Shown piece after piece: positions 1 through 54,072 of a DNA stretch of 54,072 bases. A program made the position numbers and the translations under genes. The notes under the pieces were generated by a model. That model was not told where the DNA came from. It saw only the letters and a list, made by a program, of their open reading frames with translations, and searched no databases. Position 1 is the first letter of the stretch; every line of letters starts with the position of its first letter. The DNA lies in NCBI GenBank assembly GCA_000708835.1, contig DF237523.1, forward strand, positions 4,252 through 58,323, written 5' to 3'. Source of the stretch: Klebsormidium nitens (lineage: Eukaryota > Plantae > Klebsormidiophyceae).

Positions 1-53
1 TTGGGCGACCGAACTCGTGTTGGGCGACCGAACTCGTGTTGGGCGACCGAACT
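1..53. repeat. Perfect 19-bp tandem repeat (TTGGGCGACCGAACTCGTG, ~2.8 copies), truncated by the window start
   Basis: Copies at 1-19, 20-38 and a partial at 39-53, with no spacers. Confidence 0.9.
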
Positions 54-1327
54 GAAGATAACTTTTAATGCGCATTAAATGTCACACGGAAGCTCCTATC
101 GAGCCGCTAAGGCGGCCTGGCGCCCGACGATCGACGGACGCAAGCTCGCATGACAGTACCTCGGACAGTCAAAAAGATAGCCTGCTTATTTGGTCGCTGC
201 TTCCGAGCAAGGGTGCTTCGGCAGAGCTTCGCCGTCGAAGTTCGTGCATGGAAGGGTACCGACGTCGAAACTTCTAGCCTTCCGAGTCGAAAATTGAAAC
301 TGAGACCTGTGTACTGGACCCTCTGCGCCCGGGTCGTCTCTGTGTGCTTAGGGGTATTAATCCAGCCGTTCGATAAATCGGAAGAGGCAAGCCTTGGCCG
401 TCGCCAGACGGCCCCCCCATGTGTTCATGTCTATGTCCGTAGGATTTCGGCCGAGTCCGCACCAGAATCCGGCTTTTTTCGTTCGGACAACCGTCCGAAG
501 TTGGTTGTGTACACTTGGTACACTTTGACGTCATAACTTTCGGCCGAACTGCGCAAGAGTGAATCTGAGCCACTCGATCGCTGACTCGGACGTCATAATC
601 GTAAAACATGTTTTACGGAGGACATTTGGGTCCATTATTCGATGCCGAAAGTTTTTTGATATTCGTAAATTTGACCGTTCGCAAAGCGCGTTCCGGACCA
701 TGACGTGTGCTTCCGTCATCGCAGTAACTTCGTGTTTTCGAAGAAGGATAATCTGTTCCGCGAAGTCCAATGTGAACCATCTCCAGGCTGATCTGACACT
801 TTAATCCACGCGTACACCTTGGGAGGCACTGATCCCGCGTGTGAAATATTTTCACACTTTTTGAAGTCTAAGACACTAATAAAAGGAGAATGCTTCGTCG
901 TACTTGCGCCAGTGGCCGCTTGCAATATGGCGGCCAAGGCGGTTCCTAGCTTCACGTAAATCATATATGCTTTCGACCAGAGTACAAAGTACTAATTGTG
1001 CCGACTTCTTGAAGGGGTGGAGGTGATCAGTTTGTAGGGATATAGGGAACATGAGGACTTTTGCCGGCCACTTCCGTCCGGTGCAGGCAAAGCAGCCAAG
1101 CCTGCAAAGTCAGCACGAAGTGATTCGGTCGCGTCAGTTGCACTGCATGATGCTTAAGCTAGGTCCAAACTATATATACATATAGCCTCAGAACAAAATT
1201 ATAAGCTTGCATGCTGGGAGCTGAGTACTAAGCTGGAGATTTCAGTGAACATGCATGACAGATGCGTCATTTCAGGCCATTTTGTATCGCCCATGCTCAA
1301 AGTCAAGAAAACCGTTAAGGAACCCAG

Positions 1328-1406
1328 CTGCCGAATAATAGCGAACCTGATCGGGAAGGGCTACCGGGTGCTCATCTACTCAGGCGACCACGACATGTGT
1401 GTCCCG
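1328..1406 (+). pseudogene. Orphan exon of a serine carboxypeptidase-like (peptidase S10) gene
   Basis: Translates IANLIGKGYRVLIYSGDHDMCVP, the S10 catalytic-Asp motif. Bounded by CCCAG (1323-1327) and GTAAGT (1407). No other SCPL exon recognised in the window. Confidence 0.6.
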
Positions 1407-1691
1407 GTAAGTCGATTTTCATTTCATTGGCAGACCGGCAACGACTCACTTGGGGCTCGCTCTTAAGGATTCTGATCCAAAAGCTGTAGCACGCTGGCTC
1501 GCATCGACGAGGACTCACATAAGCTATCAATTTCTTGAAGACAAGAAAGTGCACTCAAAGTAAGGTTACAAAGGCATAGCTCAGAGTCGAAGAAGATTGA
1601 CAGATTTTAAGAGAGGCATCGTAAATATTCGTGTTATGAAAGCTGTATTGCGTTCCCCATCCTTTAGGCCTTTGTTGAGCAACCTGCTTAT

Positions 1692-4600
1692 TCAGTAGAC
1701 CACCGTTGGTGCATACTGCAAGGCAACAGGAGTGTCAGTGTTCTCAGTACTTTGCAGGTTTTACCAATGAACAAGGTGGCCCTTGATACCGCAAGTCCAT
1801 TACCCGCAACACAATCCTCGCGAAGCTTCTACCTTTGATGTGGCGTCTTTAAATGTGCTCGTTAAGACAACCAAACCCAAATCACACTAAGCTCCTTGGA
1901 AACTCAACATCCTGGCAGCGTCTGGGGTTTCTAGATGCAGATGCAAGTCTGCCGCCGGACAATTGGCAAATCATCAATGATGCAAAGACTCCAGCTTATG
2001 TGCGATAGCGCGCATCCAAGATTCCAAAACGGCTTCTTTCCGCATCGAAGAGTGCGTACCTCATCGTCCTCGTCGCTGAGGGATCCCCCTTCCGGCTCGC
2101 TGAGGCGCCACCCCAGGAACCCTTCCAACAGGCTCTGAAGCGAGTCTGCCTGCACAGCCGAAGGATGACTCCGTTTTATGAAAGTTATGGGAGTCTGACG
2201 TTTCCGTGTGTGGGTTCAAAGACGATGTAGAATAGTAAATAGTGACTCGCTTGTACATGCTCAAACGCCTCTGCCAAAGCGGCCAGACTCGAGAGAACCT
2301 GCTTAAAAGACAGTATGAATGAACCTCAAGGGACGGAAATGCAATATCCTTCGCGTTGAACGAACTCAAGCTCCTCTCCGAGCCTCCACCCACAGAGATG
2401 AGGCTGTTTTCTTATGGTGAATCAACAAGTCAAAGGGGATAGTGAAGCACACAACAACAACACTTATCGAGTTCAAAATCAACACTGGACTCTGGATAAT
2501 CTCCAAAGTTGCACTAGTATATGTCAGGGCTTATCAACTAAGGGGATGCGCTTCACCACCTTCGCTGAAGTGACCTCATACTGAACGGACGAGCACGTCA
2601 GCGCAGCAATGAAGAAGCTAGAGTTAAGTCATACCGAACGGACGAGCACGTCAAGCGCAGCAATGAAGACGTTAATGTGACGTCATACCGAACAGACGAG
2701 CACGTCAGTGCAGCAATGAAAATGCAACGAGACGCGCTCTGAGCCCCACCTGTTGTTTGAGCTCCCCGTCAATCGGCTGCGCTTCTCGCAAGGTGCTGAA
2801 GAACCCCTGCCAAACAGAAGCACAGAAACAATAAGGGCGGCTTCCGATCTACACAGGAGTACAAAAGTAGTGTCCGTCCCGCACGTTGAACGCAAGATGT
2901 ACTAACGCCAGCAAGGTGATCCTCTTCTCGACATCAACGTATGGTATGATTGAAAAGCTGCACTCTAAGTAACACTCCAAGACCAGCTTTTCAGAAACCT
3001 TGAACGGCGCATACAGCCTGCTGTGTAGAACTAATCTCTCTACTAAGGAAACATTCCAAATAACAATGCTAGGCGCGCAGGCCCAGATGAGCGGACCCTG
3101 TAGATTCATCTTGGTGTGCTACTATCAAACCCAACCCTGACGGTTAATACCTATTGGCTATCAGGGTGATCGGTTATCAGCAAGAGAAGTTGACAGAAAG
3201 ACGGAGACAAGTGCACAGGGCGCTCACCGCGAGGAGGTGCTGCAGAAAACTGTCCTTTTCAAGCCAGGCCTCGTCCAGCAGCGCGTCGCCCGCCCCGCGG
3301 TTTGACTCAGGCAGGAGGCCGTGCCGCAACTGCCAGTACAGGGCCCTCAGGAACTGCACGACAAGTTAGAGGTCAGGTAAACCAGTTGTACCGTAAGCGC
3401 TGAAGCGGAAACCAGCGTAGATGTAGGCCTTCGAAGACGTTGTTCACGAACAACGCCTTTTCGATGAGTAGCGGCCGGACAGCGGCAGGGATTTGTCACG
3501 CTAACGGCGCTGGGGTTGGAAATCTTCTGAATTTTGGCCTCCATTGACGGGAAATGGTTCGACGACGAGTTTGAATAGGTCCGTGGCGGTAAAAGCAAGG
3601 AAACCAACTGTATATTTCTTTCCCATAGCACCCGCACGTTTGTCTCAGCGTCAGCTCCGGTCATGACGCTTACTCGACTCCGTAACGCATGTTCTCGACA
3701 TGCTCCCGGGCAGGTTTTTCCAGAGCATACTGAAAGCCCGATCGCTTTTGACCAGGCAAAATAGAGCGTCTTTCAAAGTTTAGTGAGGGAGACCTGAAGT
3801 TCCCCTGATTGAACTCCTCTCTTTCCCTTGGGCACTCTTCTTGCCGTTTTGGAATCCCCAGCAAGTTTTGAGCTTGATTTGCCAGCACATATTATCAGAC
3901 CTCGCAAACCTCCAGTCTGGACTTTCCCTCAAAACCACTTACACGTCAAGCTTACCTGCACGAACAGTCGGGTGCGTGTGCGGAGAGGCTGCATAACAAG
4001 GAGTCGGCATGACGTCAGCCTCTCGAGGCGTGTGGACGCCAAGTTGCAAGGAAACGACATCACCGAATTTTGTTGTCGTGTATTCTTACTTCGATAGCGA
4101 CCGAAGCTTTGACGGCAGTTGCATCCAGGACCTGCCGGCTTAACTAACAGCTCGAATAGCAAGAAGAAAGTGAAACCGGACTTCCAAAATGATCATATAT
4201 CGACGAGAGTGCCACCTGGAGCTCTACTCTGCGGACGCCCTAGAGTGCATTTCCGTGTGTTCGTCGTGCGACACAAGCGGAGGCCCACTACGCAAACCGG
4301 GTCTTAATATTCTTGTCGTGTGAATTTTTTAAGTGCTCCGACTTGGACAAGAAGTTAATAAAGGGTAATGCAAAGCGGCCACGCTTTGGATGCTGTCGTT
4401 CGCCGTTGTGCCCCGTGTCTCATGATCTTGTTCACAAGGGATATGACAACAACGAAGAGGGCCAACAGTGGAGCGACGTCCTCACCGCTTCGACGCAGCC
4501 CAGCATGAGGGGCAGGATGGCCTTCCACTGAGAGAACGACTCGAGGGACTGGCCCATCTGCGGCAGAACAAGCGAGAATCTCAACGTGACAGCACGGCTG

Positions 4601-7600
4601 CCTTCAACTTACCGCCTTAAGCTTTTTTTGAGGTTGTGTCTTGCATTCGACATCAGATGACAGCGCCTCGATCAGTGTTGGATATCTGCTTCTTCTTGGG
4701 TTGGAAAAGCGCGAGGATTGATAACACTCCGAACATTACGTTTTCCATCAGATTTCTGTGAATCAATCGGTATCAGAGAGAAAGTGTACGCTTCCTTCTC
4801 GGTGGAAAAAAGCCCGAACGTCGATCATTCCAAGTTATCCTCTGTGCAGACTCCGGCAGTTTGCCTACTGCGAATGCGCAGCGACTGCCGCTTCGACATG
4901 GAAAGCGCTTGTTATGTTTCGACGAAATGCGACAGGAAATCCATGTGGAGGCTCTGGGCAACCCACCACGAATGCGATGAAGGCGAACTGCAGTTCGCCC
5001 AGCAGGAGCTCCTCCCGTCCCTTGTACTGCTTCGACAGAACCGTCTCCAGCAAGCCGCTCTGCACAGAGCAACGTCCAAGCGAGTGAGACAGTAATAGCT
5101 CTCTGGCATCCATGTTCTTTTCACTAACACGACTTTCTGCTTTGGTGGTATGAGTCGCCCTTTCGAGGATCTCTGCATCTGTTATGATAGAAATTGGCGC
5201 TCTCCATACGCGTTTGAGAGTTCTGTTTTCTTGATCCCAAGCCTTGAAAGAGTCACAAAGGGGGTTTAGCCTCCGCCCAAGCCTTGGCGGACGTAGCAGT
5301 ACAACGCACAGCATACACTAAAGAGACCCAGCATGCCCACCATAATCATTGATCGATCCTAGAAGGATGCTATCAACATTGCGGCCTCTTATACAACGAG
5401 ACAAACATTCAAAAGTACCTGCTACAACAATGCACCGAAATAGCATGCCCGCATTGTTCTCAACACCAGTCCCCGATTAAGTGTAAAACTGCGCTCCAGC
5501 CCTAGCATCAGACCTGCCGCGCCCGGCCACTCTGAGCCATGCGCGTTACCTGCCACTGCGAATCAGGAGCAATAGCCTACACGTAAAAGCTTGGACAGTA
5601 TATTCAGGAGGTGTTGGGAACGGCTTGAGGGAGAAACTATCGACGACTTCGAAAACATTTCGCAAAGCGTATGCATCTGAGCGAATCCTCACCTTATCTA
5701 AGTTAAGAGCCGTCAGCTCCGTCGCGCTCATCCCCTTCCGTTTCACCAGCCGGGGCAGGTCCGTGTAAAAGCAGCGGCCGCTTCTCCCTCGGGGCTTTTC
5801 CCCCGAGCTGCTGGGCCCGGCCTCTCCTCCTGCCTCCCTAAGCCCCGAGGATTCCCCCGAGCGATTCTCGCCGACTGACGTCTTCCCGTTGCTCGAATCT
5901 GACGTTCTTCCTGATGCCAGCCTGCTGCTATTTGAAGGACTTGCTATGGAGTCTAGCGGAGCCATCGGTGGATGGGAAATGCCCCTCAGCCCGGCGAAGT
6001 CGTGCCGCTCTAGTTGCTCGCTTGCCACCCCCCTCACATGAGCTCCCTTCGGCCCTGCAACAGACCCGTCTACTGTCTCCACGCCAGAAGGCGCTCCTTC
6101 TTGTGTATCTACGTCCATATCTTCGGCACCGTTCCCTTTCCGCCGGAGTTCCGCTGTGCTGCCGCCTTTCCTCATTTCTTTCCGCTGGTACATGAGCGCA
6201 ATCTGGTCCACTCGGCTCAGCCCCGAACCCTGTCCCTCTGCCGCCGACTCCTCCAAAACTAAGCCCCCTGACATCGCATCCCTTCCCAAACTTTCGGCAG
6301 CCGCCTCCTGGTCTTCCCCCCGGTCCATGATGATGACGCCCTGAGTGACGTCAGCCAGCAGCTTCTCCCCACTCTGCGGACCCGCCCCATCGACGCTCTC
6401 TCTCGTATCTTTAGAAGGACCTCCACTTTGAGCGCGCTCTCGCCCCCGGTCAATCTGCTCCTGAAGAACCCTCTCCGCCCCCGTCTTCGGCCGCGTCTCG
6501 CTGACGTCAGCCTCACACACCACGCAGATGTCGCCCCCAACAGGCTCTGCAGCAGTGGATCATAGAAACGTTATTTTTGCACTCTGCAGCCTTGGCTTCG
6601 GTAAATTCCGACAACCACAATTCAAATCTTGAACACTCAAATCTGACGTTTCCAATTTCTGCAGTTGGAATCGGGACAAAACTTCAAACACTCAATGGCT
6701 GTTTATTTCTTTGGTAAATAAACAGCTGATTGATTCACATCTCTTGAGTCCCCAGCGGTCTTACCTCCAGTTTGACGTCCTTGCAAACAGTCATTGTGTG
6801 CGCGAACAGAAGGTATCGGGCGCTTATCCTGGATAAGACTGGCGCCATGTGACAGAAGATACTACTACATTGGCAAATAAGAAGGTCGACCTCCACCGCC
6901 TTTGGCCTGTGATGAGCAACTGATAGTACTCGAAGAATACTCAAGCAACCGCTTAGTCTTCCGCTCAGAGGGCTCCCAGTCTCACCGTGTGCCTGCACCA
7001 CCTCGTCGGTAATGAAGTTGCTCAGAGTCTGCCAGGCCGCGTACTTGTGCAGGTCATAAGCGCCAAGCTCTGCATCAAATTGGAATGTCCTGACGCCCCC
7101 AGCTAACCGATCCACCTGCAGAAGGTCGATGCACAACTTCACGGTTTCTGCAAGCATAAGAACTTCTTACACCTTGCTACATCTTCTAGTTCAGTATTTT
7201 TAATGGAGAGTCGTGCTTACACAACTGAACGAAAAGTTGCTTCTTCCACTTGACATTCCTTATCTGATGACTCCGAACGCCTGTTTCTAAGCCGATCTCC
7301 AACTTGGATCTTTAGAAATCCACAAAGGTGAACCCAGATGCATTTGAAAGGAAGTGTAAAATTTGAATCGACAGAAAAGCTTAGGTCTGTATATCTCACC
7401 TGGTCTTCGTCAGTCAGCGCTGCCAAGCGCTCCTCGGGCGCATCCCACTGGCGCACGACCACCTACAAGAGGCCACAAGAGTCCAAATCACACAAGGTCC
7501 TCAGTTAAGGGGCACCTTCTACATGCCAGATATTACCAGTCTGACTATCTGACAACAGTATGAGAGAAGAAGTTAACAATGTGTCATGTCATCAGACCTC

Positions 7601-8510
7601 TCATCGAACCTCTGTCCATGTCCCTGAATGTACTACAACTCTCAAAAGGCAAGTCATGTATCTCCAGGGACAAGGCGCCTTGACTCAGAGCCATTGTGAG
7701 GGGGAGCTTGAAGAACGGGCCATTCAAGGCACCTGACAACTTTGTCCATGCTTCAGCATGCCTTCACAATCCCTTCCTGAGGCAGTCTTGGGCGCCCATC
7801 ACTGGATTTGAGAACAATGCACTTCTGTTTCTATCCAAAAACTCATCAAGCATTGTTCAGGGATCAGGACAGGGGGAAGAATGAGAATCAAGACTTTGAA
7901 CTCAAAGGGGCTTCAAGAATAGTGGTCTGACCTGTCCCTGTTTGAGCACCACGAAGAAGCCAATGACAGGCGCCGCACCACCATGCTTGCCCGCAGCTGA
8001 ATAATACACAAAATGCGGCCCGGGGGGAAGCATCTTCACGCCTTTGAAGCGGGGCCCAGTCACAAACATCTGGCACGAGAATGTGACGCTAAGTTTGGCA
8101 CCCTTGAGAAACAGAAAGGACAAATTGAGAACTGACGAGTGCTTCAGAAGGATCAAGTTTTTGACTGCAACTGAAGATCGACAAAGAGCTTGATTGCATG
8201 GCGCATGCCATGCTTAAACTTATTTGACAGCAATCAAGACTCCAGTTTCTTTAAAAAGACAATCTATTGTTGGCAAGGAAAAAACCACAGCATTGCGTAT
8301 GCACCACCATTCAAAAGAAAGCCAACAAAATGTTATGCACATCTGCAACTGAGCTGTAAACTTTCGTGATAAGGTCTTTTCACAGCACACCTGTTGATCA
8401 ATGCCGAAGGACGTCCCATGAGGCACATCAAGAAGCAGAAGTGTGCCACCACGCTCCGCCAATCGCCGAGCCTCCTCATGATCCAGACTCACACTATAAG
8501 CTGCAGCCAT
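1692..8510 (-). CDS. AAR2: AAR2 U5 snRNP/PRP8 assembly factor, 12 exons, ~599 aa
   Basis: Exons 8510-8391, 8069-7932, 7462-7400, 7115-6986, 6546-5693, 5059-4967, 4557-4486, 3988-3956, 3353-3228, 2806-2750, 2149-2060, 1715-1692. All GT-AG and total 1800 nt in frame. Motifs GTLLLLDVP..T.FGID, GPRFKGVKMLPPGPHFVYYS, LLLGELQFAFIAF, MGQSLE.F.QWK, EDDEYAP. Confidence 0.93.
2576..2720. repeat. Three ~54-bp imperfect tandem units in AAR2 intron 10
   Basis: Core TCATAC(T/C)GAAC(G/A)GACGAGCACGTCAG(C/T)GCAGCAATGAA at 2576-2613, 2629-2667 and 2683-2720, with ~15-nt variable linkers. Confidence 0.9.
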
Positions 8511-9314
8511 TGCTCATATGTGAGCTGACACGGTGAATGGAATGATCAACCCTCAGCTCCTTGACAATGACAAGGAGCTGCTTCCAAATCAAAGCCAATT
8601 GGCAATGACAACAAACTTCTGGAACTTGGATGCCCAGGAAGGCTGGAACTTGAGGAACTTGAACGCCGCTTTTCCCCCCAACTTTAACTAGGGGCGCTTG
8701 CGGCTTATGCTTATGGCTGGGGACTGCGCTAGTATTAAGATTTGTTTGTGAAGATTTGAATTAAGAATGTTAAAAATGCCAACATGCCCGGGTGGGTATT
8801 ACCTGCAGGGGCCCTGGCACCCTGTGCCCGCGGATACCAGATCGCTTGGTACGGACAGACACCAATTAAGATCCAAATATGTCCTCCAGACTCCAATATG
8901 TGTGCTTGGCGCGTAAAATGTAAATATGAAGCATAGGAAATCCTTCCCACTCGAGAGCAGAGAGCTCTGCATTCTCCTCGGAGTCCGAGTCTGGTGGTCC
9001 GTCAAGGGATCAGTGTTCTTGGCGCCTGAACCGAGTCCCCACAGATTGCCAATCTCAAAAGGCTTCTTCAGCAGAAGCGTATAGCTTTTAGTACATGTGC
9101 AACGTCTCTGCGAGCGCAAGGAAGGGGGACTTTCTTTGCAGACTTGCAGATGCCTGATTTCCCCGCTGCTTGCAGATAGAAGACGAACTGGCGGAAAGCG
9201 GGTTTGTCATTCGTAAGAGGGGTGCTCTCAAGCTTGAGATATCGTAAAAGAAGAAACATCGGAGCTGGGCAGCAGGAGTCTGTAAAGCTTGTGTCCAAGC
9301 TTTGCCAAATCGCC

Positions 9315-9324
9315 TTTAGGGTTT
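9315..9324 (-). promoter_or_regulatory. Telo-box-like motif AAACCCTAAA in the AAR2/SnRK1beta divergent promoter
   Basis: TTTAGGGTTT on + strand between two head-to-head starts (8510 and 9638). A short motif that can occur by chance. Confidence 0.3.
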
Positions 9325-9637
9325 GGCAATACCCGACCGTCGACCTTGTGCTGTGGGCGTCCCGAGCTTGATACATTCCCTGCCGCATAGTGGTACCACC
9401 TTGTTGCAGCTGACTTTTCATAGCAAGCCGCCTCATTTTCTCTCTGGACTTTCAGAAGGCGTCTCATTGCAAGTCGCCGACGGGCCACATTGCCCTCAAC
9501 ACTTCCCCTCACGCGAGCGCTTGCCGCTGCATCCGCCAGGCTAGCACCTAAGGCAGTGTTTCTCAAGTAGCAATCAAGAGCCCTGGTTGAGGGTGCACTT
9601 CCTCAGTTGAAAAGCAAACAGCTGTGGTGGTCAGGAC

Positions 9638-12602
9638 ATGGGAAACACGAGTGGGAAGGAAGGCCGCGCGCGCGGTGACGGCCGTCCGGTGGCAGACGGG
9701 GGCAGGGTCATTGGGGGCTCCCGCTTCGGCCACTCTCCGTCGTCCGAGTCAATGCAGAACAGCCCCCCCGACAGCCCGGGGAGCGCGGCTCGCTCGCCCC
9801 TGATGTTTACCCCACAGGTGAGCACATTGTCCACGCCGTTGTGCTTGCCAAAGAAAATACCGAAGCGCAGCATTGGAGGACGGTGGTTGAGGGTTACACT
9901 ACTTATGGGGTGATATTCGGTCCTCCTTGCTTTAGCCCCAGGCTTATTTGAAAGGGGTCTGAAAGTCCTGGGCACTGTTTGCGCAAATGGTAGAGGAGAA
10001 AGTGCATAAGACAACACCTTGCTCGCCACGGAAGAGCATAAGACAACAACCTTGCTCCCCACGGACTGCCGTCCTCTGCGCTCTTGACTCTCCCCTCCAT
10101 CGTTCGCCTCCACACCCCTGTCCCGCCTCTTTGGTTTGGTTCAGCTTCTTCAGACTCCCCCCGCATTTCCAACACGTCGACAGACACGACTCCTCTTGCT
10201 TCCAGGCTTTTGTCATTGCACTACCTCCTCTTTCCTCTCCCCTTTCTCATCACCTTCTCTCCTTCAACCTGCTGAATGTTGCAACCCCGTCTTTCCAGAT
10301 TCCAATGGTTCCGATCCCCCGGGGCGACGAGTACAGCTTGGGGCAGTACGGCTCGGGGGGGTATGGCCAGCAAGGGATGGACGAGCAACAGCCGCACGAG
10401 CAAGGGGTGCCCACCATGATCGTGTGGTCGCACCCAGGGACATCGGTCAGCGTGGAAGGGTCCTGGGATAACTGGACGACACGGTGAGTCGAGCAGTGTC
10501 TTTCTGTTTCATCTGGTTGACCAGTCCGTAAACCGCCCGTAATTGCACCAGAAAGTGCGTGCCATCTTCTAGAATCCACTCAGTATGGAAGATTCCTGGC
10601 ATTGGACCACACGGTCAATCAAGCATTCCCACTCTCATTCCTGTTCGTTGGGCAGTTTTGATGCCTATTTCCGGCTCTAGTGGAACTTCGTGCCTCCTCT
10701 TCTCATGATGCAGTCGCCATCCGATGGTATCGGATCTTTTGGGTGGAGTAGTGCAATGACCTGTTCTTTTCTCTGCTCAATCAGCAGTAACCAGAATTGT
10801 TCACTGGGACTTTTCCTCCTTTCCGAATCTGGTTCGGCAGCATTCTTCTTTTTTGTGTATAAGGTAGCCAAGGTGAGGAATTGGTCACCTTCGTTCCACC
10901 AGGAACAGTTTGACCTGCCCTTCTCGCCGCACTCGTTTGTTCCTTCCAGATAATTTATATCTGTGAGCTTCCCAGAGGTTGCATTAGTTCGACATCGACC
11001 TTAAGCTCATAAGAAGTTCGAGCAACAGAATGCACTTCTCAAGCGGTCTTTGGAGAATTCATTCTCCCTTTCCCGCAATCGCAATCAGTGTTTGTTTGAT
11101 AAGAGACATCATATGACGCCTGTGTCAGCAGCCAATAGAACAGCTGATGCTCAAGAACTGGCGGTAAGCCGGCTGAGACAACTGATTGGGACGAACTGAG
11201 CGCACCAGTACTGAGAACGTGCACATCCCGATGGAAAGCATCAGGAGAGGCGAGCCTGTTAGCAGGAATGCCAACGATCACATTTGGAGTGTCAAATGGA
11301 ACCCGAGCTGAAAACAGGAGCCAAAAAACTGCTTCAACCTCATAAGTTCTGAGAGTTGAGAAACCGCCAGTGCAGTGACTGGCTTGTAGGTGCTTGCACC
11401 AGGGTCGTTTGTAATCCTGCTTTCAACCAGAGAATCCTTCAATTTCGCTTGGGACACCCGAGACTCTAGTTGACGCTGACTCTGATGTTCCGGATTTGCT
11501 GCTCACAGGCAACCGCTGCAGAAGTCCGGCAAGGACTTCACGCTGATCAAGATGCTGCCCCCCGGGATCTACCAGTACAAGTTCATCGTGGACGACGAGT
11601 GGCGCTACGCAACCGACCTGCCCGCAATGTATGACGACCAGCAGAATGTCAACAACGTGCTCGAAGTTCAGGTGCGCGTCCGATCATAAAGCGCTCGGAA
11701 CGGTGTAAAGTTTGCTTCTTCTGACGCTGTGTGCAAGGGTCTCCGTACAAACAGCAGAAAAGGCAGCAGAGTGTCAAGAACGGGCTCGAAGTGCCTTTTC
11801 TAGAAGCTCTAGAGAGGCCCCCGTTGGTCCGTTCGGACATCCGCTGTGTGCTTTTTGCGAAAATTGGGTGTGGCTAATCAAACACTCAGCAAAACGTCAA
11901 CCAACGTGTTCGAAGTGCCCGGACGGCAGCGGCGAGAAGGGTTGACCTCCTTGTAAGGGAGTGATTGGCAAACGAAGACCAGCTTGTCCTCTTTTGCACT
12001 TGGCGACAAAGTTCGTGTTTTAATTGCGTGTATATCTGAACAAACGCTCGCTTTCGAGTCTGGGAATCTTGGAATTTGGACGTGTTTCCGAATTTTGACA
12101 TGAGGTTCGTTGAAATTTATACTGCTCAGGTTCTAACCGGGCACTGACCTAGCGCGTGAGCTTCACCTGCTGATCGGTTCAAACGCGCGAAGGAGCGCCA
12201 CTGGCCACAATCTGAGGCCAATAGCGAGGGACTTCCACCCTTTTGACCTCACCGGCCAGCTTGACTTTCCACCTGCAGGAATATGTGCCAGAGAACCTCG
12301 ACAACATTGCGGGCTTCGAGCCGCCCCGGTCTCCTCCCACGAGCTACAGCAACGCTTTTCCCGGGCCGGAAGACTACGCCAAAGAGCCCCCGGGGGTTCC
12401 CCCTCACTTGCAGCTTACCCTGCTAAACGTGCCCCCGTCCATAGATACCCCGACCTCGTTGCCCCGACCGCAGCATGTGATTCTGAACCATGTTTACTGC
12501 GAGAAAACGAAGACGAGCAAGTCGGTGTTAGCATTAGGGGTGACGCACCGCTTCCGGTCGAAGTACGTGACAGTGGTGCTCTATAAGCCGTTAAAACGTT
12601 GA
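9638..12602 (+). CDS. KINB: SnRK1/AMPK beta regulatory subunit (N-myristoylation motif, CBM48, ASC domain), 4 exons, ~283 aa
   Basis: Exons 9638-9817, 10299-10483, 11509-11671, 12279-12602 (852 nt). MGNTSGKE start, [61 protein letters not shown]. Confidence 0.96.
10004..10065. repeat. Two-copy ~32-bp tandem duplication in SnRK1beta intron 1
   Basis: GCATAAGACAAC(A)ACCTTGCTC(G/C)CCACGGA occurs twice. Confidence 0.8.
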
Positions 12603-14284
12603 ATGGAAGCGAGTTTATTCGGCTGAGGACGGTTGGCCAGCGGCTCATTCTCCTTCCAAATTCACGTGCATACTGCGATGCAAGGTGGAGGGAAATGGGT
12701 TTGCGCAATGACAGTGGCCGGGGTCAGCCGGTTGGAGCCAGGCGCCGCGGCTGCTCAATCTTCCGGTCGAGCCCTTCATACGGTCTTTGTGACCCCATTA
12801 TATCCGTGCCTGAGCATTAGTACGTTATCTGGCTGGACCTGTACGTCATTGTGCTGCCAAGATTCGATGATCATTAAGAAGCTTTTCTACTATATTGCAC
12901 GTACTATGGTCTGACATGTACGACTCGGCACGCATGTGACGTCAGTCTAGCTAACTAGTACCTACATGTGCAGTCGTGCCGTTCATGCAATATTAGAATG
13001 ACTGCCCGCATACTATAAAGCCGCCGCGTGGCAGCTGGCAGGGTCGGAACTGCTCAGTCTCGATGATATTGTACTCGAGCCTGCCATGCAGCCGCAGCAC
13101 ATATAGGGCCGCGCTTTTGTATATCTCGTCAGATCATCAACGGAAATCATTAGGTTCGCATATCGTGAACCCTGCATGCAATTCCGGCGGCCCCGCTGGC
13201 CGGGCTATCCGGTCTAATATTCCTAAGCCTGGAAACCAGGTCCCCAACTTCGACTTGCCGTGCCCTGAGTCTGGCAAATGAACTATAGAGGGCGTCATCA
13301 TGGCATCCACTAGTGCACCCTATCTCCAGATCGCAACCCGTCCCCATCAGTGCATGCGGGTCACGGTCCTCATGCATGCACCTGATTATACCACCACCTT
13401 CCGACAAGTTTTACGAGCGTGCAGTACGCGCGGGTGAATGAGCTTGCCCGGCCTTGATCTGCAACTTTGTTGCCACCGGCCAATTGCATTTGACAAAATA
13501 TCATCCAAACATGCGCAAGATCTGATACGCGTACGGTGCCTGAGCTACGATCGCACGCAAATTGATCAGCCATGCTGATTTCGACCGTTGATAAAGGGCA
13601 ACGTACAATCTGTGCGGCCCCCGCGCAGCTGCCTTGCCTGGCCGTCAGCACTTTTTAATACGCCGATCCGTCATGATCAATGCAATCGGATTCTGTTTGA
13701 ACTCTGCCACTTGCTCTCTCGACTCTGGTTTAGGCAGACCTTAGTACTACGGCTAACGCCCATGCATCGAAGCTCGGCAGCAGGACCGATGCACGAAGGT
13801 TGATTGCTGACGTGCAGCCTCATGATGATGTTGTGTGCTTGCCCCGTGCCAATTCGACTCTTTTCGAGACTGACGAGACTCTAAATCAGCCAAGAAATCA
13901 GAGCTGGCAGGAGAATTTTGGCACGGGTTGGCTGGAAGAATCACATGTGCCACGCGAAAGGGGCTATACGAGCTTTCATGATTCTTGCCGCGTACTACAG
14001 GTAGCTCCTGCAAGCCGAACCAAGCCGAACCGAAAGTTTCAAGTCCTCGTGACAAGTTGCAGATGCAGCCGTGGTTAGAAAGCGGCGATTGAGGACCTTA
14101 TAGTAGTGACTTCTTCGTGGCGTCTGGTGAAGTTTCAACAGCTGGACTTGAGCATCGGGTAAAGTGAGAAGGAGGAGTGCGCTTTGGGGGCACAAAAAGA
14201 GTGCTCGTACGAGCTCACTTTTGTTTACATCTGTGCGGGCAGCTCATCAGCTCTCAAGCTCTTGATTCAGACGCTGCTGACAGA

Positions 14285-17200
14285 ATGGCGACCGCTTTGA
14301 AGACGACGCTTCTCGTCCTCCTCACACTATGCGCTCTGGTGAGGTCATGTTTCTCTGCGGACCGTTTGCATTGATCAAGAATGAGGAGCTTTTGGTTAGG
14401 TTCCTTTTTCTGCCTCCTTAACAAGGAACTTCTGATTAGGTCCCCTTTTCTGCCTCCTTAGAGAGCTTCTGGGTCTGAAAAGGATTCTTCATTTTAACAT
14501 CGAGATTCTAGGTGCCCAGTGTCTCTACGGGTAGTGCATGCAGTGCATGGCAGACAATACCCGAACGCGGCCCTTCCATTCCTGCTTGGGTTTGATACCC
14601 GTGCAAGTTCCAAAGACTCTATCAATAGTTCCTACCATCATAGTTGACCCCGAAGTGCTGGCATGGATTGTTCAAATCGACGGTCGTTCTCTCCGCATTG
14701 TGCGAAGTCATCGGTATCCTTCCAGACTCGTTAATATGCAGTTCAGTAGCTAAGAATGCATGCTCATCCAGAATCGGTTTTCATGTCCAGAGCGTGTTGC
14801 ATCATGTTCTTCGCCATCGAGGTCTTAAGAAGCTTGGCTGTCTTTTTGGCTTGCCAGATTCAAAGCTCGCAAACTCCGCAAACGGGAAAGTGTGGATCGT
14901 CATGTTTTCTTTTCGTTGATACAGATAATAAGCCTCCTGAGCGACTAACACTAAGATTCCAGTTGCGTCTTCTCCATTACTCTTGAAGAAGTCGCCCTTT
15001 GTTGCTCTTTGTCAACAACCTCTGTTTCACCGGTTCCAGAAATGTATCTGAAGCCGCCAGTCTTAGAGATACAGGCGATCGAAACCCGCTCATGTCTCCT
15101 AAAGGTCGCCGCTCAAGCTCTCCCGAGGAAAACTCTCCACCGAGAGAAGGACCTCGAAGTCGGGAAAGCGAGCGCCGAAATTCTGTCCAGCTACGGAGGC
15201 CCCTGCCCAGATGGTCGTGCGGCGGACTTCTTGCCCTTGATGGATCCTCTCAGTGAGCAAATCTGATCTCTGCGAACCGTTTCCATTCCATCCGTCGGCC
15301 TTCAGTGTTTCGATCTTCTTGAAGCTTTCTGAACTTACGCTCAGATCGGTCGTGAGTTTGTTACCCGTACCCTCAATCTCGACTCGCAGGTCTTCGGGGT
15401 ATGGACCGCAGCTTGTAGGGATGCTTTGACCCGTCATCGATGAACTAGCTAAGCTCGATAACCAAAGAGGACTGCAACAGTGAAGATTTGCGGAAATTAC
15501 TTCAACTTTGTTCTGTTTCCAACATCTGTTTTCTGTCAGGAGTTCGGTCATTCAGAGCTGCTTCTTACCTTGTGCGAAGGTTCAGGGTTACTCCGGCTTC
15601 AAAACGCCCTCTTATGTCCTCATTATGACCGTCCGTTTCTCTAGTCTTATGCCGAAAATGAATCCGACGATGTTCTGAAATCGACCGCTCCTACATGTTG
15701 GCCGCAGTAAGGAAACACTTCAACTGCTAACACGTTGAGGTGTGCCGGTAACCTGGAACGGCGTCGCTCAACGAATGGCTCGATCTTTCTTCGCCTCCAT
15801 TTTAAACTTGAGACTCAAGCTCAACCAGGGAAAGCGATCAAGCCTTGGATACCAAATCAGTTCTGTGATCTCCTCGTAATAATTTGAATGCCTTTTCCGC
15901 AGGGCTGCTGATCGCCGTTTCTTAGAAGCTGCCCGGCTGAAAACGTCAACGCATTACGGCTCCTCCTCAAGCAAAAAGTCAATGGACGCCGTGAATCCAC
16001 ATCATGCAGAAAATTAACGAAACGTTAGTCATTGAACTCGTCAGCTTCTTCGCAGAGCGGCCTCCGTTCCTCTAACCGCGTACCCTTCTGAAGCTTCTCT
16101 GTCCGCCACCCCCCCGCACTTCACGAAAAATTCTCCATTTAAGACAATCGCACCCCTGCCTTCGTTGATGCGCTCCAGTCTTTTCTTCTTAACACTCTCG
16201 CTCTCTTTTCGCAGCTCTCCCTTACCGACCGCCTCGACGGGGCCGCGACGTGCCCCCCCCCGGTACCCCCCCGGTGCCCCCCGGGCCACACCGCGTGCTT
16301 CCTCGCCGACCGGTCCGCGCACTTCTGCTGCAAGCGACCGGGCACATGCCCTTGCCACCCCCCCGAAACGTTAGCCGACGCGGGCTGCATCGTCAAGCCC
16401 GGGGAACCGGTTCGCAGCCCCGAGGGGCCGTCTCTGCTGTACGTCTGGGCGGGCCCTAGGGAGTGGAAAGGAAATGACTTTCTAGCGGTCTTTGAGTTAG
16501 ACCCCCGGAACGAGAACTACGGGAAGCTGCTGTGCGTGAGCGAGATAGACACGTCGGGAAATGAGGCGCATCACATGGGGTTATCGGCGGACCGGAAAAC
16601 GCTGATCGTGGGGGGGCTGTTTAGCATGATAAAGAAGCAGCCCGACGTCTACTTCTTCAACGTATCGGCGAACGCCACGTGTCCGCCGTACGTTGGTTCC
16701 CTGGACGTGCCAGACGCCTCGGCCGCTGATGATTGGAAGCCGCTCCCCGAGGGGGGGTTCGTGGGCACTATGATGGGCTCCGCTAACGGGTCGACCCCCG
16801 GGGGGGTGGTGAAGTTTTCGGGGGGGACGCCGGATAGTTACGAGGGAGTCTTCCCGCAGCGGGGGGGACAGTTCGTGGGCGCGGAAGAATGAACCCCCAC
16901 GGAATCGACATTAGGCCGGAAGCGGATCTGATGGTGACAACCGACTACATGGAACCGGCGTCTGCGCTCGTGCTGGGACCGACCGGGGGGATCCCCCGAG
17001 GGCGAACCACTGTGCGCATGTGGAAGCTTTCGACGATGGAGATCACGCAGACGATCAACGTGACGAAAGTGACCGGGAGGACGCACCGCGGCAACTACAC
17101 CGGCTTCATGGACGTGAAGTTCATCCCGGGGGATCCCTCTGGGCGGTCCTTCGCGAACGGGGGCGGCGTGATCTACCTCATCGACCCGGTAGCCGGGACG

Positions 17201-17887
17201 GCGGAACCGACCTACGTCTTCGCTTCGCCTGAAGTGGTACGTCTGGCTCGCTTGGCACATTCCTCGGAATTTTGCACTCTATTGAGCCAGAATGAAGGGT
17301 CATCGTGGCTGGATGGCCTAACCTGAAGGAAATGAGTTTTGCAGCAATCGATCGGAATTAATGGTAGCCGAATGGGAGCCGAGTAGTAGTTCAGACTACT
17401 GGGCTTGGAATGAACAAACTTCGCAACTTATGCGCTTACTATATAAGGTGAGCCAGGAATGGGCCCACAAACATAGAACAAACATCGAGTTGCCAACGCG
17501 CTTTTGCAGGGTCCGTGCGTTCTGGCGATAAGCGCGGACGGAACGCGCCTCTGGGGCACGCTCAACACGTGGGGCCAGGTCTACATGTTCGACGCGAGCC
17601 GCCCAGAAAAGCTCGCCGTTCTAGATGTCCTCGAGCTGGGCCCGTTCTCTGGGCCACATTTCATGCTGCTGCTAGAGCCCAAAGAAGATCGTATCGTCGT
17701 CGCAAATTACTTCATTCAAATGCCGCCGGACATGGGGGTGATCGCCCCGCCTGCGGATTACAAGGTTAGGGTCGCTAACCTGACCGAGAACGGGACGCGC
17801 ATGGTGCTGGACGAAGGGTTCGACGTGGACTTCGATAACCTGCCGGGGGTGCCGCCGTCTAACCCGCATGGGTTAGCGTACTTGTAA
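14285..17887 (+). CDS. Secreted SBP56/methanethiol-oxidase-like beta-propeller protein with Cys-rich N-terminal module; 3 exons, ~484 aa if the 1-nt frameshift near 16861-16889 is corrected
   Basis: Exons 14285-14338 (MATALKTTLLVLLTLCAL, phase 0), 16215-17236 and 17510-17887. Motifs LLYVWAG..DFLAV.ELDP...YGK, GNEAHHMG, MNPHGI, DVKFIPG, GPHF, NPHG. Exon 2 is 1022 nt, one short of a codon multiple. Confidence 0.8.
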
Positions 17888-18952
17888 GTAGGTGCCAGAG
17901 TGCTAACATCAGTGAGTCAGGTTTTGGTGCCGTAAGGTCATGCAGGATAAAGGTCGGTAACAAGCGAAGCGCTGCCGCCGCGCGTTTGAGTGTACCTTTG
18001 AAAGACTCAGCGGGAGGTCATCGACCTTGTCAAGCTAAGATGCTGTAGTACAGCGCTAGATTCATCATCTGCAGGACGGTGGGCTTCGGTTAGTCTCACA
18101 TTTCTAGCCTAGCAGGGCGGGTCTTGGCTTTCGAGCTCTAAGACGTAGTTATGAAAGCTTGCACTGTGAGCGCGTACGTGGGCGCCCCTGCATGGCAGGT
18201 CGGCCGATGGGCCGCCCGGCAGCCATAATATGTTTGTGATCGATATATATCAATCAACGAGGCATCATGTGAATAGCGCGCAATTAGGTTTCTAGGTTCA
18301 CTGTATATGCTGACTCCCGGCTTCAAGGCTTGTGCACTTTGCACAGAAGTGATGCATATGACTCTGCGAGGATCGACGGGCCGCACTGCGGCAGCCTGAG
18401 AGTCGCGGCATCTTGTAGTCCTGCCAAGTTGGCGAACCTCGGAAAGGGTTGTTCCCAGATGCCGGCGAGCGCTCAAGTGTGCGCCGGGCAGCAGTAGAAC
18501 ACAACACGTGCATCCGCAATTCCAGGGCTGCTGCAAGATCCGCCACGCAAACTCATGAATTTTCATATGCAGAGAGATAGTGCATGCATCACGCATATGG
18601 ATTTGAGATGTTTTGCCGCTATCCCGGTCGGAGTCCAACTTGCATGGGCCGCGCCAGCCAGTGTGACAAATCACGTGTGCGGACAAGACCTGCCGCCGTG
18701 CTTGATCGAGGTCCCGCGATTAACTTGCCATGGTTTGACGGCCCGGGTTACTACTTGAGAACGTCATGGAATGTTGTCAAGGACTATACTCGTCGAAACA
18801 ACTTGCTCCTGTTGAAACAGGTGCTCTCAATCTAATATCCAAATCAATGTACCTTGAAACTACGACTCCATGACCGTGACACCCAGCAATAGCCGAGCCA
18901 GGGAAGTGACCAAGGACCTGCGCACATTGATAGACTATCGTCTTGCATCTAG

Positions 18953-21900
18953 TTAACTTAGTACGAGTTCTTTCTGACGAGCAACAGCAGCCGTCTCGTC
19001 GGCGCCCTCGAAAAGACTGCTTCGGGCACGTAACCAGTCCTCAAACCTTGTTGGTTGCACCCCTAACAAAGGAAGATCTGACTTTACGTCTGCTAGCTTC
19101 CCCGTGAGGAAGTACAACCTGAGCCAGTCGTAGAAACCCCGTACTTGCCACTCGGGCATCTTTTTCAATGATAGAGCGTCCTGCATCAGAACACGCACAA
19201 AATGAGTGGGAGCTTGAAACCACGAGACTTCTCATGACGAGACCACTGGCGCGGCTGCTAGACCAAAATTGAAGGCATCTCTGATAAGGGCACACGGGAG
19301 CTGGACACAACATGCGGCCAAAGATGAGCTTCCACGATCGACGTGTCGAAAGTTTTTCTTTCACAAGGGGCTGCCGCAAACAAATTGTCTCGGGGAGAAA
19401 CATATCGCAAAAATATCCCCGAGAAAGTGGAAACTGGTTGTTCAGATCGTTGGAGAACTAATTGCACATGCAGCAAGTCTGGACTTTTGTATTCGATCAA
19501 TCCTCCCATAACTTTGATTTGATGACGCAAGTGATCTCCATTTGACGGCCAATCTTAAATACTCCACTTTCAAAGACACGCTGACGAGGACGTTTACAAT
19601 GTGCTAAGCGTCGCTTCGACGTCTCAGCTTTGCTTTCCGACAACAGACTGCTCGTGCAGAGCTAACGGGTCCACGGAAACCAGCATCCATCCGCCAATCA
19701 TCTCATGCATAAGCGAGAACTCTGCGAAGCGCGTGTGGGCTAACGACTCAATCGCCTCCAAAACTCCAGCAGACGTTCTCTGTAAACAATCAGTCAATAT
19801 TTTGAAACCACAGCCTTTTCAGACGCTTCGTATCCAGTAAAAACCTTCAACCCGACTCCACACGACGGTTTTTCGACAATTTCCGTAAACAGTCGCGAAT
19901 GTCGCGCAGCAGCTCCCCTCTGTCGACTTCTCACCTGCCTCCACTTCTCCAAGCCGTAGTCCACAAACTGCACTTGCCGTCCCAATACGTTCGAAAAAGC
20001 AGCCGCCATATTGTCCGGTCCGATAGCCGCCGGACCCACGATGCGATACGACCGGTCGAAGTGCCGGTCGTCATCGCATGCCAGAACGGAGGCAGCGGCC
20101 GCGCCGATGTCATGAACGGCGACCGCAGGGGAGCGCCCGCCGCGACCGGTGCCGTACATTCGGCTCTCGGAAGCGATCGTTATTTTGTGCTGCAGAGAGA
20201 CAGGCGGCAACTTGAAAATTGAGATCGTGAATTGGCCAACGAGTCTACCCTCCAACAAAGGAAGCCACTGTTCGGAAGACGGCTAGTGCCATACATTCGG
20301 CTCTCGGAAGCGATCGTGGCTCTGTGCTGCAAAGGGGAGGTAGCCGCAGCTGGTGAAAAGGGCGAGATCTGTGTAGGGAATTGGGTCTCGGAAGCGATTG
20401 TGGGTCTGCTGTGAGTCGACGGGCGGCAACTCTAGAATTGAGTTCGCGGGAGGGGCGGCGTGTCTACTGGCAAGGAGAAGAGCGTGGCAGATCGATCTCG
20501 GACAGGGCGGAAGGCATTTCAAAGAACGGGTGATGGGAAAGGAGGCTCGTGGTGAAAGAGGACGGTGGTGAGTCGACTGCCGGCAATTCAGAATCTACTC
20601 GGGAAAGGGTTGCAGAAATCGAGTCCGCGATGAAGCACGATAGTGAGTGCTTAACAGACGAGGAGTGCTTGGACGTCGCCCTAATCACAACAGCCGTTTC
20701 CTGACACGTTCCCATTCAACGAGCTACTTCTGAAGGCCGCTACAAAAACGTAAAACAGCGGTCACAATCGATTCAGGTACTTGCATTTACTCGACAGAAA
20801 GAGGAGCGGATGTGGAACAGCAATTTGCCGCGGCCCTACATGTGATCGCTGACCGGCAATATCACCACTGACTGCAAGCTGTTCTTGGAAAGCACACGAA
20901 CTTGATCTGCGGTGAACGCACGAAACACAAGCTCGGTTTTTGAGGCCCACCTGAAGGACGTTTTCCATGAAGTCCACGCATTGCAGCTGTGTCCATTTGA
21001 GCCCAAGAACTTGTGCATGCCGCTTCGTAGCCTGCCAGTGCTGGTGCATCACACAGACCTCGTCTTCTTGGAACACCCTGCACAAGAAGGAGAGTGGAAG
21101 TCAGTTCTGAAGCTCCAGCTTATGCTGCGGACTTCCACATGTCTATTCGCTGATGTTCCTGCCAGTGCGACCTCGTCCTCTTGGAACACCCTGCACCAGC
21201 AACGGAAAGTCACTTGCATGAGCTGTCATCTGACTTCTGCCGTTGACTACGGAGTGGCATCATCCATATTGAGAGCGAGTTCGATTTTGACAGGTCTAAT
21301 GACTGAAAGTTTGGGTTGCATAAGCTTCAAAACATCCATGGAATAGGGACGTTGACTGCAAGGATGACTTACTCTTGTAACAGAGCTCCAGTCTCAAAAG
21401 AAAGAAACGCCTGTCAGTGCAATTTTCTACCGCGCATCTCAGATTTTCAGAATCGGGGCCTAAAGAGTGGTGCAGACAATGTCCAAAGGCTTGGTTGAGA
21501 GTGGCTCCCTGGAGAAGGGTCGACAGGATTCAGAAACTGTTTGAAGGTCTTGCCTTGCATTCACTTTTTAAACCTGATACCGAACAAGCGCGGCCTTTCA
21601 ACTTGAGTTCCTGACTGAAGATCCAAATGCTTCACTATCCTTGCCAGAACTACCGTTGGATTGGATACTACAATGTGTTTCAAGCCGACTTACCCACCTA
21701 TGAGCACAACGTGCTTCACCCCACACCGCTGCGCGCTGCCCATGAGCAAGTTCACCGCTTCCACTCTGTTCTCCAGCTTGGGCGCAACAATGAAACATCG
21801 CTCCACCCCGCGAAAGGCCGCCTCGTGCGTCTCACGCAGAAACGCGTCCACTCCTTCGATGATTTCCAGGTTTTGAAATGATCTAAGTTCATCACTCTGG

Positions 21901-22027
21901 CTGAGACTACGCGCGGCAGCCCTGATTCTAACTTTGTCGGGGTGGTGAGCTAAGAGCGACTCAATTGTAGCTCTGCCGACTTGGCTGGTAGCGGGGATGA
22001 TGGCTACCAGCGGCGGTGTCTTTGCGC
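18953..22027 (-). CDS. NmrA-like atypical SDR (NAD(P)-binding Rossmann fold); 5' end not resolved
   Basis: Exons 22027-21694, 21077-20951, 20189-19935, 19180-18953, frame-consistent. VAIIPATSQVGRAT, AAFRGVERCFIVAP, GVKHVVLIG, VAVHDIGAAAASVL, YRIVGP, FSNVLGRQVQF, PTRFEDWL. First (ATG) exon not identified. Confidence 0.85.
20291..20595 (-). repeat. Degenerate duplicates of the acceptor and exon start of NmrA exon 20189-19935
   Basis: Copy at 20291-20330 (offset 137), third copy 20386-20442 and partial fourth 20565-20595. They share TCTCGGAAGCGAT and/or GGCGGCAACT..AATTGAG with the true boundary. Confidence 0.85.
21158..21215 (-). repeat. Degenerate duplicate of the acceptor and exon start of NmrA exon 21077-20951
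   Basis: GTGCAG|GGTGTTCCAAGAGGACGAGGTC-GCACTGGCAGG versus true GTGCAG|GGTGTTCCAAGAAGACGAGGTC(14 nt)GCACTGGCAGG; offset 113 nt. Confidence 0.9.
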
Positions 22028-22465
22028 CTTGAACCAGAAGAGAAGATACTATCAGTGAAATTTCAACAGAGGACCAAATTTGGCTAGAACTGAGGCTCTG
22101 AGGGCGTAGGTTTGAGAGGTGCTGAAGATGTGCCGACGGGGAATGCATCCAAGCATCATCTTCAAAGTGGGCTCCCTATCCCAGGCCCTCCTTGCAGAGT
22201 CAGCATATCCCATTTCCATAGGGATAATACGCAATGCCTTGAATCACGAAGCCAAGGCAGACAATTTCATGCCGCGAAGGACTGGAAAAGGGACAAGGCA
22301 GACAGTTCCATAGGCGGAGCTTCTGAAAAAGGCGCTTATCTATCAACGTTCGAGCTGGCAAAATTCATGCAGAGTCCTCACCGCCTGCAAAGACCAATGT
22401 TCTTTCAAGATCAGAGGGCCAGCGAGACAATGCCGTCAAGAGACAGCGCCATGTGCAAGTATGAA

Positions 22466-22477
22466 GGTTTAGGGTTT
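22466..22477 (-). promoter_or_regulatory. Telo-box-like motif AAACCCTAAACC in the NmrA/RPL35 divergent region
   Basis: GGTTTAGGGTTT on + strand ~700 bp upstream of the RPL35 ATG; site-II-like TGGGCC at 22542-22547. Confidence 0.3.
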
Positions 22478-23181
22478 CAGCAGCTTGACCGCACCTTCCA
22501 AAGATTCTGGTGCTCCACTGCTTTCAAGCCCTGCATTCATGTGGGCCATCGGTGCCACACCGAGCTACTCAGGATCAGATGTGAAACGTCTCAGTCTTGA
22601 AGCTGGTACTCATCAAGCGCGCATGTCCTGCATTTCCATCGGACCCTCCTGGTCTCTGCTGGCTCGACGTGCCGCACAATGCTGTGACCCAACACTCGCG
22701 AGAAACCACCAAAACCTTCCCGGAGCAAACCTTTCTACCGTATAAAAGCCGCCAAGAGCGCATTGCCATAATACATGTACCCAAAAGGACTCGGAGCCTT
22801 TTGGTCGTCCAACAACCAATTCTGAGTTGAACTTGCATGAAGTTATTCTGCGCAAGTACGTGCTCTGCACGTCCCCATGTGAAGCTTCCCTCCGGCACAA
22901 GGCCTGCGTCTCTAGCAGCGGTTTGTTCGACGTCGAAAGCAGAGTCCCTCATTTGCTCCTCCTCGCTTCGTCAAGTCGTCAAAGTCTCGGGGCCTTGTAC
23001 GTCAGAAGTTGTGCCTTTCGTCACGTGCAGACGAGGTCAGCCAGCGCAGCGTGTAGCAAGCTCAGCGGGCAAGGCAAAGGGCCAGAGCATTGAGCAAGAA
23101 GGCGCACCGAAAAGGAGGTTATATTTCTGGGGGCAGGGCGCTGCGGCTAAGCTTGACCACCAGGACCATCAGGGAGGCCCA

Positions 23182-24804
23182 ATGGCGGCCGCGGTGGCTG
23201 CATTGAGCCGCATGAGCTCCGCTTTTGCAGTTTCACGCGCTGTGATGCGGCCGTCGTGCGCACCCCAGCACCGCGCGCTAGGGTTCTTCGGAAGCAGCTC
23301 GATGCAGACCCAGCAGTGCAGAATGGGGAGACTGGGGTCCGCTAGAAATGGTAATGGTTTTGCGGTGGCCGTCAGGAGGGTTGCTGTGCAGCCGGCGCAG
23401 AAGGGGCTCGTGGTGGAAGCTAAAAAGGAGAAGAAGCAGAAGCTGCGGAGCCACAGCGTAAGCCACTCCAGAGCGCTTTTTCGCATTGGGAGACCGTCAA
23501 AGGCTGAACCTGTCCATAACGTACATGTGTGACTTCTCTGCGTCATGGTCCCGTCGTACATTTTTGTGAGTCTCGTCCTCCACTACCCTGTCCGATCAAA
23601 GTCTATGCGCTAGCTTTTGAGCTTCAGCATTTTAATGTGGCCAGAAATGGACACAGCGTCGGTCGAGGAGCTATTCATCCATGGCCAGCTTCCTGTTCAG
23701 GCGGATGTGCTACTTAAAGTCCCAACGCTGTTTCATTGTCTCCTCCTGATTTTTGTGCATCCCATGTTTGAACGCTTCCGGAAGTTTTTCGGATCCATTT
23801 TTGATTGCTGTGTCTATTTATGGAAAGACAATTTGTTGCTGCATTAGCCAGCTTAGGTACCAACTTCAGTGGGGCCTTGATGGAGCTGTGAGTTGTTAGT
23901 GCGCCACATCCTGAGAAGCGCAGGTTTACATGTAACTGTCCTATAACAAATGTACTACTCGGCCCGGTTGAGCGCATGCTGAAGAGGTTGATGTCGGCCC
24001 CGACGGTTGTTGCAGTCACAAGGGGTTCAGTCCCCTCAGTTGCATCTGTCCGCTGCAATATGACTGACACAAATTACCTTGAAGCACAAAAAGTCGGCCG
24101 TTACACGTTGACATGAAGACTTGGCTCGTTTTGAGGAAGCTTTTGCTTATCGGTTTTTGAAAAGGAATGCACTGGCTAGACTTCAGGCCAGCGCAGCAAG
24201 ATCCAACTTTGTGACTGCAGCGGACGGGAAGCAAAAAGAGAGTCTATTCTGGGAGTGAAGTTAGTAGAGGCGTTAAGTATCATCGATGGTCCTCAGAAGA
24301 ACACGGGAGATTAGCCATAAGTTACATCTTTTTGAAGTTGTGTCAGAGACGTTTGCATTCTTGTGCAGGCTGCCGGAAAGAGGTTCCGTGTCACTGGAGG
24401 GGGCTTGGTTGTCAGGAGGAAGAACGGCAAGCAGCATCTGAACGAGCGGAAGAGCAGGCTGCGCCTTAACAGGCTCGGCAAGATGGTGAGTGTCTTACTT
24501 TTGGGGCTCTTTCCTTCGGGACCAAGATCCCTTGCCAAAGACGTACGATTGCCTTACCATGAAGGTTTCTACATCCTTTTGGAGCCGTTGGCAAGATCTT
24601 AACTCAACAGCCTGAGCTGAGATTGTCCTCTCCAACCATGCTTGTGTCGTGTGCCCGACAATGAAAGCGCATCCTGGGCTTGTGTCTGATATGTGCTGAG
24701 TTTGAGACTCTACGTTTTGATGCCTTTGTGCTTCACAGGCGTTGGTTGACAAGAGGGACCTTCGGAACGTGAAGGAAGCCTTGCCTTACCTGGCCTACCG
24801 GTAA
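23182..24804 (+). CDS. RPL35: Plastid 50S ribosomal protein L35 with transit peptide, 3 exons, ~152 aa
   Basis: Exons 23182-23457, 24369-24485, 24739-24804 (459 nt). Ala/Ser/Arg-rich transit peptide ending VVEA, then KQKLRSHSAAGKRFRVTG, GKQHL, ALPYL. Confidence 0.93.
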
Positions 24805-26848
24805 ATATTCAAATCGAAGATACACATGTAACAGTTTTACTGGGTATTTTGGCAAGTGTTTACAGGTTTTTGATGATTGATTCACTCACAAGCCATTCAT
24901 CCACTGGGGCTTTGTCGAAGGTTTGAGCAGATCAGCATGATGCAGAATCATCGCGAAGTTAATGCTGCCAATCAACTGTGGCCATCTTTGCAAATGGTGT
25001 TGCAACATTCAAGTGCTCACCCATTTCTGTCACTGTATATCACGGAGGATGGGAAGTTGCCTTTCAGTGTGACGTGTATGGTCGTGCATGTGACTTAAGG
25101 CAGCAATCGTTTGCAACAATCTTAAGAACAATCAGCATACAATGATTTAGCAACAATAAGCCGCGCGGCGACTGCAATGCGGAACTTAATTCAGATACCG
25201 TCACATCCAAGTCAAACAAATAGCGTCTCAACGGCTGGGTTCCATTCATGCTATGACGGCATCTGGCATGTTTCTTTGATGAGATGCACATTTACAAATC
25301 TGTCCATGCTTTCCCTGCAATCTGTCATGGCGGGTCAATGCAAGCATCCTCCAATTTCGCATGCAATAGGCCCACCTTATTCAACTTATGTAAGCTAGCT
25401 ACGCCGCCGCGCAGACTGACGTGCCGGAGTCCGACTGCATCAATCTCCCGACTTGAGCAACAAGGCCGGCGGCAACTGTCCGTTTGTACGTGATATGATT
25501 TTCGAAAGTTTGGGGCAACCGCGCTCGTCTAACCGGCCCAATTGAACTCAATTAAGGTCCGGGCCCAGCCTCGATCAGCTTTTTGCATGCCAAGTAGAGA
25601 TGATAAACTCAATCATGGTTGAATGTATCCTTATGCGCGGGCCACTCTCTACTCATAGAAGCATGCTTACATGCATGCAGGCCGGCTAGTGCATGAGCCT
25701 CATAACCACGTACCGTACTCTGTCTAGCAGCTCGCCTTCAAGTTCGTAATTCCCAAAACGTCAGAGATTGGCCAGCGGTAAGCTGCCCCCTATGCAGTGA
25801 CTGCACGTATGCTAGTGAACTCCGATCATAATACGCAGCCGCCTAGACTCATTTCGCTGATCATTGACATGTCATGCAAGCTACATGAGTTTCGAACAAG
25901 GAGATCTGCTTCAAGAGATCATAGAATCATATGCTGACGCGTCGCGTGGGAAGTTTCCCGTTGAACCATGGCGCAAAGCCTGGCGGGGATTCACTGATTG
26001 TAAGAGCTCAAGTTCATAAAGAGGCAAGCGTCGAGCATGACGAGCAGACCATTTGTTATGTACTATCGCGTGCTCTTCCTACACTGTCCTCTTAACCTGG
26101 TCCTCAGGCTGTGAGGTGCGCTGCATTTCATGCGGCACTTTTCTTCATTTCAGGTTCACGTGGTTTGGCAACAGCATCTCATCCCCTTACTAATCAATGC
26201 CGCAACTTCGAGGTGCAGTCTCTCAACAATGCGGCAGCTCGGTGAAACCGTTAGACTAGAAACCTAATATTCATGCAGCGCTGGTCAATCGTGGGTCAAT
26301 CTCTTTCGAGAAACTCTTCCGTTCGTATCTCGTTCGACGCAGACAATCTTTCGAGCGCCTGGACGTTATAAGGTTAGTTTAAGTTAGTCGGCCGCCTGCT
26401 CAATGGGCCGAGCAGCCTGCTACTTCGAGCTCCTGCATCAAAAGCAGACACGTGCAAGCTGAGCAGGCCGATGAAGGAAGAGACGAGCTTAGCCTTCCCT
26501 TTGGATTTTTCCTTCGGATGACACTGTTTAGTTTTTCTAGCCTCCTCCGCTACTCAGCATGGACACCAAAAAACTGCAACAATATTGTATCCTTCACATC
26601 AACCCAAAATGCTGTGTCCCATACGGCGCTGAGTCATATATCGGCATGGTGTGAACCCACTCGCAGGTCAACACACGGTCCTCGTTCTTTCAGCCTAAGA
26701 GAAACAATCTTTTCAGGCCTCAAGGTGCCCCAAACAGATGAAAGCGCGCACCAACTGCCGCAAACTTTCGGAACAAAGGAGCGAAACGATCGCTCCCTTT
26801 TGCAGTTGCTCACAAGATCGTCTTCGTTTGAACAGGATAAACCCTTCA

Positions 26849-28840
26849 TTATTCTGGAAGCTCCCGCTGTAAGCTCACCTTTTCAGCGGCTACCCAAAGC
26901 TCGGCGTATTCACACTGGGCGTACTCCTTGAACCATGGCCCCCCGCACGTGTAATGAATGGCCTTTGGCGGCTTGCCGTCTTCTGGCCGCTTGTTGTGCC
27001 CCACCAGCCAATTCCACGTCTCGGGAACGTTCCCAATATCCTCGTCGTCAAGCCATTGGAATCTGCATGTCGAGAACATTCCGTAAGATGTAATTCGAAG
27101 GGAGTAAGCACTGTGTTATTGGCACTCGTGCGGGTAACTTGACGAGGGAAGCTGCTTTACCGGAGGGAAGGAAGGGGGATGTTCGGCTGGAGACGTAAAG
27201 GTCCGACTGAGCTGAGGTAAACGATACCCAGGAAGTGGATCGAGGTTGTTCTGCCAGATCTGACCATACGAAGTGGCTTGGCTAGTGGATCTCAAGCGCA
27301 GTACGAAGCACACACCCTTGGCTTAACGCAACGATAAACCGAGGCTGAAACGTCTCACGGATCTTCCGATGCACCTCGTAATACGCTCGGTCAGCTATTC
27401 CAAAAGGCCATGGTAAAAAGCGCCTATGGTGATTCTGCAAACGGTGGGGCGATACAGGCAGGCGCGAGACCTGATCCTGGTGATCAATACCACTGAAATT
27501 TGCAAATCAGAAACTTTTGGCAATCAGTAAAGCGCAAAGTGTCGAGCTTATCCGAGTTGTGTCCTGAAACAAGCTGAAGCAAGCTGCCAAATGACGACGG
27601 CTTTTTGAGGTTTGCCAGACTAGGTCCTGAATAAGCTTTATATCTTTTGCGGCAAGTGGGCAGCGTGAGGTTTTCAACCAGAGTCTGCAAAACGCAATAA
27701 AAACCAAACGGTGAAACGGCTCCTTGACCTTTCCTGACAGTTGGCTTGAAACAAAGGCAGCTCTGACTGACCTGTGCAAGAAGGCCCCACTTTCTTGACT
27801 CACGAGCTCGGGGGTGAGAATACGATTCTTGGGATGCCCGCAATTATATAGAACCATGCTGCTCCAGTTTTTGCGGGGATACGTTGTCTGGATCTGACCA
27901 TCCATCTTGGTAGGAGAAGTGGGGGCATAGTCGTGCTGGAAGAGGCGAGCAAAGCGAGTTAGAGATGGCAGAAGCTCGCGCCAATCTGGTTGTAGAAGCC
28001 AGCATTGTTCGAGGACCTGATTATGTTGAAATTCTATGGACTTACTCATGCAACATTGTGATGCCAATTCAGCTCACAATGACGGCGGCAGACTGAGGAT
28101 GACCTGAATTTTTCGAATCTTCAGATGTCAACAAGATTCCAGCCTGCGCGCATTGAGCAAAGCTGAAGTGCTTAAGCGCGGACGCGACGCTGTTGAGGCA
28201 GCAGCAAGAGTACCCTGACGTGACCCAGGTCTCCCAAGCTTCTCACCCACCTAGAAGAACAACCTTACATGGAAGTAGAAGACGATTCAAGGGTGAATCA
28301 ATACCTTACCTTCACGCACATGACGGCATATTTGTCGTCTATCAACTCGGTCAGCTGCTTGATGTCCGCTGTATACAGGAAGTCGCAGTCCACAAACATG
28401 GCCCACCCCATGTACCCCGCCAGATATGGCGTCAAGAACCTAGTGAAGCTGAACTCCGTGCTTTCTGTAGGGTCCCTGAGCCTGGTGTATAGGCCCCCAT
28501 CTCTGAGATCCTTCTGCTTTATCGGCACAATGTGGACAGGGACGCTGGCGTGCTTCAGAATGGACTGCTTGCAGACTTGGAACGCCACATCCTCTTTCGC
28601 GTCATAGCCTATGAAGATGCGGAACTCGGGGTGGATCAGCGCCTTTGCGCCCTTGGCGCCCCGCATGCTGACGTCTACCGCGCGGTCAGTTTCAGGGCTG
28701 CTAGAGGCTGGCAGAACCAGCACCGAACCTAGGCGGCTCTCAAAAAGAAGTCTCTCCCAGTCAGGATCCTGATGGTGCGGCCCCTCAGAAGAAGATGCGG
28801 CAGAATCCATTGCTGCTTCTTGAGAGACCGTGACCGCCAT
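26849..28840 (-). CDS. CDI: CDI-like nucleotide-diphospho-sugar transferase, 3 exons, ~302 aa
   Basis: Exons 28840-28310, 27935-27772, 27062-26849 (909 nt). FRIFIGYD, STEFSFTRFLTP, WAMFVDCDFL (DxD), HDY.P....KMDG..Q..YPRKNWSS, HYT.GGPWF. A GTGAG at 26878 leaves the exact C-terminus uncertain. Confidence 0.93.
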
Positions 28841-29670
28841 GCGAGCAGGAGTGCAAACCCAGCTAAACTGTAATTTGGTTACAGGTTGCTGGCCCGCTCG
28901 CTGCTAGGATTATCTGCTAGGATTGGTTGCAGCTTCGTGCTCCCTCCAATCTTGTCTTAGCTTTCCTTGCATCAGCAGCATCTTAGGCGAGCAAAAAGAC
29001 TGTTCCCAGACAAACATGAACCAGCAAAACTCTCTCTGCTGCTCTCAGTCAACCAAGACTCGGCTGATGCTGACGAGGCGAATCTTGCTCCTGGCTGGCA
29101 GCTTTTAGGTCTCTGGTGCATTGCCATAAGACAGCAGCACTCCCGCGTCTACTTTCATACTTTGATTATTGCCTTGGGAAATATTATCTGAAAGGGGGCT
29201 GCATGAACGAGAACAAACAGTGCATGCAATATAAGCATAATGCAGTAGGCGTTCAACACATCATGATCTGGACTACTTGAGAAAGGCAGCTTTATGGACG
29301 CTGTGCTGTTGTCGCAGCTGCCCAGTAGTCTGATGAGTAGGATTGTTTCAGATCACTGCCTTCTCCTGTGTGCTCACATACAGACGCGGACAACGAGATT
29401 AGGGTTCCTGCAGAAATAGGGTTCCGCGAGCTCGGTTCCCAATCTCCCGGGCACACACGTCCGCGCGCTGAAGTGGAGGTCTGGACCTGGTGGTCGATGA
29501 CCGGCCACACTCCTTTGGCCGGTCAAAAAAAAATTCTGAACGTTGTGCAAGCGCCCGGGTACTGCAGCCGCCCATGCAAATCAACTCAGAAAACTGAATT
29601 ATCTGTCTGCTCAACAAGGAAATCAAGCTAGGTGAACTTTTTGAAAGCTCAGTGCTGCAAGTAGTACCTA

Positions 29671-30186
29671 CGAAGAACTCAGTTGTAAAAGTGTTAACAG
29701 GAAAGTGTGACCCAGGCCGACATTCTCAGCCACCCGATTCATATTTACCCGTAACACACGCTCGACCCCGATTGCATCTCGAAAACCCTGTGTGCAAATA
29801 CTAGTACCGGTAGAGCCAAACATCTTCATCTCGGTACCTGGTACCGAGATACCTAGATACGCTGCACAAGCCCGGGCTATGAAAGTCCATCGTCCGGTCA
29901 AACCCACCGGGCAATGTATCCAAGGCGTGCGAAGGCTTTTGTATTTTTGGCCTGTATGAAGGGGCTTAAAGCGGTTCCAACTATGACAACCAAGTCCGGT
30001 CATCTCAGCCAGGCACTCCGAGCATTCACCCGACTCAAATACGAGGCTCGGTGACCTAGGCTGCAGTGACCGGAGGTGTCAACAGCTGTGGTACCGAGCA
30101 CCTCTCCCGGGTCAGACTGTTCAGACACAGAGGATTCTAGGGGGTTGGAACACTTGATGTTCACACATTTACAACTGAGTTCTTTG
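29671..30186. mobile_element. Non-coding MITE candidate (~516 bp) with ~29-bp terminal inverted repeats
   Basis: AAGAACTCAGTTGTAAA (29673-29689) is the perfect reverse complement of 30168-30184, extending to 29 bp with 3 mismatches. Flanks ACCTA / ACCTT. Internal 23-nt palindrome at 29828-29850. Confidence 0.65.
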
Positions 30187-31473
30187 ACCTTTTTGCCTCA
30201 GTGCTAGCCTCGGCTATAGACTGACTGCTTGCGCATTGAACAATGCGCCGGCAAAAGCAATGTTAGCAATTATGATCATTACATGCGGACGGTTCCAAAG
30301 TTCAAAGGCCCCCATATATCACGGCCTGCAGGTGATGAGGCTGCAACATGCTGCAGCCTCATCAAGTTCACCATGCATGAAAGCGCCACCATGGTCGAGG
30401 TTACAAACTATACCGCCCTATGGGGGCCGGTATACGTCTTGCCGTCTTGCTAGGTAAAGTATATACAATGCACTAGCTCTTCAAGCTAGTATATAGAATG
30501 TAGCTTAATACAGCTATCATCCATTGATACTATATTATAATTGTGCACGTGAGAGTACGTAGGCACCCCTGCATGCTGCCCGGCAGGCATGCATGAGTGC
30601 ATCAATACCCGGTACGTATATAGATCCTTGTCTGCGTGTGTATATTTCATTTCAATGACACTCCGCAAAAAGATTGCAGTGCATACTATCCGTTACATGC
30701 TAATTTATAAAACACTGGCTCCATTGGGTTGCACAAATCTGCCAGAGTTGCGTGGCATGATACGGATGTTCAATCACTTGCATTCAATAATAGTGCGCAC
30801 TCGTGGCTCCAGATTGACATGTTCCTGGCAAGCTGCTGCCTCAACATAGGCACCAGGAACTACGTATTGTACACAGGTATATACCATAGTATAGACATTC
30901 GTCATTTTCACTCTTTACATTCGCGAATTTACGTATTTATGACCCGCTACAAGACATTCGTCGGAAATTTGTCAAAAATTCGGCAAATTTTCAGAAGGAC
31001 GATAGGAGCCTAGAACCCGCCAAAATAGAAGGTTTTTGATATGTCCGAAGGGTAAAACTACCTTTTGGAACCTTACCAAGAAGCTACAACGGGATAATCG
31101 GTCAACTTTCGATGTCACAAGCCGTAAAAACCACATATTACATGTTACGACGATGAAACTACTAGGACACGTGGCGAATTTTTGCCGAATGTTGATTTCG
31201 AGGTTCATAACATTCTCCAAATTCGTGTCAATCCGAGCCGCCATAACATTCCCGCTCTAAGAATTCCTAAACTATGGTATATACCTCTAAGTAGGTTCAT
31301 ATTGATTGAAGCTGAAGGCTCAGGGCATCCAAACTTCCATGTCGTATCCATTTTGAAAGAATGCTTGATCATCAAGGAGGACAGTGTATATTAAGCTATA
31401 CTGCTGTTGTCATCTGTGACTTGCTTACACGAAGGCTATCGTTCATTTTGATGTTTTTCTAAATTCGGAAGCC

Positions 31474-34400
31474 CTAGTTTCGAGGCCCTGGCTTGGGCAC
31501 CACACCTAGGTTTACCAGAAACGCATCCAAGCCTTTCAACGTTGCAAAATCCTCCTCCACGAAGCCTGTGTTTTGTGTTTTTGCCTTGAAGAAATCAAGC
31601 AAACCCTTTTTTCGTCGGCCCGGCACGAGTTCTTCTAGAAAGGCGAAACAAGCGCGAAACTCTCGGGGTGACGTGGCGATGGGCGAGTCAAGATGGCACG
31701 TGATAACCCGTTGGAATCGCCAGTCCTTCACAATGCGATCGGCCCAGTCTAGCGCCTGGAGAGTGGAACGGGGATTGTGGAATGGGATCTCGCAGAATGA
31801 TTGAGATTGCACGATTCGAGATGAAGGTAGGAGCATCCAGCAGAACAACACTCACTGAGGAAGTTCCTTTGTATTTGTCTTCTTGAAGCCGTCCGCTTAT
31901 TTGTTAAACATGTTCATCGAAAGCTGAACTGAAACTGAAACTGACCGGTCATCATGCTTTCATCCAGATGTAGAATCTCGAGAAACACTCAGCCTGAAGC
32001 CCAAGACATTATATTACTGTATTGGACGCAAACGTATGCAGCTGCTGAAGCCAGGAAACGGACTTGTGAACGAGACGACACACTACGGGGCTCCTTCTCT
32101 CGGAAACATTATCCGCCAACAGAGAAACCCCGGTGCTTCACATTTCCAGACGACGCGCCAGAGAAAGAGCTTTTTAAAGCTTCTTGATCACCCTTCGCCA
32201 GTACACGTGAGATTATAGATAGTGGTCCAGCCACACGAGTGCGTTTGGCCTTTTTGTCCTTTCGGCTTCGAGAAGGTGATAGGGCACAACTAGGAAATTT
32301 TCGATCGAACACGAAGATCTAGCATCGGGAAGACTGCAGTCGCACGTGATCTGCACGTAGAACAAACCGTTGCCTAAGAATCACAAATGTCTTCGGCATC
32401 TCGGACCACTCACCTCATCCGGAATTTTGGTGAACACAAGCGTCCGCACGACGGGCGACACCAATAGCCGTCCGGCGATGGCCCGGAAGCTCTCCTGCGG
32501 GTCCAGCAGGTCGGACGGTCCGAAATACAGCCCCAACAGGAGCATGCGCTGCCACCCTGCACAAAGAGAATATATTTGTATATTCGTAAGTAGTACAAGC
32601 ATTGAAGAGGTTCATTAGCTCTCTCATTGGTTCAAATCCGGACACCTAAAAGCAAGTACCCTGTGCGAGGGCGTGACCGTAATCCTCAAGCCACAAACAA
32701 CATGCGCTCCATATACAAAGCAACCTGGTCACCGATACCAACCCCAAGCAACCCCCTCGACTGTCTTACAGATATTAGTTCCTCTTGAATAAGTAAAAGC
32801 ATTTCTATCCCTGAGTGAAAGAACAAGCTAGAGAAGGATAAACAAGAAGCGTCCGTTTGCATTCCTGTGTAGCGTGTGTGGACAATCTTTACTACCTGAA
32901 ACATTTGGTCCAGTTGGACCTGAGAGGTTTGTGACGATCACACGGCCGCTGCAGATCCGCGCGACTCGCATTCAGGCGTCAGGCAGAGTCAAAAACATCT
33001 AAGCAGCGTTCGACTCCTTGTCAGAACGCATCACGGTTAACAACGGTCAGGATCGACTTGATTATGGCAGTTTTGTCAACACTCTTGTGAGCAAGCCTTT
33101 GACTGTTCACCTGAATGAGAAGTCTTGAAACAATAATTGGACGCTCACCTAGAAGCCTGTTCTCTTCCGTATCGTCGATCCGATTTGATCCCGGGAACAG
33201 CTTGAAGTCTGGTATCGGCTTCCCTCCACTTCGTAAGCTTACGACGACGCCGTTTCGAGCGGAGTCGAGCAAAGCCTCTTTCCGAATAACCTGCCCGGAG
33301 CACAATATTATACCGCACTTAGCCTGCTCTTTCAATAGGCCCCCGACTGCCAGAAAGACCGGCTTTCTTACGATTCCATTAAACTCAGCGGGACTTACTT
33401 TTTCTTGGCAGAAGGCCTCTCTGGAGGATGGCCGCTTCGCTGAACGGGAAGTTCAAGAAGTACGCTCGATTGGACAGCGGAAAGTAGAGCGTCGCACAAT
33501 GCATCCAAGCTCCAAACAATCGGAAATGCACGAAACCATGAAACACGCACAGCACCACGTCTCATAAAAATTTGGCAGCGTGCACTTGGCACGCATACTG
33601 TCACACTACTCCTCCGCACGATTGACGCACGATCTTTACAGCTCATAGTTAGATCCACTGTTTATCAGAACTTTCTCAAAAAGCTTGTGCAGTTAGTTAA
33701 GACATAGAAGAGGATTGCAGCGATACAACCACGTGCCCTGACTTACTTCAGGCGGAGTGTCCGGGACTCGGATGACGGCGTCGGTGACGAGGAGTGACTT
33801 GGAGGCCTTGTGAAAGAAGGCGAGCTCCACGTAAGGGCCAATGCCTGGGACGGAACCTATACAGGGCGTTACTACAGGGCCCGGCTTTGCAAATCCAAGC
33901 GTTCTTGCGTGGTAGAGAAGGGCCCAGGAAAGGATAGCGGAGTAGCAGGAAAGGAGCTTTCCGCAGAACTGATGCGCTTTTGCCTGACGTACAGACGAAA
34001 ACATTCGGCGCACGCTCGGAAGAAGCTCGAAGAAGCAACGCCGAATCTTTTAGCCGGTGAACTATTTTACACGTAAGCAGCAAGTGTTTGTATAGAAGTT
34101 CAGTCGAATCGTCTAGACACGTACTGACAGCACATCGTTGCCGAGACGCCTAGCACAATACGGAAAGTGATATGCTGACATGCGGGACTTGTATCACTGA
34201 GATGAATGGTAATTCTGTGTATGCGTTTCCAGTTTTTGCTCGTACATGCGAGACTTCATTGGATGCCACCACGTCTTAGTCCTACTTCTCACGGGCAATT
34301 CAACACACAGGACCATTCGCCCGCACACACACTCACCAACAGGGGATGATTCCAGCACCTTGTGCTCAATCTCGTCCTGCCAGGGGGTTTCTGTCGCATC

Positions 34401-36726
34401 GTCTTTAATCGTACCCGCCTTGAAGATGCCAAACGCCTCAACGGGCAGCGGGATCGGGTAACTCCACAGTCCAGGCGCTACCCACACCTATCAAGAAGAG
34501 ATGCAGATTCCTTCTGAACTTTGTTCCACTCCGAGGGGGGAGTAGTACAGTTCGCGACTGATGACAGATTTTTTTCGATTTCGATTTTGTATTCTTTGAT
34601 GGATTAGGCAGATTGGGTGTACAGGTGCCATCAATCCTTTACCTAGACAGCGAAATTGGAGACTGAACAGTTTTGGAAGTAGACCCTTCGAGACTCAGAC
34701 CCTCTGACACGCGCGAAATAGACCTCAGAGCAAATTCACGCCACAATTCGAAGGAAGTTTACAATCTATAAGGAACAAAGTCGAGCCCCTCACTCATACA
34801 ATCTTATAAGCTCATATCGACGAAACAGAATAGTATGTTCATAAACAAGATGGCAATCTTCAGTTGCCCAGCATACACGAAAAAAAAAAGCAACAGCGAT
34901 GTTGAAATCTTTCCAAACGTAAGACGAAAGGAAGGTTTTGGCCGAGGAAAAACCTGGAAGTTGCCGAGCCTCAGTATGCCCATCTGAGCAGATTGCAAAC
35001 AGATTCATCCCTTGGTAGATAAGGGCCCACATGCTTGCTGACTATTGAATCCGCCTGTGATAGTGCAGTCAACCGTTATTGAGTGGTCACAAGAGATGGA
35101 AACGCAGGGGCAACTGCCTGGGCCTGAAGACCAACCAAATTCTACAGCCAGTTCCACCAGCCTCCGACCTACCTGAGCTTTGGGAAACTTCCTCGCAAAT
35201 GGCGACACAAAGACCTTGTGCTCGTAGGCATACGTCGTGAGCACGATGTACTTGACCGGCTCCCCTAGCTCCTTGATGAGTCGCACGCACTCTTCGGTGG
35301 GGGCAATGGGGGCGTGCACCCAAAGTCCCCCGCTCTTCAATTTGATTACCTGGGGACGAGAACATGCGAGCGGACAGGTGTTCACCGCTCTGGGGGATTG
35401 GAGAGGAAGAAAGCGAAGTGCGATCGGGATGAACGCGTCCACTCAACGTGAGACTGAAGCAGCCTGGATAAGAAGACGTGGAAGACTCAGGTTTTGAAGT
35501 TGACTTGCAACGCTGGCATTTGACGCTGGCCAACTCTTCTACGTTTTCAGAGGAGATTCATCTGATAGCACTGCCTGCTTGTAGCACAAGCGTAGTGCTT
35601 TGCGCATATAGCCCAACCATTTGGCAGTTTTTGAAGGTGCCGTTCTATCTGAGCGGGCTAGTATCGAACACTGCCGTGCACTTTCTGACATCACTTCTTC
35701 CGATCGATGAAGTTGTCTGAAGATATCTGACACCTTACTGCCATCACCTGTGGTTTCTGCACACAAACCAAAACAGAAAATGCCGAAAACACCAAGATGA
35801 TTCTTTCCAGGCTGCAACACAATTTTTCTAGCCACTGCTTTGTTGAGCTCAAGTGTCATGCAGGTACTTACAGTCATGCGCACGTTTGTGGTTACGTTAG
35901 TCCCAGCAAGCCCCTGCTCTTGTTCGAAGAACCAAATACTCCCAGGATCAACCTGCAAGTGCATGTGGACAAATCAGTAGGAGCACTACCACCAGCGCAG
36001 GCTCAAATGCACCGAAGTCACTGGCCTTCGATGAGAAGGTGGTAGAAAGCTACTCAAGAACGTGCGCAAGCAGGTAGGTCGAATTCATACTTTGCGGATC
36101 ACGTGGACTGAAGCATACTTTCTCAAGACAGGCGCAGTGGGTTCAACGACAGTCTGTCAATTGATGACGCTTCAGTAACATAGTACCGCAAAGTGGTTAT
36201 GCTGTGGTGGTACCACAGCTTGTACATTCAACATGCTCCATGACATGTGACTCGGCTCCCACTTAACCGCGGTGGCCATCTTACCGATTGGATACAAACA
36301 TGCAATTTTCGCTTTCTGCAAACAACTTTGTTCAAATATTTTGAGAGCCAAGTGTTGCGAAAAAGTGCAGAACAACACAGTTGATCTTACCTCTGTACGC
36401 ACGGTTCGCCTGAATGCGAGCGGGTTAAGCGGAAAGGGGAACCCCGTCACATTCAAGTAGAACCTGCCTCTGGCCACATTGGCCGTCGTGCATACAATCT
36501 TTCCACATTGTCTCCGGCTTTTCAGACACTGCTCTCGCTCTATCTGGCCTGATCTAAATCTCCGCTGCGGACTTTCAGCTACCCTTGTTAGACACCCAGC
36601 ATGCCGGAAGCCTACATATGATTTCCAAGCCAGGCGGTTATCGGCCTCACAGTTTCTGCTGGCGTCACCGGAGGCCCTGGAGAGGCCCAAGTTCGCTGCA
36701 GCATTGCTGGCTGCAGCAGCTAACAT
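31474..36726 (-). CDS. DUF4336-family protein with N-terminal transit-peptide-like extension, 8 exons, ~469 aa
   Basis: Exons 36726-36391, 35952-35872, 35349-35173, 34487-34337, 33844-33747, 33290-33149, 32556-32414, 31755-31474 (1410 nt). TGFPFPL, RMTVIKLKSGGLWVHAPIAPT, EHKVF, ELAFFHKASKSLLVTDAV, W.F.RVI..H. Confidence 0.9.
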
Positions 36727-37530
36727 TATGGCAAACGCTTTTCAAGCCTTGTTGCAGGTACCCTGTATGCAAAGGGGCATGCAGATCACCACTCGGCGTG
36801 CTGATTTGCTTTCCTGCAAAGACTCCTCGTCAATCAATGGCCTGTCATGCGGGACCCAGGGTCATGCATCCTTTCTGAATAGATTAGAGGGCTTCATGCA
36901 GACACAGTGCTCCTCATCAAAATTCAACTGCTTTCAATGGTGAAAAGTGGCGGATTCTCGCCTTCCAGAAGGTTTGTGTGCTTCAAACTAGCGATGACCA
37001 TGAACGCCCCATGCCACGATGGATGCCCGCATGGATCGAGGAAGATGCCGCCCAAGCGCTACTTATACTACGCGTAACGCACAATGCTTTCTTTCCCTCC
37101 GCGTTACATCCATGCTGGAGGTATTTAGGTGTGCTCTTTTGGATTGAAGATCTGCCTTATCAGACCGGTCTTCCTTGGCACCAGGATTAATTTCTGCTTG
37201 CTGCTGCCAAAACTTGGCAAAAGCTGGGGTTGAGGCAGAGACAACTTGAAAGTTGCAACTAGGGCGCCTTTTGTCTTCAATGTGGGGAGCTCCTGTATGA
37301 GCAGGTGAATGACAAGGCCCATGTTTGGCTGAAGAGACACTCGTAGGAGGCGGCGCGACATTGCATTTGGCGCCAGGCATGCTCTGGCCTGGCGGACTCT
37401 GCAAATGACTGCAGGAAGAAATGGTCGTTGCACCTAGCCGCAGGATCTTCATCAGCACGGCACAGATCACTTAGAAAAAATTGCACAAAAGCTGAAGAGC
37501 TGAAGAGTGTGTGGACGGGGTTTCATTTCA

Positions 37531-40500
37531 ATGGCAAGCTCAGCAGCTCGCTTAGGTGGTCAGAGCACAAGGGCGGGGCTCCTACTCTCCCAGCGTTGTT
37601 CAGAAAGATGTACAACCGAAAGACCTAGGTTTTTGGCACATTTTGGTAGTGTAGATATAGCGCCCCTTTGTCCAAGAGAGAGACTAAAGCGCGTCTCTCA
37701 GGGGAGTCAATGCAGAGAAACCGGAGTAAGGCGGATCACATGTGTGGCCACGGAGGCCAGTCCAGATATGGATCTGAATGTGATTGAAGAACCGAAAGTG
37801 CGGCCAGTCCGCAGGAAAAGGTCGGTGATGCCTTGTCCCTTTATAGTGTTTTCTTCCAGCACCTGTTGGCCTCTAGTGACAAAGGTACACTGTCGAAGCT
37901 CCGCAACGATTGAGATTATGATAATTAGTTGCTTGATAGTGCTGCCACGCCGGGTTCCTTACAGTTTGGGCATGAAATACAGTGGTCACAATCGTAGGTC
38001 ACCACGGACATGAAAGACACTGATCAGACGGCTGCACTTAAAAATGAGCCACTCTTTTTTCAGCACCGTGCTTGCTTCAGCCAAAATACTTTCTGGAGCT
38101 CACCAACAGGGTCGGTACTTCACCTTACTTGAATCAGAGTGCCTGATCAACCCTTGTGAGTGGTCATTCGGTAGCCTTATGGAGTGCAGAAGCGATTAAC
38201 AGCGTTTTCTTCCATGAGATTTCTTACGCCCTTGAAGTTTCTTACCAACCAGAATATCAATTTGCATAGTTTCATTTGTGACCATGCAGGCTCGCGAAAG
38301 GGGCTCGGTTCATTGGGGTTGGGTCAGTGGCACCAACCACCACCTTATCAAATGATGATCTCTCAGCTTTTGTGGATACAAACGACGAGTGGATTGCTAC
38401 GCGGACTGGGATCAGGGCAAGGAAGGTGTTGCAAAGTGAGGCACTTTCTTACATTCTCATGAGTATAGTCTGGTAGCAACTTCTCAGTTGCCTGTCATCG
38501 ATTTCTTGCCTAGTTTGTTTCTGTTCAACCGTCCTTTGAGTCCATCATCTGCGGCGCTTCTCCTTCAAGGCTAAAAAGGCAAGCTATGCGCAGGAGTGCC
38601 CGCGACTGATTTATACAGCCTCCAAACTCAAATTCTGAGCGTCGTCTGGTAGATTGCTCAAGCGCTTGTACTCTCCTTGTGAGCGAGGTTCTCCTCAAGG
38701 GGCATACTTGTTAGCAGTACGCCTCGGCTCATGTCTTTAGAAGTAGAGCAGATTGGAAGATGTCAAATGTGCCTGACTGAGTCGAGAGCTGCAATCCCGT
38801 AGTATGTCTTTGGATCAAAAAATGATTAAAGTCCTGAAACTGCTTCCAGGTCCGATGCTAGAATAGTTGAGGACGAAGGATCCCATGTTCCCTTGGAAGA
38901 AAAATAGGAATTCCAGTCGCTTACATTGAAAGTCAGTTCCAAGCTTTTTCAGTAACCTGACAATTGTGGGTTTGGGGTCAAGCGTCACTTAAAACTTGCA
39001 GCTGAGGGCTCCCTTTATCCACTTGTCTGTCAAACTGTGTCTTCTTTTGAAGCAGTAAATGACAAGATGATTACGACATTTTGTGCAGAGGACGAGAGCC
39101 TGACAGCCATTGCTGCCGAAGCGGGGAAGCGCGCCCTTGAGATGGCGGGTGTCGCGGCCGAAGACGTTGACCTTGTGTTGCTATGCACGTCTAGCCCGGA
39201 CGATCTCTTTGGGAGTGCCACGCAGGTATGGAAGTGTTTGACAATTTCGTCAATGTGAGAAGAACACTTGAGAGAAAACGTGAGAGAAGCGTTTCAATGT
39301 GATAGAAAGAGAGTCAAATTGACCATTGTGACCCCTGTTCAGAGTGTATGGTAAAAGTGTTTGGTGTAAACCTTGCAGCAGTTGTAAATATGACGATACT
39401 CATTCAGACGTGTATCCATCTTTCTGCCTAGTAACATGTTCCGCATGCTTCTTCAAAACAATTCAACGTTACAACAGTTCCAACACGTTCTGGTCCCCTG
39501 CGGCCAAAACACCAATCTGGCCACAGGATTCCGATCACTCTGTCTTTGTTCGTCGTGCCACAGATTCAAAGCGCAATAGGCGCCAAGGGCGCCGCCTTTG
39601 ATTTGACGGCTGCCTGCAGTGGGTTTGTCATCGGCCTCATCAATGCGCGGCAATGGGTCACTGGTGAGCATTCTCCGACACCTTTGGCTGCGCTCTTCAT
39701 GATTGTGTTTGGAAGCCCATTTGCAAGCACTCTAATTCAGAAAGAACAGCCGCGTCTCTTGCGTTTGTTCCCTCAGGTTCGACTCTGTTTACCTTCCGTG
39801 CTATTTGCCAAACCAGCTCCTTCATTGGGGCGCCCGTACTTTTGAGTAATCAGAGAGTCAACGGTTCTGGTCCGTTAATAGCCCGTCAGAGTTGCGTTTT
39901 GCTCTGAGCAAGCCAGGTCCTCCAGCTTCAGCTTGTTGGTTCAATTTGGTGAAAGCGCTGGAAAGGCGCTTTCAGCTCCGTTTCCCCCCTTTTGGCTTGT
40001 ATGCAATCTAACGGCTGTGCAGAATCACTCGGCAATCCCTCAAGGACATCGTTCCTCTTGAAAGATAGCCTTTACTGTGTCAATGCATTTGCATCCTCAA
40101 CCGAAGCGGATAACAAGGTCCATTGTGCATGCGTCGTCTTCGGAGCCGTTTCACTAGACCTTTGAGGACATTGCGCTAACTTCAACATGCAGATGGCAAG
40201 TACCACAACGTCCTTGTAATTGGCGCGGACGCATTGTCCCGATACGTCGATTGGACGGACCGAGGCACGTGCATCTTGTTTGGGGACGGGGCAGGAGCGG
40301 TCCTCGTTCAGGTGAGATGCTTCTCATCTGCCCGCTGACAGTTCTAAGAGGTGCGAGCTGGTGTCTTTTGAGTCGTCGTTTCAGCTTCGGAAGTGCTTTG
40401 GCTCCCAGGTTCTTAATCGGATTATCGTCAACCCTCAACGTTACAGTTCAAAAACGAAATGCGGTCGTCATAACGGGCATAATGGAGGCGATACAAAGGA

Positions 40501-42050
40501 AGCGGGAGGATCGGCTGCGCTGTCAAGCCATGCCACTTGGTCCATTGTCCCACCGTGGACAATCGCAGAACCTGGGCCGTCCGATGGCTACTCTCAGGTT
40601 ATCAAGCGGCCGAAATTTTGCATCTGTGTTGATCGAACTCGTCACGACTCAGCTTGATGGAAGCTGCACTCGCCCCTAAAGTAGAGATTGCCAGAGCGTC
40701 GTAGTTATCGCCTTGCTGTTTGAATGGCTGCTGCAAGCGATGGCAATCAGTCGTCGTTTTGTTGGTTTACCATTTTATCTGCCGGGTTCCCCTTGTGAAC
40801 CTTACGGCGCAAAGAAGTTCAAGAACAATACAGAACCTAAAATTTATGCTATGCGGCCACGCGACAACACCTGGGTGCAAAAGCACTCCTGGGACACTTC
40901 AATGTCGCATTCTGCAGCTTTACAGGCAGAAAACGAATCATTGAAACTTAGCGAGCAAAACGTAATTCCGATCTGGACACAGCCTCATCTCTAAAGATCG
41001 ATGCAAAGTCACTTTTTTTTTTGCGTAGGCTACCGCGGGGGACGACGACCGGCTGCTGGGGTACGACATTCGCAGCGACGGCGGCGGCTACAAGAGCCTC
41101 AAAGCCCCGCTGCAGTGCACAGCCGCCGAGAATGCAGGCGCGCCCCCGCGGGGGTCCTTCCAACCGATCCTGATGAACGGGCGGGAAGTGTTTAAGTTTG
41201 CGGTGAAAGCGGTGCCGCAAACGGTCTCTGCGTCGCTCGAGGAGGCGGGCCTGCTGACGGACGACATCGACTGGCTAGTATTGCACCAGGTGAGCCGTTG
41301 CGCTTGCACCGTGATTACGTCAGCATGTTCGATGACGTCGAAGTCCTTGTCGTCTCTTCGGGATATATCCGATTTGAATCCGTGTTGCGTAATGGGGCTC
41401 TGCTTTGTTGGGAGAGACTCTCTCTTTTTCCTATCTTTCTAGATTTGTTGTTCGAGGCCGCAATTGGCGACCAAGGCTTACGCTGGTCACTAGATAGAGG
41501 TGGGGCCAAGGAGTATGAACAACCCGGCTTCAAGTTGTCCTCCTCTTTAACGGTTAGGTGCACACCCTGTTACCAGTAAAATTAGTTTAAGACATTCGAC
41601 TCCATTTAATTGGGGTGAAATTACGCAGAAAATGGAGGCCCATTTGTAGCACCGGTCCAAGCAAAATCGCTCCTGACACAGTTCTTGACAGAGGAGCAGT
41701 CGACCATAACCCTTCTCAATGAAGCTTGCAACTCTTATGAGCAGAACGTGTTCGCACAAGCTGCCGAGTCCATACAGCGCCTCTAGCTGTTGTGTTGTCG
41801 CTCACGAGTATTTCTTTTCGAAACGCAGGCCAACCAGCGCATACTGGATGCCGTCGCCGAGCGCTTCCACATTCCGCACGAAAAGGTCATCTCAAACCTA
41901 GCCAACTACGGCAACACCAGCGCGGCTTCCATCCCTCTAGCTTTGGACGAAGCCGTTCGGGGTGGGAAAATCAAACCCGGTGACGTGATTGCATCGGCAG
42001 GGTTTGGAGCCGGGTTGACGTGGGCGTCGGCGATCTTTACATGGGGTTGA
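37531..42050 (+). CDS. KASIII: Plastid 3-ketoacyl-ACP synthase III (FabH), 7 exons, ~424 aa
   Basis: Exons 37531-37820, 38290-38435, 39089-39225, 39564-39663, 40193-40311, 41029-41289, 41829-42050 (1275 nt). DTNDEWI.TRTGI, AACSG (catalytic Cys), [12 protein letters not shown] (His), YGNTSAAS (Asn), GFGAGLTW. Confidence 0.97.
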
Positions 42051-43882
42051 AAGTTGCAGCCGGTCAGCGTTGGATGACCAGCCCTCTTAAGCAGACTATC
42101 TGACATGCTTCAGAGGACTAGCTTCCGTTCCACCCTCGGGGGTGCATGTTGATTCTTTGGGAGAGGCAGTTGAGCAAGATTACCATCCCGTTGAGCTATT
42201 CTCGATGGGACAGCTATATAACAGACTATTTGACGTGGTCCTTGATTTTGTCGAAGTTTTAACAGCGCATGAGGCTTGGCGAGCATAGGTAGACAGCCAT
42301 CCGAATTGTACATTGCGCAAGGGCAGCTGACCATCTCAACGACAAGCTTAGCAAGCAAGCTCGACCTGCCTCTTCGGTGTGGTGGGAGGTCATTATGCAT
42401 GCAGGCAGTGATTGCCCGGCTAGCTACCTTTGACCGGAATACAAATTTACCCTCTCGATTTGAGTTCAGGCGTAGGCAACCTTGCAATCGCCGCTCAGTT
42501 GTGGACCGGCCTGCTCCCGCTATCGATTGCTAGGACGTTATTATTGATGCATGGCACGTTGAGCGATTTAGCTAGGGCTCATGCATGTGCGAAATATTAG
42601 ATCGAAACTCAGAAGAAAGAGGCAGACCGACGAATGATCTGCTCGAGTCTTACGACGTTGCATGATTGCTTGGGCACGCGGATCGAATTGATCCGATCGG
42701 TTCAATTGGTGGGCTTCGCTCAGGCTGAACTTCATTTAGAAACCTGACGACATGGGGAGCTGCTCCGAGCTGCATTATACGCTGGTAATCTACTATAGTA
42801 CGATTTAGACTCAGTGCCATGGACAATGACTTTCCAGGGCCTGAGTCAGTGACCGGAGATCGTGATGGAAGATCTGCAACTCGATCAAAGCAATCCCGTG
42901 CCGTCGGATAGAAGCTAGGAGCACTTTCCAACGATTGCTAACCGTCGCGCACACACGTGTTACTGTAGGTGCCAAGGTGGACTTCGGATCGGGCTCACGT
43001 TGTCGAAGCATATGCAAAGAAAGTACAACCTTCATAAGACGGTAAGCGGCTCCTTCAAACAATCATGCATGCCAATGGTCCGCCGACCAAAACGGACAAA
43101 TGATACTGGGTTCTGGTGCTTCAATCTGATCGCGCAGAGCAATTAAAGTGGGCGTAGGCCATGCATGGACACCCCAAGGCCATCTACGGTGGTGGGGCCC
43201 TAAATTGGTCGAAGTTGCAATCCGGCACAGTGCGTTACGCCCAATGCATGGATCTTATCAATGATTGCACAGTGGGGTCACTTATACATGCTCAGTCGAG
43301 TCAGGATGATCAAGTCGTATAGCCTAGCTGGTCGAAATGCTGCCCGGCCTTCCGGCAAATGGCCGGGCGGGCTCGTGGGAAACTTCTGCAGTGAAGGGGG
43401 TCAACCAACTTACAAGGATCTCTTTTGCTTTCAGATTGACAATTGCGATAAAATCAGATTGTAGCGCTCTTTCGTCTTATTATTCAATGAGGTGGTAGAA
43501 GGCCTCTCCTTGCTCAATCTGTGACTGGTCCGTCCCGGTATGAGTCGCCATTTGAACTTCAACGGTAAACCAGTTATGCTAAAAATTACGACTTCTATTG
43601 TATAATAGTGTAACGCTCCAATAACCTACCCGCTTTCTATTGACAGTATCCAATCATATTATTGTTTAAGAATAACAGTGATGGGCCGGTGCCTGCTGCA
43701 TGTGACCATCTCGTAGGGCTCACGGTCAAGTAGAGAAATCTTAAGTTATATAACAAAATAACTCGCACTTGATCTGCTTCGGTGAGCTGCGGCAAAAGGA
43801 GGCTCGCATAGCAATCATCTGATCCACAGGGCGTAGAGGCGAGGCGGTTTGCCCACAGACCCCTCTACAAAACTGCTCGACT

Positions 43883-46800
43883 CTATTTGTGTCTCCACTC
43901 TTTCGCCTTCAGAATGAGAAGAAAGAGGAGGCGGTAAGCAACGAGCATCCCAACACTGACGGCCAGATCGTTCCACTTCTTCTTGTCCTGAAGGTCGAAG
44001 AATTCCAACGCTTGATCCCTGCACGAGGATTCGCATCTCGTTTAGGGCAACCGATGAAAATCGTTGTGAGCCGCAAACAAGCTCCTCCCTTGTCGGGTCT
44101 GCTAGCGTGGCCTTAATTAAAGGTGTTGGTGACTTTGATGCAGGCGCGCTTGAGCATTCTCGCGAATGCAAGCAAACGCAACCGTCAACACGTGTACCCT
44201 TCTGCAAGTGTTTGCGGAGAATCGAGGACTGATTCGCAATCAGTGGAACATCTCATTCCTGGCCCCGTGGACTGTATTAGCATGCTCCAATTGATTACTC
44301 ATCTCGACGCAAGAGCTTGAACTGTTATACAGCTCGAATGCCATCATTTTGTTCTGGAGCAAGGTCTACCCGACACGACATCGGCACGAGCATCCAACCA
44401 AACATCCTGGAAACGGAAAGAAGACCACGATAACCTCGTATTTGTATACTCTGAGCCCATAAGATACACGGCATTCGGCTGATAAGCCGACCGGAGAACT
44501 AGACCTGACGCAAAAAGCTCTGAAAGAAGGTTGTCAAATACAACCCGCAAGTTTGGGAGACTCGCCAGTCAATCCCTCGAACGTGAGCCGAAGACGATAC
44601 TTTGGAAAGATTGAAACACCTTCAAAAGAAACATAAGCAAAACTCTCCACCCTGAGAATAACAGAAGGGTTAAGCAAACCCACCCGGTCAGCCGCGGGAG
44701 ACTCGCCGGCCGGTTCTCGAATGTGAGCCCGGTGAAGTCTTCGGTCAAAGAATTTTTGTTCAATGGAACGCAGCCAGGAATAAAGGAGGGTTGAGCAAAC
44801 CCACCCGCTTAACCGCGGGAGATCCGCCGGCCGGTTTTCGAACGTGAGCCCGGTGAAGTCGTTGGTCAAAGGAAACTTCCTCAATGAAACCCAACCAGTG
44901 AATACAGCAGGTTTACGGAAACCCACCCGGTCAGCCGCGGGAGATCCGCCGGCCGATTCTCGAACGTGAGGCCGGTACCTCGTTGGTTAAGAAACATCCT
45001 CAACCCGGGAAGAACGAAAAGGTTAAGCAAACCCACCCGGTCAGCCGCGGCAAGTTCGCCAGCCGGTTCTCGAACGTGAGCCCGGTGAACTCGTTGGTCA
45101 TGAAGCCCTCGAACGCGTATGTGTGGAAGCTGAGGTAGTAGAACGGGTACCGCCAAACCGGATCGGGTAGGTCATTGGGCAGGCGGAAAAAGCCGCAGAC
45201 GAGCATGAACATGCCTAAAATACCGGCGCCGGCCGCGATTCCCAGGAGGAAGATCGGTACGATTGCTGCGATGACCATCATCAGGGACTCGACAACTGCA
45301 AGGAGGAACGGGAAAACTTCAGCAGTCCTTTCTATCCGAAAGTGAGGGGGGATCGGTTCGATAAGAAGCCGCAGAGGAGCACAAATAAGCTCAAGACGCC
45401 GGCGCAAGCCGCGATGCCCATGATGAAGATGGGCACGATTGGATTTGATGTTGCAGTGGAAGGTTGGTCAAAATTGGGGAGATCAGAAGGCTTTTGAAGA
45501 TCACTAGAAAGCCAAGAAGAAACATGCCCAGGATGTTGGCACCAGCCGCAGTGCCGTAATGACCATCATGAAAGACTTGACGATCGCGAGAGGATGGAAG
45601 GGAGGCTTCAGCGTACAACATTCTGTTTCCAAGGTTTTGAATGTCATTGATCAGTAATCTTCTAATTTGGGCAGCCGGAGAAAGCCGCCCGCGAGCATGA
45701 ACATGCCGGCGCCGGACGCGATGCTCATCAATAAGAAAGGGACTATGGCTGCGATGACCATCATCAGGAATCCGACGACTGCGAGGGGCCGGAGAGAGGG
45801 AAGTCCTTACTCCTTAAGAAAGACAGTCTTTGTGATTCGAAAGAGTGGCAAATGTCTTATACCACATAAACCGCTTTTCGGTAATTCGGGCTTCGACTTA
45901 GGCTCAGAACAAGATGAATATACTCTCAGCATGAACAAGCCAAGAACGCGGTTATGATCGCAAAGACGATTAAACGGTGAGGAAATAATGTTGACAGCCT
46001 TCGTGACTCCCAACATCAATTTTCGAAGCCGGCGGCGGCAGGAATATCAGGAAAAAGTAGCTTTTGAGGTTTACATGCCCGGGAAAAACCTTGTTTAAGT
46101 CAAAGTTCGAGGACATGCATCCGTAGACTGGGAAGCAAAGAACAGACTCATGCATTATAGATTGAAGCGGTAAGGAAAGAGTGTCGTCGAAGTCGAACGT
46201 ACTTGTTTCGACGAATCAAACTCAAACAAACGAAAGCATCGGAGATTGGCAGGAAGGATCAAGAGAAAAATTTACCGGCGAGGGAAGAGAAGAGCATGAG
46301 CACGAAGTAGACGAAGCGTCCGAAATCGTTCTGGAGTTTGATGAGCCAGTAGCCGATCAGCGCCGAGAGCAGCGAGATGAGGAAGAGGAACGGCAGGCTG
46401 CTCAAACTGTTGCTCAGCACGAAGGCCGTCACGCCATAGTACCCGTTCAGCCGCTCCCGGGTAAACACCTGGAAAAGATAGATTATTGTCTCTTCAATAG
46501 GTCTGGACTCTTCGTCCACTAATTTCAAGATCATTCTCTGGTTTTTCAGCGGCTGCTTCCGTTTCTTAAAGCTGAACATGCTTTTCAGAAACTTGGTTTG
46601 TTTGCTGCACAGCTCAGACATCGCTTTACGCGATACTGCGTTTGTCGGAAAGCCCGAGCAGCCCTTGGATGAACACATTGTTTCCGCCCGCTCCCTTTCG
46701 AAGCATTCAGATCGGAGCCGTTCTGAATTTCCGAGCTCCATCGATTTCGTTTCCACCTCCCTAACTCCCCGCATGCTCTCATCAACATGAAGTTCGTTCT

Positions 46801-49800
46801 ACGTGATGTCGACCTTTCTTCGGCTCCTGCCTCTGCAGAGCTTCGAAACCTACACTGACTCCCTGAGGGTCTGCAATTTTCCCAACGATTAGTCGCGCTC
46901 CTCATCAAAATGCGCCTAGTGAATACTCGACATGGTCTACAGAAAGTCGTAGAAGCAGTCAGCGCCCACTTGTCCACCAGAAAGTGGCTGCCAGACTTTC
47001 GTTGAGAGCGAACAAACTGCACAAAGGAACGCAACCTGAAACATATGCAGAACTCAGCGGATCGGGTCTCACCTTCATATCCTCGATGAAGGCAGGGAAA
47101 CCGGCGATTGACATGAAGGTCAGAAACGCGACCACGAAGAACAGGACGGCACCCCGCGCTTGTATGCTGTTGTAGCTGTCTCCTGCAGCATGGAAAAGGG
47201 CAAAGCAAGTCAGTCAGAGGTGGACCACTACTATATTTTGACAAAAGCAAACAAGGGCGCACTTCAAGTTGACATGTTAGGAACCCACAAAAAGTTTCCT
47301 TTAGCAGAGTCTCCGAATCCGACGTAGATGCGATTCATCCGACGGCCTCTTGACCTGTTTGATAGATTAGAGAGTGCTCACTCATCTCTGATGCAAGAGA
47401 GTACATCCTACAAATGATGGAGAGGACGTGGAAACCTCAGAATGTCCAAATTCATGCTGTCCAGAACTTTCTTGCCCTGCTGGCAAAAAAGGAAATGCAC
47501 AAAGAAAAGAAGCGTCGAAGGGGCCAGAAGCACGGATGGGAAGGGGTCCAATCAGCTTGAAGCTGAGACTGAGAAGTGCTAGCAAAAGTGGCAAAGCAAC
47601 CTCTGACAAGAACAAGAGGCTTCGCGGCGCTGCCCAGTGCGTTCTTTGACTTCGTAGAAAACGGGAGGGAAGACAAAATCAGAAGGTATCTGGAGGCGCG
47701 GAAAAGTCCCAAACATGCCAAAGGGGTCTCACTGTTTATGCCAGACGGGGAACTCGTGGATGGAGAGGACCAAGAGAGCTGATTGATGACGTAATCAACA
47801 AAACGATGCAGATTACGTGCGTACTCCCTCAGGATTGGGGGGCCGAATGCAAGAAGCGAGGCAAGAAAGAAACAAATAACCATGTAACGAAATAGAAGAT
47901 AAAAAGAAATACGGGAAAGAGAGAGAAGCGCGCTGACCGATGTCGTAGTAGATGGTCCCAATGCAGACCATGAGCATCGCGTACATGACGACCCGCAGCC
48001 AATAGAGGCCCACGTTGCGCCACATGTTGGTGAAGCTGCGCACTGCACATAGACAAAAACTGTGCAATCATTGGAGCTCGTAAATGGGAGACACGGGGCC
48101 TGTTCATATGAGACACTGGGGGGCGGTCGTTGTGGGACTTACGGTGTAGCTGCGCACTGAACATACACGGAAGCAGGAACTGCGCTAAGACGCGAAAGCG
48201 TAAAGTCTCGCGATTGTGGGCCAGCTGCCGGTCTTGGAGGATGTGGCACGCCGAGAACTTAAGAGGACTAGATCGTCAATTTTGCACATATAGCGACATA
48301 TAACTTGGAATAGTCTCGTTAAGCTTCCCGTCATTCTACCCCAACAGGTTGCGCGGTAAAGGCTGGGGAAAATGGTCCGCGACAATCAAACAAGCTTCCA
48401 CGGGTTCATTCTAGAATCCTTCCTTACTGAGATTTATCCCTTAAAAACAAAAGCCGTCTCAGACACAATTAGCGCGTCAGTGCGTCTGTGAATTGGACAC
48501 GAAGCGTCGGAGCACTCACTCTCCCTAATCGAAGTTCCTTTCTTTCCAAACTTCTTGTATGCTTACGAACGTGCTCACGTTTCTCGTAAATTAAAACGAG
48601 GTAAACCTAGCGTGTATCTTTACAACAGCGTCCTGGCATCAAGAGCAAGCGCTGGCGGCGGGAGCGAAAGAGTCCCATCGACCGCGTAGATCTTCGCACG
48701 GCACGTATACGGAACCGGTATCCCGAAGATTGAAGGAAACAACTCATGCAGAAGACAGAAGCCAAATCCGCAATGCAACACAAGGTGAAAGCAACCCAGG
48801 ATCTTCTTACGGGTAAGAATGTATGTGTGTCGAAGGGCCGTTCCGACCGATGGCGTCAGCAGCTGCTTCAGCGGCGGGCCCTGCATCCCCGTAATCGCCG
48901 CCAGCTTGGCGCTCCTTTCGCTCGCCTATCAAAAGCAAAAAGTTGAGACTGTTTCACAATCAGACGCCCTCCAAAAGTTGAGAGTGTTGCACGATCAGAC
49001 GCCCTTAACTCGCCTCCGTTCAGACGCCTGCCCCAAATCAACAAGAAGAACTGCAATTCGTGGTACTTTCTTCTCATAGCAGTCAGGCAACTCCGTAATT
49101 GGGCTGCGTGTCTGCCGAGATGCACGGACCTATACGAGTTGTTCTCGCTTTTTCATCTTGTTTTAAAAACACCGTCTTGGGTCCAGCACCGTTTTAGAGT
49201 CAAGGTTTGAGACAGGGCGAGTCTCACTGGCTTCCTGGCGGATTCCTGTCGAATGGCAAAGCCGCGAGCTTACTAATCAGGCGCGCAACATGTAAAATTC
49301 CTGATTGTGACGCGTTGGAAACCTCGGTCTCGGCAGAAAGGCTCAGGATGTGGAGAATCTACTGAAACAGCCATACACATGATCACAAATTTCAACAGTA
49401 TAGTCCTCAATCCGAAATTGTGCCCAGTATATGGATGCTTCAGCAGACTGTAAGTAATCTGCTTATTGTTTGCACTTGTTATCACCCGAACTTAATTTGA
49501 AGAAGTGTCAACGATGCGGACGCGCACCTCCGGGGACGCCGCATACGTGTCCGCGAGCTTCTGGATGACGTCATCCACCGTCAGCTCTGCCGCAGGGTCC
49601 GCGTCCTTGAGGAGGGGCGCGAAGAGCGCCGCGTCGCTCTTGGACTTGACCTGCAAACCAAAAAAGAGCGCGCTGACGTCAGCGACAGGTGACGTCAAAG
49701 ATCGACAGAGCCTGTGTGATTCAATGATTCTTGACAGAATTAAAGATGACCTTCCGGTGGGCTGAGAATGGAGTTGAGTCAAAGATCTTGTCTCCTGTTG

Positions 49801-52800
49801 TGTCCTTGTTGGACCCGCCTTCTATACAAAGACATCCGCCGGCAACAATTGCAATACCTTCTAACCCCGGCAGCGACAAGATGTGATAGGGCAAGCGCGT
49901 GAGATGCTCAGGCTCTCTGTTAACGAAGTTTCCAAAAGCTGCTGCCCTTCATGCTTCTGGATTACCAGCAACCTCTGCGGATAATCGACTGTTTCAACCG
50001 CTGCATCGAAGATCAAGGGACTCAACTGTTTGACCGGGGGGTACAGGTGAAATTGGGGCCCAAGATGAACAACGGGCAATGAAGACACTACGCGAGCAAC
50101 AGTCACCTCTTCAAAGTCGCGGTTGATCGCCCGTAGAAAATGGTCGCTGGGGTTGCGGTTCTTGGGGCAGGGCACGCCGGCCGCCTCGAACATGGGCAGC
50201 GCCTGGCTGGCGGCGCCGAAGAAGAGCGTCTTGCCGCCGGAGAGGAGGCATAGCTTGTCAAACAGAGCAAACACTTCGCTGCAGGAGAGATTCGAGAAAA
50301 AGGGGTTTGAGCGGTTGTTAATCAATGTTTTTTGACAGACTGCAGAAGGGTCTTGCCGCCACCCCGGAAGAGTAGAATGTTGATTGGAGCAAAGATCACG
50401 CTGCAAAAGGTCGAAGAAAGGAGTTTTGGGGCGATCGTAAAGTGTCGAAAGGATGACAGAAGCAGAGGCGTTTTGGTAGCCGAAAAGAAACATAACGTGT
50501 CGAAAGGTGACATCTGTTTGAAGACGGCTGTCAAAGGAGCGCTTTTGGGCGATCTTTGTATCATTGACTTAGAGATGGGTACGGACGCGCTTTGCCGCCC
50601 GATAGCAGGTACTGCGTATCGAGAAGCGTAAATACTCTGGCTTCGGAAACGGAAGGCCGGAAGTGGGTGCGTTGCTACGACCTCAATGTCTGCAATATAA
50701 TTGTGTTGCGGGCTCGTGAAGTTGTGTGAAAGCGAATTGGTTCAAGGACCCAAGGACAAAACGCCGAGCAGCTCAGGATCAAAAACTTGTGCCGGTTCTT
50801 GAAAGGGATGTAACAGATTCAAATCAAAGGATCAAAGGATCTGATTTACACGGGCCCAGCTGTCGGTCCTTATGGGGCATCAGGTGAACGACCGATAAGA
50901 ATCTCGTTCCCGACTCGGTTAAGCTCAACTCAGAGTACCTTCTAATTAAAGCAACAAACGGAAAGGACTTGAAAAGCCCGCTTCTGAGCAACCCGCTTCG
51001 TTGCGGGCATCCAACAAACAACTCTCTTGCAAGAGACGAGATGAAGCAAAAGGAAAAGAAAGAGGAACGGAAAGATTGCAGGAAGGGCAACGAAGAATGA
51101 GAGTAGAAGAGGAGAGCAGAAGAGGAATAAAAGGAGAAAGCCAAGACAAAAAGGGGAATGAAAGCCGCAAAGAGGACAAAGCGGCCCGCACCTGCTGGGC
51201 TGGTGAATGACCGCCAGGATGGTCCGATTTTCGGACGCCAGCTTGCGGATGGAGGCCGTTACGAAGAAGGCGGCCGCGCTGTCCAGGCCGCTCGTCGGCT
51301 CATCCAAGAACTGCAGGATTGGATAACGGCTTTGCAAATGTTTCTCGTTTCGTCTTTCGTCGCGTTACTCTGATCGCATCCAACGACGGTCCTTTCTAGT
51401 TCGCAATTGCCCGGCAGCTTCCTGGCCCGTTCGTACCGATGGCGCGTGACTGCTTTCAGGCACGATAAGTAAACCGAATCGTGTGCACACACGGGGCATG
51501 CTTAACTAGCGTTGCTCAGGTAGCCTCGACTGTACTTATTAGGGAGACCGGAAGAGACTGCCGCAAATACTGACTGCTTCCCGGTGGGTATACTTCTTCA
51601 AGCAACAATAACCAAGCGGTTTCTAAGTATCGGATGGGAGAAAACAAACCGCGAACATGCTTACACTTAATCCATCGAGGATGGTCGCAATCAATAACCA
51701 GAGAGATGACGACAGATTCAGCAAGCAGCTGAGTCACAGGGGCTGAAGACATGCTTACCATCAAGCTTGGCTTTGTGATCAGCTCCATTGCAATGCTGCA
51801 GAGAGCGAAGATGCCAGCTTAGAACAGTGAAACAATTTCAACGATGAAAGAGGGCCTTTGCAAAGAAATTCTCGTTCTGGTTACCAGCATCTGATGCATC
51901 CAAGGGACATCTGACAGTGTTGCTACGACGCCCTATACAAGCGGCAGACAGGGCTTACGACACTGATCGTCGCGACTTGCAAAGGCCCATGTTCCAAAGC
52001 TCTGTCGTTCTGAGTTTTTGAACCAACTGTATCTTAAAATGGACTAAAAATGGACTCGGAGGCCAGTCAAACGTTCCAGAGAGGCTTGACACAAGTCTCC
52101 CTTACCTGACGCGCCGCTTTTGACCTCCACTGATTCCCCGGATGTGCCAATTTCCAATGTACGTATCAGCCACCTCGGAGAGGCCCATCTTCTGAATAAC
52201 CTCGCGCACGATCTCGTCCTTCGATCTCGGCGCGCGAGTAGCTCGCGGGCAGCCGCAGGCCCGCCGAGTACGAGATGGACTCGCGCACCGTCAGCGTGCC
52301 GATCAAATGGGCATCGTCCTGCGGGAGTGGAAACAAAGTGAAATGGTGCAACGGATGAGTGCCGTGCAGCGGACGCCAGTGTTAGGCTTTGTTACGTTGA
52401 AGCGTTCTTGTGAAGCGCTGGTGCTCCTAGTCCCCAGGTCTGGTTTTGTCCGCTTTTCTTCGGGCAGATTGGCTTGTGTAGCAAAGGCGGAATGCGGCAG
52501 GACGCAGCGAACAACAAAAAGTACGACGAGATCTGAGCGGCCCTCAGGTGCTGGCGAAATGTCCGTCGAGTCATAACTTGAGCGTTCTAGACCACGTGCG
52601 ATGGAGACTCAATTAGCTCAAGGAATAATAAAAGTTGACACTGGTTTCTCTCTCAAATTTGATTTTGGACCCTCTCGCAAGTGTTCGCAGATATACTAAA
52701 AAGCGTTTTCCATGTGACTTAGCGCCAGTCTATCTACAGGGGCTACTGAAGAAGTGCCGAATCAGCGGGATTGCTGAGAAGAACACAACAAACCTCTTTA

Positions 52801-53986
52801 ATTGACAACTTTCCACTAGCTTAATCCATCCAGGGCTTTGCGGGAGCGCACCATTGATGGAGAATAACAAGCCAACTCAAATCAGCATCAAAAAGGCAAG
52901 TGAAGCATCCTGTAAGTCACAAAGTATTCAGACTATTCTCTTGCTTTTTCAGTTCCTCTTACCTGGGTCACATACGCAGAGTTTCCGTATGACAGGCGCT
53001 GCGAGGTGCCGATGACAAGGACGTTCCCTTCCACACGTGCGTTCTTAGCTAGCCGTCCCGCAAGTGCATCGAGCAGGGTGGATTTGCCCCCACCCGAGGC
53101 ACCCATGATTGCCAGTAAAGACCCTGGCTCCACATAGCCTGAGGCATCTTTCAGAATTTCTCGTGTCTGCATGAAGATGGGGAAGAAAGTTCAAGACAAA
53201 ATAAAGTTACGCTGGTGGTTTTATATGTTTCCATTGCAATAGGTGCTCCGTTGCAGGTTGATTGACAAGATGAAGCTACTCTTGTAAGCTCCATGCTTTT
53301 GATTGAACACTAGAATCTCCTATGAAAACCTGGTTAGGCAGTTGAGTGCGCAGTGACGCTTGGAAATGGTTCATTCTTGTATTTCCAGTGAATAGGCACG
53401 CAGAAACGGTTCTTCATAGCCGTCTTGTAAGCCAGCAAATCATAGAGCTTTACCCAGTCCTTCCTGCAAGGGACTACAGTCTCTTCCATAGATGTACTGC
53501 TGGAGCTTTCTCTATTAATTGGGGCTCATTGACTGCTCATTCATTGCTGGTGGCATACTGAGTTCAGGAGCAATAGCAACCATGTACCTGCTTCCAAAAG
53601 GTGGTGCGAAAGGTGATTAAGCTCAACAAACATATAACATCCCCATTTTAACCCATGAATAAGTAAACCTCCGTTGGCTCTATGGGCGCCTCGCCTTTCC
53701 TGAGTTAGCACCCGTGTTGGCAATATCTGAGAGACAAGCACCTCCTGTAAACCAGCAACATCAGCCACCAAGCACTTCATAAGTCGAACGCCATTTGAGG
53801 CCAGCTCAATTTAATCAATGCAATCACGTCACTCACCTTTCCTTTCGAATCAGGCACGGTCACCGTCAGCTTCTCCCACGACAAACTTACAGGCACCTGG
53901 CGCAGGTCTCCCGAGTCTACAGGCAGCTGAGATTCGGGGTCTCTCCCCAGCTGAATCTCCTGGACTACGGTCGCTCTCGACCCCAT
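43883..53986 (-). CDS. ABCG: ABCG (WBC, ABCG11-like) half-size ABC transporter, 13 exons, ~643 aa if a 4-nt insertion in exon 3 is removed; possibly a pseudogene
   Basis: Exons 53986-53837, 53166-52963, 52318-52106, 51795-51759, 51310-51192, 50278-50107, 49650-49528, 48925-48811, 48042-47938, 47182-47073, 46468-46276, 45295-45037, 44018-43883. Walker [10 protein letters not shown], signature [10 protein letters not shown], Walker [31 protein letters not shown]. Total 1936 nt (frame +1). Confidence 0.9.
44535..45000 (-). repeat. Array of four degenerate copies of the ABCG exon-12 3' end plus 5' splice site
   Basis: Unit ACCAACGAGTTCACCGGGCTCACGTTCGAGAACCGG..GG..CTCCCGCGGCTGACCGG|GTGGGTTTGC, marked at 45031 (true), 44921, 44799, 44678 and 44540; spacings 110/122/121/138. 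Confidence 0.95.
45360..45790 (-). repeat. Three degenerate copies of the ABCG exon-12 5' part (one with acceptor) in intron 11
   Basis: Copies translate [47 protein letters not shown].. and [26 protein letters not shown], versus true [40 protein letters not shown]. Confidence 0.88.
48137..48168 (-). repeat. Duplicate of the ABCG exon-9 acceptor forming a 14-nt AG..GTAAGT-bounded micro-exon candidate
   Basis: GTGTATGTTCAG|TGCGCAGCTACACC|GTAAGT versus true GTCTATGTGCAG|TGCGCAGCTTCACC; 23/26 identical; offset 114. Confidence 0.8.
50341..50505 (-). repeat. Two degenerate copies of the ABCG exon-6 5' part in intron 5
   Basis: TGCAG|CG..TTTGCTC..GGCGGCAAGAC at offset 122, and a 24/38-identical copy ([12 protein letters not shown] vs [12 protein letters not shown]) at offset 242. 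Confidence 0.75.
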
Positions 53987-54072
53987 TCTGGCTGAATGGT
54001 TTCTGGTGGTTATGAACCGACTGGGATTGCAACCTAATGCTTGTGCCACACCAAATTGAGCTACAAGACTGT

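What the first reader, a model, noticed from the sequence alone, without database searches (positions are those of the whole stretch)
14285..17887. Secreted SBP56/methanethiol-oxidase-like metalloenzyme of fungal/bacterial type in a green alga
Seen: a signal peptide, seven N-glycosylation sequons (NVS, NAT, NGS, NVT, NYT, NLT, NGT) and conserved His motifs GNEAHH, NPHG, GPHF and a C-terminal NPHG. It has only two introns and long GC-rich exons, unlike its 4-13-exon neighbours. Established: SELENBP1/SBP56 and bacterial MtoX are methanethiol oxidases, and plant SBP56 proteins are cytosolic. The YVWAG..DFLAV and GNE(P/A)HH pattern resembles, from memory, the uncharacterised secreted fungal/bacterial SBP56-like clade. 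Inference: a horizontally acquired or anciently retained extracellular metal-dependent oxidase, possibly for volatile sulfur or microbial interaction at the cell surface.
Basis: partly seen in the sequence, partly recalled or inferred. Interest (0 to 1): 0.75.

Follow-up and report, generated by a model that had tools for sequence, protein, structure and literature searches.

The report
Secreted divergent SBP56-like propeller gene
[quoted passage not shown] The reference sequence breaks its reading frame, one exon was missed, and its evolutionary origin is unresolved.

Summary
The motifs, seven sequons, signal-peptide-like first exon and GC-rich exons are all present. The window is Klebsormidium nitens scaffold DF237523.

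- Exon 2 is not one open frame. One base is missing at 16888/16889 relative to a related Klebsormidium contig, so a TGA follows at 16890-16892. The public annotation splits the gene into 243-aa and 227-aa models.
- A conserved 148-nt block (15105-15252), with AG/GT borders and dN/dS 0.22, is probably a missed exon.

The relative's four-exon gene is intact, and dN/dS is 0.06-0.25 on both sides of the break. The gene is therefore functional in the genus. The reference lesions are either 454/Newbler errors or very recent.

The protein belongs to a divergent SBP56-related subfamily, not to canonical SELENBP1 or MtoX. A bacterial member folds as a seven-bladed propeller closest to 2ECE.
- Kept: HH and the C-terminal His.
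- Lost: HxxH, both putative TTQ tryptophans and the C-terminal Cys.

Relatives are soil bacteria plus scattered eukaryotes (Chlamydomonadales, Spirogloea, early fungi, Physarum, a rotifer, a gnat). Klebsormidium's placement is unresolved, and a single green-lineage origin is rejected.

An earlier scan note reports another distant SBP-like gene elsewhere in this genome.

The parts
14285..14338 (+). Exon 1: start codon plus 18 codons of a hydrophobic signal-peptide-like sequence, with a phase 0 donor (GTGAGG at 14339).
   Evidence: It is conserved in L001 1766-1819 (MRTALKAGLLVLLTLSAL, donor GTAAGT).
15105..15252 (+). Candidate unannotated exon '1b' of 148 nt (VAAQALPRK...LMDPL), flanked by an AG acceptor and a GT donor.
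   Evidence: It is 85% identical to L001 2535-2682, with no indels. dN/dS is 0.22 only in the frame that continues exon 1, and 12 of 21 differences are at third positions. It has no Rfam or Pfam match.
16215..17236 (+). Exon 2: a Cys/Pro-rich N-terminal stretch (about 16215-16430) followed by propeller blades 1-4 and part of blade 5. It is interrupted by a frame break in the reference.
   Evidence: The L001 counterpart 3630-4651 is one open frame of 340 codons.
16224..16224 (+). One base (A) present in K. nitens and absent in the relative (CCCTTACCG against CCCTT-CCG). It puts exon 2a in frame with exon 1 only if exon 1b is skipped.
16888..16892 (+). Frame break: one base is missing relative to the relative, giving an in-frame TGA at 16890-16892. 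This is where the public model KFL_005740030 ends.
16557..16574 (+). GNEAHH, the His-His pair equivalent to human SELENBP1 H73/H74 and MtoX H89/H90.
16892..16903 (+). NPHG, the subfamily-specific His at the start of the inner strand of blade 3.
17237..17509 (+). Intron (GT...AG, phase 0), also used by the second public gene model.
   Evidence: It is 72% identical to L001, against about 90% for the exons.
17510..17887 (+). Exon 3: blades 5-7, with GPC (17510), GPH (17651), the C-terminal NPHG (17861) and stop TAA 17885-17887.

Best explanation
**What the gene is.** The locus is one nuclear gene of Klebsormidium nitens, published as two fragments: KFL_005740030 and the next model. Its most likely structure is four exons: 14285-14338, 15105-15252, 16215-17236 and 17510-17887.

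**What it encodes (inferred).** The product has these parts:
- a signal peptide;
- a short linker;
- a low-confidence Cys/Pro-rich stretch;
- a seven-bladed beta-propeller of a divergent SBP56-related subfamily.

**How it probably works (inferred).** I infer that the protein is exported and N-glycosylated, and that it binds a metal at the hub of the propeller. Copper is the leading guess, by analogy with SELENBP1 and MtoX. One conserved residue sits at the start of the inner strand of each blade: H-H, D-D, H, D, C, H, H. The protein most likely acts on a small extracellular substrate. It is not a canonical methanethiol oxidase, because several residues needed in those enzymes are missing.

**State of the gene.** It is intact and under purifying selection in the genus. 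In the reference assembly the frame is broken, either by 454/Newbler single-base errors or by very recent mutation.

**Origin.** The subfamily is common in soil bacteria and patchy in eukaryotes. Lateral transfer has happened somewhere in its history. The donor of the Klebsormidium copy, bacterial or eukaryotic, is not resolved.
For: **Identity and context**
- There is a 100% match to K. nitens KFL_005740030.
- The neighbours are AAR2, AMPK-beta, NmrA-like and L35 genes, which is a nuclear context.
- A syntenic relative, L001, is 86% identical.

**Selection**
- dN/dS is 0.25, 0.145, 0.055 and 0.235 for the four coding segments. The segments after the break are included.
- Exon 1b has dN/dS 0.22.
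- The L001 four-exon model is in frame throughout.

**Family**
- Pfam SBP56 scores 25-30 bits on the algal pieces and 62-71 bits over the whole profile for bacterial relatives.
- The AF2 model of relative P0004 has pLDDT 90.9.
- Its best structural match is 2ECE: Foldseek E 5.8e-21, VIA Z 43.8, rmsd 2.4 A over 364 residues. That is 10 Z units above the next propeller.
- The algal exon-2 model has pLDDT about 85 in the propeller part.

**Hub**
- The invariant residues H81, H82, D133, H184, D244, Q295, H342 and H407 each lie at the start of a strand, spaced one blade apart.
- The alga keeps all of them except Q295, which is Cys.

**Export**
- Bacterial and all named eukaryotic members have hydrophobic N-termini.
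- The alga has seven sequons. Bacterial members average 0.9.

**Assembly**
- The reference was assembled from 454 plus Illumina reads with Newbler.
Against: - No SignalP run, metal analysis or enzyme assay was possible.
It was not measured.
- The joined full-length algal protein was never searched or folded.
- The algal pieces alone stay below Pfam's SBP56 cut-off.
- The reference carries two single-base differences about 660 nt apart, neither in a long homopolymer. That is more than expected from random assembly error, so real decay in strain NIES-2285 is possible.
- A His/Asp cluster conserved in bacteria (E362, D363, H369, E371, D373, H374 of P0004) is lost in the alga. Its chemistry may therefore differ from that of the bacterial proteins.
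- No transcript evidence was seen for exon 1b.
Confidence: 0.6

Rival explanations
1. It is a true copper-dependent methanethiol or alkyl-thiol oxidase working like SELENBP1 or MtoX, only exported.
For: - The fold is the same as SBP56.
- The HH pair and the C-terminal His are kept. These are three of the four 'strictly conserved' MtoX histidines.
- Human E252 is kept as an acid, the Asp in MDVK.
- MtoX is also exported.
- UniRef auto-names the Chlamydomonadales relatives 'Methanethiol oxidase'. That is a label, not a test.
- Four of about 55 bacterial loci have CusB-like or HMBD neighbours.
Against: - HxxH (human H137/H140, MtoX H140), which is needed for copper binding and activity, is deleted.
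- Human D189 and H329 are not kept.
- Both putative TTQ tryptophans are replaced or deleted. These are 2ECE W207 and W405.
- The C-terminal Cys is absent, because the protein ends earlier.
- The MtoX equivalog model scores 28-82 bits against a cut-off of 650.
- None of 103 neighbouring ORFs is SCO1 or MauG.
Confidence: 0.15
2. In the sequenced strain the gene is a recent pseudogene. The extra base at 16224 and the missing base at 16888/9 are real mutations, and no full-length protein is made.
For: - There is a premature TGA at 16890-16892.
- Under the four-exon model there are two frame disruptions in about 660 nt, neither in a long homopolymer.
- The public annotation could only produce two fragments.
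Against: - dN/dS after the break is 0.055-0.235, so any inactivation must be very recent.
- The assembly is 454/Newbler. The break could be an undercalled A run (GAAGAATG).
- An earlier scan note (s1-326924, unchecked here) reports another conserved gene with a one-base frameshift in this reference.
Confidence: 0.3
3. Origin rival A: the gene entered the Klebsormidium lineage directly from a soil bacterium (Acidobacteriota- or Burkholderiales-like). It then gained a signal-peptide exon, a linker and introns.
For: - The highest identities are all bacterial or metagenomic, at 42-46%. Named eukaryotic homologues reach 29-37%.
- 248 GTDB species carry it, mostly soil Acidobacteriota.
- In a bacteria-only tree the alga attaches beside Burkholderiaceae L038 and the 'NEAHH' subgroup, with support 99.
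- The AU test does not reject nesting there (p 0.54) or a clade with the bacterial group (p 0.40).
- One uninterrupted 1-kb exon covers most of the domain. None of the 7-9 Chlamydomonadales introns is shared.
- Long motifs are near-identical to bacterial ones, for example MDVKFIPGDPSGRSF and YLIDPVAGTAEP.
Against: - With eukaryotic homologues included, the soil-bacterial clade is monophyletic without Klebsormidium (support 98 and 94). The alga then sits in a polytomy, or weakly (87) with Dimargaris, Hyaloraphidium, MMETSP1392 and Chlamydomonadales.
- The blade-5 Cys and a hydrophobic C-terminus are shared with chlorophyte homologues, not with bacteria.
- High identity to bacteria may only reflect their slow evolution.
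Confidence: 0.4
4. Origin rival B: the Klebsormidium gene shares a eukaryotic ancestor with the secreted homologues of Chlamydomonadales and early-diverging fungi. That ancestor could be an old eukaryotic acquisition followed by many losses, or the result of eukaryote-to-eukaryote transfer.
For: - The LG+G4 tree groups it (87) with Dimargaris plus the MMETSP1392, Hyaloraphidium and Chlamydomonadales group.
- The hub pattern H H D D H D C H...H is shared with Astrephomene, C. reinhardtii and MMETSP1392.
- The bacterial His/Asp loop is degenerate in all eukaryotic members.
- All have signal-like N-termini and more sequons.
Against: - Support is weak, and the C20 tree gives a polytomy.
- One clade of Viridiplantae sequences is rejected (p 8e-6).
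- One clade of all named eukaryotes is rejected (p 3e-6). Unnamed metagenome rows may confound that second test.
- No introns are shared.
- Identity to these homologues is only 33-36%.
Confidence: 0.35
5. It is a non-catalytic extracellular binding or wall protein that merely keeps the propeller scaffold.
For: - It has a Pro/Cys-rich N-terminal extension (PPPVPP, 8 Cys) that is absent from bacterial relatives and predicted with low confidence.
- The bacterial His/Asp loop is lost.
- The Spirogloea homologue has lost every hub His, so non-catalytic members do exist.
Against: - The alga keeps all hub positions except Q to C.
- Purifying selection is strongest (0.055) in the segment that carries NPHG and MDVK.
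Confidence: 0.12

Closest known systems
Bacterial 'selenium-binding protein SBP56-related protein' of soil Acidobacteriota, Burkholderiales and others (uncharacterised, 400-450 aa, exported)
   Same: 37-46% identity over the propeller. Shared motifs are YVWAG, DFLAV, NE[AP]HH, DD, NPHG, MDVK.IPGDP, GPH and PHG at the C-terminus. Both have an N-terminal export signal.
   Different: The alga adds a spliced signal-peptide exon, a linker exon and a Cys/Pro-rich stretch. It has Cys where the bacteria have the invariant Gln295. It lacks the conserved NED...H.EGDH.VHV loop and carries seven sequons.
Sulfolobus tokodaii ST0059 (PDB 2ECE) and canonical SBP56 / SELENBP1 (Pfam PF05694)
   Same: The seven-bladed propeller fold (Z 43.8 for the bacterial relative). 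The HH pair, the acid in blade 4 and the C-terminal His are kept.
   Different: Only 15-18% identity. HxxH, D189, H329, the two conserved Trp and the C-terminal Cys-containing tail are absent. Canonical proteins are cytosolic and have no signal peptide.
MtoX, the periplasmic Cu-dependent methanethiol oxidase of Hyphomicrobium and Ruegeria
   Same: Both are exported SBP56-family propellers. H89/H90 and H412 equivalents are present.
   Different: The NCBIfam equivalog score is far below cut-off. H140 and the putative TTQ tryptophans are missing. Bacterial relatives have no SCO1/mauG operon. Instead they often sit next to Trans_reg_C+TPR regulators or ECF sigma factors.
Chlamydomonadales secreted SBP56-like multigene family (e.g. 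CHLRE_13g585050v5; Astrephomene Agub_g1891-1893)
   Same: The same hub pattern including the blade-5 Cys, a signal-like N-terminus, many sequons and a hydrophobic C-terminus after PHG.
   Different: 33-36% identity. They have 7-9 introns, none at the Klebsormidium positions, and no Cys/Pro-rich extension. The tree link is weak.

Membership tests
Pfam SBP56 (PF05694) | Profile score at or above the gathering cut-off (34 bits) | tested here: inconclusive
   Algal pieces score 25.2 bits (window exon 2a), 29.6 bits (L001 exon 2) and nothing for exon 2b or exon 3 alone. Bacterial relatives at 40% identity score 62-71 bits over profile positions 20-440. The joined algal protein was not scanned, because the joined step was left out.
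Pfam SBP56 (PF05694) | Seven-bladed beta-propeller closest to the solved SBP56 structure 2ECE | tested here: met
   The model of relative P0004 (pLDDT 90.9) matches 2ECE with Foldseek E 5.8e-21 and VIA Z 43.8, rmsd 2.4 A over 364 residues. The next hit has Z 33.2. This was tested on the relative. The partial algal model is consistent with it.
Methanethiol oxidase MtoX (NCBIfam NF052453 equivalog) | Equivalog score of at least 650 bits | tested here: not met
   Algal pieces score 28-33 bits and full-length bacterial relatives 52-82 bits.
Cu-dependent MTO (SELENBP1 / MtoX) | His-His pair (human H73/H74; MtoX H89/H90) | tested here: met
   GNEAHH at 16557-16574. It is aligned.
Cu-dependent MTO (SELENBP1 / MtoX) | HxxH motif (human H137/H140; MtoX H140), needed for Cu binding and activity | tested here: not met
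   The motif falls in a five-residue deletion. The subfamily has TDDF and the alga ADDW.
Cu-dependent MTO (SELENBP1 / MtoX) | C-terminal His (MtoX H412; 2ECE H449) | tested here: met
   NPHG at 17861-17872 aligns with canonical AR(A/P)H.
Cu-dependent MTO (SELENBP1 / MtoX) | Acidic residues D189 and E252 and His329 of human SELENBP1 | tested here: inconclusive
   E252 is replaced by Asp (MDVK), so the acid is kept. D189 aligns next to the new His of NPHG and is not kept. H329 aligns to Thr, Ala or Trp and is not kept. These positions rest on a distant sequence alignment.
MtoX-type enzymes | Two conserved Trp proposed to form TTQ (2ECE W207, W405), plus mauG and SCO1 next to the gene | tested here: not met
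   W207 is replaced by Phe in the bacteria and Tyr in the alga. W405 lies in a nine-residue deletion. None of 103 flanking ORFs in about 55 bacterial loci is MauG or SCO1.
SELENBP1 / RdMTO | Conserved Cys near the C-terminus (human C466, RdMTO C448) | tested here: not met
   The subfamily ends a few residues after PHG, so the GGDCSSD tail is absent.
Secreted eukaryotic protein | Cleavable N-terminal signal peptide | not testable with these tools
   The sequence has one Lys followed by 12-13 hydrophobic residues. With exon 1b it is followed by VAAQA. All named homologues start the same way. No SignalP run was possible.

The most novel reading that the evidence does not exclude
The NE[AP]HH-DD-NPHG-D-(Q/C)-GPH-PHG proteins are a distinct, uncharacterised class of exported hub-metal propeller enzymes whose chemistry differs from methanethiol oxidation. 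The class has moved repeatedly between soil bacteria and soil or terrestrial eukaryotes: Klebsormidium, Chlamydomonadales, zoopagomycete and chytrid fungi, Physarum, bdelloid rotifers and a fungus gnat. The eukaryotic algal branch swapped the hub Gln for a Cys.
Probability: 0.3. Interest if true: 0.6.

Novelty: new variant of a known kind. Interest (0 to 1): 0.4.

Why it matters
**Annotation.** The result corrects a public annotation. Two fragment models, KFL_005740030 and its neighbour, are one gene with a probable extra exon. It also flags single-base indels in the K. nitens reference that can hide conserved genes.

**Family.** It defines a side branch of the SBP56 family with a remodelled hub. 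Databases label members of this branch 'methanethiol oxidase' or 'selenium-binding protein 1' without support.

**Distribution.** The patchy spread across soil bacteria and unrelated soil eukaryotes makes it a candidate for repeated gene transfer. If the hub binds copper and turns over an extracellular small molecule, this would be a new exported redox activity at the surface of an early land-adapted alga.

Tried and rejected
- **RNA or snoRNA in the conserved intronic block.** Rfam found nothing at E up to 1 over 14000-18200. The minus-strand ORF 15099-15551 has dN/dS above 1.
- **Pfam on exon 1b and on the Cys/Pro-rich stretch.** No family at E up to 5.
- **A short intron as the cause of the frame break.** Only about 55 nt lie between the stop in the downstream frame and the TGA, and the relative is colinear with one extra base.
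- **Contamination.** Rejected on spliceosomal introns, synteny in two assemblies and eukaryotic neighbours.
- **Contig for P0003.** Not on record.
- **Rooting with canonical SBP56 from plasmids and Gemmatirosa.** The alga was pulled to the base, with long-branch warnings.
- **AU test under the C20 mixture on 76 rows.** It did not finish in three tries and was replaced by LG+G4 on 42 rows.
- **Shared introns with Chlamydomonadales.** None found.
- **Literature.** No paper names this gene or links Klebsormidium, HGT and selenium-binding proteins.
- **Joined spliced protein.** All searches were exon by exon, by reference.
Full report
**Organism and locus**

The 225-codon first part of exon 2 is 100% identical to 'hypothetical protein KFL_005740030 [Klebsormidium nitens]', 243 aa. 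That model lies on scaffold DF237523.1. Its neighbours are AAR2, an AMPK-beta subunit, an NmrA-like gene and ribosomal protein L35, which is a normal nuclear neighbourhood. A Logan contig from run SRR23617307 (L001) is syntenic. It is 86% identical over the gene, and I treat it as a related Klebsormidium.

**Checking the observation**

- The start codon at 14285, the hydrophobic 18-codon exon 1, and the GT donor at 14339.
- The acceptor before 16215 and the intron 17237-17509.
- The stop at 17885-17887.
- The seven sequons and all the named motifs.
- The exons are the most GC-rich stretch of the window: GC 0.61-0.66 and GC3 0.76-0.83, against 0.47-0.49 in the introns.
- Ten of the window's 27 G or C runs of six or more bases lie in this gene.

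Two things were missed.

First, exon 2 is not one open frame. Frame 0 ends at TGA 16890-16892, and NPHG onwards is in another frame. The relative reads GAGGATATGAAC where the window reads GAAGA-ATGAAC, so one base is missing in the reference. The public annotation reflects this. KFL_005740030 stops at that TGA. A second 227-aa model covers window 16931-17887 and uses the same last intron.

Second, inside 'intron 1' there is a 148-nt block at 15105-15252.
- It is 85% identical between the two algae, against about 70% for surrounding intron.
- It has an AG before it and a GT after it in both species.
- It has no stop in the frame that continues exon 1.
- dN/dS is 0.22 in that frame only, and 12 of 21 differences are at third codon positions.

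In L001, exon 1 (54 nt), this exon (148 nt), exon 2 from 3630 and exon 3 are in frame throughout. In K. nitens an extra A at 16224 puts the first 660 nt of exon 2 in frame with exon 1 only if the 148-nt exon is skipped. The block matches no Rfam or Pfam family.

**Is the gene alive?**

dN/dS between window and L001, by segment:

| Segment | dN/dS |
|---|---|
| Cys/Pro-rich part | 0.25 |
| Rest of exon 2 before the break | 0.145 |
| Exon 2 after the break | 0.055 |
| Exon 3 | 0.235 |

Selection has therefore acted on the whole protein for nearly all of the divergence between the two lineages. The reference genome was built from Roche 454 and Illumina GAIIx reads with Newbler (PMC4052687). That method is prone to single-base indels. 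The break could be an undercalled run of A. An earlier scan note (s1-326924, not checked here) reports another conserved gene with a one-base frameshift in this reference. I put an assembly error at roughly 55% and real, recent lesions at roughly 30%.

**What the protein is**

Family and fold:
- Algal pieces give weak SBP56 matches: Pfam 25-30 bits against a cut-off of 34, the NCBIfam MtoX equivalog 28-33 bits against 650, and PDB 2ECE at E 0.014.
- A word search with the uninterrupted exon 2 of L001 found 807 proteins. The best 120 are bacterial or metagenomic, 400-450 aa, 37-43% identical, all with PF05694. NCBI names them 'selenium-binding protein SBP56-related protein'.
- In GTDB genomes, 248 species carry one, mostly soil Acidobacteriota, plus Burkholderiales, Steroidobacteraceae, Isosphaeraceae and others.
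- Full-length bacterial members pass Pfam SBP56 (62-71 bits) but not the MtoX equivalog (52-82 bits).
- An AlphaFold model of P0004, built with 77 homologues, has pLDDT 90.9. It is a seven-bladed propeller whose best match by far is 2ECE: Foldseek E 5.8e-21, VIA Z 43.8, rmsd 2.4 A over 364 residues, with the next hit at Z 33.
- The algal exon 2 alone models at pLDDT about 85 in the propeller. Its first 66 residues, the Cys/Pro-rich part, have low confidence.

Hub residues:
- In the 77-sequence alignment the invariant or near-invariant polar residues are H81, H82, D133, H184, D244, Q295, H342 and H407.
- Each lies at the start of a strand, and they are spaced one blade apart.
- I read these as the inner strands lining the central channel.

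Compared with the characterised enzymes:

| Feature | State in this subfamily |
|---|---|
| HH pair | kept |
| C-terminal His | kept |
| Human E252 | conservatively replaced by Asp |
| HxxH motif (human H137/H140, MtoX H140) | deleted |
| Human D189 and H329 | not kept |
| Two Trp proposed for a TTQ cofactor (2ECE W207, W405) | replaced or deleted |
| C-terminal Cys-containing tail | absent |

Bacterial neighbours include Trans_reg_C+TPR regulators (13 of about 55 loci), ECF sigma factors (8-10) and CusB-like or HMBD proteins (4). SCO1 and MauG never appear.

The alga keeps the subfamily hub except that Gln295 is Cys. It has lost a His/Asp-rich loop that the bacteria conserve. This is an SBP56-fold protein with a remodelled, probably metal-binding hub. 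Methanethiol oxidase activity is possible but not supported.

**Export**

Exon 1 encodes one Lys followed by a hydrophobic core. With exon 1b it is followed by VAAQA. Bacterial and all named eukaryotic homologues begin the same way. The alga has seven sequons, against a mean of 0.9 in 77 bacterial members. SignalP was not available.

**Origin**

The exhaustive search of 1.84 billion representatives found 433 relatives. Outside Klebsormidium, none is closer than 43% identity.

Cluster names show that the subfamily also occurs in these eukaryotes:
- Chlamydomonadales, as a multigene family in C. reinhardtii, C. incerta, C. schloesseri, Edaphochlamys and Astrephomene.
- Spirogloea muscicola.
- The fungi Dimargaris xerosporica (intronless, between eukaryotic genes) and Hyaloraphidium curvatum.
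- Physarum, the choanoflagellate Mylnosiga, the rotifer Adineta steineri and the fungus gnat Bradysia coprophila.
- An MMETSP protist.

The trees do not settle the alga's place:

| Data set and test | Result |
|---|---|
| Bacteria only | attaches beside a Burkholderiaceae sequence and the 'NEAHH' subgroup (99) |
| Distant outgroups added | falls to the base, with long-branch warnings |
| AU test of the nested position | allowed (p 0.54) |
| Eukaryotes added | soil-bacterial clade is monophyletic without it (98 and 94) |
| Eukaryotes added | alga sits in a polytomy, or weakly (87) with Dimargaris and the Chlamydomonadales-containing clade |
| AU test: clade with the bacterial group | not rejected (p 0.40) |
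| AU test: clade with Spirogloea | borderline (p 0.073) |
| AU test: one clade of Viridiplantae | rejected (p 8e-6) |
| AU test: one clade of all named eukaryotes | rejected (p 3e-6); unnamed metagenome rows may confound this |

Other evidence points both ways. None of the 7-9 Chlamydomonadales introns is shared with Klebsormidium. The blade-5 Cys and the hydrophobic C-terminus are shared. I conclude that lateral transfer occurred in this family's history, and that neither a bacterial nor a eukaryotic donor for Klebsormidium can be preferred with confidence.

**Limits**

- All analyses were exon by exon, by reference.
- No coordinates of the models were available.
- No transcript data were available.
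- An earlier scan note (s1-270367) reports a second, distant SBP-like gene elsewhere in the K. nitens genome. I could not retrieve it for comparison.

**Verdict**

This is a real gene of an uncharacterised variant of a known family. Its public model is wrong in two places and its origin is unresolved. It is of moderate interest.

Noticed in passing
window 15105-15252: An unannotated conserved coding block, the candidate exon 1b, lies inside the annotated first intron. It is absent from the public K. nitens model.
   Followed up: yes
window 16931-17887: The public annotation carries a separate 227-aa gene model here with no Pfam hit. It is simply the C-terminal part of the same SBP56-like gene, split off by the frame break.
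   Followed up: yes
window 16215-17887: Ten of the window's 27 G or C homopolymer runs of six or more bases lie in this 1.7-kb gene. The cause is heavy use of GGG (Gly) and CCC (Pro) codons. The runs are conserved in the relative.
   Followed up: partly
P0170 (Spirogloea muscicola SM000035S13058): This 949-aa protein has two tandem propellers of this subfamily. Every hub His is replaced (HH to TS, NPHG to APKG, GPH to SPN, PHG to PRG), so it is probably non-catalytic.
   Followed up: partly
P0171, P0290-P0302 (Chlamydomonadales): A multigene family of this divergent subfamily exists in Chlamydomonas, Edaphochlamys and Astrephomene, including three tandem genes Agub_g1891-1893. UniRef auto-names it 'Methanethiol oxidase' although it lacks the HxxH motif.
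   Followed up: partly
L002 5973-7823; L004 5942-7807 and 11460-17281: In two unrelated Acidobacteria-like contigs the homologue sits next to a Trans_reg_C+TPR regulator. In L004 a nosZ-nosL-ABC cluster lies 2 kb downstream. Across about 55 loci, ECF sigma factors and CusB/HMBD genes also recur.
   Followed up: partly
L092 2001-3326: The homologue in the fungus Dimargaris xerosporica is intronless and lies between LTV and PDCD2-like genes. It looks like another candidate transfer.
   Followed up: no
P0211, P0165: Homologues occur in the fungus gnat Bradysia coprophila and the bdelloid rotifer Adineta steineri. The rotifer copy is fused behind a long N-terminal region. They group with Physarum and unnamed metagenome sequences.
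   Followed up: no
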